In this document: positions 1 to 64,000 of the stretch, in pieces | How positions within the stretch are numbered: position 1 is the first letter of the stretch | Layout of the letters: every line of letters begins with the position of its first letter | Origin: Escherichia phage T4_ev151 | DNA length: 64,000 bases | Sequence record: LR597660 | Reading direction: 5' to 3' (one strand) | Notes under the pieces: model-generated | What the model saw: the letters and a program-made list of their open reading frames with translations, nothing else | Told to the model about the DNA's origin: nothing | Databases searched by the model: none | Program-made: the position numbers and the translations under genes

Positions 1-279
1 TCCTCTTTTGATATAGTATTTTTTCTCATCATATTCCATCCACAGTTCAACTAAAAGTTCTTTCTTATTTGTGCTGTTTATTAATTGACCTTTCTTTACA
101 TCACGAAATGGCTTGCCAAAAAGCCCAAATGTGATGGCTTCTAGCATAGTAGACTTACCACCGCCATTTCGTCCAGTAATAAGAGTTTTTTGAACCTTAT
201 CTAATTGAATGTCAATCCCATTTTGACCAACTGACATTATATTTTTATATTTTACTCTATTAAGTTTAAAATTCTTCAC
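1..279 (-). CDS. 46: Recombination exonuclease subunit gp46 (SbcC/Rad50-like), N-terminal fragment; gene continues past window start
   Basis: Minus-strand translation from 279 gives VKNFKLNRVKYKNIMSVGQNG...TGRNGGGKS (Walker A); start is GTG at 279-277 overlapping upstream stop, or ATG at 237. Confidence 0.85.
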   Translation of the reverse strand, partial: MKNFKLNRVKYKNIMSVGQNGIDIQLDKVQKTLITGRNGGGKSTMLEAITFGLFGKPFRDVKKGQLINSTNKKELLVELWMEYDEKKYYIKRG

Positions 280-491
280 AAAAGATTCCTTTTAATGTAT
301 CTTTTAGACCATTCTATCATATCATCATAATCTAAAAAGTATTCATCAAATTCAGCCATGCAAACAACGCCTTGTGCTGTTTTTGATGTAATATAAATTA
401 TTCCAACATATCTAGAATCTTCTTCGGTATAATCAATGTTTGCTATGAATTCATCATTAATGTCAAATGTCGAAAACTTCACAGTATGCAT
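276..491 (-). CDS. Hypothetical small protein (46.1-like position); start uncertain (track gives 539)
   Basis: ORF ending in TGA at 278-276; ATG at 491 or GTG at 482 avoids most overlap with upstream ORF. Confidence 0.4.
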   Translation of the reverse strand: MHTVKFSTFDINDEFIANIDYTEEDSRYVGIIYITSKTAQGVVCMAEFDEYFLDYDDMIEWSKRYIKRNLL

Positions 492-726
492 CCTTAATAC
501 AAGATACGGCCATATCTCGTAATGATTTAGGTGTGTCATTATCTAAAATGTTGAAGTTAAAGGATACAGCCCAGTCAGTGCAGACCGTAACCTTTTTAAT
601 ACAATTATCTTCAACCTCTAGCGGTTCAAACCAATATTCAATAATTTCTTTATGCCCAATATCATCTTTTACTTCGCATTCAAAATGCTGACTCATCATA
701 ACATTTTTAAATTCATCAAAAGTCAT
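463..726 (-). CDS. Hypothetical protein (46.2-like position)
   Basis: 87-aa ORF, ATG at 726 with AGAGG SD, ATGA overlap with gene 47 stop. Confidence 0.5.
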   Translation of the reverse strand: MTFDEFKNVMMSQHFECEVKDDIGHKEIIEYWFEPLEVEDNCIKKVTVCTDWAVSFNFNILDNDTPKSLRDMAVSCIKDAYCEVFDI

Positions 727-1742
727 TGTGTTGCCTCTACATATAGCTGATTTGCATATTGAATAAGTGCTTCACGGTCAGAATCGGTGATGTCTGGAAT
801 TGCATTAATGTATTCTTCCATCAACGTCTGAAGAGATTGAACTTCAACCTCTTCGCTGTCATCTGACTCGACAGAGTTATCAATCTTTGACACAACTCGT
901 AATGAATGCACAACTTTCTCTAGTTCAGATTCGAACTTCGTCAGATTTTTGTCTACTTCAGTTACTATAACACGTACTGATAGATTTGTAAAATCTTTAT
1001 AGTCAATTTTTCCTTTAAATGGATAATGAATTCTACGATGCCAGGTAGTATTATTTGGAATAAATTCCATTCGTTCTGTTTCTGTATCAAACATCCAGAA
1101 CCCACGAGGGTCATTCTCGTCACCTGCTGTTAGTGTCCATGGTGTCCCAATATATCTGACGTTAGCAGCCTCAGAAATAGTATGGAAGTGACCAGACCAC
1201 ACTTCTTTATAAGTCTTAAGGAAATCAGGTTCAAGACCATGAGATTTCATTCCTTTATAAAAATAAAATCCATTCAGTTCCCAGTGACCAACACAAAAAG
1301 AAGCAGATGAAGTTTTGATATGCTCAAGAATTTCACCAGTATTTTCTTCACACATCCAAGGAATTAAATCAATTAAACATCCTTCAAAATCTACTGTAGT
1401 AGGCTTATCATATACTTTAACATTAGGATATTTAGCCAAAAGCTCAGTAGAGGCATTTGGATGCATTACATTTTTATAGTGGAGATCGTGATTTCCTACA
1501 ATAGTATGTAATGTGATTCCAGCACCATCAAGCATTTGAACTATTTCACGGGCAAACTCCATAGTTTTATGCGTGATTGCTTTTCGCACATCAAAAATAT
1601 CACCATATTGAATCCATACAGTAATTCCATTTTTCTTAGAATATTCTATCGCTTGTTTAATTCCATCAATTTGAATACCGCGAATCCACTCATCATCAGC
1701 TTTAACGCCTAAATGCCAATCACCTAAATTTAAAATTTTCAT
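723..1742 (-). CDS. 47: Recombination endonuclease subunit gp47 (Mre11/SbcD-like)
   Basis: 339 aa; calcineurin-like phosphoesterase motifs GDWHLG, GDIFD, GNHD; T4 gene order. Confidence 0.95.
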   Translation of the reverse strand: MKILNLGDWHLGVKADDEWIRGIQIDGIKQAIEYSKKNGITVWIQYGDIFDVRKAITHKTMEFAREIVQMLDGAGITLHTIVGNHDLHYKNVMHPNASTELLAKYPNVKVYDKPTTVDFEGCLIDLIPWMCEENTGEILEHIKTSSASFCVGHWELNGFYFYKGMKSHGLEPDFLKTYKEVWSGHFHTISEAANVRYIGTPWTLTAGDENDPRGFWMFDTETERMEFIPNNTTWHRRIHYPFKGKIDYKDFTNLSVRVIVTEVDKNLTKFESELEKVVHSLRVVSKIDNSVESDDSEEVEVQSLQTLMEEYINAIPDITDSDREALIQYANQLYVEATQ

Positions 1743-1879
1743 ATATCAAGAACCGTCATTGAAATGCAAAATAAAATTATTGAAATAAACCCATCTGGTG
1801 TGCTAAAGAAACCAATCCAGCATGCTCTAGTGAATAGATAAAATGCAAGAAAAAGTATCACATATCCAAGAAATATCAT
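1739..1879 (-). CDS. Small hydrophobic protein (47.1 position), not in ORF track
   Basis: 46 codons MIFLGYVILFLAFYLFTRACWIGFFSTPDGFISIILFCISMTVLDI; GGAG SD 9 nt upstream; stop overlaps gene 47 ATG (ATGA). Confidence 0.45.
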   Translation of the reverse strand: MIFLGYVILFLAFYLFTRACWIGFFSTPDGFISIILFCISMTVLDI

Positions 1880-1902
1880 TATATCAAACTCCGTATAAAG
1901 CT

Positions 1903-1920
1903 AAAGGGCCGAAGCCCTTT
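1903..1920 (-). terminator. GGGC-UUCG-GCCC tetraloop hairpin just downstream of a-gt stop
   Basis: Inverted repeat aaagggc/gcccttt with CGAA/UUCG loop; U-rich flank is interrupted. Confidence 0.4.
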
Positions 1921-3121
1921 ATTTTGTAATAATGTCAAACTGTTCTTTAAAGCAGAAGCTTGAATCTTGATGCTGATACAAAAATTCATATGCTTTTTCT
2001 CGCTCACGGTCATAAAGAGCTCGGTCAGATGACAGTTCTTTAATACGTTCAAATGTTGATTCCATATCATTTTCATCAAACCAAATGATACCGCTATCAT
2101 GCGAGGTCAAAGGAGTATTATCAACACGGAATTTTAAATTTTCGCCAGTAGATTTCCAAAATACCGGAATTGTTCCACATGCACCAAGCTCGAGATGAGT
2201 ATATTCTAAAGAGCGCTGTAGATATTTTTTATCCAACTTACTCAGCTGATAACCAAATCCGGATTTACTCATGCGTTCAAGCATTTCGCTATTTACATAA
2301 CGGTCAAGAATTTGCGTTGGCAAATTAGGAGCAATTTTAATTTGGTCTACTTGATGAAGACGATAATACTCATATGGAATTCCTTTTTCTTTAATAGGAA
2401 TGAACGCTGGAGAACGTTCCAGACCTTCCATAATAGTACTTAGTCCTGCAGGTTTAAGATGTTTTTCGTGAAAATCAAACATCTGATAAAAACCTTTCCA
2501 TGTAGTCGTACGACCAATCCAACGGTTGATATTCATGTTAATTTCAGAAACATCTTTCCAGTAGGTTGATCGAACCTTCGCAATATCCATAGGAGGCTGA
2601 AAGTTATATACGGTCGGTGCTTCTTCAATATCATCAAACAGAGAAACAGTTTCCGGATACCATTCTTTCATCAGAACTTTATTAAAATCACCATTATCAG
2701 AATGGCTAAAAATAACATCAGCTCGACGAACAGTTTCTTCTAATCCCAAATTTCGACGCAAAGAAAGAGAAGAATGGTCATGTTGATAAACTACAACACG
2801 AACCGAAGGTTTAATGTTATCAATAATTTTTTTATAGTTATTAATAGTGTCTTCTTCAACCGAAGTAGCAGGAACTGAATTGATAATTAGAATATCACAA
2901 TCATTTACCAGCTTAAGTGTTTTATCATATTCTTTTGCCAATAAAACCGGAATTGAAAATGATTTATAATCATGCGCGCAATTACGAGTAAATGATTTAT
3001 CTTTAGCATAAACCAAAGTTACTTCATGACCATTCTTAATAAACCAATCACGTTGCTCAAGAGAAAATTTAGTTACACCACAACCTTCAAGACCTCGAGC
3101 CATAAAAATACATACTTTCAT
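1919..3121 (-). CDS. a-gt: DNA alpha-glucosyltransferase
   Basis: 400 aa, near-identical to recalled T4 AGT (MxxCIFMARGLEGCGVTKFSLEQRDWFIKNGHEVTLVYAKDKSF...). Confidence 0.95.
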   Translation of the reverse strand: MKVCIFMARGLEGCGVTKFSLEQRDWFIKNGHEVTLVYAKDKSFTRNCAHDYKSFSIPVLLAKEYDKTLKLVNDCDILIINSVPATSVEEDTINNYKKIIDNIKPSVRVVVYQHDHSSLSLRRNLGLEETVRRADVIFSHSDNGDFNKVLMKEWYPETVSLFDDIEEAPTVYNFQPPMDIAKVRSTYWKDVSEINMNINRWIGRTTTWKGFYQMFDFHEKHLKPAGLSTIMEGLERSPAFIPIKEKGIPYEYYRLHQVDQIKIAPNLPTQILDRYVNSEMLERMSKSGFGYQLSKLDKKYLQRSLEYTHLELGACGTIPVFWKSTGENLKFRVDNTPLTSHDSGIIWFDENDMESTFERIKELSSDRALYDREREKAYEFLYQHQDSSFCFKEQFDIITK

Positions 3122-3144
3122 TTAATATCCTCTTTGTTTTGGTT

Positions 3145-3169
3145 TATTTTACCAAAAATTTATAAAGCA
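3145..3169 (-). promoter_or_regulatory. Putative MotA-dependent middle promoter for a-gt
   Basis: Minus-strand TGCTTTA (MotA box) followed 11 nt later by TAAAAT, about 25 nt upstream of a-gt ATG. Confidence 0.35.
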
Positions 3170-3172
3170 ATA

Positions 3173-3190
3173 TAGGAGCCGAAGCTCCTA
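3173..3190 (-). terminator. UUCG-tetraloop hairpin (terminator-like)
   Basis: taggagc-cgaa-gctccta, 7-bp stem; contains the stop codon of the small ORF upstream. Confidence 0.35.
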
Positions 3191-3301
3191 TCCACATAAT
3201 ACGCCATACAGAGGCTCGTTAGAACTTTTAAATTTTATGCGCTTATATTTTATAGTTCCTTCTGCTTTAGCTTTATCATGAGACGCTTTAAAGAGTCTCA
3301 T
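3188..3301 (-). CDS. Small ORF (about 37 aa), not in ORF track
   Basis: ATG preceded by GAGGAA; MRLFKASHDKAKAEGTIKYKRIKFKSSNEPLYGVLCG; low confidence. Confidence 0.3.
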   Translation of the reverse strand: MRLFKASHDKAKAEGTIKYKRIKFKSSNEPLYGVLCG

Positions 3302-3364
3302 CATTTCCTCTTTAGAGGAACGAATTTTATTATAATCTATTTCAGAAGTCTGGGTGTTCATCTT

Positions 3365-3568
3365 TCACAGTTGCCACCATTTTTTGACTTGATAAGAATC
3401 AACCCACACTTTCATATTAGGGTCTGCTCTTACAATAGGAGGATTAACTTCTTTAATTGAACTATCATGGTATTCTTTTTCAGAAATTTTCACACAAAGA
3501 TGACCATTCAAAGATTCAGTAAATCCTGCATTAATTTTAAGACGCTTGAATTTTACGTGTGTAAGCAT
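3365..3568 (-). CDS. Hypothetical protein
   Basis: Track ORF trimmed to ATG at 3568 (track start 3571 is TTG); GAGGA SD. Confidence 0.5.
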   Translation of the reverse strand: MLTHVKFKRLKINAGFTESLNGHLCVKISEKEYHDSSIKEVNPPIVRADPNMKVWVDSYQVKKWWQL

Positions 3569-3854
3569 CAATCATATCCTCAATTTGCGATCTAGTAGTC
3601 TTCCAAAGAATACTGATGAGTTCATCGTTATATGGCTGTTTTAGAATATCCCGACTTTTCTTGATAGCATATTCGTATTGAGCAAAATTATTGTTTTCAG
3701 CTGCAATCTGAGCGTGCTTATAAAGACGATTCAGTTCGCGTTTGTTTTTAGACAATAACTTATTTGCTTTTCTTTCTGCTTCAAGACGGTTCTTTTCTTC
3801 AATAGAAGAAATAAGCTTTTCCACTTCATCATTAATTTCGGGTTTATCAGTCAT
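3537..3854 (-). CDS. Hypothetical coiled-coil protein
   Basis: 105-aa ORF, ATG start, charged helical composition. Confidence 0.55.
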   Translation of the reverse strand: MTDKPEINDEVEKLISSIEEKNRLEAERKANKLLSKNKRELNRLYKHAQIAAENNNFAQYEYAIKKSRDILKQPYNDELISILWKTTRSQIEDMIDAYTRKIQAS

Positions 3855-3855
3855 A

Positions 3856-4074
3856 TTATTTCTCTAATATAAAATAAAAATCATCATCTGTTAAATGATA
3901 CCGATAGTTTAATTCTACACCATTAGATTTAAAAGCGGTATCATACGGATTTTCTGGATCAATATCAATGTCAAGAGCTAAAACTTCCCTGAGATACATT
4001 TTAAGTAAATAGGGAATAGCTTCAACTTCAGGTATTTCTTCCAAGAATCCGGAGAGGTTAATCGTTAGCCTCAT
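3856..4074 (-). CDS. Hypothetical protein
   Basis: 72-aa ORF, ATG start, 17-nt overlap with gene 55 3' end. Confidence 0.5.
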
Positions 4075-4615
4075 ATAAAAAATCCAAACTAGGAGAATCG
4101 TCTACAACACTTTTCTTTTCAGCCCCCGGTGTTCTATAGGTTGATTCTTCGTAATGCGTCATTTTATCGTAGATGTCTTGAATAAAAGTTTCATCTACTA
4201 ACGCAACCATATCGTCGTCACGGCTGTCATAGACATTGTGAACGAAGTAACTATATTTCTTTGCAACTTCCTTACGTTCTTTTTTAATACGTTGGACGAA
4301 TGCATTAAAACAAGCTTGAGTTATATATGCATGTGGGTTTTTATATTTCGTTTCATCAAAATTATGAAGCCCCTTAATAGAAGCTTCTATACCATCTGCA
4401 ATCATTTCTTGTTTCCAAGACTGGGTGTATCCTGAAAAGTTGAAACGTTTAGATAAGCCTTCTGCAATAAGCATAATGGCTAATCCGATAGTATCATTCT
4501 GACGAACTACTTTATTTGGGTCTTTATTATTTGCTAATTCTGTTTTCCAATCAATAATAGCTTGTAAAAGCTCTTTATTGTTTACGTAATTATATTTAGG
4601 CTTAGTTTCTGACAT
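4058..4615 (-). CDS. 55: Late sigma factor gp55
   Basis: Begins [25 protein letters not shown] from ATG at 4615 (track start 4621 is GTG); 185 aa as T4 gp55; AGAGGTGA SD. Confidence 0.95.
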
Positions 4616-4693
4616 TTTCACCTCTTAGCTCAATTCATAGATCTATTATATCATAATATTTGAAGATCTATCTTAAAGCATAGAGGATATCAG

Positions 4694-4963
4694 TTATCTA
4701 AGTAAACAGTATGCTTGGAATACTTTTTCCATCATCTTTTTAAATTCATGAATATCTATATAATGACTAGTTAAATCAGCATGATATAAAAAGTCTAAAA
4801 ACTTTTCATGTGTATTAACATATTCACTTTCATTTAATTCAGAAACATGGCTTTCCCAATATCCAACACCAGTCTTATTTGGGAAAAATGAAATTTTCAT
4901 GTATTGGTCAACATAGAAAATGCCATAATTTTCAATAGTAATAGAAATATTAATAAATTTCAT
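4694..4963 (-). CDS. Hypothetical protein
   Basis: 89-aa ORF, ATG start, ATGA overlap with upstream gene. Confidence 0.5.
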   Translation of the reverse strand: MKFINISITIENYGIFYVDQYMKISFFPNKTGVGYWESHVSELNESEYVNTHEKFLDFLYHADLTSHYIDIHEFKKMMEKVFQAYCLLR

Positions 4964-5175
4964 ACATTCATCAACTTAGCCGCTTCAAGAGCTGCATCTA
5001 GTGAATCAAATTGGTCAACATATTCAATCAATTCGCCATAATTGGCATATAACCACCATTGGCTAAATTCATACTCAAGGATGAATCCGTTTCCTTCAAT
5101 TTGAGTTAAACCAATGCCATTTGTATTTACTTCATATCCAGCAAGACGTAAATCGTTAATAAGAGCTTCGTTCAT
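4960..5175 (-). CDS. Hypothetical protein
   Basis: 71-aa ORF, ATG start. Confidence 0.5.
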   Translation of the reverse strand: MNEALINDLRLAGYEVNTNGIGLTQIEGNGFILEYEFSQWWLYANYGELIEYVDQFDSLDAALEAAKLMNV

Positions 5176-5177
5176 AA

Positions 5178-5504
5178 TTATACCTTAGTAATTTTCAGGT
5201 CTGCAAATTTTTTCTTACGTTGATTTTTCATGCGACGAATAGTTTTATCGGAAATTTCATGCTTTTGATAAGCTTTAGATTCTACACCAAAAGCTTTAAC
5301 ATCAAATTCTGACAAGATATATTGAACCAGCAATTCACGGATAGTATTGCGTCCAATCTTCTGATCATTCTGTTTCATCGTCTGATGAAGCTCTTTTTCC
5401 CATTTATCCAAAATTTGAGGAGTTACAATATCGCCTTTTTCTAGCAAAGAAACTACTTTATCATATGCGTAAGAATTAATGACGTTTTTAATTTGAATAG
5501 TCAT
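5178..5504 (-). CDS. Hypothetical protein
   Basis: 108-aa ORF, ATG start with GAGGATAATG upstream. Confidence 0.55.
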   Translation of the reverse strand: MTIQIKNVINSYAYDKVVSLLEKGDIVTPQILDKWEKELHQTMKQNDQKIGRNTIRELLVQYILSEFDVKAFGVESKAYQKHEISDKTIRRMKNQRKKKFADLKITKV

Positions 5505-5539
5505 ACATTATCCTCAATTACGTTAAAATTTTATTATCC

Positions 5540-5556
5540 AAAAAGGGCCGAAGCCC
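5540..5556 (-). terminator. Rho-independent terminator (UUCG hairpin plus U5)
   Basis: Minus RNA reads GGGC-UUCG-GCCC-UUUUU right after the stop at 5557. Confidence 0.6.
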
Positions 5557-5757
5557 TTAGCTAAACTTTTTGGCACCCTTCCAGCCTTCATACATCATTG
5601 CGACTGATATTAATATTGCTCCTGAGCAACTTGAATATTTGTGGTTCCAAAACCAGTTTAGAAAAACTTCGTCATCAATACCTTGGGCTATCATATTTTC
5701 AAAGAACTGACGACGAGCTTCGGCAATTCGCTGCGATAATTTAGATTCAGGATTCAT
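5557..5757 (-). CDS. Hypothetical protein
   Basis: 66-aa ORF, ATG start. Confidence 0.5.
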   Translation of the reverse strand: MNPESKLSQRIAEARRQFFENMIAQGIDDEVFLNWFWNHKYSSCSGAILISVAMMYEGWKGAKKFS

Positions 5758-5889
5758 TTAAATTTCCCAATTACCATTTTCATCAATAAATTTAATCCAG
5801 TCATTTACTGACCACTTAGTTGTATCGCCTTTTGGAGTAGCATTTAAAGTATATAGCCCTTGCTTAAAAAGCATTCGTTTGATATTCAT
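5758..5889 (-). CDS. Hypothetical small protein (start trimmed from track 5973)
   Basis: ATG at 5889 with GAGGAAAAT SD; removes overlap with upstream ORF. Confidence 0.4.
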   Translation of the reverse strand: MNIKRMLFKQGLYTLNATPKGDTTKWSVNDWIKFIDENGNWEI

Positions 5890-5896
5890 ATTTTCC

Positions 5897-6190
5897 TCAG
5901 CTGTAACGATAACACTCGTTTGATTTGCGTTTAGCAACTCGTTGAGAAATATTATAATCAAAATCATCGTCAATGTAAACTGATTTTTTCAACTTTCTTA
6001 CTTCACCACGTAATTGGTGGTTCAATTCATTCTTAACCTCTGAATCAACACCTCGCATACGTCGCCATTTATCTGAGCGAAAAATGTTTTCAACCATATC
6101 TTTATGACTTACACCGTCTGGAGCTTTACGCTTTCCGAAATAGTCATAATCACGCACTTTTAAGTCTTTACGACGATACGTTTTACCCAT
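5897..6190 (-). CDS. Hypothetical basic protein
   Basis: Track ORF trimmed to ATG 6190 (MGKTYRRKDLKVRDY...); Arg/Lys-rich. Confidence 0.45.
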   Translation of the reverse strand: MGKTYRRKDLKVRDYDYFGKRKAPDGVSHKDMVENIFRSDKWRRMRGVDSEVKNELNHQLRGEVRKLKKSVYIDDDFDYNISQRVAKRKSNECYRYS

Positions 6191-6246
6191 GGAGTTTAAT
6201 TTCCTTAGCAACTGAACTAAATGTAGCACGATCGCAAATCATGCGT

Positions 6247-6366
6247 TTATGTAACTTGAGTAATAATATAGCAAACTTCAAAACTATTTACATGAGTAAC
6301 ACGAACAGCATTACCATTAATAAAATAATATTGTCCCTTTTTAATTTCTTTATCAACCACAACCAT
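6247..6366 (-). CDS. Small ORF (39 aa), not in ORF track
   Basis: ATG with GAGGAA SD; MVVVDKEIKKGQYYFINGNAVRVTHVNSFEVCYIITQVT; just downstream of an early promoter. Confidence 0.35.
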   Translation of the reverse strand: MVVVDKEIKKGQYYFINGNAVRVTHVNSFEVCYIITQVT

Positions 6367-6406
6367 ATTAATTCCTCAAAGGCAATTCATATGTTAATAA
6401 TACCAC

Positions 6407-6436
6407 AGTTTGAACTTGTTGTAAACAACTTTGTGA
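6407..6436 (-). promoter_or_regulatory. T4-type early promoter
   Basis: Minus strand GTTTACA, 18-nt spacer, TGGTATTAT extended -10. Confidence 0.5.
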
Positions 6437-6500
6437 AAAATATTTTAGGGAATGATAAGAAAGGAACGATAGCTTAGAATGGTAATATACAGAATGTGAG

Positions 6501-6521
6501 AAAGAAAGGCCCAGAGGGCCC
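6501..6521 (-). terminator. Rho-independent terminator after nrdH
   Basis: Minus RNA GGGCC-UCU-GGGCC hairpin followed by UUUCUUU. Confidence 0.55.
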
Positions 6522-6524
6522 GTC

Positions 6525-6833
6525 TTAATCTTCTATGATATCTCTATCATATCCAAGTGAAATGAGAGTTTCTTTGAAGTGTTTAATGTTCTTTTGTCTA
6601 GAATCATTAATGAAAATGACTGGATAACGAATGTTAAGAGATGTGAATCCAGCGCGTTTAGCAAGAGATACAATCAGCGGACGATCATACTCAATCTTAC
6701 CATTATTTGTAAGAACTTTATAGAAAGTAAAAGGAGCATTAAGCTCCTTTAGAAGTTTTGTAACTGATTGACATCCAGGACAACGACCTACTTCATCTGG
6801 AATTCCATAGACTTCAATCTTATTTTGTTTCAC
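6525..6833 (-). CDS. nrdH: Glutaredoxin-like protein NrdH
   Basis: 102 aa with CPGC redox motif; T4 synteny next to nrdG/nrdD; apparent GTG start with AAGGAA SD. Confidence 0.85.
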   Translation of the reverse strand: MKQNKIEVYGIPDEVGRCPGCQSVTKLLKELNAPFTFYKVLTNNGKIEYDRPLIVSLAKRAGFTSLNIRYPVIFINDSRQKNIKHFKETLISLGYDRDIIED

Positions 6834-6835
6834 AA

Positions 6836-7048
6836 CTATTCCTTACTAAGAGCAGCATTCAGCTTGTTAGTAATTTTATCCAGACGCTCATTGAACTCAC
6901 TGGAAGATAAGCCCTTTTCTGGAGAAATTAAACTAATCACGAAAAATATAGCAATAAAAGGAATAAGGAAAATAGCTCCAACTGCCATAAACAGAAAGAA
7001 TGTTACAGTTGTAAGAAAATCAGCCAAACCTTTACGAAATTTATACAT
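6836..7048 (-). CDS. Small membrane protein (one TM helix)
   Basis: 70-aa ORF, ATG start, hydrophobic core FLFMAVGAIFLIPFIAIFFVISLI. Confidence 0.55.
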   Translation of the reverse strand: MYKFRKGLADFLTTVTFFLFMAVGAIFLIPFIAIFFVISLISPEKGLSSSEFNERLDKITNKLNAALSKE

Positions 7049-7163
7049 ATTTTACCCTTAATTGATTAACCAAGCATTGATAAGCACTAAACTATACTGC
7101 GAATAAAATTCTGGACCAAAATGAAAAATCATATCATTTATAGTATCCATAATGTAATTCAAT

Positions 7164-7634
7164 TTAATCATGTTTCCACACCCCATCGGTATTTGACCAA
7201 AGTCGCTGATTATCTGATCCTCGCCACAGCTTTTTAGTCGGAAGATTTTTCTCATACTTCCCATCAATAATAACATCAACATATTTAAGCATTTCTAGTT
7301 GTTTAATATCTTCAAACTTATATCCTGTCCACAACCAAATGCTTTTATTGGGATAAAGATTTTTTACTGTTTGAACAATGCAATGAATAACATCTCGATT
7401 GTCAGGATAGAGAGGGTCTCCTCCAGTTATAGTCAATCCTTCTATATAATCATTATTCAAACATTCAATTAATTGCTCTAGTGTTTCGCCAGTGAATGGA
7501 ATACCATTTCTAGCATTCCATGTTGATTTATTATAACACCCTTCACATTTATGCAAACAACCTGTAACGAAAAGAACGACCCTGCAACCAGGGCCATTCA
7601 CAAAATCGCAAGGATAAAATCTATCATAATTCAT
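7164..7634 (-). CDS. nrdG: Anaerobic ribonucleotide reductase activating protein (radical SAM)
   Basis: 156 aa; CxxxCxxC cluster motif GCLHKCEGCYNK; ATGA coupling to nrdD. Confidence 0.9.
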   Translation of the reverse strand: MNYDRFYPCDFVNGPGCRVVLFVTGCLHKCEGCYNKSTWNARNGIPFTGETLEQLIECLNNDYIEGLTITGGDPLYPDNRDVIHCIVQTVKNLYPNKSIWLWTGYKFEDIKQLEMLKYVDVIIDGKYEKNLPTKKLWRGSDNQRLWSNTDGVWKHD

Positions 7635-9448
7635 TGGTGTTTAACCCTATGCATGATTTCTTTGTTTTTACCGAGATTAAATCCGCGTTCGTTCGGATTT
7701 CCCAAATAACCACATGTTCTTCTTATGGTATTCATCTTTTTAGGATCAGTTTCTCCACAAATAGAACAAACAAATCCGTTTTCAGTAGGAGTCATTTCAT
7801 GGGTACTTCCACATGTAAAACATTTATCTACCGGCATGTTAACACCAAAATAATCTAAATGTTGTGCAGCATAATCCCATACGGCCTCAAGGCCTTTTAA
7901 GTTATTTTTCATATCAGGAAGTTCAACATAAGAAATGTGACCACCTGTCGCAATGAAATGATATGGCGCTTCACGAGAAATCTTTTCAAACGGAGTAATA
8001 TTTTCTTCTACTGAAACATGGAAACTGTTAGTGTACCAACCTTTATCGGTAACATCTTTTACGCTTCCATATTTTTCTGTATCTAGTTTACAGAAGCGAT
8101 AACAAAGGTTTTCAGCAGGAGTCGAATATAAACTAAAAGCAAATCCGGTTCTTTCAGTCCACTGTTTAAGATGAGCATTCATTTTAGTTAAAATTTCCTG
8201 TCCAATATCACGACCGACAAGAATATTCAATTCGTGAATACCAATGTATCCTAAAGACACTGAACTTCTGCCGTTTTTAAATAACTCAATTATATCGTCA
8301 TCAGGTTTAAGACGAACCCCGAATGCACCTTCTTGGTAAAGAATAGGAGCAACAGTCGCTTTAACTCCTTTTAAGGAACTAATTCTACACATCAAAGCTT
8401 CAAAACATAAATCCATTCGTTCATTGAACAATTCAACAAATTTCTGTTCATTGAACTGTGTTCCAATATAAGAATCTAACGCGATGCGAGGAAGATTCAG
8501 TGTTACAACACCAAGATTATTACGTCCATCAAGAATTTCATTACCAGTCGAATCTTTCCATACGCTCAAGAAACTACGGCAACCCATTGGAGAAACAGGA
8601 ACAGATGAACCAGTGATAGCTTTATTGTTCTTAGCTGAAATAATATCAGGATACATCCTTTTGCTTGCACACTCTAGAGCAAGCTGCTTAATATCATAGT
8701 TCGGATCGTCTTTGTAAAGATTAACGCCTTCTTCGACGAACATAACAAGCTTAGGAAAAATAGGAGTTATCCCATCACGACCGAGACCTTTAATACGATT
8801 TTTCAGAATTGCTTTCTGAATCATTCGTTCAGTCCAGTCAGTTCCCGTACCAAATGTAATTGTTACAAAAGGAGTTTGTCCGTTTGAACTAAAGAGAGTA
8901 TTTACTTCATATTCATAAGCTTGGAATGCATCGTATACGTCTTTTTCTGTTTTAGATTGAGCATAATTCAACGCATCGGCGATTTGCCATTTTTCTGCAT
9001 CCTCAATATGTTTTGCATAGGTGCGTTTAACATAAGGAGAAAGTACTTTATCTACATTAGCAAAAGTCGTTCCGCCATATTGGTGAGAAGCAACCTGTGC
9101 AGTAATTTGTGCCATAATTGCAGTAGCAACACCGATTGATTTAGGAGTTTCAATCTGCGCATTACCAAGCTTAAATCCGTTCTCAAGCATTCCTTTTAAA
9201 TCTACTAAACAGCAATTAGTAAATGGAAGAGCAGGGGAATAATCAATATCATGGAAATGGATAATTCCGCTTTCATGCGCTTTCATAATAAAAGACGGGA
9301 CCATATTTTTGGCAATGTGTTTAGACACAATACCAGCCATAAGGTCCCGTTGAGTTGGAAAAACACGAGAATCTTTATTAGCATTCTCGTTTAAAAGGTC
9401 TTTATTAGTTTTATGAATCAATCCTTCAATTTCTTTTTCAATTGTCAT
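7631..9448 (-). CDS. nrdD: Anaerobic ribonucleoside-triphosphate reductase (glycyl radical), uninterrupted
   Basis: 605 aa continuous ORF; C-terminal glycyl-radical motif RRTCGYLG; C-terminal Cys cluster. Confidence 0.95.
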   Translation of the reverse strand: MTIEKEIEGLIHKTNKDLLNENANKDSRVFPTQRDLMAGIVSKHIAKNMVPSFIMKAHESGIIHFHDIDYSPALPFTNCCLVDLKGMLENGFKLGNAQIETPKSIGVATAIMAQITAQVASHQYGGTTFANVDKVLSPYVKRTYAKHIEDAEKWQIADALNYAQSKTEKDVYDAFQAYEYEVNTLFSSNGQTPFVTITFGTGTDWTERMIQKAILKNRIKGLGRDGITPIFPKLVMFVEEGVNLYKDDPNYDIKQLALECASKRMYPDIISAKNNKAITGSSVPVSPMGCRSFLSVWKDSTGNEILDGRNNLGVVTLNLPRIALDSYIGTQFNEQKFVELFNERMDLCFEALMCRISSLKGVKATVAPILYQEGAFGVRLKPDDDIIELFKNGRSSVSLGYIGIHELNILVGRDIGQEILTKMNAHLKQWTERTGFAFSLYSTPAENLCYRFCKLDTEKYGSVKDVTDKGWYTNSFHVSVEENITPFEKISREAPYHFIATGGHISYVELPDMKNNLKGLEAVWDYAAQHLDYFGVNMPVDKCFTCGSTHEMTPTENGFVCSICGETDPKKMNTIRRTCGYLGNPNERGFNLGKNKEIMHRVKHQ

Positions 9449-9918
9449 TTTAAACTCTTTCTAAGCTGCTTCTTAAATGAAGCTATTAACTGTGTTTTGG
9501 TGTCAGATTCATTATATTCAAATCCTCTTTGAAGCATCTCGGCCATCATTTCCTCTTTTCCTAAACGAGAAAATTCCTTTGATTTATCTCCAACAAAGTT
9601 AGGGTGAATATTATTTTGGGTGTAATCGGATTTTAAGTAAGTAAGTAAATTTTCTAACCATTCAAGATAATCAACACCCTGTCCCTTTAAGCCAGAACGA
9701 TTAAATTTATGCTTCATTTGACCTTCTGCGGCATTGCAGAGATTACAAAGCAATCCACGTACCTTTCCTGCTTTTGGTCCATTTAATTCATGGTCATGAT
9801 CAAGGTGATTAGCTTGAACATCAGGATTTAGTTCTCGTTGGCAAATTAAGCATTTACCGTTTTGTGCATCATAAAATTTCTGTTTTTCTTCTTTATATAA
9901 TTTGCCAGTCAATAACAT
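9445..9918 (-). CDS. 49: Endonuclease VII (Holliday junction resolvase) gp49
   Basis: 157 aa, matches recalled T4 endo VII (MLLTGKLYKEEKQKFYDAQNGKCLICQREL...). Confidence 0.95.
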   Translation of the reverse strand: MLLTGKLYKEEKQKFYDAQNGKCLICQRELNPDVQANHLDHDHELNGPKAGKVRGLLCNLCNAAEGQMKHKFNRSGLKGQGVDYLEWLENLLTYLKSDYTQNNIHPNFVGDKSKEFSRLGKEEMMAEMLQRGFEYNESDTKTQLIASFKKQLRKSLK

Positions 9919-9924
9919 AATAAA

Positions 9925-9947
9925 CCCTTACCTTAAATAGATAAGGG
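9925..9947 (-). promoter_or_regulatory. Stem-loop sequestering the gene 49 ribosome-binding site
   Basis: Inverted repeat ccctta/taaggg 7 nt upstream of gene 49 ATG; the SD (UAAGGG) lies in the 3' arm. Confidence 0.45.
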
Positions 9948-9959
9948 TATTTATTATTT

Positions 9960-10445
9960 TCAAGTATTGTAAAACATTTGATTCAATCGCTTATATTGCC
10001 GAATCTTTTGGTCAGAAAAAGAAATTTGGGTTTCAAGCCATTCAATATATTCTGCCGCAGCTTGCATCAAATTTCCTTCATAGCCATCGTTATTTTCTTG
10101 TGCAGCTAATTTAGCTAATGCGTATGAAATACGTTCACCTTGAAAATCGGCTTTAGGCTTCTGAACAACTTGATTAGTTCGCTCTACAACTTCTTCAATT
10201 TCGCCATTTTCAACGGATTCAGTATTCCATAAGCACCAATACGTAATTGGCTTATCATAGATATTAATAATCTTTCCGTCGGAAAGTTCAATTTCAATAA
10301 TTCCAGTATCAGGTTCTATATCATCTTCACATTCTTTTGCAAGTTCACGAACTTTAAAGACAGTACCTGCACTAAGTTCCGGCCAGTAATTACACAGCCC
10401 TGTATCAACACGATTAATTCTAAACCACTTATCTACTGTAATCAT
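9960..10445 (-). CDS. pin: Pin-like protein (Lon protease inhibitor position)
   Basis: 161 aa from ATG 10445 (track start 10463 is TTG); GGAG SD; size and position match T4 pin. Confidence 0.55.
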   Translation of the reverse strand: MITVDKWFRINRVDTGLCNYWPELSAGTVFKVRELAKECEDDIEPDTGIIEIELSDGKIINIYDKPITYWCLWNTESVENGEIEEVVERTNQVVQKPKADFQGERISYALAKLAAQENNDGYEGNLMQAAAEYIEWLETQISFSDQKIRQYKRLNQMFYNT

Positions 10446-10485
10446 GTCCCATCTCCATATCAATTAAGTCATTTATCGTTGGTTC

Positions 10486-10515
10486 ATTATATACTGTTTC
10501 TTCATCAGTGTAAAC
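10486..10515 (-). promoter_or_regulatory. T4-type early promoter upstream of pin
   Basis: Minus strand GTTTAC, 18-nt spacer, TATATAAT. Confidence 0.5.
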
Positions 10516-10568
10516 CGGTTCTTCCGGCTCTGGCTCTACAGTTTCCCATCTAGCCGCCCACCAAGGTT

Positions 10569-10889
10569 TTATAGCGTAATCCATTCTCGTACTATCTGAG
10601 TTACTACACGTTCTCGAAGCTCAACCAGTTCAACGGTAGGAACTGCATAATACCAGTCAGAATGGTAAGAACCTGAGCGAGATTCATTTACAGCCACATG
10701 TACATTATGTTTTGGACTAAAATAAACACACTGACGATATTGGCATTTACCATCTTGCACCCAGTCTTCTATTTCGATAGGTTTAAGATAGTCGGAAAAA
10801 TCGAAATCATAGTTTTCCGAAAATGCATCATGGTCTTCGATGATTTCACTCAGAACTGCATCAACATCTAATTTATTTTCAATAGTCAT
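10569..10889 (-). CDS. Hypothetical protein (49.1 position)
   Basis: 106-aa ORF, ATG with GGTGA SD. Confidence 0.55.
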   Translation of the reverse strand: MTIENKLDVDAVLSEIIEDHDAFSENYDFDFSDYLKPIEIEDWVQDGKCQYRQCVYFSPKHNVHVAVNESRSGSYHSDWYYAVPTVELVELRERVVTQIVREWITL

Positions 10890-10900
10890 TTTTTCACCAA

Positions 10901-11071
10901 TTAATTTCGCAATTTATTAAGTTCTTCATAATCAATCCAGGATTCTAATCCTGATGGCAAATCAGATTCAATTTCCCACAGAAGTTCTTCAATTTTATGA
11001 AGACGATCTAATTCTTCAACAGGAATAGTAACCATTGATGGAGCTCTTGCTGCACTAATATCGTATATCAT
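10901..11071 (-). CDS. Hypothetical small protein
   Basis: Track ORF (GTG at 11110) trimmed to ATG 11071. Confidence 0.4.
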   Translation of the reverse strand: MIYDISAARAPSMVTIPVEELDRLHKIEELLWEIESDLPSGLESWIDYEELNKLRN

Positions 11072-11073
11072 AT

Positions 11074-11289
11074 TTACCCCAGTTTGACCATGCAATCGCC
11101 GTATTTCCACTTAGAAATAGACTTTTCACCATTAGAATAATAAACTTCGAGTTTAGCACGATTATTTTTAATTTGAATAACCTTGGCTGTCATCAAAGTT
11201 CCATACCCATAATAAACTGCAACCTCATCACCTACATATACCGCGCTTCCGCGGTAATCATGGATATAATCAGTTCCTTCGAGAATCAT
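11074..11289 (-). CDS. Hypothetical protein
   Basis: 71-aa ORF, ATG start, ATGA overlap with nrdC stop. Confidence 0.5.
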   Translation of the reverse strand: MILEGTDYIHDYRGSAVYVGDEVAVYYGYGTLMTAKVIQIKNNRAKLEVYYSNGEKSISKWKYGDCMVKLG

Positions 11290-11549
11290 TTAAAGTATTC
11301 TCGCAATTGGTCAAATCCACCAATATGACTTCCATCAGGAGCAAATACCTGAGGCATTGTTAAGCCGATTTGAGTATCACGACCTAGTTTCGTCAGAAGC
11401 TCAGCGATTTTCTCATCATCAAAAACACCTTTTTCCGGCATAATATTGATAAATTCAAACGGTTGTTTCTTAACAGTCAAAAGACGTTTTGCATTATCGC
11501 AATACACACATTTGTGGATGTTGCTATCATAACCATATACTTTAAACAT
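11286..11549 (-). CDS. nrdC: Thioredoxin NrdC
   Basis: 87 aa, CVYC active site, matches recalled T4 thioredoxin. Confidence 0.9.
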   Translation of the reverse strand: MFKVYGYDSNIHKCVYCDNAKRLLTVKKQPFEFINIMPEKGVFDDEKIAELLTKLGRDTQIGLTMPQVFAPDGSHIGGFDQLREYFK

Positions 11550-11550
11550 A

Positions 11551-11793
11551 TTATTCCTTAATTCCTAGTACTTGTTTAAAAGTCTCGTCGTAATCAAGAC
11601 TTTGGCCCGTTTGTTCTTTATGTTTGTATATAATATCACTTACTTCTGATAGCATATTTTTATATGAACGAGTTAAAGCAGATTTAAGCACGCTGTATCT
11701 ATCAGGAAATTTACCATGTTCATTATAATAAGCTATTGCTAATTCACGGACTGCCTTTTCAGCAGTCTCCATATATTCTTTACGCTTTGTCAT
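11551..11793 (-). CDS. Hypothetical protein (nrdC.1 position)
   Basis: ATG at 11793 with GAGAAGAA SD (track start is TTG). Confidence 0.5.
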
Positions 11794-12094
11794 TTTCTTC
11801 TCGGTCAAATCGGTGTTTACAATGGCGACATTTATAACGAAGAATACTAGTCTGCCAATGAATCAATTGAACCTGTTCAGTTCCACATTCAGGGCAATTA
11901 GGAACGTTTTTAGAAGCCCTTTCACGACGTTCAACCATGACCATTACAGAATCCCAATTAACAGGAGGGCTATAATCATCACAACCATAAATCTTTCCAC
12001 GCATTTCCAAATTGTCTTCTTCACCAGCCATAATAATTTTAATTAGACTAGAATTACTTGAAGCTACAATGTCTTCTAATAGACGCTTTTTCAT
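11780..12094 (-). CDS. Hypothetical zinc-ribbon protein
   Basis: 104 aa; CPECG...CRHCKH Cys pairs at C-terminus. Confidence 0.5.
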
Positions 12095-13020
12095 TTCAAT
12101 ACCTCAATAGCATTGCGTAAACCATTTGCTTTTGCATTAAGAGCTTTTAACAATTTGGTGTGTTCTGCAATTTGGGCTTCAACTTCAATCAAACGAGCAT
12201 TGAGATATTCGCGTTCTTCGCTCAAGTTATCAACCTTTTCTACTTTAGGCTCTTTTACAACTGTCTTATATGTATTAGGGTTCTTCAGTTTAATTAGAAT
12301 GCGTGAACTGTATAACATTGAACCATTATCTTCGGTTTCGTCATACATTTCCACTACGTCCATCATCTCCACCATCGTGCAGAGTTTATAAGACAACGAA
12401 CGAATAATTTTGTTGTGCTTATTAATTTCTCTAGCTGTCATGGTGCCGAGATTACGTGAGTAATAATAAGGAACCTGGATATTAATTAATACTGATGAAC
12501 CACCTGGCTTGTGTGTTACTTCATCAGCAATAACCCAATCCTTAACATGAACTGTATTTGTACGGTCATCGCCCGCGGTAAATAGTTTACGAGCATGCTT
12601 AAAAAGCATATTCACTTGGTCATTGAATTGACAAGCGAATTTATCAGCAAATTTAGTTTCGGGAATGGTAGATAACCAATCAGCCAAATGGGTCTTTTTA
12701 ACATCGTTAACAATAGTAAATTCAACCAAATCGGTTATAGATGTCGCAGTTTTAATGAATCTCGGCTTCATAAAGTTTTTAATGTTATCGCGAGCTACAG
12801 TAGAAGATAACATACGAGAACGTTTAAACCATTCAAGTAAATTGCCTAACGAATGAGAATAAGCGTTCTGAGTATCTTTACAGATATGATTTTCCTGGCC
12901 AACATACTGAAGGAAATCACGAAGAATATTATTGATTACTGCTCTGTGTCCTATCTGATAATCACGATGTTTAGTAATAAGACTGTCAAAATAATCAATA
13001 TAATGTTTACGAGTTTTCAT
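12091..13020 (-). CDS. Hypothetical protein with C-terminal coiled coil
   Basis: 309-aa ORF, ATG start; C-terminal heptad-rich region. Confidence 0.6.
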   Translation of the reverse strand: MKTRKHYIDYFDSLITKHRDYQIGHRAVINNILRDFLQYVGQENHICKDTQNAYSHSLGNLLEWFKRSRMLSSTVARDNIKNFMKPRFIKTATSITDLVEFTIVNDVKKTHLADWLSTIPETKFADKFACQFNDQVNMLFKHARKLFTAGDDRTNTVHVKDWVIADEVTHKPGGSSVLINIQVPYYYSRNLGTMTAREINKHNKIIRSLSYKLCTMVEMMDVVEMYDETEDNGSMLYSSRILIKLKNPNTYKTVVKEPKVEKVDNLSEEREYLNARLIEVEAQIAEHTKLLKALNAKANGLRNAIEVLK

Positions 13021-13074
13021 GTTCTTCTCACTTGGTTAATGGTTTATACTCCGAGCCATCCTTGGCTTTAAATT

Positions 13075-14076
13075 TTACTTAATTAACTGTAAAGCTTGTT
13101 CAAGACGATCCAGGCGATTAACAGATTCTTCCCAAATCCTTTTAGCCTGCTCATATTCTTTCTGTGCTTTATTAGAAATTTCTAGAACTTCTTTATAAGC
13201 TTTTTCTAATGCAATAACTTCTGGACGAATTTCTACCGGTTCAGGTGAATCATCAAGATTATCCATTAGTTCCTCAAGGGTAGTTTCTTCTTTAGGAGTA
13301 TTCACAATTTCATCACATTTTTGTTGGTAAATTTCTTTATCAGTCGGTGAGTACGCACACTTTACTTCACGAAGACTAACTACAATTTTATATCCTTCCC
13401 AACCGCATATATTCTTAAAAGGATAAGTATGAATATTTTCTACCGTTTCCATACAAAGTAATGCAGTCTCTAACTGACGAGTTGTATCACTAGCAATTGA
13501 GAAAAATTTATTAATGTTCTTTTGATTAGCTTCTGGTGTAAAAAATTCGTAATTCACAAAAACAGCTGCTTTATTTTTATCAAGTTCATATTCTTTTATG
13601 ATAATCATATCAGAAGCCAAAGGATGAATTTGACGATAATCGCCATAACATAATTTAGAAGCTGATTTTAGAATTTGCTTCTTGAAAAGTCTAAAATTAC
13701 TAATCCAACGACGAGTAAAAATATTCTCAGGGTCTTCTTTATTATTAAGATGATAAGAATTAACATCACCGAACCAACTGTATCCTACTACATCTTTGGT
13801 TCGTTTAATTTCTTTCCCAAAATTACTAAGAATATCTTGATTAACTAAATATGAAAGAAGACGAGACCCTTTAAAGGTTTCCTTAATATCATCTTTATCT
13901 ACACGACTAGAAATTTTATGAACTTCATGAATAAATTTGCTGGAAGAAACAATACTTGCATCAGTATTGTTGAGCCACTGATTGATAATAGAAAGAACAC
14001 TATTCTGACTAGACATAGGTTTAACTTTATCATCAATAACGCTATTGAATGATTTGATATATTCGTTACGAGTCAT
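13075..14076 (-). CDS. Hypothetical protein with C-terminal coiled coil (paralog family)
   Basis: Start moved to ATG 14076 (GAGGAG SD); track extension overlaps promoter; motif RRWISNFRLFKKQILKSASKL. Confidence 0.6.
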   Translation of the reverse strand: MTRNEYIKSFNSVIDDKVKPMSSQNSVLSIINQWLNNTDASIVSSSKFIHEVHKISSRVDKDDIKETFKGSRLLSYLVNQDILSNFGKEIKRTKDVVGYSWFGDVNSYHLNNKEDPENIFTRRWISNFRLFKKQILKSASKLCYGDYRQIHPLASDMIIIKEYELDKNKAAVFVNYEFFTPEANQKNINKFFSIASDTTRQLETALLCMETVENIHTYPFKNICGWEGYKIVVSLREVKCAYSPTDKEIYQQKCDEIVNTPKEETTLEELMDNLDDSPEPVEIRPEVIALEKAYKEVLEISNKAQKEYEQAKRIWEESVNRLDRLEQALQLIK

Positions 14077-14105
14077 ATTAATCTCCTCAGTAGAAAGTAA
14101 GAACA

Positions 14106-14134
14106 TTATACCACATCCTTGTGGCAAAGTAAAC
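14106..14134 (-). promoter_or_regulatory. T4-type early promoter
   Basis: Minus strand GTTTAC, spacer, TGGTATAATG. Confidence 0.55.
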
Positions 14135-15156
14135 TAGTTCAGTGCATTTAGTGCATTGTTCAATTTAGAACGTTGCTTCGTGAGATTTTTGACTTTTTCT
14201 TGAGCTTTTTCTAGCATCTTTTCAGCTTCTAGCACTTCATTAGTTGCTTTAACGAGTTCATCATCTACTGCCTTGATAGACTTCTCAATCGCATCCGCGT
14301 GCCATTTTTCAACAGGTTTAAGACTCGGATTTTCAGTAGGAAGAAAATTCACTTTATTGAATTTCCATGCATCTTTATTACCTGAGCTATACATCCAAAA
14401 TTTAGGATCGTTTGATGAGCAATTAGATAAATTTAAGTTATCTTGCACTTCCTGCTTTTTCTCTTGCGGGACTTCATCCTTTCTCAAAAAATCGTATTTA
14501 AATGAAACGATCATATCAAGTTCATACGTTGTTGTATGTTCCCAATTTCGCTCAAAATGAGGTAAAATCTTAGACTGAACAGCGGCAACAACATCCATAT
14601 ACTTAAATGCTTCTGTCAACTGTGATTTAAGGCATTCACAAATTGAAAGAGAATTTTTTGTATTAGGTTTAAAGCTAATTCGTGCAGTTCTATTATTTTC
14701 TTTTAATGGTCTTACTTCCATCTGAAGAGTATAACCATCAAATTTCAGGTTCTTTAAGTTAATATCAGAGCCTTTTAATCGACTAGCAGTAGACAAAATT
14801 TGCTTTAATTGTCTACGGAACAGAGCAATAAATCTCCATTCAATACGATAATGATTTGGATTGAAAAATCCAGATGATAAATCGACCTTACTTTGACCAA
14901 CGCCTTGAACAAATAGAGGATTTTTATAATCAATAGTTTTACAGAAATCGGTGAGCTGCTCACGAGCAGTCATTTGTGTAATATACCCTGCTTCATTAAA
15001 ATTACGCACCCATTCACTGCTATTCTTATACTTAAAGTGATGAATAGCATGATTAACTTTACCAAGGTCTAAATTATTTTCACACAAAAATGTCATAACA
15101 TCACGAGTATAGCTGGCATTACGAACCATATCTTCAATTTGAGAACGAGTTTTCAT
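14134..15156 (-). CDS. Hypothetical protein with C-terminal coiled coil (paralog family)
   Basis: 340 aa; motif RIEWRFIALFRRQLKQILSTASRL shared with neighbour; AAGGAA SD. Confidence 0.6.
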   Translation of the reverse strand: MKTRSQIEDMVRNASYTRDVMTFLCENNLDLGKVNHAIHHFKYKNSSEWVRNFNEAGYITQMTAREQLTDFCKTIDYKNPLFVQGVGQSKVDLSSGFFNPNHYRIEWRFIALFRRQLKQILSTASRLKGSDINLKNLKFDGYTLQMEVRPLKENNRTARISFKPNTKNSLSICECLKSQLTEAFKYMDVVAAVQSKILPHFERNWEHTTTYELDMIVSFKYDFLRKDEVPQEKKQEVQDNLNLSNCSSNDPKFWMYSSGNKDAWKFNKVNFLPTENPSLKPVEKWHADAIEKSIKAVDDELVKATNEVLEAEKMLEKAQEKVKNLTKQRSKLNNALNALN

Positions 15157-15164
15157 GGTGTTCC

Positions 15165-16052
15165 TTAAGATTTAAGTAAATCAACAATTTTAATTAACTT
15201 TTCACGCTCAGATTTAGCTTTACTACTCAGTCCAGATAGTCTGAAAATTTCATCATCATATTGTTGAATAGAAATATTCAGCTCTTCAATTTGCTTATTA
15301 AAATAATCAATTTGCTCAGAATGTTTTTCATTACTACGAACTGGTACAGGTTTTGTAGGCAATTTAGTTGAACTGGATTCATCCGGGCGATAAATTAAAA
15401 TACAACTTGAACCAATAGGGCATTTTGCACCAGATGAATATTCTAATGTTCCGGATTCTTTTAAAACTTCAAAAGCTAAACAGAGATGATGCCCCATATT
15501 AACATAATCTGTAGAGTGAGCTCTGATATAATAATCATCGCCACGAATACTAAATTTAAAGCATTTAAGGTCTTCTGTATTATTGGTCTTAAAAATCATT
15601 TGTTTATCTAGACCTTTAGCTAATCGAGCGCCTAATGCTAATAATCGTCGTTGATTTTCCCACAAATCTGCGATCATTTGGTCAAATGATAATTTCGGCA
15701 TTAGTCGACCATAAAGGTCATATCCTTTATTATAATTGCGAAGGATTTCACTCGCATTAATACGAGACAACGCTCCAATTTTATTAAGGGCTTTCATGAT
15801 GCGATTAGATAAACCCATTCCAGACCCATTTGTTCGTTGTAAATGTTTTTCTAATCCAAATCCAATATCAACTTTAAATTTATCTAAAATTTCAGCATGA
15901 ACATCTCTGTCAATAACATTCAAATCCAAAGTTGGGTTAAATCTATGAAAAAATTTATCTGGCTCTCCACGACGAAGTACAGTCCATTCATTTAATTTTT
16001 TATTAACTAAAGATTTAATTACTGCATTGACATTATTAATTACTACTGACAT
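15165..16052 (-). CDS. Hypothetical protein (possible third paralog)
   Basis: ATG at 16052 (track TTG at 16067); motif WENQRRLLALGARL. Confidence 0.55.
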   Translation of the reverse strand: MSVVINNVNAVIKSLVNKKLNEWTVLRRGEPDKFFHRFNPTLDLNVIDRDVHAEILDKFKVDIGFGLEKHLQRTNGSGMGLSNRIMKALNKIGALSRINASEILRNYNKGYDLYGRLMPKLSFDQMIADLWENQRRLLALGARLAKGLDKQMIFKTNNTEDLKCFKFSIRGDDYYIRAHSTDYVNMGHHLCLAFEVLKESGTLEYSSGAKCPIGSSCILIYRPDESSSTKLPTKPVPVRSNEKHSEQIDYFNKQIEELNISIQQYDDEIFRLSGLSSKAKSEREKLIKIVDLLKS

Positions 16053-16063
16053 ATTTTTCTCAC

Positions 16064-16468
16064 TCAATTTTCAATTTTACTAAATACACAGAATATGATG
16101 GAAAAGACTATATAAGCACCGCATACAGATTGAACTAATACCATTCCAAAGAACCAAACAATATTATCAAACAATGTCTGTTTTACGTCGAAAGGACGTA
16201 AACTTACAGTAATATTATCGCCTTTTTCTATTGATGAATACATCTCTGGTGAAATATATTCACTAAATCTATAACCGTCTTTGAGTTCATATACAGCAAT
16301 AAACGATAAACTAGACCCCTTTCCTTGAGTTCCTGTAAAGGTATTAACTACAGTAACATCATAATCTTTATAATGCATATAATCATTAATAGCATAATAA
16401 CCATATGCAATTATTATACATAAACAACATATCAATAAATTCAATCTTTTAATTATCAACTGTTTCAT
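16064..16468 (-). CDS. Membrane protein (two predicted TM helices)
   Basis: 134 aa; N- and C-terminal hydrophobic segments; ATG start. Confidence 0.55.
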   Translation of the reverse strand: MKQLIIKRLNLLICCLCIIIAYGYYAINDYMHYKDYDVTVVNTFTGTQGKGSSLSFIAVYELKDGYRFSEYISPEMYSSIEKGDNITVSLRPFDVKQTLFDNIVWFFGMVLVQSVCGAYIVFSIIFCVFSKIEN

Positions 16469-16495
16469 AATAATCTCAATTAAAAGGGCTTAGAA

Positions 16496-16520
16496 CCATT
16501 ATACCATCCTTGGTATAAAG
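16496..16520 (-). promoter_or_regulatory. Putative early promoter (extended -10)
   Basis: Minus strand TGGTATAATGG; -35 weak. Confidence 0.4.
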
Positions 16521-16523
16521 CGG

Positions 16524-17051
16524 TTATGCGAGTACCGTCTTTAACCGTTCTTCAAACTTCCGAAGAGTATTTTGGCGTTCAGCTCTTTGCTTTTTGTAAG
16601 TTTCAATACGCTCTGAAATGAGAGTGTATCGTTCATTTACTGATTCTTTCATAAAATCAGGAATTTCACGAGAAGCTTTAATCTCGTCAAATTTATCAAT
16701 AACAGCTTGCTCTTCAGCAATTAAGTTATCATACATCAAAATATCTTTCTTGATGAACTCAATATCTTCTTGAGTTACACGAGATAATTTAGATGCTTTA
16801 TCCTTTTTGTACTGTTCGTTAGTATCACGAGACCAGTGTAATGTACGATTTTTATTCGTATTTTTGTAAATTTCTACAATACCAATCTCATCGATAATAA
16901 CGATCCAATTCCAACGAGATTTGTAAATTTGTCCTCCATCAACCGTGATTTCACCTCCGATTGAGATGTCATTAAAGAACTTGCTTTGTGCTTCTGATTT
17001 AAATTTACCATCATTGTAATTTACCAGGTTGAAAATATCTTTAGCGTTCAT
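16524..17051 (-). CDS. Hypothetical protein
   Basis: ATG at 17051 with GGAGGAACAGAAA SD; track N-terminal extension translates the promoter. Confidence 0.55.
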   Translation of the reverse strand: MNAKDIFNLVNYNDGKFKSEAQSKFFNDISIGGEITVDGGQIYKSRWNWIVIIDEIGIVEIYKNTNKNRTLHWSRDTNEQYKKDKASKLSRVTQEDIEFIKKDILMYDNLIAEEQAVIDKFDEIKASREIPDFMKESVNERYTLISERIETYKKQRAERQNTLRKFEERLKTVLA

Positions 17052-17079
17052 TTTCTGTTCCTCCGTAGTTGATAGTTGT

Positions 17080-17109
17080 ATAGTACCACAGAGGAACGGT
17101 CTTGTAAAC
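17080..17109 (-). promoter_or_regulatory. T4-type early promoter with conserved leader
   Basis: Minus strand GTTTACA, 18 nt, TGGTACTAT, then conserved ACAACTATCAACTAC leader. Confidence 0.55.
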
Positions 17110-17111
17110 AA

Positions 17112-17414
17112 CTAAAAGAAACTTCTTTCACAATTTTTTCCACTGAACCACGCGCTCACTGCTTTCTTAGTCTCAGGAGCAGTGTTATCCATAAACCATT
17201 CAAAGGCAGCCTTTTTATGATTCTGGAGGGCTTCTCGGGCTTTAATCTGCTCACGGTCTATTAACACTAACATATGAGCCTTTCTTGTCACCATGGGCTT
17301 CTTATGATTCTTGGAGTATTCCCAGTCATTTGTCCAACGCATTGTCGTTGCGAACTGATGAACCGCGTCTTTAATTTTAGTTTCGTAAATTTCACGAGCC
17401 TTTGAGTATAACAT
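17112..17414 (-). CDS. Hypothetical protein
   Basis: ATG at 17414 after GGAGG; track 17426 possible. Confidence 0.5.
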   Translation of the reverse strand: MLYSKAREIYETKIKDAVHQFATTMRWTNDWEYSKNHKKPMVTRKAHMLVLIDREQIKAREALQNHKKAAFEWFMDNTAPETKKAVSAWFSGKNCERSFF

Positions 17415-17496
17415 CATTACCTCCATTTACCAGTTTAATTCTAGTCATCTTTTTGATGGCAGTCCATATAATCTATTTCTGAACTGCCTTTTTGTC

Positions 17497-18216
17497 TTAG
17501 GATTCTTCTAAATGTCTTTTCTGAAAAGTTGATACCATACTACGATACGGTTCATTTGGATACCCGTGTTTTATAGCTTCCTTTGTAAATTTTCTCCATC
17601 CATATTTAGTTTCTTTCCAAAGCTCGAATAATTCATCTTCATATTGCCATATAGTTAAATGAGAACGCTTTGCAGCTTTAATTCCATTAATATGCTTTTC
17701 TTTTACTACAGGATTGCTTAGTTTCTTTTTAATAATATTACTAACTTTTCTAACAAAAACTGGGTCCTTATATCGTTGCGAAGTTTTTATTGAAGTGTTT
17801 AATTTAGCTTCCGGCGTGGATGTGACCTCTTTCATCTTTTTCTTCATATGCTGTATATGATTAGGATTTTTCCATAAATTTATAGAATGCTTTTTGCATT
17901 TTATCCTAGTTTCATCTGCAACCTTTCCTCCTTCACCCCCGTATGACAGGTTAACACAGTTTTTTCCATATTTCAATTTACCTGCCATGATATATAATAT
18001 TTCAGCTTGTACCATTTTATCATAATTATCAAAAACTTCTAAAACCGTTTTTGATAATATGTGGTCATTTGACACTTTTACACGTTCTATATAATTTCCA
18101 CTACCAACATACGAATCATTGATGTTATTAGTTATATGTCGACCATAATAATATTTCTTAATACCTGTCTTTAAATTTAATATTTCAGTTTTATAGATAG
18201 TAAAATATTTTTTCAT
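17497..18216 (-). CDS. GIY-YIG homing endonuclease (Seg-like)
   Basis: 239 aa; KKYYYGRH...SYVGSG GIY-YIG core near N-terminus; lysine-rich C-terminal region. Confidence 0.75.
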   Translation of the reverse strand: MKKYFTIYKTEILNLKTGIKKYYYGRHITNNINDSYVGSGNYIERVKVSNDHILSKTVLEVFDNYDKMVQAEILYIMAGKLKYGKNCVNLSYGGEGGKVADETRIKCKKHSINLWKNPNHIQHMKKKMKEVTSTPEAKLNTSIKTSQRYKDPVFVRKVSNIIKKKLSNPVVKEKHINGIKAAKRSHLTIWQYEDELFELWKETKYGWRKFTKEAIKHGYPNEPYRSMVSTFQKRHLEES

Positions 18217-19181
18217 TTTAATAATACCGTTTCAGCGATTTCTTCCCAACCGTTTTTGTCGGTCATAATAAAGTCAGCAAGATAAAGAGCAGTACGCAGT
18301 GAAACATTACGTAAACGATTAACATTGACTTTCATCCATGATAATGCTTTATAAGTTTCTTCATCAGAAAGACCGCGCTTTTGCATCATGTCAGTTGAAA
18401 GAATAACATCTTCAACCCTGACCATAATTTCTTCATTAGTGTGAACACCCAAATCCAAATAAACTGAGCGGGACACTAATGCTTGTAAATGTGGAGCAAG
18501 TTTAGTACCACGGTCTAATTCGCGGTCAATGTCAACGTTTGTGATAAAAACAATCGTTCCTTTAAATTCAAACTCACGCTCAATGCCTTTTTCTTCTAAG
18601 TAAGAAGATGCGGTGCTCCAGCAGACTTTACGGGTCTCTCCAGTGTCCAGAGCAGCTTTCAGAAGATTAAGAATGTCCATATCAGAGAAAACATCCACAT
18701 CATCAATCAAAAGGACAGAATTCTCTTCACGATTATTCCAAAGCTGCTCATAAAGACCAATACCAGAGATTTTACCATTAATGCTTTTATACTCAATGTA
18801 TCCAATATCATTTGCTTTATTTAAAGCTTTATCTAAAGAATACGTTTTACCAATACCCGCCGCACCAGAGATAATTAATGAACGAATATTTCCGTTAATA
18901 ATACCGTTCGTCATCATTCCCATAACATTAAATCTTTTATTAATGCGGGTTTTCATATCTTCATATGATTCTTTAACTTCTTCAACTTTTACACCATCAT
19001 ATGAAATGTCTGATTTGTAAACCCAAACACCGCGACGCTTACCGTCAATTTCAACAAAAACTTTACCATCTCCTTGTGCATCTATCGGAGCATTATCTGG
19101 GAACCATTCGCCCAAGAGTTCAAAAGTTCCAGAGATTTCTTTACCGAAGTAGATACCCTTATTGATAGTTACAGTTTTCAT
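18213..19181 (-). CDS. P-loop NTPase
   Basis: Walker A GAAGIGKT, Walker B LLIDDVD; ATG 19181 with GGAGAATAAA SD (track TTG 19193). Confidence 0.65.
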   Translation of the reverse strand: MKTVTINKGIYFGKEISGTFELLGEWFPDNAPIDAQGDGKVFVEIDGKRRGVWVYKSDISYDGVKVEEVKESYEDMKTRINKRFNVMGMMTNGIINGNIRSLIISGAAGIGKTYSLDKALNKANDIGYIEYKSINGKISGIGLYEQLWNNREENSVLLIDDVDVFSDMDILNLLKAALDTGETRKVCWSTASSYLEEKGIEREFEFKGTIVFITNVDIDRELDRGTKLAPHLQALVSRSVYLDLGVHTNEEIMVRVEDVILSTDMMQKRGLSDEETYKALSWMKVNVNRLRNVSLRTALYLADFIMTDKNGWEEIAETVLLK

Positions 19182-19215
19182 TTTATTCTCCAAATCCGTA
19201 TCAGTTGATAGTTGT

Positions 19216-19245
19216 ATAGTACCATAAAGCTTTATGCTTGTAAAC
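19216..19245 (-). promoter_or_regulatory. T4-type early promoter with conserved leader
   Basis: Minus strand GTTTACA, 18 nt, TGGTACTAT plus CAACTATCAACTG leader. Confidence 0.55.
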
Positions 19246-19269
19246 AGTTTTGTGAAAAATTTTTGAAAT

Positions 19270-19293
19270 AAAAAAGGAAGCCCGAAGGCTCCC
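19270..19293 (-). terminator. Rho-independent terminator
   Basis: Minus RNA GGGAGCC-UUCG-GGCUUCC then U7, right after the stop at 19296. Confidence 0.65.
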
Positions 19294-19295
19294 TA

Positions 19296-20309
19296 TCATT
19301 TATAATAACTTCGGTGGTTTTCAAGATAGACCTTCTCAAGGAAGTCATCCCAGAAACTCATGTCTACTTTTTGCTGCATACCGTTCTTAGAAGCTTCAGT
19401 AGATGCTGCTTCTACTTGATCGACCACATCTTCCAAAAACTCTTGAACCGTTTTAAATGGATGTTTACCCAACTTCACGTCGAGAATAAATGGAGCATCT
19501 TGGAGTGGATAAACCAAGTCACCAGTTTTGTAAATTTCCAATAGTTGGAGTCCACCACGACAAGCATGACTCTGTGCTTTCCAGTCAATGCCCTCATTCG
19601 CTTCAGCCTTACGAGCGCGTTCACCGTATTCAGCATCTAATTTGTTCAGTGACTGCTTAAGCTCAATAAGAGAAAGCGTTGTCTGATATTTACGACCCAA
19701 CACTGTGTAAAACGTTTGTGGGCCTGTTTTCTCATGATTATGGAACACCCATTCACAGAATTCGTTTTCTGGAAGACGATGCTTAATATCTTCAACTTTA
19801 GTGCGACGCTGCTTAATAGAACCATCTTCTTGGTAATCAACCCATTGCTCGGGGATTTGATTAACTACTTTCAATACATCACGTAATGCAGCCAAACGAG
19901 AACCCTTGACACCGTATTTAGAAGCTTGCTTGCGGACATATCCTAAATAGGATTTCATGTTAGTCGTATAAAAACGAGAACGATTGTCTTGAATAAACTT
20001 CCACACATCAGGCAAATCAGATTTAACCACTAACTCAGGTGGAGTATGAAGCATATCTAATGCTACGGTTTCACCATCTGCTGCTAATTTAAAGAAATAC
20101 TTAAGACTGTATAGTTCATGGTCAATATCATCTTTAGTGTTTTTAGATGATGTGTTGTTGGTGTTTTTACTCATGTGCTCTTTGACGTTTCCGATAAGAA
20201 TATCGCGAGCAGGAGGAACAAAGATTTCTTTAAAATCTACATCAGATTCTGGGGTAGAAGTTCCATAAAGATGACTACCAAAATAGCTTTTCATTACTGT
20301 TTTCATCAT
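19296..20309 (-). CDS. Putative nucleotidyltransferase (Pol-beta superfamily fold)
   Basis: 337 aa; N-terminal GSHLYGTSTPESDVDF (G[GS]x9-13Dx[DE]) and downstream DMLH. Confidence 0.55.
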   Translation of the reverse strand: MMKTVMKSYFGSHLYGTSTPESDVDFKEIFVPPARDILIGNVKEHMSKNTNNTSSKNTKDDIDHELYSLKYFFKLAADGETVALDMLHTPPELVVKSDLPDVWKFIQDNRSRFYTTNMKSYLGYVRKQASKYGVKGSRLAALRDVLKVVNQIPEQWVDYQEDGSIKQRRTKVEDIKHRLPENEFCEWVFHNHEKTGPQTFYTVLGRKYQTTLSLIELKQSLNKLDAEYGERARKAEANEGIDWKAQSHACRGGLQLLEIYKTGDLVYPLQDAPFILDVKLGKHPFKTVQEFLEDVVDQVEAASTEASKNGMQQKVDMSFWDDFLEKVYLENHRSYYK

Positions 20310-20767
20310 TCAACCTTATATTCAATAACAGGACATACTTTAGCTTTACGAGCTTTTAAAAATTCAACAATAATCGATTTCTTGGGTTGAATAGGAGGTA
20401 AACCTTTATACGCCCTATCAATATTTTCTACGTGTAAAGCATAATCCTTTTTCCATTTATAATCTTTATATTTTTCACGCAAATGTGCAGGAATAACAAA
20501 TGAACCGATAATAAGTAAAACAACCAAAAGCGCAAGTATAAATGCCGATGGAAGAAGAGTCCATAAACTACCGAAAATAAGCCAACGTTGTAGGCTTTCT
20601 GCACAAATAATTGTTAGCCCTACGAGTATAGCACACCCAAAAATAGAAACGAAAAATGTAGGAATGGCAATAGACCAAAAATATGCGCATAGTGTCTTAG
20701 GTCGTTGCCATTCATCGTTAAACAATTTGAATAATTTATAGTGCCAAGAGTTTTCATTAATAATCAT
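20306..20767 (-). CDS. Integral membrane protein
   Basis: 153 aa, three or four hydrophobic helices. Confidence 0.55.
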   Translation of the reverse strand: MIINENSWHYKLFKLFNDEWQRPKTLCAYFWSIAIPTFFVSIFGCAILVGLTIICAESLQRWLIFGSLWTLLPSAFILALLVVLLIIGSFVIPAHLREKYKDYKWKKDYALHVENIDRAYKGLPPIQPKKSIIVEFLKARKAKVCPVIEYKVE

Positions 20768-20769
20768 AA

Positions 20770-21291
20770 CTATCCTTTCATTGAAGGCGTAACAGTTGTT
20801 AAATACTTAATCATAGCTTCAGCTTCTGATTTTGATAGTGAAATTTCTCCATTGTTTTGACGAATAGAAATAAAATCCGGATGACGGTCACCACCAGCTT
20901 TTAAAACACACATATAAGTATCAGTTTCATCTTCAATATCTGAAATGATTGAAGCAGTTCCACATGAATGTGGTTTTTGATAAATCAATACAGCTTTTCT
21001 TCCACCGTTTGACTGTTCATAAACTTTTAACACATCAAACAAATCACTTCTTTTATCAATAGCTAAAATGTTATTTTCATCTTCAATGTTAAATCCTTCG
21101 GATACTTCATAAAGTGTCACCCATAAATCGCCAATATCAATAACAGCGTTCACTTTTCCATGACTTTCAAGAGAATGACAAATTTTCTTGATTTCGTCAT
21201 AACTCATTTTAATAATATCATCTCCTTGAATAAGAAAGATGTCATTTTTAAATTCAACACGAATTAAACCACTTCCACTTGAAATAAACAT
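20770..21291 (-). CDS. Hypothetical protein (tandem paralog A)
   Basis: 173 aa; C-terminus SEAEAMIKYLTTVTPSMKG resembles neighbour. Confidence 0.55.
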   Translation of the reverse strand: MFISSGSGLIRVEFKNDIFLIQGDDIIKMSYDEIKKICHSLESHGKVNAVIDIGDLWVTLYEVSEGFNIEDENNILAIDKRSDLFDVLKVYEQSNGGRKAVLIYQKPHSCGTASIISDIEDETDTYMCVLKAGGDRHPDFISIRQNNGEISLSKSEAEAMIKYLTTVTPSMKG

Positions 21292-21297
21292 ATTTCC

Positions 21298-21855
21298 TCA
21301 CTTTGAAATCATAGTTGGAATGACAGAATCAAGATAAGTCTTTAGCGCAATAGCTTCGTCTTTGGTAAATGTGACAATATGTGATCGAAAATCGTCGATT
21401 TGGCGAATAGTTAAGACATCTCCCTCTTCATAACATTTTGATACATTTAAAAGAGTTTCATCATTCTGATTGCAAGAGTTAGTAATAATAGCATTGCAAT
21501 TTTTGAGCCATTTTAAACTATGTTTTCTTTCATTAGAATAATAAAAATATTTAATCTTAGCTATAAAACTATCCCAATGGATAACTGATAAACACATTGA
21601 CTCACTTTGAATATTAAATCCTGGGCATGAAGAATAAAAATGAATTTTGTGCTCATCATTGATGCTTACTATTTTATCAGTATAAGGATATTCAATTTGG
21701 GTTAAATGAATGATTTCACTAGGCGTAAAATATAGCATATCGTCTTCTTGCGTCAAACGATACATGTTATTTACTTTTTCTATAGCCAATTCACCAAAAA
21801 GCGGACTAACTTCTAATACTAATCGTTTCATATTGATTCTCTTCGACTCACTCAC
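21298..21855 (-). CDS. Hypothetical protein (tandem paralog B)
   Basis: 185 aa; C-terminus DEAIALKTYLDSVIPTMISK; GTG start with strong AAGGAG SD. Confidence 0.55.
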   Translation of the reverse strand: MSESKRINMKRLVLEVSPLFGELAIEKVNNMYRLTQEDDMLYFTPSEIIHLTQIEYPYTDKIVSINDEHKIHFYSSCPGFNIQSESMCLSVIHWDSFIAKIKYFYYSNERKHSLKWLKNCNAIITNSCNQNDETLLNVSKCYEEGDVLTIRQIDDFRSHIVTFTKDEAIALKTYLDSVIPTMISK

Positions 21856-21990
21856 AATTACATACTCCTTTGAATAATATCAATAATGTTGTTCACCAGA
21901 TTATAAGTAAACATTGGGTAATTATATTGAATCATTACATACACAACAAACAAAACTTTCATTCTCTTCTCCTTGACAGTTGACAAGATT

Positions 21991-22020
21991 ACTATACCAT
22001 AACCTTGCCAACTTGTAAAC
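21991..22020 (-). promoter_or_regulatory. T4-type early promoter
   Basis: Minus strand GTTTACA, 18 nt, TGGTATAGT. Confidence 0.5.
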
Positions 22021-22185
22021 CGTTAAATGTTGTTTTCAATAAAATTTTGAAGCTTTGTGTGAGCATCAACCATGATTTTCATTTCTTCTTTGGCGAAAGC
22101 TGTACCTCTTTCCCGAGCAGAATACTCATAGTCAGAAACTGCATTAGCATATTCTTCAATTAGCTTCATTAAAAACATCTGCTTT

Positions 22186-22380
22186 TCAGTTTTCATTATT
22201 CCACCTAATCATTTCAAGATATTGAACTAACTTAGCTTTAGATTTATCCAAATCCCTTTTAGCTGATTCTATACCATCGTATGAATATCCTTCACAATGC
22301 TCAACTGCTAATTGGTATGAATCTATTTCAATATCATGCGCTAATTTAATGATTTTTTCAAACTGTTCGCGTGTTAGCAT
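22186..22380 (-). CDS. Hypothetical protein
   Basis: 64-aa ORF, ATG start. Confidence 0.5.
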   Translation of the reverse strand: MLTREQFEKIIKLAHDIEIDSYQLAVEHCEGYSYDGIESAKRDLDKSKAKLVQYLEMIRWNNEN

Positions 22381-22382
22381 AA

Positions 22383-22586
22383 TTAAACTCTCGTATTATG
22401 ATCGATAATTTCATCAAGAAACATATCTAACGCTTCTAAAGCATTATCAACTTTAGTTTCAAGTTCATCAATGCCTTTATTTGCAATGCCTGATGAAAAC
22501 CAAGCAAAGTCACTAAGTTCCTCGTCTGCTTTACGAATTAAAGCTACCAATTCCTTAATTTTATCAGCTTGTTCGATACTAATCAT
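22383..22586 (-). CDS. Hypothetical protein
   Basis: ATG 22586 with GGTGGAATA SD (track GTG 22622). Confidence 0.45.
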   Translation of the reverse strand: MISIEQADKIKELVALIRKADEELSDFAWFSSGIANKGIDELETKVDNALEALDMFLDEIIDHNTRV

Positions 22587-22774
22587 TATTCCACCACATA
22601 TGAAAGAGAGAATATTGCACACGCCATGTGAGTTGCAGCTTCATCACACATATTATAACGTTTCTTAAGAAATTCTACAAGTTCTTCACTAGTAACTTCA
22701 TCCATGTCGACGAAAAAATCACCATTAATGATGACGTAGATATTTCCTTCTTGATTGAGTGCTTCAATTTTCAT
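22586..22774 (-). CDS. Hypothetical small protein
   Basis: ATG 22774 with GAGGAG SD; track extension translates promoter. Confidence 0.5.
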
Positions 22775-22802
22775 GATGTTCTCCTCTTTATCCGATAGTT
22801 GT

Positions 22803-22832
22803 ATAGTACCACAGCTCAAACGTAAAGTAAAC
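22803..22832 (-). promoter_or_regulatory. T4-type early promoter with conserved leader
   Basis: Minus strand GTTTAC, 18 nt, TGGTACTAT plus ACAACTATCGG. Confidence 0.55.
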
Positions 22833-22842
22833 CGGTAAAATG

Positions 22843-22864
22843 AAAAAAGTCTCCCGAAGGAGAC
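22843..22864 (-). terminator. Rho-independent terminator
   Basis: Minus RNA GUCUCC-UUCG-GGAGAC then U6, after the stop at 22870. Confidence 0.65.
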
Positions 22865-22869
22865 TAACG

Positions 22870-23256
22870 TTATTCGAGGGAAAGAAGATATTTACTCTGG
22901 TAAAACATCCCAGTAATATCATCTATCGTGCTTTGAATGGCTGGAGGCATTTCTTTATAAATGCTGTTAGATTGGTCTAGTATGCGATCAATCATTTTAA
23001 TTGTGTCGGTAGGAAGTTTACTGGCATCTGGAATAGAAGGCGTGTATTTTCTACCAGAATACCCCAAATATTGCTCACCAAATTTATCAATCAAATCTGG
23101 CAACTCAGAGAAAATAAAATCGTATGCTTTGTGTCTAGCATAACTTTTAGTTTCAAAATGCGCAGAATGAAAATAAGCTTGTGCAGCCATTAATAAACCT
23201 AAGTATTCATCTGCCTTTGAAGGTTTTCCACTTTGTGAAAAGTCGCTGAATTTCAT
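22870..23256 (-). CDS. Hypothetical protein
   Basis: 128-aa ORF, ATG start. Confidence 0.55.
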
Positions 23257-23546
23257 TCAGTCTCCAATTTAATGTTCATAATTCTAGCGTATGATTGTGC
23301 CATCTCCGCGCCTCGTTCTATACATTCAAAATCAGAAGAGCACGGGTCATTTTTATAGGTCGTTCTCATAAAACTATAGAACTGTTCAGACGATTCTACG
23401 CTTTTATTTTCAAAAAGCATATAAACGTGCCTAATACCAGATTCCATAAATTTATCAAAATGAGGATCGACATTCGCTTCAATCGATGGAGATAAAACAA
23501 ACGACAATCCTAGCATGGCAAATAGTGCCGTTGCTTTTAAGGCCAT
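23253..23546 (-). CDS. Secreted/periplasmic small protein (signal peptide)
   Basis: 97 aa; N-terminal MALKATALFAMLGLSFVLSPSIEA; AGGAGG SD. Confidence 0.55.
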   Translation of the reverse strand: MALKATALFAMLGLSFVLSPSIEANVDPHFDKFMESGIRHVYMLFENKSVESSEQFYSFMRTTYKNDPCSSDFECIERGAEMAQSYARIMNIKLETE

Positions 23547-23558
23547 AAAGGCCTCCTA

Positions 23559-23771
23559 TCATTTTTGTCCTGTATTTACTTTATGCCGATGCACGGCCTT
23601 AACTTTATCAAGGTATTTTTCAAAATTTCGCAATCTAGTATAGTCTGCCGGAGATTGGTTGAGTGATACTTCTCGACGCAAAGCTGAAATGATATTTCCA
23701 ACTTCCCTACGAATTTCATCTAATTGAAGCACAGTAAGATTGCGAAGTTGCTTTTCAGTTAATTGTAGCAT
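23559..23771 (-). CDS. Hypothetical basic protein
   Basis: 70-aa ORF, ATG start. Confidence 0.5.
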
Positions 23772-23813
23772 ATATACCCCTTTAGTTAGATAAACCTATT
23801 TATAACTTTTGCA

Positions 23814-24395
23814 CTAACCGAGCTTTTTAGTTAATTCGTTCCAATGTTTTCTACACAAAGAAACATAAATTTCATCACCAATACAGATTTGATTACCTTC
23901 TTTAACTGGTGTTCCATCTTCCATTAATCGAGCTGTCATAATAGCTTTTTTACCACAATGACAAACTGCCTTTAGTTCAATAAGTTTATCTGCAATCGCC
24001 AAAAGTTCTTTAGAACCTTCAAATAATTTTCCAGCGAAATCAGTCCTTAGCCCATAAGCCATAACAGGAACATTATATGTATCAACAATTCGACTTAATT
24101 GATGCACCTGTTCAGTTTTTAAAAACTGAGCTTCATCTACAAATACACAATGAATATCTTTTTGTGCTTCAGCCCATTTATAGAACTCAAAAATATCCAT
24201 ATCATCCGTAATAATATTCGCTTCCTGCTTAATTCCAATGCGAGAAACGACTTCACAGACAGAATCGCGAGTATCAATAGCAGGCTTAAGAACTAATACA
24301 CCCATTCCGCGTTCTTTATAATTATGTGCAGCAGTCAAAAGAGAAGCAGATTTTCCAGCATTCATTGCTGCGTAAGTAAAAATTAAACTCGCCAT
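23814..24395 (-). CDS. tk: Thymidine kinase
   Basis: 193 aa; P-loop AMNAGKS; C-terminal Cys pairs; matches recalled T4 Tk. Confidence 0.95.
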   Translation of the reverse strand: MASLIFTYAAMNAGKSASLLTAAHNYKERGMGVLVLKPAIDTRDSVCEVVSRIGIKQEANIITDDMDIFEFYKWAEAQKDIHCVFVDEAQFLKTEQVHQLSRIVDTYNVPVMAYGLRTDFAGKLFEGSKELLAIADKLIELKAVCHCGKKAIMTARLMEDGTPVKEGNQICIGDEIYVSLCRKHWNELTKKLG

Positions 24396-24404
24396 ATCAC
24401 CTTC

Positions 24405-24590
24405 TTAAAGCATATTCACATAAGCTATTAATTCGTTTTCTTTCTTATCAAACCGATCAGCAAATTCTTCTTGCTGTTCTGGAGATAGCGGGCCGTATTC
24501 ATCATAAAAGGTGTTTGCTTCTGTATGCTCATCTAGAAGTTCATGGATAAGCTCAAACAATTTATCTTTTTGTTCTTTACTCAGACTCAT
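24405..24590 (-). CDS. Hypothetical acidic small protein (tk.1 position)
   Basis: 61-aa ORF, ATG start. Confidence 0.5.
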   Translation of the reverse strand: MSLSKEQKDKLFELIHELLDEHTEANTFYDEYGPLSPEQQEEFADRFDKKENELIAYVNML

Positions 24591-24760
24591 ATATTAATTT
24601 CCAGGAGTTTTAAAATAATTCGCTTTTGCTTAAATATTTCCATAGTTAAATGACCAGTATCTTTTTGACCGATTCCAATGGCAAAACCTTTATTGACAGC
24701 GAGTTCAATTAAATTATCAAGCTCACGTAACACTTCATACTGTAACTCAAAACTATTCAT
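24587..24760 (-). CDS. Small ORF (57 aa), not in ORF track
   Basis: MNSFELQYEVLRELDNLIELAVNKGFAIGIGQKD...; ATGA overlaps on both sides. Confidence 0.4.
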   Translation of the reverse strand: MNSFELQYEVLRELDNLIELAVNKGFAIGIGQKDTGHLTMEIFKQKRIILKLLEINI

Positions 24761-24969
24761 TTCGGTTTACCTTCTTTAACGAAATCTGGATAAGGATAAA
24801 ATCCCGAATAAAATCCTTCACCTTTATGATTGATGCATCCTTTATTAGAACAATAGCACCAATAATCGAAATCACAAGCCATTTCATCGTTGCATAAAGC
24901 AAAAACAACTGGCCATTTACACTTTTCACAATGGGCATTTTTAAGAATACTAGTTTGGCTCATAACCAT
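24757..24969 (-). CDS. Cys-rich small protein
   Basis: 70 aa with several CxxC/CxC pairs. Confidence 0.5.
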   Translation of the reverse strand: MVMSQTSILKNAHCEKCKWPVVFALCNDEMACDFDYWCYCSNKGCINHKGEGFYSGFYPYPDFVKEGKPK

Positions 24970-25172
24970 GTAACCTTTAAGCAGTATTCTTCTACATGCT
25001 GTTTACGACCTTTCTTATCAATAAAGGTATATTCAACGAATGTTCCAATGTAGTCTTTATCTACATCATGCGGACTATTAATTGGACATTTAGTACGGCA
25101 AATGCGTTCCCATTGACGAATAATTACTGCCTTATTCTTTGGGTCATATGGATGTGGATAATGTATATTCAT
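24960..25172 (-). CDS. Hypothetical small protein
   Basis: ATG 25172 (track TTG 25187); ATGA overlap with upstream stop. Confidence 0.45.
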   Translation of the reverse strand: MNIHYPHPYDPKNKAVIIRQWERICRTKCPINSPHDVDKDYIGTFVEYTFIDKKGRKQHVEEYCLKVTWL

Positions 25173-25636
25173 AATAACGGTTCCCAATCAACAATCACAA
25201 TTTCTAATTTAGAGGAATATGTATCTAAAATCCCCTCAATAATATCCCAGTTCCCTTTACCTATGCCTGCACCAATCCTAGGCATATAGATTGTAGGTTT
25301 AATCAGTTTATTTTCACCAAACTCATTTAATTCTAACATACAATTCATTAAAGCGGAATACTCAAAATTTGGCCCTGGTTGAAATTGAGTATAAAGGTTG
25401 AAGCAATACGCTTTATGAGTCCTAAAGTATTTTTCATAGACTGAGTAAGAACCGAGTTTAGTTACATCACCCCATTCAGTCTGTAATTTATCAGCTTCCA
25501 AAATTTTAGGGAAAGCTTTGGTTAATTGACCCGCTACGCCTGAACCCATAGTATGAAAACAATTGCATCCATGCGCAATAATATTACCTTGAAGAAATAG
25601 GGCGACAATATCGCCCTTGATATATTTTACAATCAT
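25169..25636 (-). CDS. Macrodomain protein, TARG1/OARD1-like
   Basis: 155 aa; YIKGDIV...IIAHGCNCFHTMGSGVAGQL and IYMPRIGAGIGKGNWD match recalled TARG1 motifs. Confidence 0.6.
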   Translation of the reverse strand: MIVKYIKGDIVALFLQGNIIAHGCNCFHTMGSGVAGQLTKAFPKILEADKLQTEWGDVTKLGSYSVYEKYFRTHKAYCFNLYTQFQPGPNFEYSALMNCMLELNEFGENKLIKPTIYMPRIGAGIGKGNWDIIEGILDTYSSKLEIVIVDWEPLL

Positions 25637-25974
25637 CTAGTACTCAATCCTCGATTATAAGAATCTACCAAACGGTCAACCATTGAATGACAAGCGGCTT
25701 TATCTTTCTCCTCCGCAACTGAACATTCTAAGGTATTCCACTTTTTAGCATATCGTTTTAACAATGTATCATTTTTGTATCTGCTTGATTTATCTCTTTC
25801 TCCGTCTTTATATGCATATATTAATTTCTGCGCAAATTCAGCTTGGCATGCTTTATTTTTCCCGCAATAATCCGCTGCAGTACGGTTTACATACTCTCTA
25901 ATTTCAGTATATGATGTATCTGCTAACGCAGAAAATGAAATTAATCCTATACATAAAACCAAAATTTTAGTCAT
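25633..25974 (-). CDS. Secreted small protein (signal peptide; vs position)
   Basis: 113 aa; N-terminal MTKILVLCIGLISFSALA; several Cys. Confidence 0.5.
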   Translation of the reverse strand: MTKILVLCIGLISFSALADTSYTEIREYVNRTAADYCGKNKACQAEFAQKLIYAYKDGERDKSSRYKNDTLLKRYAKKWNTLECSVAEEKDKAACHSMVDRLVDSYNRGLSTR

Positions 25975-26512
25975 TTACTATTTCCAAAAGTTTATTATTT
26001 TTAAGGTAATTAGCCTTTTCTAGGACTTCAGAAGCATATTTAGAACCTGCTTTAACATTCCATCCCGAATTATAAGAGGATATTGCTTTTCTTATATCGC
26101 CCTTATGTATATTTAACCAATAAGAAAGTTCAATGTACGCCCAGGAAGCTGAATTGGATCGTTTATTCAACATTCTTTTTATTTCAGCATCGGTCATATT
26201 ATAACCAAGTTCCTTAACTCTTGCTCGCATAGTAGGCAAATAATTTTGGAACATTCCATAAGCGTGATGCTTTGGTTTAGATTTTAAATTAACTCCGCCA
26301 GAGCTTTCTTGCCATAAAATGGCTGCCATTATATGGCCTAATCCGCTCTTGTGGATGTTTTTGTGTGTTTTATATTTTCCATCCTTAGAAAATTGTTCCC
26401 CGAATTGATACGCGTAACGCATGTTATCGAGTTGGACATTACTGAAAGTATGCTCGGAGCTATGTGCCATCATTGAAATGGCCAATAGACCAGCGAGTAG
26501 TGCTTTTCTCAT
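25967..26512 (-). CDS. Secreted protein, possible lytic transglycosylase-like (vs.1 position)
   Basis: 181 aa; signal peptide MRKALLAGLLAISMMAHS; LWQESSGG motif. Confidence 0.5.
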   Translation of the reverse strand: MRKALLAGLLAISMMAHSSEHTFSNVQLDNMRYAYQFGEQFSKDGKYKTHKNIHKSGLGHIMAAILWQESSGGVNLKSKPKHHAYGMFQNYLPTMRARVKELGYNMTDAEIKRMLNKRSNSASWAYIELSYWLNIHKGDIRKAISSYNSGWNVKAGSKYASEVLEKANYLKNNKLLEIVND

Positions 26513-26519
26513 GCTTACC

Positions 26520-26981
26520 TCATTGAGTTTTAATTACTGCTTTAGAAGCCTTTCCTGGTAAACGACGACTGTTGATAATTGCCATCCTGCATTGAAGTGA
26601 CGGGTTTTTGAACTTCTCATTAGGCTTACAAACCGTAAATCCAAGCCAAAGATTTCCATCTGTGATTTCTAAACGTCCAGGACGATATTCAACCCCATCA
26701 ATAAAATCCTCGTCAATGTCAGGACGCGGAGGCATACTCAGGAATTCATTAACTTCTAAAACATGGTCTTTTATTTTATGGAATAATTCAAAAACATATG
26801 TCTCATCAATCTCCCGTTGAATTGCACGATCAAGAAGATGTTGAGAATATTTTAGATGAAACGATGAGACTCCTGCTGCTTTTGATGCCTCACGAATCTC
26901 ATTGTTAATTTGACGAAACTCCGACTCAAAATGACGACGAAGCTTATTTCGACGGATAAAAACTTCTGTATTGATAGTCAT
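26520..26981 (-). CDS. regB: Endoribonuclease RegB
   Basis: 153 aa, size and position as T4 RegB; early promoter immediately upstream. Confidence 0.8.
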   Translation of the reverse strand: MTINTEVFIRRNKLRRHFESEFRQINNEIREASKAAGVSSFHLKYSQHLLDRAIQREIDETYVFELFHKIKDHVLEVNEFLSMPPRPDIDEDFIDGVEYRPGRLEITDGNLWLGFTVCKPNEKFKNPSLQCRMAIINSRRLPGKASKAVIKTQ

Positions 26982-27009
26982 GTTGTTCTCCTCTTAACTG
27001 ATAGAAAAA

Positions 27010-27038
27010 TTATACCACAGTCAAGAGGAAAAGTAAAC
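27010..27038 (-). promoter_or_regulatory. T4-type early promoter upstream of regB
   Basis: Minus strand GTTTAC, 17 nt, TGGTATAAT. Confidence 0.6.
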
Positions 27039-27040
27039 AG

Positions 27041-27319
27041 TTATTCTTTAAATCTAATCAATTTATTCATAGACTTTGAAACTTCTGCACGGACCTCATG
27101 TAGATTTTTGAGCTGTTCAAGACGCTGCGTATAGTAAGCAATTTCATCTTCTTCGAGACAGTCCTGCGAATCTTCTTTAAGATAACGTGCATAGTCCTGG
27201 AAAGCGTTACGGACTACTTCCTGGAAGTCATCAAGACTTTGAATTTTCTTAGGAGCAGTAGATACACGACGAGGGGCAGTATAATACTCATAACCAAACC
27301 CTGCGCTTAATTGAGCCAT
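27041..27319 (-). CDS. Hypothetical protein (vs.3 position)
   Basis: ATG 27319 (track GTG 27361). Confidence 0.45.
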
Positions 27320-27585
27320 TAGTATTTTTCCTCTGGTTGGAACACTGCGCGACAAGCCCACATACTGGCTTCTTTGAGTTTCGTTTTAGCAATAGTTAAC
27401 TGATCGAGGCTTTCAGCATAATTCTTCGCGAATTCACAGTCTTCGCAATTATCTAGTGCTTCCCAGAATTCATCGTATAAAGCATCAAAGATAAGTCCTA
27501 AACGAACTTCAGCGTCTTTGATAGCATTCACTTTACCGATTTTCTCTTCAGTATGCGGCTTATAACCTTTAATGTCTTCAATCAT
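27319..27585 (-). CDS. vs.4: Acb2-like cyclic-oligonucleotide sponge (vs.4 position)
   Basis: ATG 27585 with AGGAAG SD (alt ATG 27615, track TTG 27621); small helical protein; identity rests on synteny. Confidence 0.55.
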
Positions 27586-27799
27586 ATTTGACTTCCTCAC
27601 CAGTACATAAATCATATTCAACTAAACGAATAGGTTCATGAATGCCATATCCCTGAACAGAAATTTCTGTCGTAGGATAAATTCCACTAATATCACCCAT
27701 ATTCCACGCTTCATTAAATTGCTGTTCGCCTGAATTACTAAACCATTCTGCGAAAGCATTTAGCACATCTTTAGAACCTTCAATAATTATCTTTGCCAT
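27578..27799 (-). CDS. Hypothetical protein (vs.5 position)
   Basis: 73-aa ORF, ATG start. Confidence 0.5.
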   Translation of the reverse strand: MAKIIIEGSKDVLNAFAEWFSNSGEQQFNEAWNMGDISGIYPTTEISVQGYGIHEPIRLVEYDLCTGEEVKYD

Positions 27800-28161
27800 T
27801 ACAGACTCTCAGTAAAGGTACGAGCGATAACGTCGCGCTGCTGTTCCGGAGTCAGAGAGTTAAAGCGAACTGCATAACCTGATACACGGATGGTCAGCTG
27901 CGGATATTTTTCCGGATGCTTAACTGCATCTTCCAGAGTTTCACGACGCAGAACGTTAACGTTCAGGTGCTGACCACCTTCAATTTTAACTGTAGGTTGT
28001 GGCTCAATTTCAATTTCACGGGCATGCAAACCATAGAAAATTTCTGGGTCTACAAAAGAGTCCTCTTTAAAGGTTTTAGAAACAATAATTCGTGCTTGAA
28101 TACCATCTTCAAAATAAATAGTACCTTTATGCGTGCCTTCAAGAATTTGATATGCTTTCAT
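27799..28161 (-). CDS. Autonomous glycyl radical cofactor (GrcA/YfiD homolog)
   Basis: 120 aa; C-terminal half matches recalled E. coli GrcA incl. RVSGYAVRF glycyl-radical motif. Confidence 0.85.
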
Positions 28162-28168
28162 ATAAACC

Positions 28169-28498
28169 TCAATTAGAAAATAAATTTATCCAAGATTGTT
28201 CTTTAATTAAAAATGGCTCAGAATCATATGCCATTAAACTTTGCGTAATTAATCCTTTAAAAGGTCCATCAATAAATTCCATGGTAAAATATGGAATTTT
28301 ATTCATTAGCCGTGCATTAGGAGCAGTGCACAAAACTCTGCATCCTTTGAATACACCTTTTTGTAATTTGTATTGCTTGGGATAAAATTCGCTTAAAATG
28401 TTGTTATTTGCCAAAATTTCAAAATGATTCACCAATTTATTTTTAATAGTTTTTGGCGAAAAATAAAGATATTCGAAAAGCTGAGTGTCTGTCATCAT
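28169..28498 (-). CDS. Hypothetical protein (vs.7 position); start uncertain
   Basis: ATG at 28498/28495 or 28549. Confidence 0.45.
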
Positions 28499-29031
28499 TG
28501 CATTCCGATTACGAAAAACTGTGGACGAGTAATACCACCAATACAACATTTAATATTACAGCAGTAGTGTACAGTGTCAATATGGACGCTATAAATCTTA
28601 TCCATATCAGGAGATTTGACAGGCTCATCAATTATATACAAAATTCGCGAAAGCGATAAACCTCTGAACTTGCTTCCTTTATTACCAATAAAACTGCGCA
28701 CAGAATCAGTAAATAAACGAAAACGTATATCATTAGAATAACGCGAAAATTCCTTTTTAATGTTATTTGCAGAAATTTTAGCGTAAGCTGAAGTATTAGA
28801 AAGAACAATAACTGTTCCGCCATCATACAACCAATTAGCGGCAAAATTAGTTACTGCGGTTGATTTACCGGATTGACGTCCACCATCTAGTCGAAGTGTG
28901 CAATACTGCTTAAGTAAGTCTTCAAATGGTGGGATATATTCGTTTTTACAAATTTCTTCTACTCTAGCATCAGAATGGTGTGTAAAAGCATTCATCAGGG
29001 ATAGATAAGGACCAGTTAAAAATGTTCTCAT
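28495..29031 (-). CDS. Small P-loop NTPase (vs.8 position)
   Basis: Walker A GGRQSGKST, Walker B ILYIIDEP; start ATG 29031 preferred (track 29079). Confidence 0.5.
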   Translation of the reverse strand: MRTFLTGPYLSLMNAFTHHSDARVEEICKNEYIPPFEDLLKQYCTLRLDGGRQSGKSTAVTNFAANWLYDGGTVIVLSNTSAYAKISANNIKKEFSRYSNDIRFRLFTDSVRSFIGNKGSKFRGLSLSRILYIIDEPVKSPDMDKIYSVHIDTVHYCCNIKCCIGGITRPQFFVIGMQ

Positions 29032-29184
29032 TTTATTCTCTCTAAATTTGGGCCATTCCATGGCGCATGAATTGTCCATTTCTGTATTTACCCATTACCG
29101 CACTTGGGCTCGACCTTATTACAGGTTGGCGGGAATCCCTCATAGAATCATGAGGTCCAGCTTGTTCCCATATTTCTTATTTGC

Positions 29185-29658
29185 TTATTTGAATGATTTG
29201 ACGTACTGAATAGAGCCTTTGCTATTCACAAAGGCAATTTTACCATTTTTATTATACATGGTAGCAGTACGCTGATAACCATAAGTTTGTTTACCAGATT
29301 GATAACCAACTAATGCAAAATTATCTTCGCCCATTTTATTCTGTTTAGCGCGGATGCGTTCATGGCCATGTGCCATAAGAACCTTAGCATCACCAGTTGC
29401 AATGGATCGACGAGTTTTTTCATCTTCAACTGTATTAACAAAGTCGTCAAATGAATCAAATTTAGCATGAGATTTATTATACAGTTTTCCATCTACTGCA
29501 TAATTATATCCCTGTACATCCATCTCAACTTCTGTACCATCATCCAATACAGCAGTGATTTTTTGACCTTTTTTAAATTTCAAAAGATCAGTAAAAGATT
29601 CAGCAATAATTTGAGAATTAATAGCTGCTTCAGTAATAAATTCTTGATATGTTTTCAT
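29185..29658 (-). CDS. Internal protein family member (capsid-targeting sequence MKTYQEFITE)
   Basis: 157 aa; N-terminus MKTYQEFITEAA with LxE gp21-protease site; AAAGGAAA SD. Confidence 0.65.
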   Translation of the reverse strand: MKTYQEFITEAAINSQIIAESFTDLLKFKKGQKITAVLDDGTEVEMDVQGYNYAVDGKLYNKSHAKFDSFDDFVNTVEDEKTRRSIATGDAKVLMAHGHERIRAKQNKMGEDNFALVGYQSGKQTYGYQRTATMYNKNGKIAFVNSKGSIQYVKSFK

Positions 29659-29667
29659 ATGTTTCCT

Positions 29668-30084
29668 TTAAATGTAAATATTTTTGCCGTAATACTTGTA
29701 CCAGTGTGGCTTCATTAAAATTTTTTCATCAAGTCGTTGTTGACTCAATTTAATAGCTGATTTGCATGGATTATAATCATTTTTCCATTCTGCTGGAATA
29801 TCGCTGATGTCAGGAACTTCAGTATCTTTTATACTGAACCCGCGTTTTAAGCATTCCGTTATAATGTCTGATTGACGCTTTCGCAAAAATTCTAACTTAT
29901 CGTAAAAGAAAGTAACATGACCAGAACCTAAAATAAACTCGGAAGATATTTTAAAATCTTTAACCCGCTTACCATTTGCAACATGTTTACGAACTATACC
30001 AAAAACACGCGGCAATTCACGGTATTCTGCGATTAAATGTTGATCAGCAAGTTCAGATACTAAAGTCAAATTAATACGAGTCAT
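29668..30084 (-). CDS. denV: Endonuclease V (pyrimidine dimer glycosylase)
   Basis: 138 aa, [17 protein letters not shown]...; diverged from recalled T4 DenV; GGAGGG SD. Confidence 0.9.
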
Positions 30085-30109
30085 TTTATCCCTCCAAGTA
30101 ACTGTGAAT

Positions 30110-30139
30110 ATACTATCACAATTCTAGGAGAAAGTAAAC
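30110..30139 (-). promoter_or_regulatory. T4-type early promoter upstream of denV
   Basis: Minus strand GTTTAC, 18 nt, TGTGATAGTATA. Confidence 0.5.
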
Positions 30140-30143
30140 AACT

Positions 30144-30674
<531 letters not shown>

Positions 30675-31115
30675 TTAAAAGAGGTTGTTCATTATTCGGT
30701 AAAGTGAAGGACCCATCACATATTGCCACTGAGTACGAGGAATAAGAGCAAAAGCATCCATCTCTGGAATCATAACGCCATCTTTATTTTCAAAATAAGA
30801 CTCACAATAGCAATTTCTGAACATCTCATGCTCTACTGGAATCGTATAATAAAATAACTGTAAGTCTTTATTACTAGAATATTTAAATACACCTAGGTCT
30901 TCTAGAAGGTCTGGATTATAATTGCTAAAACCAGTCTCTTCTAAGCATTCTCTTCGTGCTGCATCTAGTGCGCTTAAATCAGAATTTTCTACACGGCCCT
31001 TTGGAATATCCCAGCGATGTGCCATCATTCCAGGCTTACGAGAACCAGTAACACGACCCATAAATAAATCTTTATCTTCTGTCATAAAGATAATACCAGC
31101 TGATAGTGTTTTCAT
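30675..31115 (-). CDS. nudE: Nudix hydrolase NudE
   Basis: Nudix box GRVENSDLSALDAARRECLEETG; ATG 31115 with AGGAAA SD (track TTG 31130 gives 151 aa). Confidence 0.85.
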   Translation of the reverse strand: MKTLSAGIIFMTEDKDLFMGRVTGSRKPGMMAHRWDIPKGRVENSDLSALDAARRECLEETGFSNYNPDLLEDLGVFKYSSNKDLQLFYYTIPVEHEMFRNCYCESYFENKDGVMIPEMDAFALIPRTQWQYVMGPSLYRIMNNLF

Positions 31116-31474
31116 TTTAATTTCCTGCAATCACTCACAAACTCTTTCATTGACTCATTTTCAATATAAGACATGTAGCTATTATATTCCTTTAATTGTA
31201 TTTTGTAATCCTTTTTTCTTTGCCAATTTATTTTAAAATTATCATAATGAAAATATAAAATGATACCAAAGAATGAAAACAATGAAATAATTTTAGTATA
31301 ACAAAGCTCACTCCAAACTTCTGTTATATTTACTGTGCCGTCGATGTTTAAAATAAGACAGTCAATTAACAATCCAAAAAGACTACCCGCAAGAGCTGCA
31401 GCCAACGCCACAGCAAAAATTAAAAATGACTCAGGAAACGAATATTTGACTTTATTTAGTTTTGGCTTTTGCAT
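31112..31474 (-). CDS. Membrane protein
   Basis: 120 aa, two hydrophobic helices. Confidence 0.55.
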   Translation of the reverse strand: MQKPKLNKVKYSFPESFLIFAVALAAALAGSLFGLLIDCLILNIDGTVNITEVWSELCYTKIISLFSFFGIILYFHYDNFKINWQRKKDYKIQLKEYNSYMSYIENESMKEFVSDCRKLK

Positions 31475-31848
31475 CGTGATTCCTTAACAAATTTCATAAT
31501 TTCATTAAATTCATACGCAGCAAGTTTAAGCTGATGTTCCTTTTTAATCTTTTTACACTGAGCTTTCCATTCGCGTACGCGTTTACGATAGTGTCTTCCT
31601 TGATACCAGTATCCTACCCAATTTACAGGTACTAATAAAAATGGAACTACTAATGGAAGAATTAATACTAACAGAAATACTGCGTCTGATTCAATATCAG
31701 TAGTAACATCTATAACTATTCCAATAATCATTAGGATTATAAATGATACAGCTGTCACAGGACCTACTAATACATCAGTAGGAATTAGCTGGCGCTTTAA
31801 TTCATACTTCAACGGTTTACTTGGAAGGTATAGTGATGGTTTTGACAT
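31456..31848 (-). CDS. Membrane protein
   Basis: ATG 31848 (track TTG 31869); two TM helices, basic C-terminus. Confidence 0.5.
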   Translation of the reverse strand: MSKPSLYLPSKPLKYELKRQLIPTDVLVGPVTAVSFIILMIIGIVIDVTTDIESDAVFLLVLILPLVVPFLLVPVNWVGYWYQGRHYRKRVREWKAQCKKIKKEHQLKLAAYEFNEIMKFVKESRCKSQN

Positions 31849-32425
31849 ATTCTCTACATTCCTTAACAAATTTTTCTAGTAATAAATCGCTTTCAAAATT
31901 GGGATTTTCTACGAATTTATCAAAAAGATCATCAACAATAGTTAAGATATTCTTTTTACTAAGAATACGTTTATTTTCATGCTTCGTTTCAGAATCAACT
32001 ATAAGAGTAAAGAAATATTTCTTGCCCTGAAATTTTACCGTAGTATCAATATAAAATAAATTTGATTTTTGTAAATTACGTTTAAACCATGCATCACTTA
32101 AACTATAAACGCCAAGATAATCATAATCGTCGTTTAAATAACAGACCGTCCATTCAGGAGAAACAAAATCAGTAAATTCAACATCAAAATCGCATGTTAA
32201 TAAATGAATTGATTCAATACTGTTAATAAGTATTCCAGGACGTATTAAAGACTTTTTACCTCTAGAAAATCTTCCAGAAAGACTTTCATCAGTTTCATAT
32301 GAAGAACCCCAATAATAATTACGTCCTTCTGCCATACGTTTAAGAGCATTTAATAATTGGTCTGGAACATCAACTTGTCTTTGGAATTCTTCAAACATTG
32401 AATTGAAATCACTTTGCATTTTCAT
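31817..32425 (-). CDS. Hypothetical protein
   Basis: 202-aa ORF, ATG start. Confidence 0.55.
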   Translation of the reverse strand: MKMQSDFNSMFEEFQRQVDVPDQLLNALKRMAEGRNYYWGSSYETDESLSGRFSRGKKSLIRPGILINSIESIHLLTCDFDVEFTDFVSPEWTVCYLNDDYDYLGVYSLSDAWFKRNLQKSNLFYIDTTVKFQGKKYFFTLIVDSETKHENKRILSKKNILTIVDDLFDKFVENPNFESDLLLEKFVKECREYVKTITIPSK

Positions 32426-32446
32426 TCCTATTTACTCCAAGTAATA

Positions 32447-32460
32447 GGGGCCGAAGCCCC
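32447..32460 (-). terminator. UUCG-tetraloop hairpin (terminator-like)
   Basis: ggggc-cgaa-gcccc immediately after the stop at 32467; weak U tract. Confidence 0.4.
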
Positions 32461-32466
32461 TTATCA

Positions 32467-33060
32467 TTATTTCAGAGAATTAATGTATTCCTGAACATCG
32501 GCAGAGGTAGTTTCAACCCCAGAAATATTACCGTTAAAGGTTTCAACTCGAGCAAGGGTATCTTCAATATCAACCTTAGTCAGTGCTGCAATTTCAACTA
32601 CATCATCGGCAGTACTAATTCCAAGGGCATTTGCTGCACGAGTTTCACGGATATATTCCAATTTAACCGCAAGTTCTTGACGAGCATCATCTAACTCAAC
32701 TACTTTCTTGGCGATTTCAATTCGCATTTCAGCATAACCGTCAGCCTTAGTAGTCAACTGCTCAGCTGTTCGACGATATAGTAAACCGAGTTTAGCATGC
32801 ATTGTTACATCTTGGCCTTCGGAAAGAAGTTTACGAATTTCACGCTCTTTTGATTCGGCCTGTCGATTCTTTTCGATAACAAGTTCACGAATACGTTTTT
32901 CTTCGTTAATAGATTTAACAGAAGCAGTTTTTAGATCTTTAATTTTATCAAGTAGTTTTGCTGCTGCAGCAGTATACTGTTCTTCGACAGATAGATTTTT
33001 AGCCATAGCAGAACCAAGTTTAGTGCGAATAAACTCAACAATTTTCTTCAGTGTGTTCAT
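32467..33060 (-). CDS. Hypothetical alpha-helical coiled-coil protein
   Basis: 197 aa, AAGGAAA SD, heptad-rich. Confidence 0.55.
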
Positions 33061-33161
33061 AGTATTTCCTTAGGTTAATTGAGATTTAAAATCCGTAGGA
33101 GTATAATACTCTATCGTCAAATTATAGGCTCATAATATCTCAATCATGAGCCTGCGTAAAC

Positions 33162-33425
33162 TTATTTCATATTATTGAAATATTCTTCTGCGATTTCGTC
33201 GTTATCATGGTAAACTTTAGAAGACAGTTTAACATAACCTTCTGCTGTGAACATATTAATCACAACTTTTACAGTATACCACTGACCGTCTTCATTACCC
33301 ATTACTGCGTAAGTTTCAAACATCGGATGATCAGGACCGATAACTTTAATATCATTCACTGTACGACCGAAATCTTCTGAAACGCATTTCATAAAGAAGT
33401 TGAACAGTTCGCCGTAATTATCCAT
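33162..33425 (-). CDS. Hypothetical protein
   Basis: ATG 33425 with GGAG SD; track extension translates promoter/leader. Confidence 0.5.
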   Translation of the reverse strand: MDNYGELFNFFMKCVSEDFGRTVNDIKVIGPDHPMFETYAVMGNEDGQWYTVKVVINMFTAEGYVKLSSKVYHDNDEIAEEYFNNMK

Positions 33426-33468
33426 TTCATTCTCCAAGTTGTTTTCTGTATCAGTAGTTGATAGTTGT

Positions 33469-33499
33469 ATAGTACCATGGAAGAACAGAGATGTAAACA
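33469..33499 (-). promoter_or_regulatory. T4-type early promoter with conserved leader
   Basis: Minus strand GTTTACA, 19 nt, TGGTACTAT plus ACAACTATCAACTACTGATACAG. Confidence 0.55.
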
Positions 33500-33621
33500 G
33501 TTTTGTGAAAAAATTTTTAGGGAATTCTAGGGCAGGGATGGGCAATTAAAGGATAGGATAATATATTATAAAGGGTATAAACTAAATGATGCCTAGAGAG
33601 GTCCAGAAAGGCCTAGATACC

Positions 33622-33646
33622 AAAAAGCCCTATCATTTAGATAGGG
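33622..33646 (-). terminator. Rho-independent terminator
   Basis: Minus RNA CCCUAUC-UAAAU-GAUAGGG then CUUUUU, after the stop at 33655. Confidence 0.55.
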
Positions 33647-33654
33647 ATTTAAAA

Positions 33655-34218
33655 TTATTTACCTAGTTTAGTTATTATAGCTTCTGCAGCAGCTTTTAGC
33701 TTAGATGCAGTGTTAATACGATTTTTAATTTCAGTATACGCATCGCCAAGAACATCAAGGCTATCAGAATAAACACTTACACTATTGCGTTCGCTATTTG
33801 AAATAGAACCTTTAGTTTTACGATCAAAATCGGTGTACACGTCTTGAAGATCGCGGGCTGCCTTCTTTGCATCATCCAATGCATCAAGAGCTTTATTCAA
33901 AGCATTAACGTATTTTTTGGTGTCGAACATATTCTTAGAAATTTTAACAGGTGCACGTTCAGGAGTAGCTAATACAGATTTAGGAACCTGAGCGCCAGAT
34001 GCCAATTTCTTAGAAATTTTGAAAAATGCTTTATTGAATTTATTTTCTTGACTCATTGTAAAAGAACTATTATCGATGTTGTACATTTCAATAGCTTTAG
34101 CTTTCCACTTAAGAAAATCGCCGCGGTCTTTTGGGTCCAAGTGGAAGAATACTTTAGTAAGATCTGCTTCAGATGGTAATTTTGCTGCTTCGGTTAAAAA
34201 TTCTGCATAGGTTTTCAT
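33655..34218 (-). CDS. Internal protein family member (capsid-targeting sequence MKTYAEFLTE)
   Basis: 187 aa; N-terminus MKTYAEFLTEAA; AAGGA SD. Confidence 0.65.
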   Translation of the reverse strand: MKTYAEFLTEAAKLPSEADLTKVFFHLDPKDRGDFLKWKAKAIEMYNIDNSSFTMSQENKFNKAFFKISKKLASGAQVPKSVLATPERAPVKISKNMFDTKKYVNALNKALDALDDAKKAARDLQDVYTDFDRKTKGSISNSERNSVSVYSDSLDVLGDAYTEIKNRINTASKLKAAAEAIITKLGK

Positions 34219-34308
34219 TTAAAATCCTTGAAATAATCTATCGGTTGGTTATTAATTATTTATTACTTTGTTATTATCCGTAACAGCGTTATCCGAGTGA
34301 TTCAAACT

Positions 34309-34336
34309 AAAAAGCCCCAACCTTTCGGTCGGGGCT
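34309..34336 (-). terminator. Rho-independent terminator ending the tRNA/stable-RNA transcription unit
   Basis: Minus RNA AGCCCCGACC-GAAA-GGUUGGGGCU then U5. Confidence 0.65.
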
Positions 34337-34652
34337 AAGCCTTGCGGCAACCTTGTCGGGGTTCCACCTGCTAAGGCAAGTGTTTGTACGAAACGCCGGG
34401 ATTCGAACCCGGTTATCAAGCAGTTGACGCTACTCAATATTTTTAAAAGGCCATATCTCGACCATATCCGAACGTTCCGTCAAAAACGCTACTCGGCTTA
34501 CGGCAAAGATATTTCCTCGAATCGATAATTCGGTGCGCCGTTTCTGCTGTGATATAAGGGGGCATTAACAAAACATAAAGATTTATTAATGCCAGTCCTT
34601 AAACAGGGAACATCAGTCCGACGACTTGCCGGTAGCGACCCGGCTTCTTGTC
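34337..34652 (-). ncRNA. Stable small RNA region (T4 species 1/2 position), with a tRNA-like T-arm
   Basis: No ORF; between tRNA-Arg and terminator; GGTTCGAATCC T-arm at 34392-34410 without a full cloverleaf. Confidence 0.4.
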
Positions 34653-34729
34653 TGGTCGAGGCAGAAGGATTCTAACCTTCAACCTACGGATTAGAAATCC
34701 GTTGCTCTATACAATTGAGCTATGCCCCG
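34653..34729 (-). tRNA. tRNA-Arg (anticodon TCT), CCA encoded
   Basis: Cloverleaf read by eye: acceptor cggggca/tgcctcg, anticodon loop tTCTaa. Confidence 0.8.
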
Positions 34730-34732
34730 TAA

Positions 34733-35398
34733 TTAAAATTTCATTTTTCGACCTTTAAACCATCCTTCTGGAATTGGGTCAGTTTTCTTAATACGTTTAG
34801 AAACTTTTTCATCTAATGAATGAATCCACATCATACCAAATTGGGAATTCTTTTCGCCCTGTTGATGTTTATTTCTGGCGTGAGATTCTTTCATTTTATT
34901 AATAGTTTCAGGAGTATGGGTCTTACCCAAGAAAGATTTAGTATTTAAAAATTTCTCTCTATACTTAGGATTATCCCAAAGCCGTTTAAACCTTTCTGAA
35001 CCCATTTTACGATATTTTTCTTTAAGGTCTGGGTCGTTCTCAAATCTGGTTTTAAAAGCGGCAGCTCCTTTTAAGGAAGCTTCTTTCTTTTTATCCAAAT
35101 ATTCTTTAGTGTTTAAATGGTCCCAACCACCTTCACCACCTAATTTCAAATTATAAACATCAGGGCGCTTTAAAAACTCTTCAGTCACAATATTCTTTTC
35201 TGACTCAAACATAGAGGTTTTATCGTCAAAGAACTCTAATATTTCTTTAGAAAAATTTTCTATACCATACTTATCTTGGGCTCTTTTTAATAATTTACCA
35301 GAACCCATATATCCATCATCTAAATTTTCGGTAGAATGAGCGCCTATATAGATTTTATTATTAATTTTATTTGTTATTTTATAAATGTAATGGAACAT
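34733..35398 (-). CDS. segB: GIY-YIG homing endonuclease SegB
   Basis: 221 aa; MFHYIYKITNKINNKIYIGAHS GIY-YIG core; sits inside the tRNA cluster as in T4. Confidence 0.85.
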   Translation of the reverse strand: MFHYIYKITNKINNKIYIGAHSTENLDDGYMGSGKLLKRAQDKYGIENFSKEILEFFDDKTSMFESEKNIVTEEFLKRPDVYNLKLGGEGGWDHLNTKEYLDKKKEASLKGAAAFKTRFENDPDLKEKYRKMGSERFKRLWDNPKYREKFLNTKSFLGKTHTPETINKMKESHARNKHQQGEKNSQFGMMWIHSLDEKVSKRIKKTDPIPEGWFKGRKMKF

Positions 35399-35439
35399 AA
35401 ATATCTCCTATTTCTAAGAGTATTTATGTTCTCAAAATA

Positions 35440-35511
35440 TGGCCCTGGGTGGAATTGAACCACCATCTGGCGATTATGAGTCGCTTGCTTGAACCTTCCA
35501 GCTACAGGGCC
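35440..35511 (-). tRNA. tRNA-Ile (anticodon CAT, lysidine-type)
   Basis: Acceptor ggccctg/cagggcc, T-loop ggttcaattcc, anticodon loop cTCATaa; assignment by T4 order. Confidence 0.7.
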
Positions 35512-35517
35512 TTGATA

Positions 35518-35590
35518 TGCTGATTGACGGAATCGAACCGCCGACATCCTCATTACAAGTGAGGTGCTCTACCTACTGAGCTAAATCAGC
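35518..35590 (-). tRNA. tRNA-Thr (anticodon TGT)
   Basis: Acceptor gctgatt/aatcagc, anticodon loop cTTGTaa, T-loop ggttcgattcc. Confidence 0.8.
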
Positions 35591-35597
35591 GAAATTA

Positions 35598-35684
35598 CGG
35601 AGGCGATAGGATTTGAACCTATGAGTCGCCGGAGCGACTGCCGGTTTTCAAGACCGGTGCATTAAACCACTCTGCCACGCCTCC
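35598..35684 (-). tRNA. tRNA-Ser (anticodon TGA), long variable arm
   Basis: 87 nt; acceptor ggaggcg/cgcctcc, anticodon loop cTTGAaa. Confidence 0.8.
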
Positions 35685-35686
35685 AG

Positions 35687-35760
35687 TCTCCGTGGCAGGA
35701 TTTGAACCTACGACATTCTGCTCCCAAAGCAGACGCTCTACCAAACTGAGCTACACGGAG
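35687..35760 (-). tRNA. tRNA-Pro (anticodon TGG)
   Basis: Acceptor ctccgtg/cacggag, anticodon loop cTTTGGGa, T-loop ttcaaat. Confidence 0.8.
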
Positions 35761-35772
35761 TAAATTAAATTT

Positions 35773-35844
<72 letters not shown>

Positions 35845-35850
35845 AAACTT

Positions 35851-35937
35851 TGGTACGAGAAGTGGGACTCGAACCCACAAGGAAATCATTCCGCAGCATT
35901 TTAAGTGCTGTGCCTTTACCAATTTGACCATTCTCGC
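35851..35937 (-). tRNA. tRNA-Leu (anticodon TAA), long variable arm, CCA encoded
   Basis: 87 nt; acceptor gcgagaa/ttctcgt, anticodon loop cTTAAaa. Confidence 0.8.
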
Positions 35938-35943
35938 GCTATA

Positions 35944-36552
35944 TTATTTATTACGTGAAAAAGACTGTTCTATCAATTCTGGACACTTTCGTTCTATCCA
36001 TTTTCTAGCTTTTTGTGGGCTTATACCTATTATTTTAGCAGCTTTACTAACCCATCCAAATTTAGAATAATCGATTTTAACTAATTCTTCGTAAATTTCA
36101 TCAGTTAAAATCTTTTCATTAATATTTACCAGTAAATGATATAATTTATTATCATTAGCAATTTTAATGAATCTTTTATAGTTTCCGCCTTTACTTAAAC
36201 CTAATGAAGTAATTGCAGATGATATAGTAGCCGAATTTAATAGTGCGTTTAAAATTTCTTCATCACTAACATTATAACGCTTTCTATTATTTTTAATATT
36301 TTTACCAGCAAAAGTATCAGTTTGCGAATGGCAATTTGGGCATAATAATCTTAAATTTGATTTAAGATGATTTTTGTTATTTCCATCAATATGGTCTAAT
36401 TGTAGAACAATATGCTTATTTTGCCATTTTGAAATTTTACAAATTGCACACTCATATGGAAAAATATTTTCTTTTATTATTTTGTCTTTCAGCTTTCCTG
36501 TACTAAAATTTGGATGTTTTCCTTCAAAAATTTCAGCTAATTTAGTATCCAT
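35944..36552 (-). CDS. HNH homing endonuclease
   Basis: HNH motif LQLDHIDGNNKNHLKSNLRLLCPNCHSQTD; ATG 36552 (track TTG 36576); stop 6 nt from tRNA-Leu 5' end. Confidence 0.75.
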   Translation of the reverse strand: MDTKLAEIFEGKHPNFSTGKLKDKIIKENIFPYECAICKISKWQNKHIVLQLDHIDGNNKNHLKSNLRLLCPNCHSQTDTFAGKNIKNNRKRYNVSDEEILNALLNSATISSAITSLGLSKGGNYKRFIKIANDNKLYHLLVNINEKILTDEIYEELVKIDYSKFGWVSKAAKIIGISPQKARKWIERKCPELIEQSFSRNK

Positions 36553-36634
36553 AATATGATTCCCAATTATTAACAAAGGCTCTCAAACAAGAACCCTTGA
36601 TGATAGAGGGTATTAATCAGTGCGGTATGAGTTA

Positions 36635-36660
36635 ATAATAACAAATAATTCTTAAAGCAT
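36635..36660 (-). promoter_or_regulatory. Putative MotA-dependent middle promoter driving the HNH gene and tRNA array
   Basis: Minus strand TGCTTTA, 12 nt, TATTAT; early-type -10 TGATTAATACCC just downstream. Confidence 0.4.
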
Positions 36661-36662
36661 AT

Positions 36663-36950
36663 TTACCATTTATGATGATACATACTTACGATGCATTCAA
36701 GACCCAAAGAATTCTTGAAAATATCATATTCAAGAGGACCTTTTTCTGTTTCAATAAAGAAATCAAAATTTACTGTGTTAAATTTACGGTCTTCCTTCAC
36801 CAATTTAACTTGAGAAGATGAACGGTCAATATAAACCTTTTCAACTTCAAAATATGTTAAAATGCCATAATCATCAATCAAGGCTTTAGCTGCTTCTTGA
36901 TCATATTTATATCCATTTTCAATGGACGATACTTTAGCATAAAGAATCAT
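36663..36950 (-). CDS. Hypothetical protein
   Basis: 95-aa ORF, ATG start. Confidence 0.5.
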   Translation of the reverse strand: MILYAKVSSIENGYKYDQEAAKALIDDYGILTYFEVEKVYIDRSSSQVKLVKEDRKFNTVNFDFFIETEKGPLEYDIFKNSLGLECIVSMYHHKW

Positions 36951-36952
36951 TA

Positions 36953-37336
36953 TCAGCCTTCATCAACAATAGTATGAGTGTGGGCATTTACAATTTGCCA
37001 CCAATCAAAGCGATTAGAACCATACATCGGTTTGTTTTCATTTTCTTTGATAATATCACGGAGTTCATCTTCAGTAGCGGCTTTCGCGATTAAATCAGCA
37101 TATCCACCACAAGGATAATAATTATCACCTGCAAAAAGTAAAAAATTTGGTGTAATATTATTGAACTCTTCAAGAGTAATAACTGTTCCTGATGGTAGTT
37201 GAACAATCTCTACATAGTTATATCCTAATTTTTGAGCAGCATCTACTGCTTCAAGCAGGGTATCATGAGCCCGTCCTATTTGGCAATTTGGCTTTTTAGA
37301 TGGATTAGCCTGATAATCCGCGTACACTTTATACAT
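36953..37336 (-). CDS. Hypothetical protein
   Basis: ATG 37336 with AAGGTGA SD (track TTG 37369). Confidence 0.5.
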   Translation of the reverse strand: MYKVYADYQANPSKKPNCQIGRAHDTLLEAVDAAQKLGYNYVEIVQLPSGTVITLEEFNNITPNFLLFAGDNYYPCGGYADLIAKAATEDELRDIIKENENKPMYGSNRFDWWQIVNAHTHTIVDEG

Positions 37337-37337
37337 T

Positions 37338-37523
37338 CTATTCACCTTTAGAAATTTTATCCATAACAATAGCGATTAAACCAATTAAAAATGCTACTAC
37401 AAGTGAAAACACATTTTCTGCTGTAGTCAATAATCCACATATAAATCCAACAAACATTGAAAAACTAAAAGCGGAAGCAGAAATTGCAATAGCAACATTT
37501 CGAATTAATTCACAACGTTTCAT
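37338..37523 (-). CDS. Small membrane protein
   Basis: 61 aa, two hydrophobic segments, GAGGAG SD, own early promoter. Confidence 0.55.
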   Translation of the reverse strand: MKRCELIRNVAIAISASAFSFSMFVGFICGLLTTAENVFSLVVAFLIGLIAIVMDKISKGE

Positions 37524-37551
37524 TTTATTCTCCTCAGTAGTTGATAGGGTA

Positions 37552-37581
37552 ATAATATCACCACCCTATCTAAAAGTAAAC
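37552..37581 (-). promoter_or_regulatory. T4-type early promoter
   Basis: Minus strand GTTTAC, 18 nt, GGTGATATTATT; -10 flanked by 8-bp inverted repeat gatagggt/accctatc. Confidence 0.5.
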
Positions 37582-37815
37582 TTATTTTTTACGAAAAATT
37601 GATTTATATTTATCAGCCCATTTCTCGATGACTTTTTCTGGTCCATAGATAACAAAATAATCACCAAACTCTTCACCACCGAGCTGACCGAAATTATCTA
37701 ATGCATCACGAAGAACTCCATGAGGCATTTCGCCCATTTTATCTTTCTTACCAATGTAAATAAACTCAACTTTTACATCAGCAGCTTCAGCAATAAATTC
37801 TTGATACGTTTTCAT
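37582..37815 (-). CDS. Internal protein family member at the ipI locus (capsid-targeting sequence MKTYQEFIAE)
   Basis: 77 aa from ATG 37815 (GGAG SD); N-terminus MKTYQEFIAEAA; adjacent to 57B as T4 ipI. Confidence 0.65.
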   Translation of the reverse strand: MKTYQEFIAEAADVKVEFIYIGKKDKMGEMPHGVLRDALDNFGQLGGEEFGDYFVIYGPEKVIEKWADKYKSIFRKK

Positions 37816-37851
37816 TTTATTCTCCAATTTCACATTTGTTTTGATAGGGTA

Positions 37852-37881
37852 ATAGTATCACTACTAAAACCCCGTGTAAAC
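37852..37881 (-). promoter_or_regulatory. T4-type early promoter
   Basis: Minus strand GTTTACA, 18 nt, GTGATACTATT. Confidence 0.5.
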
Positions 37882-37893
37882 AACTTTGTGAAA

Positions 37894-38578
<685 letters not shown>

Positions 38579-38579
<1 letters not shown>

Positions 38580-39304
38580 TATAGTACCTTTAGTGTATTT
38601 TTAATTTTAGAAAAAAGTTCTTCAAGAGAACCATCGTTTGTAATTACTAAATCGCCATCACGAATTGGCAATCCAGCTTCTGTAATATGTGTATCATTGG
38701 ATTTTTGACCAGGACGAACTACATGAATTACTGTAGCACCCATCGCCCTAGCCGCATCCATTTCATGATCTTGACGAGTATCAGGAACGATATAATAATC
38801 ATAACCTGAGTTAAATTTATCAAGATAATCTAAAGCAAATAATTTTACCCAATACATGCGGTCGAAGTTATTAACAATCAAATCCGTACCTAGGGCTTGC
38901 ATCAGACGACGGACTGACCATTGATCTTCAATATTATTTATAACGTCAATAATCTTGTTAAATGCTACGGAATTAACTGATTCTTGTCCTTCGTCATCAA
39001 AAACAAACACATCCTTAATTGGGCTTTTACCATTAAGATAGCAAAATGCTTGTTCCATAATCGTGATTACTTCTGATTTAGTCAGATTTAAATTAGTCTC
39101 ACGATCATAGTCAATTCCTTCAAACTCTTTACGAGTTAAGCAAGGATAGTCAGTGTTTGCTGCAAATACTCCCCATGCATAAGCCAATGCATCCTTAATA
39201 GGACCAGCAAGTTGGTATTTAACTGCAGAATAATTGCTCATGATAAAATCAGCAGTAGTATCTTTTCCACTACGCTTTACACCGCTTAAAAAGATTAGTT
39301 TCAT
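38579..39304 (-). CDS. 1: Deoxynucleoside monophosphate kinase gp1
   Basis: 241 aa from ATG 39304; MKLIFLSGVKRSGKDTTADF P-loop; matches recalled T4 gp1. Confidence 0.95.
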
Positions 39305-39353
39305 GTGTTTCTCCTCAAATTTAATTAAGATTATAACACACAAAACTGAAGCA

Positions 39354-39884
39354 TTAAACTTCTGCTATAATTTTTCCATCTTTTTCTACTTGAAAATAGG
39401 TGTAAGGAATCGTTGCTGTACATACTAAAGCCGGATCTGAATCTTCTGTGTAGCTAAATTCTACTTCAGATAGGTCAGAAACCCAAGGCTTATAAAAATT
39501 TATTGACATCACGATTTCAGTTTTGCTATTATCTAAAATGTAAAGCGTAATGTACTCAGGACCTGTTTTTTGGGCAGTATTTTCACCTGTAAGATAGTTA
39601 CTAGTTCCTAGCATCCATTCATACATTCCTATCCATGATTTAAGTTCTTCATCAACTATAAATCTCACAATGAGTGGATCATACTCGAATGTAACACCTG
39701 GACGTTGTGCTCGGCCCAGTCCAAACGGCCCAGTCACGGTATCAGTAACAGGTATTCTAATTCCTGGAATAGGAACTGACTGAGCATTTAAAGTAAAAGC
39801 AGATGTAGTATTACTATGTGGTATTGATACTACAAAGTTAGTTGTATTTGCTTGGTTAAAAATTTGTTGCAGAGCTTGCGACAT
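39354..39884 (-). CDS. 3: Tail completion / sheath stabilizer gp3
   Basis: 176 aa from ATG 39884 (MSQALQQIFNQANTTNF...); GAGGAA SD; track TTG extension rejected. Confidence 0.9.
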   Translation of the reverse strand: MSQALQQIFNQANTTNFVVSIPHSNTTSAFTLNAQSVPIPGIRIPVTDTVTGPFGLGRAQRPGVTFEYDPLIVRFIVDEELKSWIGMYEWMLGTSNYLTGENTAQKTGPEYITLYILDNSKTEIVMSINFYKPWVSDLSEVEFSYTEDSDPALVCTATIPYTYFQVEKDGKIIAEV

Positions 39885-39990
39885 ATATTCCTCATAATGC
39901 TTTATAACTGTTAGTGGTATAATGGGTCTAAGTCCCTTCCATTCAATTCCATTTAGAACAAACAACAGAAAAGAATGGAAGATAATAGAA

Positions 39991-40815
39991 TTAGATATTT
40001 GACCAGACTTTGTTTGCAGAGAAACGTTTTCCTTTTGAGTAGAAGCTTTGGAGTGGCATCAACACAACGTTCGCCCAGTCTTTCGGGGCGATTTCAACAA
40101 GGCTACCCATAATATTACCAGGTATATATGCCTTAATCATTTGGTCTGCACCCCTAAATCCTTTCACTTGACTCCAATCAATTTTTAATTTCGTTTTATT
40201 AGTAATAGTAGGTGTATTTGCATATTGCTTTAAAAGCTCTTCTAGAAACTGTTGACGAGCTTTAGGTGGAATATAGTGCAAGTTTAATCCGTACATTAAA
40301 TTATGCTTACCTAAACCAAGGTAAATTATCAAAGGAAATTTATCCCAGTAAGGAAGAGTTTCCTTGTGTTTAGCATCATAAGCAAAAGCATATATTCGTC
40401 CCGGCTGCGGGCGAACAACTTTATGTCCTTTTACTTGCTTAATAGTTTCAGCAAACCACTTTCTGGTTTTATTATTAATTGCTGCACCTTCATTACGAAT
40501 TTTATCACGCAATGTTTGTCTGAATGAATTTATCATAAGCAGTTGTCTTTCTTGCTTATTGAGTTTATTCATTGGTTTTGATTCAAGCTTTTGAATCTTT
40601 TCAGCTGTTTTAATTCCTGAAGCATATTTTGACATTGCTGAAGTAAACGTAGAGTATTTGATTCCTCTTTCTTCAGCAAATTGCTTTCCTGTCATTCCTT
40701 TTGCTTTGGCCTTTTTATATTCAAGACCTATCTGAATCCATTTCTTTTCGTTTAATGATTGCTTAACCTTTGGAACTTGGGGAGTGCTTTCATTAATTAT
40801 TTGAAAAATAGCCAT
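39991..40815 (-). CDS. 2: DNA end protector gp2
   Basis: 274 aa, size and position as T4 gp2. Confidence 0.9.
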
Positions 40816-41267
40816 TATGCCCCCTTAAAGCCAAGAGCTCGTAATCCATCTTCTGTTAGAATTCTAAATTTTATTCCACGCTTTTCAGCTAAAGATTGCG
40901 CTGCTTTCCATTTGTCAGTATTAACTGAATATGTATAAATTTCATTCATAAATCTTTTCTTCGCTGCGGTTGTTAGATGTGCTGGTTTAACTGGTGGTTG
41001 TGTTTCTTTTTTAGGTTTTATTTCAATAAAAAATTCTTGTCCAGAAGAATCTTTCATCCAAATATCCATGAAGTATCTACGTTTTTTCCCTTCTGCATTA
41101 CAAAAATAAGGAATTACTGCTGTTTCACTACCCCATGCAATAATTTCTGGATTTTTATCTAACCATTCAAAAAAGAATTTTTCCCAATTTGATCTATACG
41201 TAATTTTTTTAGGGTCACCTCTATACTTTGATATATTTTTAGGAACCCATTTTCCAGAATATGCCAT
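40815..41267 (-). CDS. 4: Head completion protein gp4
   Basis: 150 aa, AAGGAGAATCCA SD, position as T4 gp4. Confidence 0.9.
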
Positions 41268-41278
41268 TGGATTCTCCT

Positions 41279-41286
41279 TATAAATA
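41279..41286 (+). promoter_or_regulatory. Late promoter (TATAAATA) for gene 53
   Basis: Exact TATAAATA 28 nt upstream of gene 53 ATG. Confidence 0.65.
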
Positions 41287-41293
41287 GATAATA

Positions 41294-41301
41294 TATTTAT
41301 A
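41294..41301 (-). promoter_or_regulatory. Late promoter (TATAAATA) for genes 4-2-3, divergent from P53
   Basis: Exact TATAAATA on minus strand 27 nt upstream of gene 4 ATG. Confidence 0.65.
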
Positions 41302-41314
41302 AACAGGAGGGACC

Positions 41315-41905
41315 ATGCTCTTTACATTTTTTGATCCGATTGAATATGCGGCCAAAACGGTGAATAAAAACGCGCCGACTATTCCTATGACAGATATTTT
41401 TAGAAACTATAAAGACTATTTTAAACGCGCTCTTGCGGGATACCGCTTACGTACTTATTATATCAAAGGTTCACCACGTCCGGAAGAATTAGCAAATACT
41501 ATATATGGAAATCCACAGCTGTATTGGGTTTTATTGATGTGTAATGATAATTATGATCCATATTATGGATGGATTACTTCACAAGAAGCTGCTTATCAAG
41601 CATCTATACAAAAATACAAAAATGTGGGTGGAGACCAAATAGTATATCATGTGAATGAGAACGGTGAAAAATTTTATAATTTAATATCATACGATGATAA
41701 TCCATATGTTTGGTATGATAAAGGCGATAAAGCTAGAAAATATCCTCAATATGAAGGAGCACTTGCTGCGGTCGATACGTATGAAGCTGCTGTTCTTGAA
41801 AATGAAAAACTTCGTCAAATAAAAATAATAGCAAAATCAGACATCAATTCATTTATGAACGACCTTATACGTATAATGGAGAAATCTTATGGAAATGATA
41901 AGTAA
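41315..41905 (+). CDS. 53: Baseplate wedge protein gp53
   Basis: 196 aa, size and synteny as T4 gp53. Confidence 0.9.
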   Translation: MLFTFFDPIEYAAKTVNKNAPTIPMTDIFRNYKDYFKRALAGYRLRTYYIKGSPRPEELANTIYGNPQLYWVLLMCNDNYDPYYGWITSQEAAYQASIQKYKNVGGDQIVYHVNENGEKFYNLISYDDNPYVWYDKGDKARKYPQYEGALAAVDTYEAAVLENEKLRQIKIIAKSDINSFMNDLIRIMEKSYGNDK

Positions 41906-43619
41906 TAACCTTAATTGGTTTGTTGGTGTTGTTGAAGATAGAATGGACCCATTAAAATTAGGTCGTGTTCGCGTTCGTGTGGTTGGTCTGCATCCACCAC
42001 AAAGAGCACAAGGTGATGTAATGGGTATTCCAACTGAAAAATTACCATGGATGTCAGTTATTCAACCTATAACTTCTGCAGCAATGTCAGGAATTGGAGG
42101 TTCTGTTACAGGGCCAGTAGAAGGAACTAGAGTTTATGGTCATTTTTTAGACAAATGGAAAACTAACGGAATTGTCCTTGGCACGTATGGTGGAATAGTT
42201 CGCGAAAAACCTAATAGACTTGAAGGATTTTCTGACCCAACTGGGCAATATCCTAGACGTTTAGGAAATGATACTAACGTATTAAACCAAGGCGGAGAAG
42301 TAGGATATGATTCCTCTTCTAACGTTATTCAAGATAGTAACTTAGACACTGCAATAAATCCCGATGATAGACCACTATCAGAGATTCCAACCGATGATAA
42401 TCCAAATATGTCAATGGCTGAAATGCTTCGCCGTGATGAAGGATTAAGACTAAAAGTTTATTGGGATACCGAAGGATATCCGACAATTGGTATTGGTCAT
42501 CTTATCATGAAACAGCCAGTTCGTGATATGGCTCAAATTAATAAAGTTTTATCAAAACAAGTTGGTCGTGAAATTACTGGAAACCCAGGTTCTATTACAA
42601 TGGAAGAGGCGACGACTTTATTTGAGCGTGATTTGGCTGATATGCAACGGGACATTAAATCACATTCTAAAGTAGGACCAGTCTGGCAAGCTGTCAACCG
42701 TTCTCGTCAAATGGCGTTAGAAAATATGGCATTTCAAATGGGTGTTGGTGGTGTAGCTAAATTTAACACAATGTTAACTGCTATGTTAGCCGGAGATTGG
42801 GAAAAAGCATATAAAGCCGGTCGTGATTCATTGTGGTATCAACAAACAAAAGGCCGTGCATCCCGTGTTACCATGATTATTCTTACCGGAAATTTGGAAT
42901 CATATGGTATTGAAGTTAAAACACCAGCTAGGTCTTTGTCGGCAATGGCTGCTACTGTGGCGAAGTCTTCTGATCCAGCTGACCCTCCTATTCCAAATGA
43001 CTCGAGAATTTTATTCAAAGAACCAGTTTCTTCATATAAAGGTGAGTATCCTTATGTGCATACGATGGAAACTGAAAGTGGGCATATCCAAGAATTTGAT
43101 GATACTCCTGGGCAAGAACGATATAGATTAGTTCATCCAACTGGAACTTATGAAGAAGTATCACCATCAGGAAGAAGAACAAGAAAAACTGTTGATAATT
43201 TGTATGATATAACCAACGCTGATGGTAATTTTTTGGTAGCCGGTGATAAAAAGACTAACGTCGGTGGATCAGAAATTTATTACAACATGGATAATCGTCT
43301 TCACCAGATAGATGGAAGTAATACAATATTTGTACGTGGCGATGAAACTAAGACAGTTGAAGGTAATGGAACTATCTTAGTTAAAGGTAATGTTACTATT
43401 ATAGTTGAAGGTAATGCTGACATTACAGTTAAAGGAGATGCTACCACTTTAGTTGAAGGAAATCAAACCAATACAGTAAATGGAAATCTTTCTTGGAAAG
43501 TTGCCGGGACAGTTGATTGGGACGTTGGTGGTGATTGGACAGAAAAAATGGCATCTATGAGTTCTATTTCATCTGGTCAATACACAATTGATGGTAGCCG
43601 TATAGACGTAGGTTTATAA
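41889..43619 (+). CDS. 5: Baseplate hub / tail lysozyme gp5
   Basis: 576 aa; central T4-lysozyme-like domain (MAEMLRRDEGLRLKVYWDTEGYPTIGIGHL) and C-terminal VxGxxxxx beta-helix repeats. Confidence 0.95.
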   Translation: MEMISNNLNWFVGVVEDRMDPLKLGRVRVRVVGLHPPQRAQGDVMGIPTEKLPWMSVIQPITSAAMSGIGGSVTGPVEGTRVYGHFLDKWKTNGIVLGTYGGIVREKPNRLEGFSDPTGQYPRRLGNDTNVLNQGGEVGYDSSSNVIQDSNLDTAINPDDRPLSEIPTDDNPNMSMAEMLRRDEGLRLKVYWDTEGYPTIGIGHLIMKQPVRDMAQINKVLSKQVGREITGNPGSITMEEATTLFERDLADMQRDIKSHSKVGPVWQAVNRSRQMALENMAFQMGVGGVAKFNTMLTAMLAGDWEKAYKAGRDSLWYQQTKGRASRVTMIILTGNLESYGIEVKTPARSLSAMAATVAKSSDPADPPIPNDSRILFKEPVSSYKGEYPYVHTMETESGHIQEFDDTPGQERYRLVHPTGTYEEVSPSGRRTRKTVDNLYDITNADGNFLVAGDKKTNVGGSEIYYNMDNRLHQIDGSNTIFVRGDETKTVEGNGTILVKGNVTIIVEGNADITVKGDATTLVEGNQTNTVNGNLSWKVAGTVDWDVGGDWTEKMASMSSISSGQYTIDGSRIDVGL

Positions 43620-43622
43620 ATA
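43615..43622 (+). promoter_or_regulatory. Late promoter (TATAAATA) overlapping gene 5 stop
   Basis: Exact TATAAATA 17 nt upstream of the Seg-like gene ATG. Confidence 0.55.
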
Positions 43623-43638
43623 ATTCCAGAGGTGAATT

Positions 43639-44505
43639 ATGAAAAAATCTAACACAGTTCAATTTAGATACATATATAAAACAACCGTTACTAATCCGAA
43701 AGGATTAGTACGGGTTTATATTGGTAAACATGAATCTAGATATTTTGATTTAGAAAATGATAAGTATAGAGGTTCCGGTGATTATATTAAAAAGATACGT
43801 AATAAACCTGGTTATAAAATAGATTTTGAAATAATTGAATTTGTTTCTACTTATGAAATTCTCAATTCAAGAGAAAGATATTGGATTTCGAAATATAAAT
43901 CATCTGATATTCTATGTACCAATATAAAATCCGGCGGTGATGGTTTTTCATCCGAAGATTTGAAGAGAATGTGGTCTAATCCTGAATATAGGAAAGCTCA
44001 ATTGAAGGCATTAGCTAAATCAACGTCAACTAAAGAATTTTCAGAGAAAATATCTAAAATAAACAAAGAAAGATGCGCATCGCCAGAATATCGAAAGAAA
44101 ATGAGTAATGCGATGAAAACTGCTTTTGAAAATGATCCAACATTAAAAATTCGTATTTCTAATACCGTTAAATCTTTATGGAAATCCGATGAATATAGAA
44201 ACAAATTAATCAATCATCCAGGAAAAATAGAAGGAACGAAACAATCATGGAATGATCCTTTGATAAGAAAATCGAGATTAGATGCTAGAAATAAAAAACT
44301 AAGATCAGTTGAACCTTGGATTAGTATAGAAAAAGTCAAAAAACTTTGGGAGGATTTGGGAAAACCACATCCACAGAAATACAAATGGTTTAGAGAAAAA
44401 GCAATTGAACACGACCTCCCGGATGTAAGTTATAACGCAATTTTAAAAGCGTTGAAAAAATGTGATTATAAATTTACATCATTAGAGAATTCAACAATTG
44501 GCTAA
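43639..44505 (+). CDS. GIY-YIG homing endonuclease (Seg-like) with NUMOD-type repeats
   Basis: 288 aa; FRYIYKTTV...VRVYIGKH core; repeats WSNPEYRK, ASPEYRKK, WKSDEYRN. Confidence 0.75.
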   Translation: MKKSNTVQFRYIYKTTVTNPKGLVRVYIGKHESRYFDLENDKYRGSGDYIKKIRNKPGYKIDFEIIEFVSTYEILNSRERYWISKYKSSDILCTNIKSGGDGFSSEDLKRMWSNPEYRKAQLKALAKSTSTKEFSEKISKINKERCASPEYRKKMSNAMKTAFENDPTLKIRISNTVKSLWKSDEYRNKLINHPGKIEGTKQSWNDPLIRKSRLDARNKKLRSVEPWISIEKVKKLWEDLGKPHPQKYKWFREKAIEHDLPDVSYNAILKALKKCDYKFTSLENSTIG

Positions 44506-44539
44506 TATACTTCCAATGAGCGCTGATTTAGGAGAATCC

Positions 44540-45034
44540 ATGGAAGGTTCTTCTATCGACGTCACCTTTACCGCTCAATTAGAAACAGGTGAAACGTTAG
44601 TATCTATAAATATAACTAGTTACGAAGAAACTCCTGGGGTTTTAGTAGAAGAAAATCGCTTATATGGAACATATGAATCTGTATTTGGTTTCGGAAATGA
44701 CGCGTTGAAATATCGTTTAGGCGATGAATTTAAAACTGCTGCTTCATGGGAAGAACTTCCTACTGATTCTGATACTCAGTTGTATTTGTGGAAAGCTCCT
44801 CAAAATCTCCAGAAGACATTCACTTACGAAGTAACATTAATATATGACTACCAAGAACAAAGTGAATCTGGAGGTTCTGGCAGTAATTCTAGGTCATCTT
44901 CTGATACTACTGAACCAACGGATCCTCCTGCTCCAGTAAGAAAAACTCTCGTTAAAAATTATACTAAAACTATAGTTGGAAATTGGAGTCGTTGGGCTAA
45001 TAAGCTGAGAGAATATGTCTATGCAAGACCATAA
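44540..45034 (+). CDS. Hypothetical acidic Ser/Thr-rich protein
   Basis: ATG 44540 with GGAG SD (track TTG 44498). Confidence 0.5.
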   Translation: MEGSSIDVTFTAQLETGETLVSINITSYEETPGVLVEENRLYGTYESVFGFGNDALKYRLGDEFKTAASWEELPTDSDTQLYLWKAPQNLQKTFTYEVTLIYDYQEQSESGGSGSNSRSSSDTTEPTDPPAPVRKTLVKNYTKTIVGNWSRWANKLREYVYARP

Positions 45035-45611
45035 ATATTTTTATTTGTATTCAATAACTAATAAAACAACAGGAAAAATTTATGTAGGCGTCCACAAAAC
45101 TTCAAATTTGGATGATGGGTATATGGGTTCTGGCGTTGCCATTAAAAATGCCATTAAAAAATATGGCATAGATAATTTTTATAAGCATATTATAAAATTC
45201 TTTGAATCTGAAAAAGCTATGTATGACGCAGAGGCAGAAATAGTCACAGAGGAATTTGTTAAATCTAAGAAAACTTATAATATGAAACTAGGCGGTATCG
45301 GTGGCTTCCCAAAACATAACACAGCGGGTGCTAAAAATGGATTTTACGGTAAATCTCATTCGCGTGAAACTAGATTGAAAATTAGCATTAAATCGTCTAG
45401 AAAAAGAGGGCCTAGAGGGCCTAGAGGTAAAACTCTGAAGATGTGTGGCGCCAATAACCCAAGGTATGGCAAAATAGCCCCTAATGCTAAATCTGTTATT
45501 ATCAACGGCGTTTTATATAAAAGTATTAAAATCGCAGCTAAAGCTCTTAATATAAATTATAGTACCTTAAAGGGGCGAGTTAAAGCGGGGTATTATAAAT
45601 GTCAGGATTGA
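45015..45611 (+). CDS. GIY-YIG homing endonuclease (Seg-like)
   Basis: 198 aa; [21 protein letters not shown] and NGFYGKSHS motifs. Confidence 0.75.
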
Positions 45612-45892
45612 GTTATGATAAGTGTGTTACTGCTGGCCATGAAGCGTGGCCTCCAACAGTTGTGAATGCTACGCAAAGTAAAGTATTCACTGGAGGAATT
45701 GCTGTTCTAGTAGCAGGCGATCCAATTACAGAACATACAGAAATTAAAAAGCCATATGAAACACATGGCGGAGTGACACAACCTAGAACTTCTAAGGTAT
45801 ATGTCACTGGAAAGAAAGCTGTTCAAATGGCTGATCCAATATCATGCGGTGATACTGTGGCTCAGGCATCATCTAAAGTATTCATTAAATAG
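45599..45892 (+). CDS. 5.4: gp5.4 PAAR-like spike tip protein
   Basis: 97 aa, Gly/Val-rich beta repeats with conserved His/Cys; position before gene 6. Confidence 0.8.
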
Positions 45893-45900
45893 GATTTAAA

Positions 45901-47883
45901 ATGGCAAATACCCCTGTAAATTATCAATTAACAAGAACAGCAAATGCTATTCCCGAGATATTCGTCGGGGGTACGTTTGCTGAAATAAAACAAAACCTCA
46001 TTGAATGGCTTAATGGCCAAAATGAATTTTTGGATTATGATTTTGAAGGCTCAAGATTAAACGTTCTGTGCGACCTTTTGGCTTATAATACATTATACAT
46101 TCAGCAGTTTGGTAATGCTGCTGTGTATGAAAGCTTTATGCGTACTGCTAACTTACGAAGTTCAGTTGTTCAAGCTGCACAAGATAATGGATATTTACCT
46201 ACTTCAAAATCCGCTGCGCAGACCGAAATTATGTTAACATGCACCGACGCATTGAATAGGAATTACATTACTATTCCTCGCGGAACTCGCTTTTTAGCAT
46301 ATGCAAAAGATACTTCTGTTAATCCATATAACTTCGTTTCTACCGAAGACGTTATTGCTATTCGTGATAAAAATAACCAATATTTTCCGCGTTTAAAATT
46401 GGCCCAGGGACGTATAGTAAGAACTGAAATCATTTATGATAAATTAACACCTATTATCATTTATGATAAAAATATTGATAGAAACCAGGTTAAATTATAC
46501 GTTGATGGAGCAGAATGGATTAACTGGACAAGAAAGTCAATGGTTCATGCTGGTTCTACATCGACAATTTACTACATGCGTGAAACTATTGATGGAAATA
46601 CTGAATTCTATTTTGGTGAAGGTGAAATTTCTGTTAATGCTTCTGAAGGAGCTTTGACCGCTAATTATATCGGAGGTCTTAAACCTACTCAGAACTCTAC
46701 GATTGTTATTGAGTACATCAGTACTAATGGTGCTGACGCGAACGGAGCAGTCGGATTTTCATACGCAGATACATTAACAAATATAACTGTCATCAATATT
46801 AATGAAAATCCAAACGATGACCCAGATTTTGTTGGGGCAGATGGTGGCGGTGATCCAGAAGATATTGAGCGTATTCGCGAATTGGGTACTATTAAACGCG
46901 AAACCCAGCAACGCTGCGTAACTGCGACTGACTATGATACATTCGTTTCAGAGAGATTCGGTTCTATTATTCAGGCAGTTCAAACTTTCACTGATTCTAC
47001 TAAACCTGGGTATGCATTTATTGCTGCTAAACCTAAATCAGGTCTGTATTTAACTACTGTACAACGTGAAGATATTAAAAATTATCTCAAAGACTATAAT
47101 TTAGCTCCTATTACGCCATCAATTATTTCTCCTAATTATCTTTTTATTAAGACTAATTTAAAAGTCACATATGCTTTAAATAAACTGCAAGAATCCGAGC
47201 AGTGGCTTGAAGGTCAAATAATTGATAAAATTGATCGCTATTATACCGAAGACGTAGAAATTTTTAACTCGTCTTTCGCTAAATCTAAGATGTTGACATA
47301 TGTAGATGATGCAGATCATTCTGTCATTGGTTCATCAGCGACTATTCAAATGGTTCGTGAAGTACAAAACTTCTATAAAACGCCTGAAGCGGGTATTAAA
47401 TACAATAATCAAATAAAAGATCGTTCTATGGAATCTAATACGTTTTCATTTAATTCTGGACGAAAGGTTGTAAATCCTGATACTGGTTTAGAAGAAGATG
47501 TATTATATGATGTTCGTATAGTATCAACAGACCGAGATTCTAAAGGAATTGGTAAAGTTATTATTGGTCCATTTGCTTCTGGCGATGTTACAGAAAATGA
47601 AAACATTCAGCCATATACAGGCAATGATTTTAATAAATTAGCAAATTCTGATGGACGCGACAAATACTATGTTATCGGTGAAATAAATTATCCGGCTGAC
47701 ATGATTTATTGGAATATCGCTAAAATTAATTTAACATCTGAAAAATTTGAGGTTCAGACTATTGAATTATATTCTGACCCAACCGATGATGTTATCTTTA
47801 CCCGTGATGGTTCACTGATTGTATTTGAAAATGATTTACGTCCGCAATACTTAACTATCGATTTGGAGCCTATATCACAATGA
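45901..47883 (+). CDS. 6: Baseplate wedge protein gp6
   Basis: 660 aa as T4 gp6; ATGA coupling to gene 7. Confidence 0.95.
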   Translation: MANTPVNYQLTRTANAIPEIFVGGTFAEIKQNLIEWLNGQNEFLDYDFEGSRLNVLCDLLAYNTLYIQQFGNAAVYESFMRTANLRSSVVQAAQDNGYLPTSKSAAQTEIMLTCTDALNRNYITIPRGTRFLAYAKDTSVNPYNFVSTEDVIAIRDKNNQYFPRLKLAQGRIVRTEIIYDKLTPIIIYDKNIDRNQVKLYVDGAEWINWTRKSMVHAGSTSTIYYMRETIDGNTEFYFGEGEISVNASEGALTANYIGGLKPTQNSTIVIEYISTNGADANGAVGFSYADTLTNITVININENPNDDPDFVGADGGGDPEDIERIRELGTIKRETQQRCVTATDYDTFVSERFGSIIQAVQTFTDSTKPGYAFIAAKPKSGLYLTTVQREDIKNYLKDYNLAPITPSIISPNYLFIKTNLKVTYALNKLQESEQWLEGQIIDKIDRYYTEDVEIFNSSFAKSKMLTYVDDADHSVIGSSATIQMVREVQNFYKTPEAGIKYNNQIKDRSMESNTFSFNSGRKVVNPDTGLEEDVLYDVRIVSTDRDSKGIGKVIIGPFASGDVTENENIQPYTGNDFNKLANSDGRDKYYVIGEINYPADMIYWNIAKINLTSEKFEVQTIELYSDPTDDVIFTRDGSLIVFENDLRPQYLTIDLEPISQ

Positions 47884-50800
47884 CAGTAAAAGCACCTTCA
47901 GTCACTAGTCTCAGAATTTCCAAGTTATCCGCAAATCAGGTGCAAGTACGCTGGGATGACGTTGGTGCTAATTTCTACAAAATAGTAGAAATCGCTGAGA
48001 CAAAAACAGACTCGGGGGAAAATCTCCCGAGTGATCAATATCGTTGGATTAATTTAGGATATACAGCAAACAATAGTTTCTTTTTTGATGATGCTGATCC
48101 ACTAACATCATACATCATTAGAGTAGCTACAGCTGCACAAGATTTTGAGCAATCTGATTGGGTTTATACGGAAGAGTTTGAAACTTTTGCTACGAATGCT
48201 TACACATTTCAAAACATGATTGAAATGCAATTAGCCAATAAATTCATTCAGGAAAAATTTACTCTTAACAATTCTAATTATGTCAATTTTAATAATGACA
48301 CTATAATGGCTGCATTGATGAATGAATCGTTCCAATTCAGCCCATCATATGTTGATGTTTCATCAATCAGTAATTTTATTATTGGTGAAAATGAGTATCA
48401 TGAAATACAAGGTTCTATTCAACAGGTATGTAAGGATATTAACCGAGTTTATTTGATGGAATCAGAAGGGATTCTATATCTTTTTGAGCGTTATCAACCC
48501 GTAGTTAAAGTATCTAATGATAAAGGACAAACCTGGAAAGCTGTGAAGCTCTTCAATGACCGTGTAGGATATCCTTTATCTAGGACAGTATATTACCAAT
48601 CTGCAAACACAACATACGTTCTAGGATACGACAAGATTTTCTACGGCCGCAAATCTACTGATGTTAGATGGTCAGCTGATGATGTGAGATTTAGTTCACA
48701 GGATATAACATTCGCTAAACTTGGTGACCAATTGCATCTAGGATTTGATGTAGAAATTTTTGCCACTTACGCGACTTTACCAGCTAATGTATACCGCATT
48801 GCAGAAGCTATTACTTGCACCGATGATTACATTTACGTTGTCGCCAGAGACAAAGTTAGATACATAAAAACGAGTAATGCACCTATAGATTCTGATCCAT
48901 TATCTCCAACATATTCGGAAAGACTTTTTGAACCTGATACCATGACTATAACTGGAAATCCTAAAGCAGTATGCTATAAAATGGATTCTATCGATGATAA
49001 AGTTTTTGCTCTTATTATTGGAGAAGTTGAAACATTAAATGCCAATCCGAGAACTTCAAAAATAATTGATTCTGCTGATAAAGGAATATATGTTTTAAAT
49101 CATGACGAAAAAACATGGAAAAGAGTTTTCGGTAATACCGAAGAAGAAAGAAGACGTATTCAACCCGGATATGCGAATATGTCAACTGACGGTAAATTAG
49201 TTTCTCTGTCTTCGAGTAATTTTAAATTTTTAAGTGATAACATTGTTAATGACCCTGAAACTGCAGCAAAATATCAGTTAATCGGTGCTGTTAAATATGA
49301 ATTTCCTCGTGAATGGTTAGCTGATAAGCATTATCATATGATGGCATTTATAGCGGATGAAAAATCTGATTGGGAGACTTTTACTCCTCAACCAATGAAA
49401 TACTACGCAGAACCGTTCTTTAACTGGTCTAAAAAATCTAACACACGTTGTTGGATAAACAACTCTGATAGAGCTGTAGTAGTTTATGCTGATTTAAAAT
49501 ACACCAAAGTTATAGAAAATATTCCGGAAACATCACCAGATAGATTAGTTCATGAATATTGGGATGATGGTGATTGCACTATAGTAATGCCAAATGTTAA
49601 ATTCACTGGATTTAAAAAATATGCGTCTGGGATGCTTTTCTACAAAGCCTCCGGTGAAATAATTTCTTACTATGATTTTAACTATCGTGTGAGAGATACA
49701 GTAGAAATTATTTGGAAGCCGACTGGAGTATTTTTAAAAGCATTTTTACAAAACCAAGAGCATGAGACTCCTTGGTCACCAGAAGAAGAGCATGGATTAG
49801 CTGATCCTGATTTAAGACCATTAATTGGCACAATGATGCCTGATTCTTATTTGTTGCAGGATTCGAATTTTGAGGCATTTTGCGAAGCATATATTCAGTA
49901 TCTTTCTGATGGATATGGAACTCAGTATAACAATTTACGAAATTTAATTCGTAATCAGTATCCACGAGAAGAGCATGCATGGGAATATTTGTGGTCAGAG
50001 ATATATAAAAGAAACATTTATTTGAACGCGGATAAGCGAGATGCTGTTGCAAGATTTTTTGAATCACGTAGCTATGATTTTTATTCTACTAAAGGAATTG
50101 AAGCATCATACAAGTTTCTTTTTAAAGTTCTTTATAATGAAGAAGTTGAAATTGAAATTGAATCTGGGGCTGGTACTGAATATGACATAATCGTTCAATC
50201 TGATTCTTTGACTGAAGATTTAGTAGGACAAACGATTTATACGGCAACAGGAAGATGTAATGTTACTTATATAGAAAGAAGCTATTCTAATGGTAAATTG
50301 CAATGGACCGTAACTATTCATAATCTTTTGGGACGATTAATTGCTGGTCAAGAAGTTAAAGCAGAAAGACTCCCTAGTTTTGAAGGCGAAATTATTCGTG
50401 GCGTTAAAGGAAAGGATTTGCTTCAAAACAATATAGACTATATTAATAGAAGTAGATCATACTATGTAATGAAAATTAAATCCAATTTACCTTCTTCCCG
50501 TTGGAAATCTGACGTTATTCGTTTTGTTCATCCAGTAGGATTTGGATTTATAGCAATTACCCTTTTAACGATGTTTATTAATGTTGGTTTAACTCTTAAA
50601 CATACAGAGACTATAATTAATAAATACAAAAACTATAAATGGGATTCTGGATTGCCTACTGAATATGCTGATAGAGTAGCTAAATTAACTCCAACCGGTG
50701 AAATTGAACATGATTCAGTAACAGGCGAAGCAATTTATGAGCCTGGCCCAATGGCTGGTGTAGAATATCCTCTTCCTGATGACTATAATGCTGAAAATAA

Positions 50801-50978
50801 TAATTCAATATTTCAAGGTCAATTGCCGTCTGAACGACGTAAATTAATGAGTCCTTTATTTGATGCATCTGGAACAACATTTGCGCAATTTAGAGATTTA
50901 GTTAATAAACGTCTAAAAGATAATATAGGAAATCCAAGAGACCCTGAAAATCCAACACAGGTTAAAATAGATGAATGA
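47880..50978 (+). CDS. 7: Baseplate wedge protein gp7
   Basis: 1032 aa as T4 gp7. Confidence 0.95.
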   Translation: MTVKAPSVTSLRISKLSANQVQVRWDDVGANFYKIVEIAETKTDSGENLPSDQYRWINLGYTANNSFFFDDADPLTSYIIRVATAAQDFEQSDWVYTEEFETFATNAYTFQNMIEMQLANKFIQEKFTLNNSNYVNFNNDTIMAALMNESFQFSPSYVDVSSISNFIIGENEYHEIQGSIQQVCKDINRVYLMESEGILYLFERYQPVVKVSNDKGQTWKAVKLFNDRVGYPLSRTVYYQSANTTYVLGYDKIFYGRKSTDVRWSADDVRFSSQDITFAKLGDQLHLGFDVEIFATYATLPANVYRIAEAITCTDDYIYVVARDKVRYIKTSNAPIDSDPLSPTYSERLFEPDTMTITGNPKAVCYKMDSIDDKVFALIIGEVETLNANPRTSKIIDSADKGIYVLNHDEKTWKRVFGNTEEERRRIQPGYANMSTDGKLVSLSSSNFKFLSDNIVNDPETAAKYQLIGAVKYEFPREWLADKHYHMMAFIADEKSDWETFTPQPMKYYAEPFFNWSKKSNTRCWINNSDRAVVVYADLKYTKVIENIPETSPDRLVHEYWDDGDCTIVMPNVKFTGFKKYASGMLFYKASGEIISYYDFNYRVRDTVEIIWKPTGVFLKAFLQNQEHETPWSPEEEHGLADPDLRPLIGTMMPDSYLLQDSNFEAFCEAYIQYLSDGYGTQYNNLRNLIRNQYPREEHAWEYLWSEIYKRNIYLNADKRDAVARFFESRSYDFYSTKGIEASYKFLFKVLYNEEVEIEIESGAGTEYDIIVQSDSLTEDLVGQTIYTATGRCNVTYIERSYSNGKLQWTVTIHNLLGRLIAGQEVKAERLPSFEGEIIRGVKGKDLLQNNIDYINRSRSYYVMKIKSNLPSSRWKSDVIRFVHPVGFGFIAITLLTMFINVGLTLKHTETIINKYKNYKWDSGLPTEYADRVAKLTPTGEIEHDSVTGEAIYEPGPMAGVEYPLPDDYNAENNNSIFQGQLPSERRKLMSPLFDASGTTFAQFRDLVNKRLKDNIGNPRDPENPTQVKIDE

Positions 50979-51975
50979 TTCAAGTGTTATCTATCGTGCG
51001 ATAGTTACTTCAAAATTTAGAACAGAAAAAATGTTGAATTTTTATAATTCAATTGGGAGTGGTCCGGATAAAAACACTATCTTTATCACATTTGGAAGAT
51101 CAGAACCGTGGTCATCAAATGAAAATGAGGTGGGCTTTGCCCCACCTTATCCAACCGATTCTGTATTAGGCGTAACTGACATGTGGACGCATATGATGGG
51201 AACAGTAAAAGTTCTTCCATCAATGCTTGATGCAGTTATTCCTCGTCGAGATTGGGGAGATACTAGATATCCGGATCCGTATACATTTAGAATTAACGAT
51301 ATTGTAGTGTGTAACTCAGCTCCTTACAATGCTACTGAATCAGGCGCAGGCTGGTTAGTATATCGTTGTTTAGATGTTCCTGATACTGGAATGTGTTCAA
51401 TAACATCTTTAACTGATAAGGATGAATGCCTCAAATTAGGTGGAAAATGGACACCTTCTGTTAGGTCAATGACTCCTCCTGAAGGCCGAGGAGATGCTGA
51501 AGGAACAATTGAACCTGGAGACGGATATGTTTGGGAATATCTATTTGAGATTCCGCCTGATGTATCTATAAATAGATGCACAAATGAATATATCGTGGTT
51601 CCTTGGCCTGAGGAATTAAAAGAAGACCCGACTAGATGGGGGTATGAAGATAATCTCACTTGGCAGCAAGATGATTTTGGATTGATTTACCGAGTTAAGG
51701 CAAATACTATCCGTTTTAAAGCATATTTAGATTCAGTTTATTTTCCTGAAGCTGCATTGCCAGGAAATAAAGGATTTAGACAAATATCAATAATCACGAA
51801 TCCTCTTGAAGCTAAAGTTCATCCAAATGACCCAAACGTTAAAGCTGAAAAGGATTATTATGACCCAGAAGATTTAATGAGGCATTCGGGCGAAATGATT
51901 TATATGGAAAATAGGCCACCTATTATTATGGCAATGGATCAAACAGAAGAAATCAATATTCTGTTTACATTTTAA
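50971..51975 (+). CDS. 8: Baseplate wedge protein gp8
   Basis: 334 aa as T4 gp8. Confidence 0.95.
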   Translation: MNDSSVIYRAIVTSKFRTEKMLNFYNSIGSGPDKNTIFITFGRSEPWSSNENEVGFAPPYPTDSVLGVTDMWTHMMGTVKVLPSMLDAVIPRRDWGDTRYPDPYTFRINDIVVCNSAPYNATESGAGWLVYRCLDVPDTGMCSITSLTDKDECLKLGGKWTPSVRSMTPPEGRGDAEGTIEPGDGYVWEYLFEIPPDVSINRCTNEYIVVPWPEELKEDPTRWGYEDNLTWQQDDFGLIYRVKANTIRFKAYLDSVYFPEAALPGNKGFRQISIITNPLEAKVHPNDPNVKAEKDYYDPEDLMRHSGEMIYMENRPPIIMAMDQTEEINILFTF

Positions 51976-51980
51976 ATTAA

Positions 51981-52003
51981 GGGAGCCCATGGGCTCCCTT
52001 TTT
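51981..52003 (+). terminator. Rho-independent terminator after gene 8
   Basis: GGGAGCC-CAUG-GGCUCCC hairpin followed by UUUUU. Confidence 0.75.
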
Positions 52004-52006
52004 CTT

Positions 52007-52014
52007 TATAAATA
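52007..52014 (+). promoter_or_regulatory. Late promoter (TATAAATA) for gene 9
   Basis: Exact TATAAATA 25 nt upstream of gene 9 ATG. Confidence 0.65.
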
Positions 52015-52038
52015 TTATAAACTCATAAGGAAACCGCT

Positions 52039-52905
52039 ATGTTCATTCAAGAACCAAAGAAATTGATTGATACCGGCGAAATTGGTAACGCTTCTACTGG
52101 TGATATCTTATTCGACGGTGGTAATAAAATTAATAGTGATTTTAACGCAATTTATAATGCGTTTGGCGATCAGCGTAAAATGGCAGTAGCAAATGGCACT
52201 GGAGCTGATGGTCAAATTATCCATGCTACTGGATATTATCAAAAACACTCTATTGCTGAGTATGCAACTCCAGTAAAAGTTGGCACTAGACATGATATTG
52301 ATACCTCTACTGTAGGTGTTAAAGTTATCATTGAAAGAGGAGAACTTGGCGATTGTGTTGAATTCATTAACTCTAATGGATCAATATCAGTTACTAATCC
52401 TTTAACGATTCAGGCTATTGATTCAATTAAAGGTGTTTCAGGTAATTTGGTAGTAACTACTCCATATAGTAAAGTTACTTTACGCTGTATTTCATCTGAT
52501 AATTCTACGTCGGTTTGGAATTATTCTATTGAAAGCATGTTTGGTCAAAAGGAATCACCGGTTGAAGGTACGTGGAATATTTCTACATCTGGATCAGTTG
52601 ACATTCCATTGTTTCATCGCACTGAATATAACATGGCTAAATTGTTAGTTACATGCCAGTCAGCAGATGGAAGAAAAATTAAAACAGCAGAAATAAATAT
52701 TCTTGTGGATATTGTTAATTCAGAGGTCATTTCTTCTGAATATGCTGTCATGCGAGTTGGGAATGAAACCGAAGAAGACGAAATCGCTAATATTGCATTT
52801 AGTATTAAAGAAAATTATGTAACGGCGACTATAAGTTCTTCAACTGTCGGTATGAGAGCAGCAGTTAAAGTTATCGCTACGCAGAAAATCGGGGTGGCTC
52901 AATAA
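52039..52905 (+). CDS. 9: Baseplate wedge protein gp9 (long tail fiber socket)
   Basis: 288 aa as T4 gp9. Confidence 0.95.
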   Translation: MFIQEPKKLIDTGEIGNASTGDILFDGGNKINSDFNAIYNAFGDQRKMAVANGTGADGQIIHATGYYQKHSIAEYATPVKVGTRHDIDTSTVGVKVIIERGELGDCVEFINSNGSISVTNPLTIQAIDSIKGVSGNLVVTTPYSKVTLRCISSDNSTSVWNYSIESMFGQKESPVEGTWNISTSGSVDIPLFHRTEYNMAKLLVTCQSADGRKIKTAEINILVDIVNSEVISSEYAVMRVGNETEEDEIANIAFSIKENYVTATISSSTVGMRAAVKVIATQKIGVAQ

Positions 52906-54710
52906 TGAAACAAAATATTAATATCGGTAATGCTGTAGATGATGGTACCGGTGACTACCTGCGTAAAGGTGGTATAAAAATAAATGAAAACTTTGATGAG
53001 CTTTATTACGAGCTTGGTGACGGTGATGTTCCATATTCAGCTGGTGCCTGGAAAACTTATAATGCTTCATCAGGACAAACACTAACAGCAGAATGGGGAA
53101 AATCATATGCCATTAACACTTCATCTGGAAGAGTAACTCTACAACTTCCTAAAGGAACCGTTAATGATTATAATAAAGTAATTAAAGCTAGGGATGTATT
53201 TGCAACATGGAATGTTAATCCAGTTACTCTAGTAGCCGCTTCTGGTGATACTATTAAAGGATCATCGTCATCAGTTGAAATTAATGTTCAATTTAGCGAT
53301 TTAGAATTAGTTTATTGTGCTCCAGGACGTTGGGAATATGTCAAAAACAAACAAATTGACAAAATTATTAGTTCAGATATTAGTAATGTAGCACGTAAAG
53401 AATTTTTAGTCGAAGTTCAAGGACAAACAGACTTTTTAGATGTTTTCCGTGGAACTAGCTATAATGTTAATAACATCCGAGTAAAACACCGCGGTAATGA
53501 ATTATATTATGGCGATGTATTTAGTGAAAACAGTGACTTTGGTTCTCCTGGGGAAAATGAAGGCGAATTAGTTCCTCTTGATGGATTTAACATTCGATTA
53601 AGACAGCCTTGTAATATTGGTGACACTGTTCAAATTGAAACATTTATGGATGGTGTATCACAATGGAGAAGTTCATATACAAGACGCCAAATAAAAGTAC
53701 TGGATTCAAAACTAACATCAAAGACTTCTTTAGAAGGAAGCATTTATGTTACTGATTTATCAGCGATGAAATCAATTCCATTCTCTGCATTTGGATTAAT
53801 TCCTGGTGAACCCATTAATCCTAACTCTCTTGAGGTTCGTTTTAATGGAATTTTACAGCAGCAGGCTGGAACAGCTGGATATCCTCTGTTTTTGTGTGAA
53901 GGCGCTAATTCAGATACGCAAGCAGGATGTATATCTCTTGGTGGTGAATGGAAAGAATCAAACACCGATTATTCTATAGAATATGAAGACGGAAAACCTA
54001 TCAGTCTTTTATTTGATAGAAAATTTGAATCCGGTGACATTATCGTTATAACATGGTTCAATAATGATTTAGGAACTCTTTTAGAAAAAGATGACATCAT
54101 TGAATTGACTAATGACCGTTATGTTAGTAAAGGATCATCTACTGAAGTTACTGGTGATGTAGCCTTAACAGATTTTGATAAAATCGGTTGGCCAAATGTT
54201 GAAAAAGTTGATTCTTATACTAGAACGTATAATTCAATATCATCTATTTTCGACAGCATTTATCCTGTTGGTTCAATTTATGAAAATGCTATAAATCCGA
54301 ATAATCCAGCGACTTATATGGGATTTGGTTCATGGAAATTATTTGGTAAAGGGCAGGTTTTAGTAGGATGGAATGATGATGTTACAGATCCAAACTTTGC
54401 ATTAAACAATAATGATTTAGATTCTAGCGGAAATCCTTCACATACCGCCGGTGGAACAGTTGGTACAACATCAGTAACGCTTGAAAACGCAAATCTTCCT
54501 GCGACTAAAACTGATGAAAGAGTTTTAATTGAAGACGAAAATGGATCGGTTATTATTGGAGGTTGCCAATATGACCCAGATGAAACTGGTCCTATATATA
54601 CAAAATATCGTGAAGACTACGCAATAACAAACTCTTCACATACTCCTCCTGCTAATATTAGTAATATTCAACCGTCTATTACTGTATACCGTTGGATAAG
54701 GATTGCATAA
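52905..54710 (+). CDS. 10: Baseplate wedge protein gp10
   Basis: 601 aa (T4 gp10 is 602 aa). Confidence 0.95.
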
Positions 54711-55369
54711 TGAGTTTACTTAATAATAAAGCGGGAGTTATTTCCCGCTTAGCAGATTTTCTTGGTTTTAGAACTAAGAAAAATGATATTTCGGTTATGA
54801 ATAATCAGCCAGTAGGTGCTGTAACAATTTCACAAATAGCAAAAGGTTTTTATGACCCAAATGTAGAATCTGCTATTAATGATGTTAGAAATATGGCAGA
54901 GCAACAGGTTGGAGCTGTATTAGTTAATATAAGTGGCGTATCTCCTACTGGCGTGCAGCAAACAGACTATTGGTCATTTGAAGGAACTGTTACTGATACT
55001 TCAGCCAAACCAGGTGACCCAGTTATTGTTAATATGTTTGGCATTCCTGTTAAAGCTACTAATGGAATGACTTCAATCGAATTTACCAGTGCCGTTAGAA
55101 CAGCTCTGCAGGAAATGGTTGCAAAATTTATTGCAATTGATTCATTTGAAGACCATCCTACTATAGGGAATAAAATACAAGTTAAGTATTTAGATAACCA
55201 AGAACATATCTTAGAGCAATACTCTGATAAAGGAATTACTTTCAAACAAGAAATAATTTCTCCTTCTAAACCTGGATATGGAACTTGGCAATTATTAGGT
55301 GCGCAAACTGTCACGTTAGATAGTCACACACAACCTACAGTATTTTATTATTTTGAGAGAATAGCATGA
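54710..55369 (+). CDS. 11: Baseplate wedge protein gp11
   Basis: 219 aa from ATG 54710 ([20 protein letters not shown]); track TTG extension rejected. Confidence 0.95.
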
Positions 55370-56916
55370 GTAATAATACATATCAGCACGTATCAAATGA
55401 ATCAAAATATGTTAAATTCGATCCAGTGGGATCGAATTTTCCTGACACTGTTACGACGGTGCAGTCTGCATTATCAAAAATAAGTAATATCGGCGTAAAT
55501 GGTATTCCTGATGCAACTATGGAAGTTAAAGGAATAGCAATGATTGCATCAGAGCAAGAGGTTTTAGATGGAACAAATAATTCTAAAATCGTTACACCAG
55601 CTACATTAGCAACAAGATTATTGTATCCAAATGCTACTGAAACTAAATATGGTTTAACGCGCTATTCAACAAATGAAGAAACATTAGAAGGCTCAGATAA
55701 TAATTCATCAATAACACCGCAAAAACTGAAATACCATACTGATGATGTGTTCCAAAATAGATATTCGTCTGAGTCATCAAACGGGGTTATTAAAATATCA
55801 TCTACGCCTGCAGCTTTGGCTGGTGTCGATGATACTACAGCGATGACTCCGCTGAAAACCCAAAAACTTGCAATAAAATTAATTTCACAAATAGCTCCTT
55901 CAGAAGACACTGCAACAGAATCTGTGAGAGGAGTAGTTCAATTATCTACTGTTGCACAAACTCGTCAAGGAACTCTCCGCGAAGGATATGCAATTTCCCC
56001 GTATACCTTTATGAATTCTGTTGCAACACAAGAATATAAGGGTGTTATACGTCTAGGAACACAAGCAGAAATTAATAATAATTTGGGGGATGTTGCAGTA
56101 ACAGGTGAAACACTAAATGGTCGAGGAGCTACCGGTTCTATGCGTGGGGTAGTAAAATTAACGACGCAAGCTGGTATTGCTCCTGAAGGTGATAGCTCTG
56201 GGGCATTAGCCTGGAACGCAGATGTAATTAATACTCGTGGTGGACAAACTATTAATGGTTCTTTAAATTTAGATCATCTCACAGCAAATGGAATTTGGTC
56301 GCGCGGCGGAATGTGGAAAAATGGCGATCAACCTGTTGCCACTGAAAGATATGCGTCCGAAAGGGTTCCGGTTGGAACTATTATGATGTTTGCGGGAGAT
56401 TCAGCACCTCCGGGTTGGATTATGTGCCACGGTGGAACAGTGTCAGGAGATCAATATCCTGATTATAGAAACACAGTTGGAACAAGATTTGGTGGTGATT
56501 GGAATAACCCTGGCATTCCTGATATGAGAGGTCTTTTTGTTAGAGGAGCTGGCACGGGCGGTCATATTTTAAATCAACGTGGACAAGATGGTTATGGGAA
56601 GGATAGACTTGGTGTAGGATGTGACGGAATGCATGTTGGTGGTGTTCAAGCGCAACAAATGTCATACCATAAACATGCTGGTGGTTGGGGAGAATATAAC
56701 AGAAGTGAAGGTCCATTTGGCGCGTCTGTTTATCAAGGATATCTTGGAACTAGAAAATATGCCGACTGGGATAACGCTTCATACTTCACCAATGATGGAT
56801 TTGAATTAGGTGGACCGAGAGATGCCCTTGGTACACTTAATCGTGAAGGATTAATTGGTTATGAAACTAGACCATGGAATATATCATTAAACTATATTAT
56901 TAAAATTCATTACTAA
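55366..56916 (+). CDS. 12: Short tail fiber gp12
   Basis: 516 aa; ATGA coupling with gene 11. Confidence 0.95.
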
Positions 56917-58383
<1,467 letters not shown>

Positions 58384-58386
58384 CAT

Positions 58387-58402
58387 GGGGCCGCAAGGCC
58401 CC
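58387..58402 (+). terminator. GC hairpin after wac (weak terminator or stability element)
   Basis: ggggcc-gcaa-ggcccc; poor U tract. Confidence 0.4.
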
Positions 58403-58414
58403 AAAGGATTTTAA

Positions 58415-60923
<2,509 letters not shown>

Positions 60924-60925
<2 letters not shown>

Positions 60926-60939
60926 TAAATATTATAAAC
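60924..60939 (+). promoter_or_regulatory. Probable late promoter for gene 15 (near-consensus)
   Basis: AATAAATAttATAAACT; one mismatch from TATAAATA in each half. Confidence 0.4.
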
Positions 60940-60966
60940 TAATTAAAGCCCAGATTAGGAGAAGTC

Positions 60967-64000
<3,034 letters not shown>

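Follow-up and report, generated by a model that had tools for sequence, protein, structure and literature searches.

The open reading frame between denV and vs.8 in Escherichia phage T4_ev151 is very likely the known internal head protein gene ip4

We found that the open reading frame (ORF) lying between denV and the vs.8-like P-loop gene of Escherichia phage T4_ev151 very likely encodes an internal head protein that has been named before, Ip4 (ipIV). It would thus be a nonessential internal-protein (ip) gene of the T-even phages, placed in the variable cassette site between e and vs.8 and acting by the mechanism that we propose below. An ORF of 157 amino acids starting MKTYQEFITEAA had been reported at this place from the letters of the window (the whole stretch of 64,000 nt that was analyzed), and it is indeed present. 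Its product matched the Pfam family DUF7412 (PF24183) at 5.7e-96 (319.4 bits; cut-off, 27), residues 1 to 157 corresponding to profile positions 1 to 158. It also matched PHROG 3155 (phrog_3155), an "internal virion protein" family, at 6e-102. The protein is 100% identical to T2 ipIV, RB32 Ip4, and ipIV of Yersinia phage PST, and RB51 Ip4 is 99.4% identical to it. In the structural search, Ip4 of phage K3 (UniProt Q38388; 99% identity, TM-score 0.94) was the sole significant match in BFVD, and no enzyme-like or inhibitor-like fold was recognized. The RB32 and RB51 records carry the annotation "similar to T2, RB70 Ip4." The gene, its name, and the gene order are already public, as Ip4 in RB32 and RB51, as ipIV in T2, GiZh, and PST, and as K3 Ip4 in UniProt. 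When compared with Ip4/ipIV of T2, K3, RB32, RB51, and RB70, the ORF is alike in protein, length, and capsid-targeting sequence (CTS), and nothing of substance differs.

A tblastn search matched the ORF in 470 of 50,697 phage records, 290 of them at an identity of at least 99%. In a collection of 5.8 billion proteins, the family formed 14 clusters, all at least 61% identical, and 12 of the 14 were 156 to 160 amino acids long. Judged by these sequences, the Ip4 family is small and compact.

Read along the minus strand, on which they are transcribed, the genes are ordered nudE, e, denV, ip4, and the vs.8-like ORF, each backed by Pfam or PHROG matches (Table 1), and only 9 nt separate the denV stop codon from the ATG of ip4. 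The corresponding order in T4 is e, ipIII, ipII, denV, vs.8. The sequence-only reading had described the T4 ipII/ipIII slot as empty, in agreement with the e–denV gap of only 59 nt. It had also placed the gene upstream of denV, which holds in plus-strand coordinates but not in transcription, where ip4 lies immediately downstream of denV. In the 105-nt spacer between ip4 and vs.8, we found no tRNA, Rfam gave only subthreshold eukaryotic snoRNA noise, and the folding z-score was 0.01. On these results, a hidden RNA or tRNA in the spacer was rejected.

Table 1. Coordinates of the features in and around the e–vs.8 interval of the window.
Feature	Position	Strand	Basis or remark
nudE	30675..31130	minus	Pfam/PHROG
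Two tandem TATAAATA late-promoter motifs, upstream of e	30652..30672	minus	pattern search
e (T4 lysozyme)	30144..30638	minus	PF00959; 95% nt identity to T4 e
e–denV intergenic, 59 nt; T4 ipIII/ipII position, empty	30085..30143	minus	ORF coordinates, T4 map
denV (endonuclease V), divergent allele	29668..30084	minus	PF03013, phrog_1183
Conserved 59-nt ip leader	29627..29685	minus	27 nt upstream including AAAGGAAA Shine-Dalgarno, plus 32 nt of CTS coding sequence; overlaps last denV codons
ip4 (ipIV) CDS	29185..29658	minus	ATG ORF, 157 aa, N terminus MKTYQEFITEAA; ORF list, Pfam, PHROG
CTS MKTYQEFITE, codons 1-10	29629..29658	minus	ends in gp21-type I-x-E cleavage motif
vs.8-like P-loop ORF, downstream of ip4	28495..29079	minus	phrog_1488

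The order found in the window is exactly that annotated in RB51 (FJ839693), namely, e, denV, Ip4, and vs.8. When we searched with 721 nt that cover both junctions of denV, with ip4 and with e, one-piece matches at 96 to 99% identity were obtained in GiZh (annotated denV, ipIV), wV7, HY01, fPS-90, and others. The frequencies of the different arrangements are estimates extrapolated from rows sampled at even steps through 571 hits and not counts. On this basis, about 140 records have e–denV–ip4, about 125 have e–ip4 without denV, about 95 have e–denV without an ip gene, and the remainder are of the T4 type. T2 and RB32 belong to the e–ip4 group; in them, denV is missing and ip4 directly follows e, while the window represents the RB51-type variant with denV. 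The e–denV group is exemplified by Escherichia phage OMNI12, in which the order is e–denV–vs.8 with no ip gene between (locus L005, 2357..2978); its denV coding sequence is annotated at 300 nt only and may be truncated or frameshifted. In the Salmonella phage CGG4-1, a Gelderlandvirus, the order is lysozyme, a hypothetical ORF, endonuclease V, and an "Ip4 homolog." In three genera (Tequatrovirus, Gelderlandvirus, and Jiaodavirus), ip4 thus comes after e, whether denV is present or not. The impression of a relocation is an artifact of using T4 as the reference. Because the same order is annotated in RB51 and was seen in an estimated 140 or so other records, the arrangement in the window is, as far as the compared sequences go, ordinary and not a new rearrangement. 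The earlier claim that the internal-protein complement is rearranged relative to T4 is correct in that it differs from T4, but the difference is not unusual, given its annotation in RB51 and its presence in GiZh, wV7, and HY01.

The CTS sends internal proteins into the prohead core (PMC3012670; PMC12373910), a "proteolyzed mature form" is mentioned for IPI (PMC3012670), and the internal proteins are injected along with the DNA (PMC12373910). We defined the CTS class by the N-terminal motif MKT(Y/F)xEF(I/L)xE. Among the six-frame ORFs of the window, this pattern was found in exactly three (29185..29658, 33655..34218, and 37582..37815) and in none of 200 shuffles, which bears out the description of ip4 as a third internal-protein-like gene. 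M1, K2, F7, and E10 were invariant in 12 Ip4 homologs of 61 to 82% identity, whereas the residues after the CTS varied. During T4 head maturation, the gp21 prohead protease cuts off the CTS at (L/I)-x-E ahead of a small residue. Ip4 contains two candidate sites for this protease, I8-T9-E10/A11 and I18-A19-E20/S21; both E10 and E20 were invariant in the 12 homologs, and the position three before E20 was always I, L, or M. The predicted mature protein would have 137 to 147 amino acids, a mass of 15.5 to 16.5 kDa, and a pI of 9.1 to 9.3; Ip4 carries 22 K+R versus 18 D+E. Its position in the e–vs.8 ip hotspot, together with the conserved leader, is that of the T-even internal head proteins.

The flanks of the e–vs.8 interval are 95 to 96% identical to T4. 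On the side of e, homology to T4 stops 49 nt beyond the e stop codon, at window position 30095. It restarts 12 nt past the ip4 stop codon, at the base that corresponds to the one right after the T4 denV stop, and the vs.8 region that follows shows 96% nucleotide identity. The denV gene of the window is 77.9% identical to that of T4 over 294 nt, with 78% identity between the proteins, and Gelderlandvirus DenV is 75 to 76% identical to T4 DenV as well as to window DenV. The distance between window DenV and T4 DenV is thus similar to that of either allele from the Gelderlandvirus protein. The divergence of DenV (78% at the protein level) between flanking e and vs.8 DNA of 95 to 96% identity, together with its equal distance from Gelderlandvirus, suggests that the e–vs.8 interval exists as two old alternative haplotypes. 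The ip4 leader shares 96.6% identity with that of T4 ipII and 95.7% (47 nt) with that of T4 ipIII, while the remainder of the gene is unrelated. It is plausible that such conserved leaders act as recombination substrates for cassette exchange, which would be in line with the internal proteins being a diverse set that has the CTS alone in common (PMC3012670).

A pattern search detected no exact TATAAATA between e and ip4. The gene thus lacks a perfect late promoter in this stretch, and a promoter belonging to ip4 itself was rejected as a candidate. Along the minus strand from e to ip4, the search revealed nothing resembling a terminator. Because two copies of TATAAATA lie upstream of e, with none between e and ip4 and no terminator on the way, late Ip4 is probably most simply explained by late read-through across e–denV–ip4. 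Between e and denV, GTTTAC and, after a spacer, TGATAGTAT form an arrangement that resembles an early promoter.

Taking these elements together, we propose that ip4 would be cotranscribed with e and denV, with a late start at the tandem TATAAATA upstream of e, and that an early-type promoter between e and denV may add to its transcription. The CTS MKTYQEFITE would target Ip4 into the prohead scaffolding core, and the gp21 protease would strip it at I-T-E10/A, with a possible further trim at I-A-E20/S. The mature basic protein would stay with the packaged DNA and be injected together with it. In the host cell, it would most likely neutralize a host defense, by analogy with T4 Ip1, Ip2, and Ip3. 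Packaging, cleavage, and injection of Ip4 are what we infer from knowledge of the family.

GmrSD type IV restriction enzymes are the targets of T4 Ip1, Ip2, and Ip3, each of which blocks a different one (PMC12373910). Because each of them acts on one specific GmrSD enzyme, an anti-defense role is the best guess for Ip4, and by this analogy we would give it roughly an even chance. Silas et al. challenged a panel of GmrSD variants with ip4-10 and obtained no reproducible inhibition (PMC12373910, main text and Supplementary Fig. 9), and thus an anti-restriction role is only putative for Ip4. The narrower possibility that Ip4 is an injected inhibitor of some defense outside the 15 GmrSD groups tested, possibly not type IV restriction, seems to us tentative, with a likelihood falling a little short of one-half. 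The functional paradigm of the class is T4 IPI*, a CTS-bearing, gp21-processed, and injected accessory protein that inhibits GmrSD of E. coli CT596. It differs from Ip4 in occupying another locus (57B–tRNA) and in lacking a sequence match; Ip4 gave no Pfam match to PF11634 (IPI*) and no structural match, and thus showed neither homology nor fold likeness to it. In the open-access literature, we found no paper on the function of Ip4 or on its virion detection or injection, and one match to "ipIV" concerns sequence repeats and has no bearing on function.

Under the reading that the window had initially received, a gene of the T4 IPII/IPIII type left its place between e and denV for one between denV and vs.8, in a novel rearrangement of the internal proteins. 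The empty e–denV slot is in keeping with such a move, and so are the CTS and the 59-nt leader, which are nearly identical to those of T4 ipII/ipIII. The similarity does not, however, reach into the rest of the protein. In BLASTP comparisons, only residues 1 to 13 aligned with T4 IPIII, the match to IPII (31% over 77 amino acids) was driven by the CTS, and that to IPI comprised the N terminus and a marginal stretch. The proteins also fall into separate families, Ip4 into PF24183/phrog_3155, IPIII into phrog_5341, IPII into phrog_7857, and IPI into PF11634/phrog_4363. Against DUF7412, T4 IPIII gave no match and IPII reached 15.3 bits versus the cut-off of 27, and the cross-matches of the internal proteins were N-terminal and far below threshold. 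The one further point for a move is a weak match of 59 columns and 64% probability obtained by hhalign between a 12-sequence Ip4 profile and T4 IPIII (locus L001, 5835..6416), which pairs Ip4 65-125 with IPIII 71-141 in the core of both proteins; it hints at a very distant common ancestry but is too weak to call. In the Jiaodavirus Klebsiella phage KP182, lysozyme, Ip4, and IPIII stand in a row (locus L007, 2006..3631), demonstrating that Ip4 and IPIII are distinct genes able to coexist. KP182 IPIII is 87% identical to T4 IPIII while KP182 Ip4 is about 69% identical to window Ip4, which indicates that the two ip cassettes evolve at different rates. Since BLASTP, Pfam, PHROG, and hhalign show the CTS alone to be shared, and since the order is annotated in RB51, is widespread, and recurs as denV–Ip4 in another genus, we rejected the relocated IPII/IPIII ortholog and consider it extremely improbable. 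By sequence comparison, ip4 is not an IPII/IPIII homolog that moved, and the term "relocated" does not apply to it. The sequence-only reading had named as its own refutation an ordinary IPII/IPIII ortholog in a previously described arrangement; the described arrangement, the decisive half, is that of RB51, while the gene is Ip4 and not IPII/IPIII. What T4 IPII and IPIII do share with Ip4 is the CTS, the near-identical leader of 47 to 59 nt, the e–vs.8 hotspot, and presumably the route of packaging, cleavage, and injection. In contrast, their mature sequences are unrelated to Ip4, they lie at another position relative to denV, and they have known GmrSD targets, whereas Ip4 is not known to have any.

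The protein might also serve in another way than by countering a defense. Classically, IPII and IPIII were assumed to help pack the condensed DNA or to act as basic counter-ions to it. Ip4 packaged and injected in this capacity, with no specific host target, would fit the basic pI of its mature form, the lack of a recognizable enzyme-like or inhibitor-like fold, and the absence of an inhibitory interaction between ip4-10 and the GmrSD variants tested (PMC12373910). The net charge, however, is modest at 22 K+R versus 18 D+E, and the presence of ip4 varies among very close relatives (absent from T4 and OMNI12-type phages, present in T2 and RB51), as is typical of accessory counter-defense genes. 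Moreover, all three T4 internal proteins were once held to be structural and now have specific targets (PMC12373910). We thus regard a pure packing role as unlikely, though less so than the remaining alternative, in which the CTS-like N terminus is a relic and Ip4 stays unencapsidated in the cytoplasm of the infected cell, coexpressed with denV. The short 9-nt spacer, which brings ip4 translationally close to denV, and the lack of a perfect late promoter of its own would suit a cytoplasmic protein. A relic is nevertheless hard to reconcile with the invariance of M1, K2, F7, and E10 at 61 to 82% identity while the next residues vary, or with a DNA leader kept at 96% relative to T4 ipII, and late transcripts can come from the late promoters that precede e. 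Accordingly, we judge it very improbable, and an encapsidated Ip4 remains the reading that we prefer.

The two other CTS-bearing ORFs of the window are both on the minus strand. The one at 33655..34218 encodes 187 amino acids starting MKTYAEFLTEAAKLP, with a CTS-like N terminus, an L-T-E/A site, and a pI of 9.4. Its position, past the e.6-like gene (32467..33060) and an ORF at 33162..33545 and before the tRNA cluster, is roughly that of T4 e.7/e.8. It belongs to phrog_2280 ("unknown function"); 164 phage records match, and all 30 of the 30 sampled have it as "hypothetical protein" or unannotated. Past the CTS, no similarity to T4 IPII or IPIII was found. This ORF is a candidate for an internal protein that has no name yet and is encoded away from the two classical ip loci, and it is the most interesting by-product of the ip4 analysis. 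The second ORF, at 37582..37815, lies in the ipI locus downstream of 57B, where it replaces IPI. It encodes a CTS-bearing protein of 77 amino acids (MKTYQEFIAEAA; pI 5.8) that belongs to phrog_8111 ("internal virion protein") and to no Pfam family, and its upstream leader resembles the T4 ipI leader.

Between these loci, ARAGORN identified a minus-strand cluster of seven tRNA genes at 34653..36576 (Arg, Met-type CAU, Thr, Ser, Pro, Gly, and Leu) and no tRNA-Gln. An HNH endonuclease ORF (35944..36576; phrog_14736) is found directly upstream of tRNA-Leu, at the place of tRNA-Gln in T4, and a segB-like GIY-YIG ORF (34733..35398) is located inside the cluster. The 24 kb of the window from 20000 to 44000 had no one-piece match among deposited phages. 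The best records covered 92 to 94% of it in 7 to 11 pieces at about 96 to 97% identity, and thus the phage is a mosaic Tequatrovirus identical to no record in the collection.

The stretch from e to vs.8 is a known hotspot of cassettes, of which T4 carries only one variant. Across three genera of the Tevenvirinae, ip4, ipII, ipIII, and denV are combined there in at least five ways, and this makes T4 a poor reference for what is normal at this place. The value of the present gene as a discovery is small; however, Ip4 is a reasonable candidate for anti-defense screens. If it does target a defense other than the GmrSD groups tested, selection by that defense would be the reason why ip4 occurs so patchily among near-identical genomes of Tequatrovirus.

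Follow-up and report, generated by a model that had tools for sequence, protein, structure and literature searches.

The 187-aa open reading frame at 33655-34218 on the minus strand of the analysed DNA probably encodes an unnamed member of the internal proteins of T-even phages, and we put the probability of this interpretation at roughly three in four. The analysed stretch of 64,000 nucleotides, here called the window, is a segment of a Tequatrovirus (T4-like) genome with minus-strand genes (Escherichia phage T4_ev151, sequence record LR597660). The T4 internal proteins are directed into the capsid by an N-terminal sequence and are injected together with the DNA (PMC3012670; PMC9391042), and their genes have been described to occupy "two distinct loci" (PMC12373910). 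The slot between rnaC and e.8, in which the 187-aa gene resides, represents a third internal-protein locus that is bounded by transcription terminators.

The translation of the 187-aa ORF starts with MKTYAEFLTEAA, corresponding to the residues MKTYAEFLTE|AA, and a ribosome-binding site (AGGA, 34225-34228, minus strand) is located 6 nt before the ATG. Further upstream, 38 nt before the ATG, the late-promoter-like box AATAAATA (34257-34264, minus strand) agrees in 7 of 8 positions with the T4 box TATAAATA. A scan of the coding strand between the rnaC terminator and the ATG found no sigma-70 or early-type promoter. The imperfect late box makes the time and level of expression uncertain, which is a point against an injected internal protein. 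Comparison with the copies from RB14, HP3, CT01 and RB69 revealed dN/dS values of 0.02-0.09 with overwhelmingly synonymous changes, i.e. strong purifying selection, hence the ORF is a real gene. The copy in Shigella phage CT01 (L012, 1501-1989) has lost 75 nt between two AAAATTTCTAAGAA repeats, an in-frame deletion that removes only the linker of the protein and leaves the reading frame intact. The annotated protein RB14ncORF136c is 99% identical and bears the label "hypothetical protein". In RB69 (L007, 11429-11991), a 1-nt deletion divides the copy of the 187-aa gene into ORF149c and ORF148c; either this copy is a pseudogene, or the old sequence contains an error. RB69 is a member of another genus, yet its copy is separated from that in the window by a dS of about 0.17 and a dN of about 0.016, and this closeness hints at a recent exchange.

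The leader MKTYAEFLTE (34189-34218, minus strand) is identical in 7 of 10 positions to the T4 IPII/IPIII leader MKTYQEFIAE, including a conservative change from I to L among the differences. The six-frame translation of the window contains three occurrences of the motif MK[TS][YF]x[EQ]F[LI]xE, each of which opens an ORF on the minus strand, namely at 37582-37815 (77 aa), 33655-34218 (187 aa) and 29185-29658 (157 aa). It was found in none of 200 shuffles, and only 6.6e-5 matches are expected from the composition. Immediately behind the leader, L8-T9-E10|A11 is the sole L/I-x-E motif for the prohead protease in the whole 187-aa protein, from which cleavage after Glu10 is predicted. Glu10 is invariant across an alignment of 12 family members. 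Moreover, all nine distant relatives with 19-30% identity (P0013, P0016-P0023) kept the leader in the form M-x-x-F-x-(E/Q/D)-(F/I)-(L/I/T)-x-E, and most of them added a second I-T-E or I-N-E site. The retention of the leader among so diverged proteins argues for its function. Furthermore, the fusion of leader and body must be old, because these relatives possess their own leader variants and the Karamvirus relative has it in the same slot. The ribosome-binding site and leader DNA of the 187-aa gene are unlike the near-identical 5' ends of ipII, ipIII and Ip4, thus there is no evidence of a recent leader swap. According to the articles citing the work of Mullaney & Black 1996 (PMC9391042 and PMC3012670), such a leader has been employed to encapsidate foreign proteins. 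The original prediction had postulated an ORF with an internal-protein-like leader at this place, situated between the e.x ORFs and the stable-RNA terminator and outside of the T4 internal-protein loci. The gene itself is well founded by the ORF, the ribosome-binding site, the motif and the dN/dS values, its position is verified by e.8 on one side and the rnaC terminator on the other, and the T4-type capsid-targeting nature of the leader is corroborated by its similarity to IPII/IPIII and by the two further bearers in the window. The term "paralogs" that was used for the three bearers is a misnomer, since their common part comprises only about 12 residues.

The 187-aa gene is part of a 687-bp cassette (33622-34308, minus strand) that is absent from T4. 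Its junctions were defined by alignments of the interval from tRNA-Arg to e.8 in the window, T4, RB32, RB14, HP3 and RB69. On the upstream side, six tRNA genes, a segB-like GIY-YIG gene and tRNA-Arg precede the homologues of the stable RNAs rnaD and rnaC (34306-34648, minus strand), which are 93% identical to T4 at the nucleotide level over 344 aligned columns and matched no Rfam family. The intrinsic terminator of rnaC (34309-34336, minus strand; stem 34313-34336, T-run 34309-34313) forms the left boundary of the cassette, and its own intrinsic terminator CCCTATCTAAATGATAGGGCTTTTT (33622-33646, minus strand; stem 33628-33646, T-run 33622-33626) the right one. The downstream neighbour is the homologue of e.8 (33165-33425, minus strand), with 98.9% identity to T4 e.8 in tblastn. 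In T4, the interval between rnaC and e.8 comprises 285 bp without any gene, and GGGGCTTTTT runs straight into GGTATCTA; in the window, GGGGCTTTTT is followed by the insert, after which GGTATCTAGG resumes. The point of insertion coincides with the T-run of the rnaC terminator, and GGGCTTTTT forms the end of both junctions. It consists of an AT-rich leader region harbouring the late-promoter-like box, the ribosome-binding site, the coding sequence and the terminator.

The compared phages differ in the occupation of this slot. It is empty in T4, contains the 187-aa gene alone in the window, RB14 and FL23, and contains in RB32 solely the gene of another leader-bearing family, here named MKSY-157, which is placed between 34-bp repeats of the rnaC terminator that are also given in the RB32 record. 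HP3 possesses both cassettes in tandem with the terminator repeated between them. The arrangement in the window corresponds to the sequence expected if the MKSY-157 cassette had been deleted from an HP3-type arrangement by recombination between the terminator repeats. The modular shuffling that had been suggested for these genes is hence seen at the level of whole cassettes, as terminator-bounded inserts in a slot that is empty or filled with one gene, the other or both, but not, for the 187-aa gene, as a recent exchange of leaders.

Phages sharing the flanks are numerous. Megablast of the region 33400-34500 retrieved 706 phage records, almost all of them from T4-like phages of Escherichia, Shigella or Yersinia, and tblastn detected the 187-aa protein at 86% identity or higher in 164 phage records, none of which provides an informative product name. 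With 164 carriers among about 706 flank-sharing records, the gene represents a dispensable, polymorphic cassette. A search of 5.8 billion proteins returned only unnamed or "hypothetical" entries for the 187-aa protein. The exhaustive HMMER search with the mature body against 1.84 billion representatives found the family itself and one distant relative, P0013 (29% identity, E 3e-5 to the mature body). Starting from P0013, eight more proteins were collected including one from Enterobacter phage KMB17 (Karamvirus), and the BFVD added Yersinia phage fHe-Yen9-01 (Tegunavirus) to the family. In the alignment of 12 sequences, the N-terminal domain contains the invariant residues T21, K22, R32, D34, K37, Y46, I48, A64 and F65, the following Pro/Lys-rich linker is of variable length, and two subtypes can be distinguished in the C-terminal part.

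The gene order in KMB17 mirrors that of the window. The tRNAs are followed by a structured region, a terminator, a perfect TATAAATA, the gene, a second terminator, an early-type promoter and the orthologs of e.8 (38% identity) and e.6 (54% identity). The same slot in this Karamvirus implies that the gene has held its position since before the genera split. Hence, the third locus is at least as old as the separation of Tequatrovirus and Karamvirus, and T4 is one of many phages in which it is empty. On a 74-kb metagenomic contig (L010), the gene of the relative P0023 follows gene 1, 57A/B, tRNA.4-.2 and the tRNA-gap block, and small putative T4-family ORFs as well as a 197-aa ORF of the size of e.6 lie downstream of it. 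On another metagenomic contig (L004), which is T4-like but distant, the ORF directly downstream of the P0013 gene (2092-2526) matches the Pfam families ART-PolyVal (ADP-ribosyltransferase-like) and DUF3990; it may provide another injected or anti-host function beside the slot.

Regarding the fate of the 187-aa protein, its packaging and processing appear quite probable on the basis of the leader and the cleavage motif. The precursor would be made during head assembly, as is the case for T4 IPI-III, and the capsid-targeting sequence would bring it to the prohead's scaffolding core. There, the prohead protease gp21 would cut after Glu10 (LTE|A), converting the uncleaved N-terminus MKTYAEFLTEAAK into a mature form that starts with Ala11 and would be recognizable by the neo-N-terminal peptide AAKLPSEADLTK. 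The basic, lysine-rich mature protein of 177 residues would then stay with the packaged DNA and be injected with it at the next infection, and by analogy it could neutralise a first-response defence of the host on entry. Because they enter the cell together with the DNA, internal proteins can be active ahead of all phage gene expression. Ip1, Ip2 and Ip3 are inhibitors of GmrSD type IV restriction enzymes, each acting on a different one (PMC12373910), and the leader-bearing protein Bas37_0260 inhibits McrBC (HIDEN-SEQ preprint, bioRxiv 10.1101/2025.11.20.689424). All four internal proteins with known targets are thus disarming type IV restriction, in the form of three GmrSD variants and McrBC, and help to set the host range among wild E. 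coli. Judged from these examples, an anti-defence role would be the most likely one for the 187-aa protein as well, and a type IV restriction enzyme can be named as its tentative target, with the odds somewhat against it. It is rather doubtful, but conceivable, that the slot between the tRNAs and e.8 is the ancestral third locus of the Tevenvirinae from which both families supply injected effectors against systems other than the GmrSD enzymes counteracted by Ip1-3. If this were true, the targets could be for example a further type IV enzyme or a first-response defence that does not act by restriction, and the N-terminal domain might recognise a conserved partner of host or phage origin. The very low dN/dS and the N-terminal domain that is conserved across genera do not fit to an arms-race inhibitor evolving by point mutation. 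The literature search yielded no virion proteomics of any phage carrying the gene and neither processing data nor a phenotype of the 187-aa protein, and the accessible part of the supplements to the accessory-gene screen by Silas et al. contains no trace of it.

The strongest competitor of an injected defence inhibitor is a bulk DNA-associated core protein that is packaged via the leader, fills the core, neutralises the DNA charge and replaces the absent IPIII/IPII; we regard this as improbable. The predicted mature protein from Ala11 to Lys187 (33658-34188, minus strand) has 177 aa, a mass of 19.7 kDa, a pI of 9.5 and 14.7% Lys, almost equal to the size, pI and lysine content of T4 IPIII* (183 aa, pI 9.65, 13.7% Lys). 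Internal proteins in T4 heads touch the phosphates of the DNA through their lysines (PMC3012670), and tblastn with the T4 internal proteins detected only leaders in the window, hence no IPI, IPII or IPIII body exists in these 64 kb. Purifying selection and the cross-genus N-terminal domain would also be compatible with a conserved interaction partner, for instance DNA or the core. However, the gene is absent from T4 and many phages with the same flanks and is therefore dispensable for head structure. The basic composition does not separate the two roles, since IPII and IPIII are equally basic, yet act as specific GmrSD inhibitors, and the roles of a core protein and a defence inhibitor are not mutually exclusive.

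Still less credit can be given to the assumption that the 187-aa protein is an unpackaged accessory protein of the cytoplasm, whose N-terminus is a relic of ip recombination or serves another use, for example in translation initiation. This view could refer to the fact that packaging is deduced from ten residues, that the gene in the window stands behind a terminator with an imperfect late promoter, and that the database records consistently carry the "hypothetical" label. But a decaying relic would have drifted, and the leader with its invariant E10 is instead kept at 19-30% identity. Likewise, the perfect late promoter of the Karamvirus ortholog does not agree with this view, and L-N-E sites are part of the leader of MKSY-157, the one other gene that occupies the slot.

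Finally, a relocated ortholog of T4 IPIII (or IPII) is practically excluded, as its length is similar to that of IPIII, but the weak 27% BLASTP alignment to IPII over residues 1-99 does not withstand the comparison of leaderless bodies, and the protein belongs to the separate family phrog_2280, which is annotated as "unknown function". BLASTP alignments with T4 IPI, IPII and IPIII were confined to the first 12 residues apart from this longer IPII match, which had an E value of 0.002 in a tiny database, was driven by the leader and vanished without it. For the comparison of bodies, Smith-Waterman scores were calculated after removal of the leader with 400 shuffles each, using IPI, IPII, IPIII, Ip4, Ip5, Ip7, Ip9, three internal proteins of RB69, the 77-aa protein of the window and HP3 gp116. 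None of the scores left the range of the shuffles, with z values between -1.5 and 0.9 (IPIII, z = -0.9), and the distant but true relative P0013 reached z = 16. The original prediction of one leader on three unrelated bodies thus holds, with BLASTP similarity restricted to the leader and z below 1 against all known internal proteins, and the comparison with IPIII, which it had named as the check that could overturn it, gave no sign of a relocated IPIII.

The structural predictions pointed in no particular direction. AlphaFold2 with the family alignment produced a model with a mean pLDDT of 78, in which the leader is disordered. It comprises a small, conserved helical N-terminal domain (residues about 12-75), a disordered Pro/Lys-rich linker (76-98) and a helical bundle (100-186) with pLDDT values of 83-94. 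Pfam gave only sub-threshold helical noise (cytochrome b562, E 0.0055), PADLOC no result and the sequence search of the PDB with the family profile nothing below E 0.14. With Foldseek, no PDB structure scored better than E 0.48, and the structure search in the BFVD returned only family members. Neither profiles nor folds of anti-restriction proteins showed similarity to the 187-aa protein. The helical fold as modelled is therefore uninformative and gives no functional lead.

The second inhabitant of the slot, the MKSY-157 family (RB32ORF133c, HP3 gp116, fD1 g140), comprises proteins of 157 aa with the leader MKSY(A/T)QFLNE|AVLNE|A, in RB32 MKSYAQFLNE|AVLNE|A. Copies are located in HP3 (L002, 4945-5418) and RB32 (L005, 4619-5092), the window contains none. 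The gene, likewise unannotated, is present in 512 phage records, and its cassette in RB32 and HP3 carries a perfect TATAAATA immediately behind the rnaC terminator; relative to the gene, this box is placed like the perfect one of KMB17 and the 7/8 box of the window. MKSY-157 shares with the 187-aa family the slot, a leader (in MKSY-157 with L-N-E sites), the enclosure by terminators and the succession of a helical N-terminal part, a Pro/Lys linker and a helical C-terminal part, but it has an unrelated body and is more widespread (512 versus 164 records). Paralogy of both families was considered and rejected, because Smith-Waterman comparison resulted in z = 0.8 and hhalign aligned only 12 leader columns. 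The protein g140 of phage fD1, which carries MKSY-157 only, has been detected in purified virions by LC-MS/MS (PMC8309999, Table S3). This data set is of low specificity, as 49% of all fD1 gene products are recorded in it, among them DenV, lysozyme and NudE, so that the detection lends weak support to the packaging of proteins from the slot.

Several features of the 187-aa protein are familiar from characterized systems. Like T4 IPI-III, it is small, basic and lysine-rich and possesses a leader with an L/I-x-E site, and like their genes, its gene is non-essential, polymorphic for presence and absence and situated in a plastic region near the tRNA/e block. In contrast, the bodies of T4 IPI-III are unrelated, their genes are found at other loci, and T4-type early promoters precede ipI, ipII and ipIII but not the 187-aa gene. 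The Ip4-Ip12 proteins of T-even phages (of which Ip4, Ip5, Ip7 and Ip9 are annotated in RB32/RB14) likewise combine one leader with unrelated bodies in repeat-flanked cassettes; in the RB32 record, Ip7/Ip9 are surrounded by 43-bp repeats and ORF133c by a 34-bp repeat. They differ in their position at the ipI or e/denV loci, and the 187-aa family is unnamed and lacks an internal-protein annotation (RB14ncORF136c and RB69ORF148c/149c are "hypothetical"). Bas37_0260 is also a leader-bearing protein without homology to IPI-III and demonstrates that unnamed internal proteins can hit new targets. It is encoded at the ipI locus with an experimentally shown function, and here it is set beside the 187-aa protein by its description only. 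The notion of one leader with many bodies at plastic loci is not new, since it was already put forward by Repoila et al. 1994 according to the citation in PMC12373910 (reference 27 therein), and the annotations of RB32 and RB14 mirror it as well. The annotations and literature found do not reflect the leader on both slot families, the third locus and the conservation across Tevenvirinae genera; our literature search revealed no mention of RB14ncORF136c, RB69ORF148c/149c or RB32ORF133c. For applied research, the two slot families offer concrete candidates that can be screened at low cost for effects on host range and counter-defence in therapeutic Tequatrovirus phages, and the combination of leader plus slot can serve as annotation rule for such genes.

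The other two leader-bearing genes of the window are situated at established loci. Ip4 (29185-29658, minus strand; 157 aa, leader MKTYQEFITE) lies downstream of denV. It has the same sequence as the annotated Ip4 of RB32 (100% identity), with matches to Pfam DUF7412 and phrog_3155 ("internal virion protein"). In the region 29185-30638 (minus strand) the gene order is e, denV, Ip4 and a vs.8-like gene, compared to e, ipIII, ipII and denV in T4. The denV gene of the window has about 78% DNA identity to T4 denV with flanks of about 94%. In its ribosome-binding site and leader DNA, Ip4 does not differ from T4 ipII and ipIII, and denV reaches into this stretch with its 3' end; the arrangement suggests recombination at the shared 5' region. 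At the ipI locus, the 77-aa internal protein (37582-37815, minus strand; leader MKTYQEFIAE) matches phrog_8111 ("internal virion protein", E 1.8e-50). Its gene is preceded by a T4-type early promoter (GTTTACA ... TACTAT; 37816-37900, minus strand) inside a hairpin-forming repeat, and GGTGATATTATTACCCTATCA of that upstream region recurs just past the stop of the 77-aa gene, which is a direct repeat of the kind noted around RB32 Ip7/Ip9.

Further changes compared to T4 were observed in the neighbourhood. In the e.x block (31112-33545, minus strand) e.7 and e.2 are absent, and in the ORF list e.8 starts from a TTG at 33545, upstream of the T4-like ATG at 33425. At 35941-36576 (minus strand), tRNA-Gln is missing: some 618 bp stand in place of about 64 nt of the T4 gene, with flanks that are 99% identical to T4 on both sides. 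The replacement carries a 210-aa HNH-like ORF (35944-36576; Pfam HNH, E 0.005, below the curated cut-off), and the loss of tRNA-Gln looks like the insertion of a homing endonuclease that destroyed the tRNA gene.

What the first reader, a model, noticed from the sequence alone, without database searches (positions are those of the whole stretch)
34337..34652. Stable-RNA region with a tRNA-like T-arm but no complete tRNA
Between tRNA-Arg and the operon terminator lies about 315 nt without ORFs. It includes a canonical T-arm (CCGGG-TTCGAAT-CCCGG at 34392-34410) lacking a matching acceptor stem. This is consistent with T4 species 1/2 stable RNAs or a degraded tRNA.
Basis: partly seen in the sequence, partly recalled or inferred. 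Interest (0 to 1): 0.35.

Follow-up and report, generated by a model that had tools for sequence, protein, structure and literature searches.

The report
T4 species 1/2 stable RNAs
This stretch of a T4-like phage encodes the two small stable RNAs known from phage T4 since the 1970s (rnaD and rnaC), so it is an already known feature whose function is still unknown; one of them turns out to be a well-conserved tRNA look-alike with its own acceptor stem.

Summary
The window is a Tequatrovirus (T4-like phage). The flagged stretch lies on the minus strand, downstream of tRNA-Arg. It holds the orthologues of T4 rnaD (species 2 RNA, 34651-34532) and rnaC (species 1 RNA, 34525-34387), then a structured trailer and the operon terminator (34336-34313).

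The T-arm is real, at 34412-34396. ARAGORN and Rfam call no tRNA here, and there is no credible ORF.

The 5' end of rnaC (CGAUUCG) pairs with CGUUUCG right after the T-arm, and A-U changes to G-C in other genera.

rnaC folds as a tRNA-like four-way junction. On 27 distinct sequences, 98% of cells pair and 25 of 45 pairs show compensatory changes. It occurs in at least ten T4-like genera, usually as a cassette between tRNA genes.

Possibly a new observation: two hexaloops (UUGACG and CGUCAA) are exactly complementary. They are invariant except in Marfavirus, where both change together (UUGGCG/CGCCAA). This suggests a kissing interaction.

The function is unknown in the literature. Interest is modest.

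The parts
34653..34729 (-). tRNA-Arg(UCU), the gene directly upstream (context; last canonical tRNA of the operon)
   Evidence: ARAGORN; Rfam tRNA 70.6 bits.
34532..34651 (-). rnaD orthologue (T4 species 2 RNA), about 120 nt. It has an 8-nt 5' tail, a 5' hairpin and a long rod-like arm closed by pairing with the 3' end.
   Evidence: Maps onto T4 and RB33 rnaD; 84.4% identical to T4. Conserved fold in 15 distinct sequences: 97.4% of cells paired, against 28-51% for slid controls. Three non-alignable middle-arm types give the same architecture.
34628..34644 (-). rnaD 5' hairpin GCCGG-GUCGCUA-CCGGC, with an invariant 7-nt loop
   Evidence: Closing pair A-U in 10 sequences, G-C in 4. The plus-strand 'terminator-like' hit at these coordinates is this hairpin read backwards.
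34526..34531 (-). 6-nt spacer GAAUUA between rnaD and rnaC. It resembles the 4-5-nt spacers that separate an upstream tRNA's CCA from rnaC in other genera.
34387..34525 (-). rnaC orthologue (T4 species 1 RNA), 139 nt: a tRNA-like four-way junction
   Evidence: 97.8% identical to T4 rnaC. MFE -49.3 kcal/mol, z = -3.8. The RNAalifold consensus has the same helices as the MFE fold, a few pairs shorter. Covariance model R1 scores 157.7 bits, with this as the only hit in the window. 98.3% of cells paired, 25/45 pairs with compensatory changes, 0/500 shuffles reach this.
34518..34524 (-). rnaC acceptor stem, 5' strand CGAUUCG
   Evidence: Pairs with 34395-34389. Third pair is A-U in 14 and G-C in 13 distinct sequences. 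The tandem U.U is invariant.
34448..34517 (-). rnaC long irregular arm (70 nt) in the D-arm position
   Evidence: In the alignment of the most divergent copies (A7), 20 of its 22 variable-stem pairs (helices 3 and 4) show compensatory changes; the 3-bp base helix (AGG/CCU) never varies. Arm length is conserved.
34478..34483 (-). Hexaloop 1, UUGACG, at the tip of the long arm
   Evidence: Invariant in every genus examined, even where the surrounding stem is rewritten. It is UUGGCG only in Marfavirus.
34414..34439 (-). rnaC hairpin 2, in the anticodon/variable-arm position, with a 9-10 bp stem
   Evidence: 6 of 9 pairs show compensatory changes. The stem is fully rewritten in L132 while the loop is kept.
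34424..34429 (-). Hexaloop 2, CGUCAA, the exact Watson-Crick complement of hexaloop 1
   Evidence: Invariant except CGCCAA in Marfavirus, which matches the UUGGCG change in loop 1. Helix 5: 100% paired, A-U in 15 and G-C in 2 distinct sequences.
   Evidence: Third pair is G-C in 16 and U-A in 11 distinct sequences. The loop is replaced by UGCAUCC or UGCAUGC in some lineages.
34389..34395 (-). rnaC acceptor stem, 3' strand CGUUUCG. It is followed by U-A (34388-34387), the annotated 3' end. No CCA is encoded.
34338..34386 (-). 3' trailer with three small hairpins. The first, CACUUGC-CUUA-GCAGGUG, spans 34382-34365. The trailer is also conserved in Dhakavirus, directly after rnaD.
   Evidence: Fold: -36.5 kcal/mol, z = -3.5 for 34390-34305. 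Conservation.
34308..34336 (-). Intrinsic terminator of the tRNA operon: AGCCCCGACC-GAAA-GGUUGGGGCU followed by UUUUU
   Evidence: 10 pairs, 7 G-C, T-run.

Best explanation
The flagged stretch is the 3' end of the phage's tRNA operon on the minus strand. It encodes the orthologues of T4 rnaD (species 2 RNA) and rnaC (species 1 RNA), then a structured trailer and the operon terminator.

How it most likely works:
1. Both RNAs are made as part of the long tRNA-operon transcript. This is reported for T4, not tested here.
2. They are then cut out and trimmed by the host's tRNA-maturation enzymes. This step is inferred.
3. rnaC carries its own processing and stability handle: a 7-bp acceptor-type stem formed by its 5' and 3' ends, stacked on a canonical T-arm. 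That combination is the minimal shape RNase P recognises.
4. In place of the D and anticodon arms, rnaC has a 70-nt irregular arm and a 10-bp hairpin. Their 6-nt loops (UUGACG and CGUCAA) are exactly complementary and probably kiss.

rnaC therefore behaves as a natural 'tRNA-scaffolded' structured RNA, carried as a portable cassette within tRNA gene arrays of T4-like phages. rnaD is an independent structured RNA made of a 5' hairpin plus a long rod.

The biological role of both is unknown. My best guess is that rnaC acts as a tRNA mimic or protein- or RNA-binding platform through its invariant loops and its unusual acceptor stem with a tandem U.U. It is not a decoding tRNA.
For: Identity:
- Base-for-base alignment with the annotated rnaD and rnaC of T4 and RB33. 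rnaC is 97.8% identical and rnaD 84.4%. 321 phage records cover at least 80% of the query that spans tRNA-Arg to the terminator.

Not a tRNA, no ORF:
-.

rnaC structure:
- MFE -49.3 kcal/mol, z = -3.8.
- The RNAalifold consensus has the same helices as the MFE fold, a few pairs shorter.
- On 27 distinct sequences, 98.3% of cells pair and 25/45 pairs have compensatory changes. 0/500 shuffles reach this. Slid controls pair 39-50%.
- Acceptor pair A-U in 14 and G-C in 13 distinct sequences; T-stem pair G-C in 16 and U-A in 11.

Processing context:
- In Kagamiyama-, Winkler-, Karam- and Gelderlandvirus, and in Citrobacter phage Ursula (no genus assigned), rnaC sits between tRNA genes with 4-11-nt spacers, as a tRNA gene would.
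- Dhakavirus has rnaD and the trailer with rnaC precisely absent.

Loops:
- UUGACG and CGUCAA are complementary and invariant across genera while the flanking stems are rewritten. They change together to UUGGCG/CGCCAA in Marfavirus.

Literature:
- The T4 tRNA cluster is transcribed as a ~1.75 kb precursor of eight tRNAs plus species I and II RNAs, ending after species I (PMC2330249).
- RNAC is detected by northern blot in T4 infection, and both RNAs are classed as late RNAs of unknown function (PMC9697503; PMC3014915).
- Acceptor-stem/T-stem-loop model substrates are cleaved by RNase P (PMC11143913).

Terminator.
Against: - No expression or end-mapping data exist for this particular phage.
- The annotated T4 5' end (U1) lies 1 nt upstream of the first acceptor base pair, which is not the textbook RNase P product.
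- No CCA is encoded, and the acceptor stem has two U.U mismatches.
- The T-loop consensus is lost in Winklervirus and in one group of metagenomic and IMG/VR contigs (L017, L029, L043, L046), so classical T-loop recognition cannot be universally required.
- The kissing interaction rests on one independent covariation event (one lineage). The unequal arm lengths (about 26 bp against 10 bp) make an intramolecular contact sterically non-trivial.
- The functional guess (mimic or platform) has no direct support. From my memory of the older T4 literature, not checked here, deletions of the T4 tRNA region are viable on laboratory hosts.
Confidence: 0.9

Rival explanations
1. A decaying tRNA pseudogene: remnants of a former tRNA (T-arm only) drifting in the operon's 3' region without function.
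For: tRNA finders and the Rfam tRNA model fail. No CCA, no 7-nt anticodon loop and no D-arm are present. Function is unknown in the literature (PMC3014915).
Against: 139 nt are kept at 97.8% identity within Tequatrovirus, and the element is recognisable at 57-61% identity in distant genera with its helices intact. 25-29 base pairs show compensatory changes, 0/500 shuffles reach this, and slid controls pair about 40%. Loops and junction nucleotides are invariant. A stable RNA is seen in T4 (PMC9697503).
Confidence: 0.02
2. A genuine but odd tRNA. The 3' 94 nt of rnaC would be a class-II tRNA with a long variable arm, as ARAGORN calls 'tRNA-Lys(UUU)' in phage G29.
For: ARAGORN calls a 94-nt tRNA-Lys on the G29 copy, which differs from the window by one A deletion and two substitutions. 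An internal ACGGAAC can pair with GUUUCGU (7 bp) in Tequatrovirus. There is a weak Rfam tRNA-Sec match: 16.4 bits, E = 2.1.
Against: The internal acceptor is not conserved. It becomes G.U to A.C in EcS1-type copies and is lost entirely in fGh-Ecl01 and Kosakonia 305, while the terminal acceptor gains a compensatory G-C at the same 3' position. ARAGORN does not call it in the window. The would-be anticodon stem has only 3 pairs (my own reading of the G29 sequence, not a tool result). The 5' 45 nt are conserved and pair with the rest.
Confidence: 0.02
3. Small protein-coding genes, as many GenBank records annotate ('hypothetical protein' over this stretch).
For: Numerous records carry CDS features over rnaC or rnaD. 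Short ORFs of 20-61 aa exist in the window.
Against: The ORFs use TTG starts, overlap the terminator or lie on either strand, and are not conserved in frame. Substitutions follow RNA base-pairing, not codon structure. T4 and RB33 curators annotate RNA here.
Confidence: 0.01
4. Purely cis-acting 3' UTR: structures that only serve to process or protect the tRNA operon transcript (RNase entry sites, exonuclease blocks), with no trans-acting RNA product.
For: The trailer hairpins and terminator are clearly cis elements. rnaC and rnaD lie at the operon's 3' end in Tequatrovirus.
Against: In other genera rnaC lies in the middle of tRNA arrays, not at a 3' end. rnaC and rnaD occur independently of each other. 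Discrete stable RNAs accumulate in T4 (PMC9697503). Invariant exposed hexaloops are not needed for a mere exonuclease block.
Confidence: 0.05

Closest known systems
Bacteriophage T4 rnaC (species 1 RNA) and rnaD (species 2 RNA)
   Same: Orthologous. Same order: tRNA-Arg, rnaD, rnaC, terminator. rnaC is 97.8% identical and rnaD 84.4%. Function is likewise unknown (PMC3014915, PMC9697503).
   Different: Three substitutions in rnaC. The rnaD middle arm is of a different sequence variant. The upstream tRNA-Arg is the RB33 type, not the T4 type.
Canonical tRNA (Rfam RF00005)
   Same: A 7-position acceptor stem formed by the 5' and 3' ends lies directly 3' of a 5-bp T-stem with a UUCGAAU loop. The RNA forms a four-way junction. 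It is embedded in tRNA arrays with tRNA-like spacing.
   Different: 139 nt long. It has no D-arm, no 7-nt anticodon loop and no encoded CCA, and it has a tandem U.U in the acceptor stem. The Rfam tRNA model gives no hit and ARAGORN gives none.
tRNA-like domain of tmRNA, and other non-tRNA RNase P substrates (for example the phage P1/P7 C4 antisense RNA precursor)
   Same: An acceptor stem plus T-arm formed by distant 5' and 3' ends, with a large insertion between them. Such shapes are RNase P substrates (PMC11143913).
   Different: No tag reading frame, no tmRNA pseudoknots and no CCA. ARAGORN finds no tmRNA. Rfam gives only a 10-bit partial match on the T-arm.
Engineered 'tRNA scaffolds' for expressing structured RNAs (from my own knowledge, not looked up here)
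   Same: The tRNA ends supply processing and stability, while the functional RNA is inserted in place of an internal arm.
   Different: rnaC is natural, and both internal arms are replaced.
   Same: Two loops in one small phage RNA are mutually complementary. Six-nucleotide loops can pair completely.
   Different: There is no evidence that rnaC multimerises or binds the packaging motor. There is no sequence or fold similarity to pRNA.

Membership tests
T4 rnaC (species 1 RNA) | Sequence homology to T4 rnaC over its full 139 nt | tested here: met
   136/139 identical. Covariance model R1 scores 157.7 bits full length.
T4 rnaC (species 1 RNA) | Position in the tRNA operon: after tRNA-Arg and rnaD, before the operon terminator | tested here: met
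T4 rnaC (species 1 RNA) | Accumulates as a discrete stable RNA of about 140 nt during infection | not testable with these tools
   Shown for T4 only, by northern blot (PMC9697503). No data exist for this phage.
T4 rnaD (species 2 RNA) | Sequence homology and conserved fold, immediately 3' of tRNA-Arg | tested here: met
   84.4% identity to T4, with invariant 5' and 3' thirds. 97.4% of cells paired on 15 sequences. It starts 1 nt after the tRNA-Arg CCA.
Canonical tRNA | Recognised by tRNA detectors (Rfam RF00005 at 29 bits or more; ARAGORN) | tested here: not met
   No RF00005 hit in 34337-34652 even at E up to 10. The best clan member is tRNA-Sec at 16.4 bits against a threshold of 47. ARAGORN finds none.
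Canonical tRNA | Acceptor stem formed by the 5' and 3' ends, directly adjoining the T-stem | tested here: met
   CGAUUCG/CGUUUCG: 5 Watson-Crick pairs plus a tandem U.U. Covariation A-U in 14 and G-C in 13 distinct sequences.
Canonical tRNA | T-arm: 5-bp stem, 7-nt loop UUCRANY | tested here: met
   34412-34396. The stem covaries. The loop consensus is lost in some lineages.
Canonical tRNA | D-arm and an anticodon arm with a 7-nt loop | tested here: not met
   They are replaced by a 70-nt arm and a 10-bp hairpin with an invariant 6-nt loop.
Canonical tRNA | 3' CCA and aminoacylation | not testable with these tools
   CCA is not encoded; the genomic sequence after the stem is UACAAAC. Post-transcriptional addition cannot be assessed.
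tmRNA | tRNA-like domain plus tag-peptide ORF and pseudoknots | tested here: not met
   ARAGORN reports no tmRNA. The Rfam tmRNA families give only a 10.1-bit fragment.
Rho-independent terminator | G+C-rich hairpin followed by a U-run | tested here: met
   34336-34313: 10 pairs, 7 of them G-C, followed by TTTTT.
Loop-loop (kissing) RNA | Two hairpin loops with Watson-Crick complementarity maintained in evolution | tested here: inconclusive
   6/6 complementary in all 17 distinct sequences. There is one compensatory event, A-U to G-C in Marfavirus. This is a single lineage with no physical data.

The most novel reading that the evidence does not exclude
rnaC is not just 'a stable RNA of unknown function'. 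It would be a distinct, widely distributed family of tRNA-scaffolded phage RNAs: at least ten T4-like genera carry it, no Rfam family covers it, and it is often mis-annotated as a CDS or tRNA.

Its active part would be a pair of invariant, mutually complementary hexaloops (UUGACG/CGUCAA) that kiss. The contact could be within one molecule, locking a compact fold, or between molecules, giving dimers or rings as in phi29 pRNA. The acceptor/T-arm module with its conserved tandem U.U would recruit the host tRNA-processing machinery or act as a decoy for a tRNA-binding host factor.
Probability: 0.4. Interest if true: 0.55.

Novelty: already known. Interest (0 to 1): 0.3.

Why it matters

The value lies in the side results. 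These RNAs have lacked a function for about 50 years, and T4 has no characterised trans-acting small RNA (PMC3014915).

The comparative analysis here gives:
- a covariation-supported secondary structure for both RNAs;
- evidence that rnaC is a mobile tRNA-like cassette spread over many genera;
- two invariant complementary hexaloops and a conserved U.U-containing acceptor stem, which are concrete targets for mutagenesis;
- a covariance model that would correct widespread mis-annotation as hypothetical proteins or spurious tRNA-Lys.

Tried and rejected
- Rfam at gathering and at E up to 10: no family covers rnaC or rnaD. Only sub-threshold noise appears (isrK, tRNA-Sec, mascRNA and tmRNA fragments on the T-arm).
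- ARAGORN on the window: no tRNA or tmRNA in the region.
- Alternative acceptor partners:
  - GAAACG in the rnaD 3' end. Rejected because it is absent where rnaC follows a tRNA, and it is not complementary to the CGUUCCG variant.
  - Internal ACGGAAC (the ARAGORN-style 94-nt tRNA). Rejected because it is not conserved.
- Protein coding: rejected.
- A T4 late promoter (TATAAATA) directly upstream of rnaD or rnaC: none lies between 34650 and 36900 on the minus strand. The nearest is at 36911-36904. The sigma-70-like hits are at chance level.
- Pattern scan of bacterial and archaeal genomes for the rnaC signature: 50 hits, none confirmed by the covariance model, so all are chance.
- Several IMG/VR pattern hits were also chance.
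- Literature searches for a function of RNAC or RNAD, or for the 1970s primary papers: no function is reported, and the old papers are not held.
- An rnaC-rnaD interaction as the conserved function: rejected because the two occur independently.

Full report
**Where we are.** The window is a Tequatrovirus (T4-like phage). A 451-nt query spanning tRNA-Arg to the terminator matches 746 phage records, and 321 of them cover at least 80% of it. Nearly all are T4-like phages of Escherichia, Shigella, Yersinia or Salmonella. The tRNA cluster lies on the minus strand in this order: Leu, Gly, Pro, Ser, Thr, Met(CAU; annotated tRNA-Ile in T4), a GIY-YIG segB-like ORF, then tRNA-Arg(UCU) at 34729-34653. 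The finding covers what follows tRNA-Arg in the direction of transcription.

**Checking the observation.**
- The region has no credible ORF. The longest is a 61-aa TTG-start ORF that runs through the terminator.
- The T-arm is real.
- The core GGTTCGAATCC with up to 1 mismatch occurs six times in the window against 0.68 expected. The other five matches are the T-arms of annotated tRNAs.
- ARAGORN and Rfam find no tRNA in the stretch, even at E up to 10.
- A strong intrinsic terminator sits at 34336-34313.

**Identity.**
- T4 (NC_000866) and RB33 annotate two RNAs right after tRNA-Arg: rnaD ('species 2 RNA') and rnaC ('species 1 RNA').
- The window aligns base for base with both. rnaD maps to 34651-34532 and rnaC to 34525-34387.
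- rnaC is 136/139 identical to T4. rnaD is 84.4% identical, with its differences concentrated in a variable middle arm.
- According to the literature held here, the T4 cluster is transcribed as a ~1.75 kb precursor of eight tRNAs plus species I and II RNAs, and transcription ends after species I (PMC2330249). RNAC is detected by northern blot in T4 infection, and both RNAs are classed as late RNAs (PMC9697503). Their roles are unknown (PMC3014915, PMC9697503, PMC12685909).

**The acceptor stem exists.**
- rnaC homologues occur well beyond Tequatrovirus: Kagamiyamavirus EcS1, Winklervirus LC53 and Virsaitis27, Karamvirus PS49, fGh-Ecl01 and VIPECLOM01, Kanagawavirus Kosakonia 305, Gelderlandvirus Melville and ABTNLPp2, Moonvirus NM4.3, Edwardsiella PEi20, Citrobacter Ursula, Marfavirus P545, EI and Marfa, and several metagenomic contigs.
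- In these copies the heptamer after the T-arm is CGUUCCG instead of CGUUUCG. The heptamer at the RNA's 5' end is CGGUUCG instead of CGAUUCG. That is an A-U to G-C compensatory change. The tandem U.U in the middle is invariant.
- Two alternative partners fail. GAAACG in the rnaD 3' end is missing where rnaC follows a tRNA. The internal ACGGAAC turns into an A.C mismatch or disappears. That internal pairing is what leads ARAGORN to call a 94-nt 'tRNA-Lys' in phage G29, whose rnaC differs from the window by one A deletion and two substitutions.

**rnaC structure.**
- The MFE fold of the window copy is -49.3 kcal/mol with z = -3.8. The RNAalifold consensus of 16 distinct sequences has the same helices, a few pairs shorter.
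- The fold is a four-way junction with these parts:
  - an acceptor stem;
  - a 70-nt irregular arm in the D-arm position;
  - an 8-11-nt A/U-rich linker;
  - a 9-10-bp hairpin in the anticodon/variable position;
  - a 1-nt linker;
  - the T-arm.
- On a model-based alignment of 27 distinct sequences, 98.3% of cells form standard pairs and 25 of 45 pairs show changes on both sides. No shuffle out of 500 reaches any of the five measures. Sliding the partners by 1-3 columns drops pairing to 39-50%.
- A covariance model built from the alignment finds exactly one copy in the window, at 157.7 bits.
- The element is clearly under selection for this fold, so it is not a decaying pseudogene.

**Genomic behaviour.**
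- In most non-Tequatrovirus genera, rnaC sits between two tRNA genes. Examples are Phe|rnaC|Trp in EcS1 and Trp|rnaC|Gly in fGh-Ecl01 and Melville. The spacers are 4-5 nt after the upstream CCA and 6-11 nt before the next tRNA. rnaD is absent there.
- Conversely, Dhakavirus and Gaprivervirus carry rnaD without rnaC. In Dhakavirus the junction reads ...GCGCACCGAA|CACUUGCC..., which is the window sequence with the ~150-nt rnaC block precisely missing.
- rnaC is therefore an independent cassette that lives in tRNA arrays like a tRNA gene.
- Acceptor-stem/T-stem-loop model substrates are cleaved by RNase P (PMC11143913). Taken together, this makes excision by the host tRNA-maturation machinery the most likely biogenesis. 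This step is inferred, not shown.
- One caveat: the annotated T4 5' end lies one nucleotide 5' of the first acceptor pair.

**Complementary hexaloops.**
- The tip of the long arm carries UUGACG (34483-34478). The loop of hairpin 2 is CGUCAA (34429-34424). They are perfect Watson-Crick complements.
- Both are invariant in every genus examined, even where the supporting stems are completely rewritten, as in fGh-Ecl01, Kosakonia 305, Melville, PEi20 and L132.
- The only exception is Marfavirus, where loop 1 is UUGGCG and loop 2 is CGCCAA. This is an A-U to G-C compensatory change. Helix 5 is 100% paired, with A-U in 15 and G-C in 2 distinct sequences.
- This is one evolutionary event, so the evidence is suggestive rather than conclusive.
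- My rough estimate of the prior chance that two hexaloops are exact complements is about 1e-3.
- The arms are unequal (about 26 bp against 10 bp). An intramolecular kiss would need a sharp bend in the long arm.
- I found no mention of this feature in the papers available to me.

**rnaD.**
- Fifteen distinct sequences share the same parts: an 8-nt 5' tail, a hairpin GCCGG-GUCGCUA-CCGGC, and a long arm whose base (GUCGUCG) pairs with the 3' end (CGGCG-C-AC). The hairpin's closing pair is A-U in 10 and G-C in 4.
- 97.4% of cells pair, against 28-51% for slid controls.
- The middle arm comes in three unalignable sequence types that still give the same architecture.
- Covariation support is moderate. 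The number of covarying pairs is not above shuffles, but the number of covarying cells is.

**Trailer and terminator.** After rnaC, positions 34386-34338 fold into small hairpins. The first, CACUUGC-CUUA-GCAGGUG, is also conserved in Dhakavirus. The terminator follows.

**Function.** Nothing in the available literature assigns a role. I commit to this model:
- Both RNAs are by-design stable products of the tRNA operon.
- rnaC uses a tRNA-like acceptor/T-arm module as its processing and stability handle. It exposes or locks two complementary hexaloops.
- Its most plausible activity is as a tRNA mimic or binding platform for a host or phage factor.

Identity and fold are shown. Biogenesis is inferred from context and from established RNase P biology. 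The trans-acting function is a guess.

**Verdict.** The feature is already known. Interest is modest. The comparative structure and the hexaloop complementarity are useful, testable leads on a long-standing small puzzle.

Noticed in passing
window 35944-36576 (minus), directly 5' of tRNA-Leu (35937-35851): T4 and RB33 have tRNA-Gln just upstream of tRNA-Leu. The window has no tRNA-Gln there. Instead a 210-aa ORF with an HNH-like motif ends about 7 nt before tRNA-Leu (Pfam HNH 17.3 bits, below the cut-off). It is probably a mobile endonuclease insertion that replaced tRNA-Gln.
   Followed up: partly
window 34653-34729 (minus): The tRNA-Arg(UCU) is the RB33 type and differs strongly in sequence from the T4 tRNA-Arg, although the flanking segB and rnaD are conserved (alignment A1).
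   Followed up: no
L023:973-1066 (phage G29); also the CDS features in L100, L101, L103 and many records: rnaC and rnaD are widely mis-annotated in GenBank. ARAGORN calls a 94-nt 'tRNA-Lys(ttt)' in G29, and many records place 'hypothetical protein' CDSs over these RNAs. Only T4, RB33, GiZh and Kha5h among the listed hits annotate rnaC.
   Followed up: partly
window 34399-34409 (minus), rnaC T-arm: GGTTCGAATCC matches the SegB homing-endonuclease recognition core GGTTCRANTCC (PMC2330249). The rnaC gene is therefore a potential SegB cleavage site next to the segB-like gene.
   Followed up: no
L004:1211-1350, L020:934-1071, L017:5057-5196 (also L029, L043, L046): In Winklervirus and in one group of metagenomic and IMG/VR contigs, the rnaC T-loop UUCGAAU is replaced by UGCAUCC or UGCAUGC while the stem and the rest of the RNA are kept. 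The shared UGCAU suggests an alternative functional loop rather than decay.
   Followed up: no
window 34494-34486 and 34434-34426 (minus): A 9-nt direct repeat, GAGUAGCGU, forms the 5' side of both hexaloop-bearing hairpins in T4-type rnaC. This may be a trace of an internal duplication.
   Followed up: no
window 33655-34218 (minus): A 187-aa ORF lies immediately downstream of the operon terminator. It is present in RB33-type phages but not at this position in T4. It has no significant Pfam family.
   Followed up: partly
window 34338-34386 (minus); L024, L025, L027: The trailer CACUUGCCU(U)AGCAGGUGGAACCCCGACAAGGUU is conserved between Tequatrovirus (after rnaC) and Dhakavirus (directly after rnaD). 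It may be a third conserved RNA element or a processing site.
   Followed up: partly

Follow-up and report, generated by a model that had tools for sequence, protein, structure and literature searches.

Which protein stands at the ipI locus of a T4-like phage when ipI itself is absent, and what might it do for the phage? We addressed this question in a 64,000-nucleotide stretch of Escherichia phage T4_ev151 (sequence record LR597660; the whole stretch is called the window below), a T4-like (Tequatrovirus) genome segment within which none of IPI, IPII or IPIII is encoded. A sequence-only reading had singled out a 77-residue open reading frame next to gene 57B as a conserved delivery leader fused to an unfamiliar cargo. 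In the published view, leader-bearing ip genes encode injected anti-defence proteins (PMC3012670, PMC12373910).

Identity of the gene and its leader

The frame does adjoin 57B at the ipI locus, as that reading had it (Table 1). A gap of 78 nt separates it from 57B on its upstream side, and the gene order 1 - 57A - 57B - ip - trna.4 matches the ipI locus of T4. The 1.9 kb around it are 95–98% identical to many deposited phages, while for the surrounding 25 kb the best deposited coverage is at most 92%, at about 96–97% identity. The product of 57B matches the Acb1 family of Pfam, so the ip cassette array adjoins a known anti-defence gene. Many phage records still label 57B as 'RNA ligase' or 'hypothetical', and the Pfam match observed here is full-length. 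On the far side of trna.4, an HNH endonuclease ORF (35944..36576, minus strand; PHROG 14736, E 6e-124) comes directly after tRNA-Leu, at the position where T4, T6 and KAW1E185 have tRNA-Gln. ARAGORN detected only seven tRNAs in the window, and tRNA-Gln was not among them.

Table 1. Positions of ip6, its parts, its regulatory signals and the genes around it (window coordinates, except for the last line)
Feature	Position	Strand	Details
Gene 1, dNMP kinase	38579..39343	minus	
Late-promoter consensus TATAAATA inside gene 1	38935..38942	minus	nearest upstream late signal
57A	38349..38579	minus	
57B (Acb1 family, anti-CBASS)	37894..38352	minus	Pfam PF23474 Acb1, E 2.7e-60, profile positions 1-144/144
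Upstream PeSL early-type promoter/stem-loop cassette, TTTACA-N17-TACTAT	37852..37880	minus	promoter scan; weak hairpin, z = -1.65
Shine-Dalgarno GGAG of ip6	37822..37825	minus	within conserved block GGAGAATAAAATG
ip6 coding sequence	37582..37815	minus	77 codons + stop; translation MKTYQEFIAEAADVKVEFIYIGKKDKMGEMPHGVLRDALDNFGQLGGEEFGDYFVIYGPEKVIEKWADKYKSIFRKK
Capsid-targeting leader, codons 1-10 (MKTYQEFIAE)	37786..37815	minus	ends in I-A-E prohead-protease site
Mature Ip6* cargo domain (predicted product)	37585..37785	minus	67 aa, 7.7 kDa, calculated pI 6.8
Downstream PeSL cassette, TTTACT-N17-TATTAT	37552..37580	minus	8-bp stem GATAGGGT/ACCCTATC; -6 kcal/mol, z = -2.79
trna.4	37338..37523	minus	then trna.3, trna.2, HNH endonuclease ORF, tRNA cluster, segB
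Leaderless Ip6 homologue P0012	L004 3001..3192 (Logan SRR21291451 contig)		in-frame stops upstream

The block GGAGAATAAA precedes the ATG at 37815, and the same ribosome-binding block stands before neighbouring genes, verbatim before trna.4, which makes 77 residues the likely product; its N-terminus, read from the 77-residue translation, is MKTYQEFIAEAA. The wider 16-nt block GGAGAATAAAATG is also found before trna.4 and is conserved ahead of ip genes in T4 and e11/2. An upstream GTG at 37833 gives a longer, 83-aa form of the frame in the ORF listing. We rejected this GTG-initiated product, since the spacing of the GGAG suits the ATG and most homologues begin with MKT.

Judged by its homologues, the gene is almost certainly ip6, a named member of the T-even internal-protein family. 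The PHROG 8111 profile ('internal virion protein') matches positions 1–77 of 77 (E 1.8e-50), and the homology to T6 Ip6 and PHROG 8111 runs through the whole mature domain. The protein is identical at 76 of 77 residues (99%) to the product of an e11/2 gene annotated 'Ip6 putative internal head protein', 84–85% identical to the Ip6 of VR7, VR20 and VR26, and 76% identical in the mature part to the T6 copy, which occupies the same position. The VR26 record is annotated 'similar to bacteriophage T6 Ip6', and an Ip6 or ipVI annotation is present in e11/2, VR7, VR20, VR26 and GiZh. Family members are 67–99% identical to the window protein, and the exact 77-residue sequence is already in NCBI (phages teqhad and KAW1E185), with 30 contigs found to carry it.

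The mature domain was found by tblastn in 238 phage records, compared with 292 for IPI*, so that Ip6 is about as common as IPI in sequenced T4-like phages. At this locus, Karamvirus and Gaprivervirus phages carry more distant leader-bearing relatives (31–42% identity). When 1.84 billion representative proteins were searched with a profile, only five representatives matched Ip6, all of them small; three led back to sequences of T4-like phages, and nothing informative came of them. Sequence searches of Pfam, NCBIfam and the PDB with Ip6 gave no match. Already known, therefore, are the gene itself, the name of its family, its locus and the principle of a leader with interchangeable cargo; none of this is surprising or new. 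As a discovery ip6 has little weight, given a principle in the literature since 1994 and hundreds of GenBank records. Repoila et al. reportedly described leader-plus-variable-cargo genes at this locus in 1994 and noted that the conserved flanking blocks could mediate shuffling; such genes have since been covered in reviews. Later papers cite the study for IP loci that are polymorphic and for no fewer than 10 Ips identified through a common signal sequence (PMC3012670, PMC4122927).

The N-terminus is a capsid-targeting sequence of the MKT(Y/F)(Q/K)EF type that T-even internal proteins carry. Residues 1–11, MKTYQEFIAEA, are 100% identical to the N-termini of T4 IPII and IPIII, and less like the T4 IPI leader, which has 19 residues (MKTFKEF...ITE; MKTFKEFTSTTTPVSTITE, with A following the cut). 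The leader closes with I8-A9-E10, which fits the (L/I)-x-E site of the prohead protease gp21 and is the sole [LI]xE motif in the precursor. All six reading frames of the window together contain the leader motif three times and 200 shuffles never do, so it is no chance match. In IPIII, the first 10 residues are enough to carry foreign proteins into the head, with residues 4 and 7 serving targeting and residues 8 and 10 serving processing (PMC9026906); Ip6, with Y4, F7, I8 and E10, has the same residue at all four positions. Among the Ip6 alleles, we observed the leader variants T3M (in e11/2) and Y4H (in P0002). The leader and cleavage site are otherwise kept in essentially all alleles across Tequatrovirus, Gaprivervirus and Karamvirus, including relatives of only 31–35% identity. 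By analogy with IPIII, then, Ip6 is very probably packaged and processed.

The sequence-only reading had described an internal-protein leader with an LxE site in front of a cargo different from that of IPI. The leader stands, with the amendments that its site is IAE rather than LxE and that it belongs to the IPII/IPIII sub-type, not to that of IPI. The cargo is leader-bearing and unrelated to IPI, as proposed, but it is far from unfamiliar, being the named and widespread Ip6.

Mature domain, cassettes and variation at the locus

Residues 11–77 gave no BLASTP match to T4 IPI even at E ≤ 100, and the alignment of full-length Ip6 with IPI is confined to residues 1–14 (E 0.23). Against T4 IPII, T4 IPIII and e11/2 Ip5, BLASTP of the same residues returned noise only. 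The sequence-only reading was therefore right that the cargo is unlike T4 IPI, and in the search against IPI, IPII and IPIII that it had proposed, the mature region aligns to none of the three. Its further proposal, a structure prediction, delivered a confident compact domain and fell short of an informative structural relative. With a 12-sequence family alignment, AlphaFold2 gave a model (pLDDT 86, pTM 0.71) with a leader helix at residues 4–11 followed by a beta-alpha-beta-beta-alpha-beta domain, and the mature protein is thus predicted to adopt a generic ferredoxin-like fold. A Foldseek search of the model against the PDB found nothing at E ≤ 0.001 and only generic ferredoxin-like matches, and the predicted fold gives no functional clue. 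The top structural match in BFVD was VR7 Ip6 (TM 0.95), and the second viral-model match was a 31%-identical unnamed protein of 78 residues, probably an Ip6 family member.

Pairwise dN/dS over the mature part is 0.1–0.45 (0.69 for T6 vs KMB40), which identifies Ip6, with 12 acidic and 12 basic residues in its mature part, as a constrained protein under purifying selection. Two allele classes were observed, one comprising the window, e11/2, KIT03 and VR26 (GGEEFGDYFVIYGPEK) and the other T6 and KMB40 (AAEDYGDKIVVTGPAA in T6). Between the classes dN/dS is 0.3–0.45, higher than the 0.08–0.15 found within the window-type class. Thirteen of the 16 differences between the mature parts of the window and T6 proteins fall in residues 46–70, that is, in strands 2 and 3 and helix 2. 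This segment may be a specificity surface, which we offer as a guess.

One of the five representatives from the profile search, P0012 (63 aa, MKAQFIYIGKKDNMGEMPWEVLG...), is a homologue of the Ip6 domain without the leader. On contig L004, from a divergent T4-like phage, it has its own GGAG and its own early-type cassette (GTTTACT-N17-TAAGAT), and its neighbours are a baseplate gene, a DUF5417 gene and a MotA-like gene. As a module, the cargo domain thus occurs with or without a delivery tag and does not strictly need injection, which fits the finding that Ip1–3 work in trans.

Alignment of the locus showed a common block before every ip gene and before trna.4, TAATTTCACAAAGTT-GTTTAC(A/T)-N17-TA(C/T)TAT-TACCCTATCAA...GGAGAATAAAATG. 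The PeSL consensus for the PST/T4 pair is TTTACW-N17-TAYWAT (PMC4122927), and both flanks of ip6 fit it and carry a stem-loop. The downstream cassette follows immediately on the ip6 stop codon, and trna.4 would be transcribed from it. Across the window, TTTACW-N16-18-TAYWAT occurs 12 times on the minus strand and not at all on the plus strand, and two of the 12 copies flank ip6. Two Ip6 alleles (P0006 and P0007, 98 aa) have lost the stop codon and carry 21 extra residues (ISLLLDRVVILLPYLLLRRIK); the read-through would be translation into the downstream promoter/stem-loop cassette. We found no late promoter immediately upstream of ip6. Gene 1 contains the late-promoter consensus once in the window and once each in T4 and e11/2, and no intrinsic terminator was found between the window copy and ip6, so that late transcription through 57A-57B-ip6, a prerequisite for packaging into proheads, is plausible.

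The content of the 57B-trna.4 interval differs among phages, between conserved promoter and ribosome-binding blocks. It consists of ipI alone in T4, ip5-ip6 in T6 and e11/2, ipI-ip6 in KAW1E185 and KMB40 and also in ECML-134 and SCS4, ip6 alone in the window and KIT03, orf-ip9-ip5-ip6 in VR26, and orf-ip9-ip5-(Ip6-like)-ip in RZ. We considered Ip6 as a replacement allele of ipI and rejected this, given the tandem ipI and ip6 of KAW1E185, KMB40 and ECML-134/SCS4. Their tandem occurrence makes Ip6 a separate cassette able to stand beside ipI. Nucleotide homology between the window and T4 breaks at 37794, inside the leader-coding sequence, and at 37561, inside the downstream cassette; the exchanged part is therefore exactly the mature-coding part with the 3' end. 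Compared with e11/2, the window is without ip5, and its leader/cassette repeat (37795..37909) aligns to both e11/2 copies, as expected for recombination between repeats. We propose that ip6 is gained, lost and reshuffled through homologous recombination between the flanking leader-coding and promoter/RBS cassettes.

Two further leader-bearing ORFs were observed in the window. The first, of 157 aa (29185..29658, minus strand; MKTYQEFITEAA...), is IpIV/Ip4 (PHROG 3155; ipIV in PP01; 470 phage records). Its immediate upstream neighbour is denV (29668..30084), and because lysozyme gene e (30144..30638) abuts denV, the position that holds ipII and ipIII in T4 is empty here. The second, of 187 aa (33655..34218, minus strand), begins MKTYAEFLTEAAKL, a leader of the capsid-targeting type with an L-T-E site, and occupies the interval from the e.x genes to tRNA-Arg that holds rnaC/rnaD in T4. 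The ORF is 95–100% identical in 163 of the 164 matching phage records, including RB14, and 86% identical in the remaining one; every annotated record listed calls it a 'hypothetical protein', and PHROG 2280, to which it belongs, is of unknown function. This ORF resembles an internal protein that has gone unrecognised, encoded at a third locus.

Proposed packaging, injection and target of Ip6

Transcription of ip6 would start at the gene's early-type promoter and probably, at the late stage, at TATAAATA in gene 1 as well. The 10-residue N-terminal capsid-targeting sequence would carry the 77-aa precursor into the prohead scaffolding core, and the prohead protease gp21 would cut after Glu10 (between I-A-E and A), leaving a 67-residue, 7.7-kDa, roughly neutral, ferredoxin-like Ip6*. 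This product would stay in the head with the DNA and be ejected with it into the next host cell, where it would most likely bind and inactivate one specific host defence protein. By analogy with Ip1–3, the likeliest target would be one subtype among the highly diverse GmrSD-type type IV restriction enzymes, which cut glucosyl-hmC DNA. Packaging, cleavage, injection and the anti-defence target are all steps that we infer from the better-known internal proteins. The literature searched, in which the name 'Ip6' is swamped by inositol hexakisphosphate papers, contained no direct evidence of Ip6 in virions or of its injection, and no virion proteomics for Ip6.

The analogy draws on three internal proteins with known targets. 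In E. coli CT596, IPI* blocks the type IV restriction enzyme GmrS/GmrD (PMC3012670, PMC9026906), and Silas et al. 2025 found that two further, very different GmrSD enzymes are inhibited by Ip2 and Ip3 and that cross-protection does not occur (PMC12373910). Each of Ip1–3 inhibits one distinct GmrSD and is also active when expressed in trans, and in the proposal of those authors GmrSD variants are what every protein of the two Ip loci targets (PMC12373910). On these grounds, and with the anti-CBASS gene 57B (Acb1) as the neighbour of ip6, an anti-defence role for Ip6 is likely. A GmrSD-type enzyme as its target is a possibility that we hold more tentatively. On balance we favour the statement as a whole, namely that Ip6 is packaged, injected and directed against a host defence, the likeliest though uncertain target being GmrSD.

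Several observations weigh against this statement: the screen of ip4-10, the restriction of T6, the neutral pI, the generic fold and the leaderless homologue. According to the legend of Supplementary Figure 9 of Silas et al., ip4-10 gave no reproducible inhibition of the GmrSD panel (PMC12373910); the Ip6 allele in that screen may differ from that of the window. T6, which carries an Ip6 allele, is still restricted by the three GmrSD enzymes with known Ip inhibitors (PMC12373910). The question of what Ip6 targets was already recognised, and the experiments proposed in the sequence-only reading have in part been done. The panel comprised 15 synthesised groups, eight of them active, and the diversity of GmrSD is called enormous (PMC12373910). 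Because this diversity far exceeds the panel, the negative screen is weak evidence.

Some of these observations lend themselves to a reading in which Ip6 is injected and acts on something other than GmrSD, such as another modification-dependent nuclease, an abortive-infection sensor or a host-takeover target. The lack of reproducible GmrSD inhibition by ip4-10, as that legend reports it (PMC12373910), speaks for this reading. The mature domain is neutral, and ip6 adjoins the gene for Acb1, which counters a non-restriction defence. A leaderless homologue with an early promoter would suit a target whose importance extends beyond the moment of DNA entry. However, all three of the internal proteins with known targets hit GmrSD, and a screen of 15 groups, with eight active, says little about GmrSD diversity as a whole. 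The leaderless copy is also no argument against a restriction target, since Ip1–3 work in trans. We consider a target outside GmrSD rather unlikely. A narrower conjecture, to which we give about the same low credence, is that the window Ip6, which differs from that of T6 chiefly in the surface segment 46–70, inhibits a defence other than the GmrSD enzymes on the panel, possibly one that is not type IV, as a module that may be injected or, as on L004, expressed early.

Internal proteins were first seen as abundant, basic, DNA-associated proteins (PMC9026906), and Ip6 might accordingly act as a filler in the head or associate with its DNA, helping the core to assemble or the DNA to condense, and have no role in the infected cell. 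Head assembly is slower in IPIII mutants (PMC9026906), and lysines of internal proteins contact DNA phosphates (PMC3012670). Yet 12 acidic and 12 basic residues and a pI of 6.8 would make Ip6 a poor counter-ion, and the presence and context of ip6 vary among phages that are 95–98% identical, which argues that it is dispensable for assembly. The compact predicted fold, the purifying selection and the clustering of variation in one segment are more like a binding protein. A purely structural role therefore seems very improbable. Least probable of all is that the leader is vestigial and Ip6 an early cytoplasmic accessory protein that is not usefully packaged: its own early-type promoter, the lack of a late promoter immediately upstream, the leaderless homologue and the leader changes T3M (e11/2) and Y4H (P0002) could be read this way, but the leader and cleavage site are kept in essentially all alleles across three genera, the leader is identical to the 10-residue tag that suffices for packaging (PMC9026906), and TATAAATA lies upstream within gene 1 in the window, T4 and e11/2.

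Being about as common as IPI among sequenced T4-like phages, Ip6 is a reasonable candidate for searches for the host defences that limit T-even phages, a matter relevant to predicting host range in phage therapy. Ready constructs for comparison exist in the two allele classes and the leaderless homologue.

Comparison with known systems

The flanks of ip6 resemble the PeSL mobile regulatory cassettes (Arbiol 2010; Comeau 2014), with the same consensus and stem-loop on both sides. They show no notable difference from PeSL cassettes; at this locus the leader-coding sequence, too, is a recombination boundary.

With T4 IPI, Ip6 shares the locus, the size class and the promoter/RBS cassettes, and by analogy it would also share the logic of an N-terminal leader, gp21 cleavage and injection. 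The differences lie in the proteins themselves. The IPI leader has 19 residues and is of a different sub-type, and the mature parts are unrelated, with a basic pI of 9.0 for IPI* against a near-neutral 6.8 for mature Ip6. IPI* folds as two beta sheets flanked by terminal helices (PMC3012670), in contrast to the ferredoxin-like fold predicted for Ip6, and no IPI structure was among the PDB matches of the Ip6 model. Neither mature-region similarity to IPI nor the IPI* fold was thus found in Ip6.

T4 IPII and IPIII have the identical 11-residue N-terminus and presumably the same packaging and injection route. They differ in their mature parts, which are unrelated to that of Ip6, and in their position, since they are encoded at the second ip locus, in the e-denV interval that stands empty in the window. 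Their targets are known, namely the GmrSD from ECOR21 and ECOR17 (PMC12373910).

T6 Ip6 and its relatives (PHROG 8111) are matched over the full length, and in every locus inspected Ip6 is the last ip gene before trna.4. Relative to T6, the window carries an allele of the GGEEFGDYFVIYGPEK class instead of the AAEDYGDKIVVTGPAA class, and its Ip6 stands alone at the locus, where neither Ip5 nor IPI accompanies it.

Follow-up and report, generated by a model that had tools for sequence, protein, structure and literature searches.

The interval between the baseplate hub gene 5 and the PAAR spike-tip gene 5.4 of Escherichia phage T4_ev151 raises the question of whether the open reading frames lodged there are homing genes and, if so, whether they mark a site of recurrent invasion. 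T4-like genomes are generally full of homing-type genes at conserved gene junctions. We examined a 64,000-nucleotide stretch of this genome (LR597660), hereafter the window, whose source is a T4/T6-like Tequatrovirus. Between gene 5 and the PAAR gene, an acidic ORF is bordered on each side by a Seg-type GIY-YIG gene with intact catalytic motifs, as the first-pass annotation had described and at matching coordinates (Table 1). That annotation placed both nucleases in one gap, whereas they occupy two junctions, 5/5.1 and 5.1/5.4, on either side of gp5.1. We propose that these are two independent free-standing GIY-YIG homing genes at both junctions flanking the resident 5.1, each most likely a case of 'intronless homing', and we assign this reading a probability of roughly 0.8. 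It rests on gene identities, catalytic motifs, purifying selection, presence/absence polymorphism, exact junctions and a scar allele.

Table 1 Features of the gene 5 to gene 5.4 interval (window coordinates).
Feature	Coordinates	Strand	Description
Gene 5	41889-43619		Baseplate hub gene; left resident gene
Recoded gene 5 3' end	43595-43619	+	Left edge of the ORF288 cassette
TATAAATA	43615-43622	+	T4 late-promoter consensus box, exact match; part of the left TTATAAAT repeat
GAGG	43629-43632	+	Shine-Dalgarno-like; 6 nt upstream of the ORF288 ATG; kept in F2 and L044
ORF288	43639-44505	+	Free-standing Seg-like GIY-YIG gene, 288 aa, T6ncORF142 type
TACTAATCC GAAA GGATTAGTA	43689-43710	unassigned	Perfect 9-bp hairpin with GAAA loop, within ORF288
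GATTATAAATTTACA	44464-44478	+	Contains the near-consensus late box TATAAATT (44467-44474); inside the ORF288 3' end
gp5.1	44498-45034	+	Resident gene; 178 aa counted from TTG
segC	45015-45611	+	T4 SegC GIY-YIG homing endonuclease, full length, 198 aa
CATAAAT	45030-45036	+	Left direct-repeat copy bounding the segC insert, from alignment with the empty T6 site AGGCCATAAATGTCAGG
TATAAAT	45594-45600	+	Right direct-repeat copy bounding the segC insert; overlaps the gp5.4 ATG (45599-45601)
gp5.4	45599-45892	+	PAAR spike-tip protein, 97 aa; right resident gene

The gene between the two nucleases, gp5.1, is a conserved acidic resident of the gene 5/5.1/5.4 cell-puncturing module and lies outside both mobile elements. 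It was found in all 38 T4-like loci surveyed, and its product has a pI of 4.46, with 26 Asp and Glu against 15 Lys and Arg residues and with Ser and Thr making up 37 of its 178 residues. Its start is likely the TTG at 44498 rather than the ATG at 44540 annotated in T4, and we suggest that the annotation be corrected accordingly. The right-hand resident, gp5.4, matches the Pfam PAAR_motif model at 9.4e-10 and is annotated as gp5.4 in both T4 and T6. As in T4, segC shares its first 20 nt with the 3' end of gp5.1; its last 13 nt lie within gp5.4.

On sequence comparison, the 198-aa ORF is T4 SegC. It shares 99.6-100% nucleotide identity with segC in T4 records, and its product is identical to T4T SegC at 196 of 198 residues, in the same position between 5.1 and 5.4. 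The two substitutions are S2P and a glycine at position 20 (Glu in T4T), the latter in the GIY-YIG loop. The reference T4 record differs by a single nucleotide in this stretch and is annotated as segC plus 5.3, whereas the ORF is uninterrupted here. The protein matches the Pfam models SegE_GIY-YIG (27.4 bits, cut-off 25) and NUMOD3 (28.3 bits, cut-off 20.4), and SegC is listed as an active free-standing endonuclease (PMC2988022, Table 1). There are 36 segC copies among the sequenced relatives. A query of the empty T6-type junction is matched over at least 80% of its length by 467 records, a count that includes some segC carriers with their flanks joined. Rewriting is concentrated beside this insertion, with 10 of 17 differences in gp5.1 falling within its last 46 nt. 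A 7-bp palindrome inside segC (45148-45169) is not conserved in the SegC homologue of phage Moon and is therefore probably due to chance.

The 288-aa ORF, ORF288, shares 99.9-100% nucleotide identity with a 'seg-like' ORF of T6 at the same site between gene 5 and 5.1. The comparison with T4 and T6 thus returned one known T4 gene, segC, in its T4 position and one gene already annotated in T6. The literature searched yielded neither a name nor an assay or target for the latter. T6 itself carries the same ORF288 sequence but lacks segC. Genes of this T6ncORF142 type also occur in ACG-C40, PYPS2T, fPS-2 and vB_SsoM_113, in the last of which the gene is annotated as a 'putative Seg-like homing endonuclease'. 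In all, 32 full-length copies were found, against 486 of 517 records with an empty T4-type 5/5.1 junction.

The boundaries of the ORF288 cassette are exact, with 902 nt standing in place of 13 nt at the gene 5 end. The cassette opens with a recoded gene 5 terminus and the TATAAATA box, and it ends directly before the original ATTGGCTAA, which comprises the stop codon and the gp5.1 start. The recoded terminus reads GGT AGC CGT ATA GAC GTA GGT TTA TAA, compared with GGA TCG AGG ATT GAC ATT GGC TAA in T4, and 13 of the 74 differences between the two gene 5 sequences lie within the last 25 nt. This patch is common to T6, F2, L044 and the scar phage ESh36, and the cassette boundaries are identical in T6, F2 and L044. 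Across the 900 nt of gene 5 upstream of it, neither a further site nor a haplotype co-segregates with the cassette, and the empty-site sequences of both junctions are absent throughout the window. In the ESh36-type allele, seen in four phages, ORF288 has been lost while the recoded gene 5 end has been kept; this scar is an exact deletion between the 8-bp TTATAAAT repeats at 43614-43621 and 44466-44473. L020 and L024 were considered as a second scar since their gene 5 ends in GL and a stop followed by TTATAAAT, but this was rejected as no ORF288 remnant was detectable. We likewise rejected TATAAAT repeats as a general flank of such insertions: the pattern fits the ORF288 scar, and segC loosely, but not the VR26 and Moon insertions.

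These distributions bear on the first-pass suggestion of a recurrent homing hotspot, of which part stands. Each gene varies in presence and absence among relatives and a deletion scar exists. In the Citrobacter phages Moon and CF1, the 5.1/5.4 junction likewise holds a SegC homologue (48.5% identity) whose start overlaps in the same way, and Dhakavirus VR26 has a different, unrelated Seg-like gene at 5.4/6. Seg-like genes therefore recur in this neighborhood, and a hotspot is partly supported in the sense of repeated occupancy of the interval. The strongest competing explanation, which we consider possible although the less probable one, is that there is no such hotspot. After a single, ancient invasion of each junction, the present pattern would have arisen through vertical inheritance, homing between closely related phages and occasional precise loss, with the 'empty' sites being partly secondary deletions. 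The Moon and CF1 homologue at the identical junction is compatible with such old occupancy, the ESh36-type scar proves that precise loss occurs, and ORF288 orthologues of 78-86% identity share their boundaries despite differing backbones. Moreover, the 'empty' 5.1/5.4 site of T6 encodes the peptide MCMRGHKCQD and a stop, in which the initial and final SegC residues are joined through an ATAAAT repeat, although conserved codons of gp5.1 and gp5.4 largely dictate the ATG and stop of this mini-ORF. On the other side, the T4-type 5/5.1 junction is the same throughout Tequatrovirus and in another genus and looks primary, since it carries the gp5.1 Shine-Dalgarno sequence and TTG start. The Dhakavirus gene, third and unrelated, also represents at least one further independent insertion nearby.

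Whether ORF288 still encodes a nuclease is the second point at issue. It matches PHROG 314 'homing endonuclease' at 1.2e-25 and SegC with 30% identity over the N-terminal 96 aa (E 2e-4). A profile of its family matches the catalytic domain of I-TevI (1LN0) at 1.7e-6 over residues 5-93. I-TevI is the intron-encoded GIY-YIG endonuclease of the T4 td intron, and the resemblance extends over its whole 90-residue domain. Y11/I12/Y13, Y27/I28/G29, E79 and N95 do not vary across the 13 family members, which bears out the GIY-YIG assignment of the first-pass annotation; Y13, Y27-I28-G29, E79 and N95 align with the catalytic positions of I-TevI, namely the GIY Tyr, YIG, Glu75 and Asn90. The two ORFs of this locus are accordingly not both T4 orthologues in synteny that have lost these residues. 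ORF288 differs from I-TevI in being non-intronic, in having no clear equivalent of R27 and no zinc finger, and in its linker and DNA-binding region.

The predicted architecture comprises an N-terminal catalytic domain (about residues 9-100), modelled by AF2 as beta-beta-alpha-beta-alpha, and a C-terminal half that is basic and helical and contains some five loose copies of the repeat (S/N/D)-P-E-Y-R-x-K; the pI of the protein is 9.77. The C-terminal half was modelled as all-helical at low confidence, and the full-length model is poor (pLDDT 63, pTM 0.33). No Pfam NUMOD or HTH module was found in this half, although NUMOD3 is present in two distant family members, and its final ~50 aa are similar to the C-terminal end of the VR26 Seg-like protein. 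A Foldseek search of the model against the PDB returned noise only, and single-sequence phmmer searches of the PDB gave nothing relevant for ORF288 or SegC. Other Pfam and NCBIfam matches such as GerD were sub-threshold or spurious and were discarded. Taken together, ORF288 is by homology a Seg-like GIY-YIG gene with a recognisable catalytic domain, and it probably encodes an active nuclease.

A domesticated or decaying gene is the alternative here, that is, one no longer serving homing but with another role such as DNA binding, regulation, recombination or amplification. ORF288 falls below the Pfam GIY-YIG threshold (no match to PF01541 or PF19835 at E<=0.1) and scores 19.7 bits against TIGR01453, under the cut-off of 56. 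Its GIY and YIG motifs are separated by an insertion of 4-5 aa, and across the 13 family members no Arg is conserved between YIG and Glu that could be equivalent to R27 of I-TevI; K30 and K56 are conserved in this stretch. The low population frequency of ORF288 and the existence of loss alleles point the same way, and a recent report that SegB of T6 promotes recombination or amplification indicates that a T6 Seg enzyme can act beyond homing (PMC13096335). Against this, the remaining catalytic positions are all invariant, and SegC, reported to be active (PMC2988022), likewise lacks an Arg in the YIG-to-Glu stretch. The dN/dS of 0.096 against the F2 orthologue (dS ~0.95) indicates that the protein is under purifying selection, and homing endonuclease genes are classically recognised by the traits seen here, namely patchy occurrence, cassette edges that are exact and a rewritten flank. 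We regard loss of the homing function as quite unlikely.

ORF288 and segC each occur in ~6-7% of ~520 sequenced relatives, and only four records have both. Despite this rarity and the AT-rich sequence, the notion of chance open frames or of a chimeric assembly mixing T4-like with T6-like reads is effectively refuted by the PHROG match and other strong family matches, by purifying selection on both ORFs (including the dN/dS above) and by the identical layout in four independent GenBank phages, Manna, LH2, SP21535 and CJY920 (97.4-99.3% identity), which shows that the two-gene arrangement is not an assembly artefact. A genome with both genes is the expected product of crosses between T4-type and T6-type phages.

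As noted in the first-pass annotation, a late-promoter box of consensus sequence overlaps the stop codon of gene 5 (43617-43619). It lies 17 nt upstream of the ORF288 ATG, has no counterpart at the empty T4-type junction and is invariant in three diverged cassette orthologues. Counts of the TATAAATA octamer across the window (11 found, 12.3 expected) show no enrichment, so the box draws its weight from where it lies and how well it is conserved rather than from statistics. The 15-nt run GATTATAAATTTACA, which includes the right TTATAAAT repeat, lies ~25 nt upstream of the gp5.1 start and is invariant in three ORF288 orthologues. We infer that these boxes serve as promoters, in which case gp55-RNA polymerase would use them. 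A scan for sigma-70 promoters gave chance-level results, and calculated fold energies for RNA structures that could sequester ribosome-binding sites could not be told apart from those of shuffled sequences (z of -0.49 for ORF288, -0.08 for gp5.1 and -0.84 for segC).

The perfect hairpin within ORF288 encodes part of the residues inserted between GIY and YIG. Compensatory change has affected each of the three wobble-wobble pairs in F2, and L044 retains 8 of the 9 pairs. The probability of nine Watson-Crick pairs given the same peptide and phage codon usage is 0.024. Judging from these orthologues, the hairpin is maintained by compensatory synonymous changes. It was flagged as terminator-like on the minus strand, and Rfam returned no match.

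These features could be combined into a more ambitious picture, in which the ORF288 element is a self-contained mobile module with its own late promoter, a rewritten gene 5 end conferring immunity, an internal promoter restoring 5.1 expression and a selected hairpin. The hairpin may then throttle nuclease expression or stop antisense early transcription towards oriE. We consider this picture doubtful as a whole. Because segC and ORF288 bracket gp5.1, alleles of this accessory gene of the spike tip would, on this picture, be carried between phages by either nuclease.

Under the intronless homing that we favor, the late-expressed nuclease would, in a mixed infection, cut the allele of any relative without the gene, and recombination-dependent repair from the carrier genome would then copy the nuclease gene together with its flanks. 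A carrier would escape cutting because its own target is split or rewritten. For ORF288, indirect support for such cutting and for biased inheritance in co-infection comes from the rewritten flank, the scar allele and purifying selection. The target of ORF288 is predicted to be the gene 5/5.1 junction, a very highly conserved region, and the recoded gene 5 end may provide immunity of the carrier genome to its own nuclease. Free-standing Seg enzymes often cut hundreds of bp away from their own genes (PMC2988022), so the recoded patch may be a mere cassette edge rather than the target. As a separate observation, the presence of ORF288 in only ~6% of sequenced relatives speaks against efficient drive.

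Known systems offer parallels. ORF288 resembles SegF, SegG and SegE in being a free-standing GIY-YIG gene between conserved genes with a patchy distribution among T-even phages. As with these enzymes, the neighboring gene of the carrier is polymorphic and promoters of the downstream gene, putative for ORF288, lie inside the endonuclease ORF (PMC2988022). Identity to these enzymes is at most ~30%, and for ORF288 cleavage, marker exclusion and homing would be predictions from sequence. With I-TevI, ORF288 shares a late-promoter-type box just upstream.

Overall, the locus is ordinary homing-endonuclease biology and a well-preserved example of its spread among T-even phages. Its practical value is modest, and the current understanding of homing endonucleases is unchanged. 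The T4-type empty, T6-type occupied and ESh36-type scar alleles provide natural controls, and they place the stages of a homing cycle, with empty, occupied and lost but possibly resistant alleles, within a single genus. The cell-puncturing gene region is mosaic among the T-even phages used therapeutically and in studies of defence systems, and homing is a plausible contributor to that mosaicism.

Two Seg-like open reading frames flank an acidic one between gene 5 and the PAAR gene of this Tequatrovirus (a T4/T6-like phage), and their positions agree with those proposed in a first-pass annotation of the sequence. The entire 2.5-kb arrangement is also found in four GenBank phages (Manna, LH2, SP21535 and CJY920) at 97.4-99.3% identity, indicating that it is real and not an assembly artefact. 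On the minus strand of the region there are short ORFs only, none with database support, and an Rfam search of the region returned no match.

Features of the gene 5 to gene 6 interval and related Seg-like genes (window coordinates unless another record is named)
Feature	Position	Strand	Remarks
Gene 53		+	first in plus-strand order, before gene 5
Gene 5	41889-43619	+	baseplate hub/lysozyme
ORF288	43639-44505	+	288 aa
gp5.1	44498-45034	+	acidic; 178 aa from the probable TTG start
segC	45015-45611	+	198 aa
gp5.4	45599-45892	+	PAAR protein, 97 aa
Gene 6		+	last in plus-strand order, after gp5.4
SegC homologue	CF1 (L019), Moon (L025) 4381-5001		start M-x-M-Q-D-x-K overlaps the gp5.1 end, as in SegC
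Different Seg-like gene, annotated 'segA'	L016 5291-5968, VR26/CLB_P2		225 aa; between gp5.4 and gene 6

Judged by its sequence, ORF288 is a T6-type Seg-like gene, annotated but uncharacterised, of the same kind as segC. It is 99.9-100% identical to the T6 'seg-like hypothetical protein, T6ncORF142', and its counterpart in some other phages is annotated as 'homing endonuclease'. The Pfam GIY-YIG models gave no match on ORF288. The protein matches PHROG 314 'homing endonuclease' (1.2e-25) in the same profile region as SegC, with which it shares 30% identity across the first 96 residues. When a profile of the 13-member ORF288 family was compared with the PDB, it matched the I-TevI catalytic domain (1LN0) end to end at 1.7e-6. 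The family is small, and identity to the nearest proteins outside three close clusters does not exceed about 36%. The GIY-YIG assignment of the first-pass annotation is upheld by the catalytic residues, as Y11-I12-Y13, Y27-I28-G29, Y43/G45-S46-G47, K56, E79 and N95 are invariant in all 13 members, and E79 and N95 align with E75 and N90 of I-TevI. No equivalent of I-TevI R27 could be located in ORF288; SegC likewise has no Arg at this position and is reported to be active. The AF2 model shows the expected beta-beta-alpha-beta-alpha N-terminal domain with moderate confidence, the remainder being helical and poorly predicted. Comparison with the 86%-identical orthologue of F2 yielded a dN/dS of 0.096 with a dS of about 0.95, which indicates strong purifying selection on the ORF288 protein.

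The cassette, that is, ORF288 with its inserted flanks, replaces 13 nt at the T4 gene 5 end (ATCGAGGATTGAC) with 902 nt (43595-44496). At its left edge the gene 5 terminus is rewritten as GGT AGC CGT ATA GAC GTA GGT TTA TAA, where the T4 counterpart reads GGA TCG AGG ATT GAC ATT GGC TAA, and the protein end changes from ...IDIG* to ...IDVGL*. Thirteen of the 74 differences between the window and T4 in gene 5 are within its last 25 nt, and in the 900 nt upstream of the rewritten end no other site co-segregates with the cassette. Since the cassette ends directly before the original ATTGGCTAA, the stop codon of ORF288 is the ancestral gene 5 stop codon. Neither empty-site sequence, the T4-type 5/5.1 junction or the T6-type 5.1/5.4 junction, occurs anywhere in the window with up to three mismatches. 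At two other loci, L020 and L024 (about 4440-4495), gene 5 ends in ...DIGL* with GGTTTATAAATA, resembling the cassette edge; this lineage has no homing gene and no detectable ORF288 remnant. The rewritten gene 5 end of the cassette may have been derived from such a lineage.

The late-promoter consensus box noted earlier over the gene 5 stop is present as a sequence match, TATAAATA at 43615-43622, overlapping the new stop codon. A Shine-Dalgarno sequence (SD), GAGG, lies 6 nt upstream of the ORF288 ATG. Three orthologues of the cassette share the TATAAATA box, the SD and, internally, a TATAAATT box (44467-44474). The sequences are consistent with the first box being a cassette-borne putative late promoter and the second an embedded putative promoter for gp5.1. 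The TATAAATA octamer is no commoner in the window than expected by chance; a second exact copy is found on the plus strand at 44605-44612, within the gp5.1 coding region.

We propose that ORF288 spreads by intronless homing. It would be expressed late, its protein would introduce a double-strand break in alleles without the gene, and the broken allele would be repaired by recombination from the carrier genome. We put at about 50% the probability that the target lies at the gene 5/5.1 junction or close to it, since Seg enzymes are able to cleave some way off from their own gene; the predicted cut would fall in or near GGATCGAGGATTGACATTGGCTAATAT of the empty allele. The SD of the gp5.1 TTG start (GAGGA) is embedded in the final codons of gene 5 in T4-type phages; this placement may keep the stretch invariant across genera and make it a good nuclease target. 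Four phages (ESh36, 215Ecol030PP, LF73P1 and LF73P3) carry a scar allele, located in the Shigella phage ESh36 at L004 2440-2580, in which the rewritten end of gene 5 runs straight into the final 32 nt of ORF288. A deletion between two repeats (TTATAAAT, 43614-43621 and 44466-44473) yields exactly this scar, which corresponds to the 'lost' stage in the homing cycle. As it keeps the rewritten flank without the homing gene, it may be resistant to cleavage.

A hairpin with a perfect stem of 9 bp and a GAAA loop is also present within ORF288 (43689-43710), where it codes for some of the 4-5 residues inserted between the GIY and YIG motifs. The three wobble-wobble pairs have all changed compensatorily in F2 (T-A to A-T once and T-A to C-G twice) with the peptide unchanged, and eight of nine pairs are kept in L044, another locus with a diverged ORF288 orthologue. 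Given the peptide and the phage codon usage, the probability of a 9-pair stem is 0.024 and that of at least 8 pairs is 0.18. Together, these observations point to selection for pairing. In a simple scan, the hairpin appeared terminator-like on the minus strand.

The 198-aa ORF is, by sequence and position, the already known T4 SegC. Its gene is 99.6-100% identical at the nucleotide level to segC of T4 records and about 30 other phages, and it occupies precisely the T4 position, between 5.1 and 5.4. SegE_GIY-YIG and NUMOD3 scored above their Pfam cut-offs, and the I-TevI DNA-binding domain narrowly missed its own. SegC has been described as a free-standing GIY-YIG endonuclease whose activity has been demonstrated, encoded by a promoter-less cassette with a 20 bp overlap with the upstream ORF (PMC2988022); the window segC has the identical 20-bp overlap. 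SegC cleaves its own site and promotes recombination (PMC2988022, PMC3016281). Two residues differ from SegC of T4T, the T4 record used for comparison, Ser2 and Gly20 in the window being Pro2 and Glu20 there (S2P and G20E). Codon 2 is at 45018-45020, and codon 20 (45072-45074) falls in the loop that links GIY to YIG; Gly20 is common to the window and 13 records whose segC is 100% nucleotide-identical over the 559-nt query. Over the SegC stretch, the T4 reference (AF158101/NC_000866) is shorter by 1 nt and is annotated with segC plus '5.3'. The segC-specific insert is bounded by CATAAAT (45030-45036) and TATAAAT (45594-45600), and 10 of the 17 differences between the window and T6 in gp5.1 are within its last 46 nt. 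The T6 5.1/5.4 'empty' site (L002 4113-4146) encodes a mini-ORF, MCMRGHKCQD*, in which the first and last residues of SegC are fused. This is compatible with a past precise loss of segC, although the codons of the neighbouring genes largely force such a mini-ORF anyway.

The acidic ORF is gp5.1, a resident gene present in all 38 surveyed T4-like loci. Its acidic, Ser/Thr-rich character was correctly recognised at first pass (pI 4.46). The AF2 model is confident (pLDDT 85.5), with an Ig/cadherin-like beta-sandwich and a C-terminal strand and helix, and a disordered acidic Ser/Gly/Pro linker spans about residues 120-145. In a 2026 paper, the function of gp5.1 was called unclear, the protein was modelled docked on the gp5.4 PAAR tip, and particles without gp5.4 were also without gp5.1 (PMC13611949). 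Translation of gp5.1 in this phage and in T4 probably begins at the TTG (44498) instead of the annotated ATG (44540), because the family N-terminus M-A-x-I-L-P is conserved, Moon and L044 start with ATG, and the resulting 14-aa extension (44498-44542 region), itself family-conserved, is modelled as a beta-strand with high confidence. The protein would thus probably begin M-A-N-I-L-P..., with the predicted N-terminal peptide MANILPMSADLGESMEGSSIDVTF.... Metagenome gene callers often place the start 6 codons further upstream (184 aa).

The locus was earlier interpreted as a recurrent homing hotspot, a reading that has partial support. In a survey of 38 diverse T4-like loci recovered via gp5.4 (71-100% identity), gp5.1 is the sole gene in the gap in 35 and ORF288 is present in one. 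The Citrobacter phages Moon and CF1 (2/38) have, at the 5.1|5.4 junction where segC lies, a SegC homologue of 206 aa (48.5% identity), and the last approximately 50 residues of the Seg-like product in Dhakavirus VR26 and CLB_P2 resemble the ORF288 C-terminus. Counting ORF288, Seg-like genes thus occupy at least three junctions in a stretch of about 2 kb across the subfamily. The boundaries are unchanged in a metagenomic ORF288 orthologue (78% identity) whose backbone differs. On a metagenomic T4-like contig (L017 1008-1658, minus strand), a Seg-like gene of 216 aa sits between a homologue of head-completion gene 4 and the next upstream gene. Homing endonuclease genes number 15 in T4 and 11 in T6 (PMC2993671).

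Among roughly 520 phage records containing the region, full-length ORF288 is found in 32 and segC in 36. The uninterrupted T4-type gene 5/5.1 junction is present in 486 (478 at ≥99% identity), and the T6-type 5.1/5.4 query matched over at least 80% of its length in 467, the last count taking in some segC carriers for which the two flanking segments had been merged into a single match. Both genes occur in four records, against about two predicted by independent assortment; their co-occurrence is rare but expected. Two Seg-type genes are present as first described, one the known T4 segC and the other an already annotated member of the same kind; the observation holds, and its interpretation holds in part. 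The useful outcomes of this analysis are, in our view, a predicted target for ORF288, the scar allele, a conserved hairpin and a corrected gp5.1 start.
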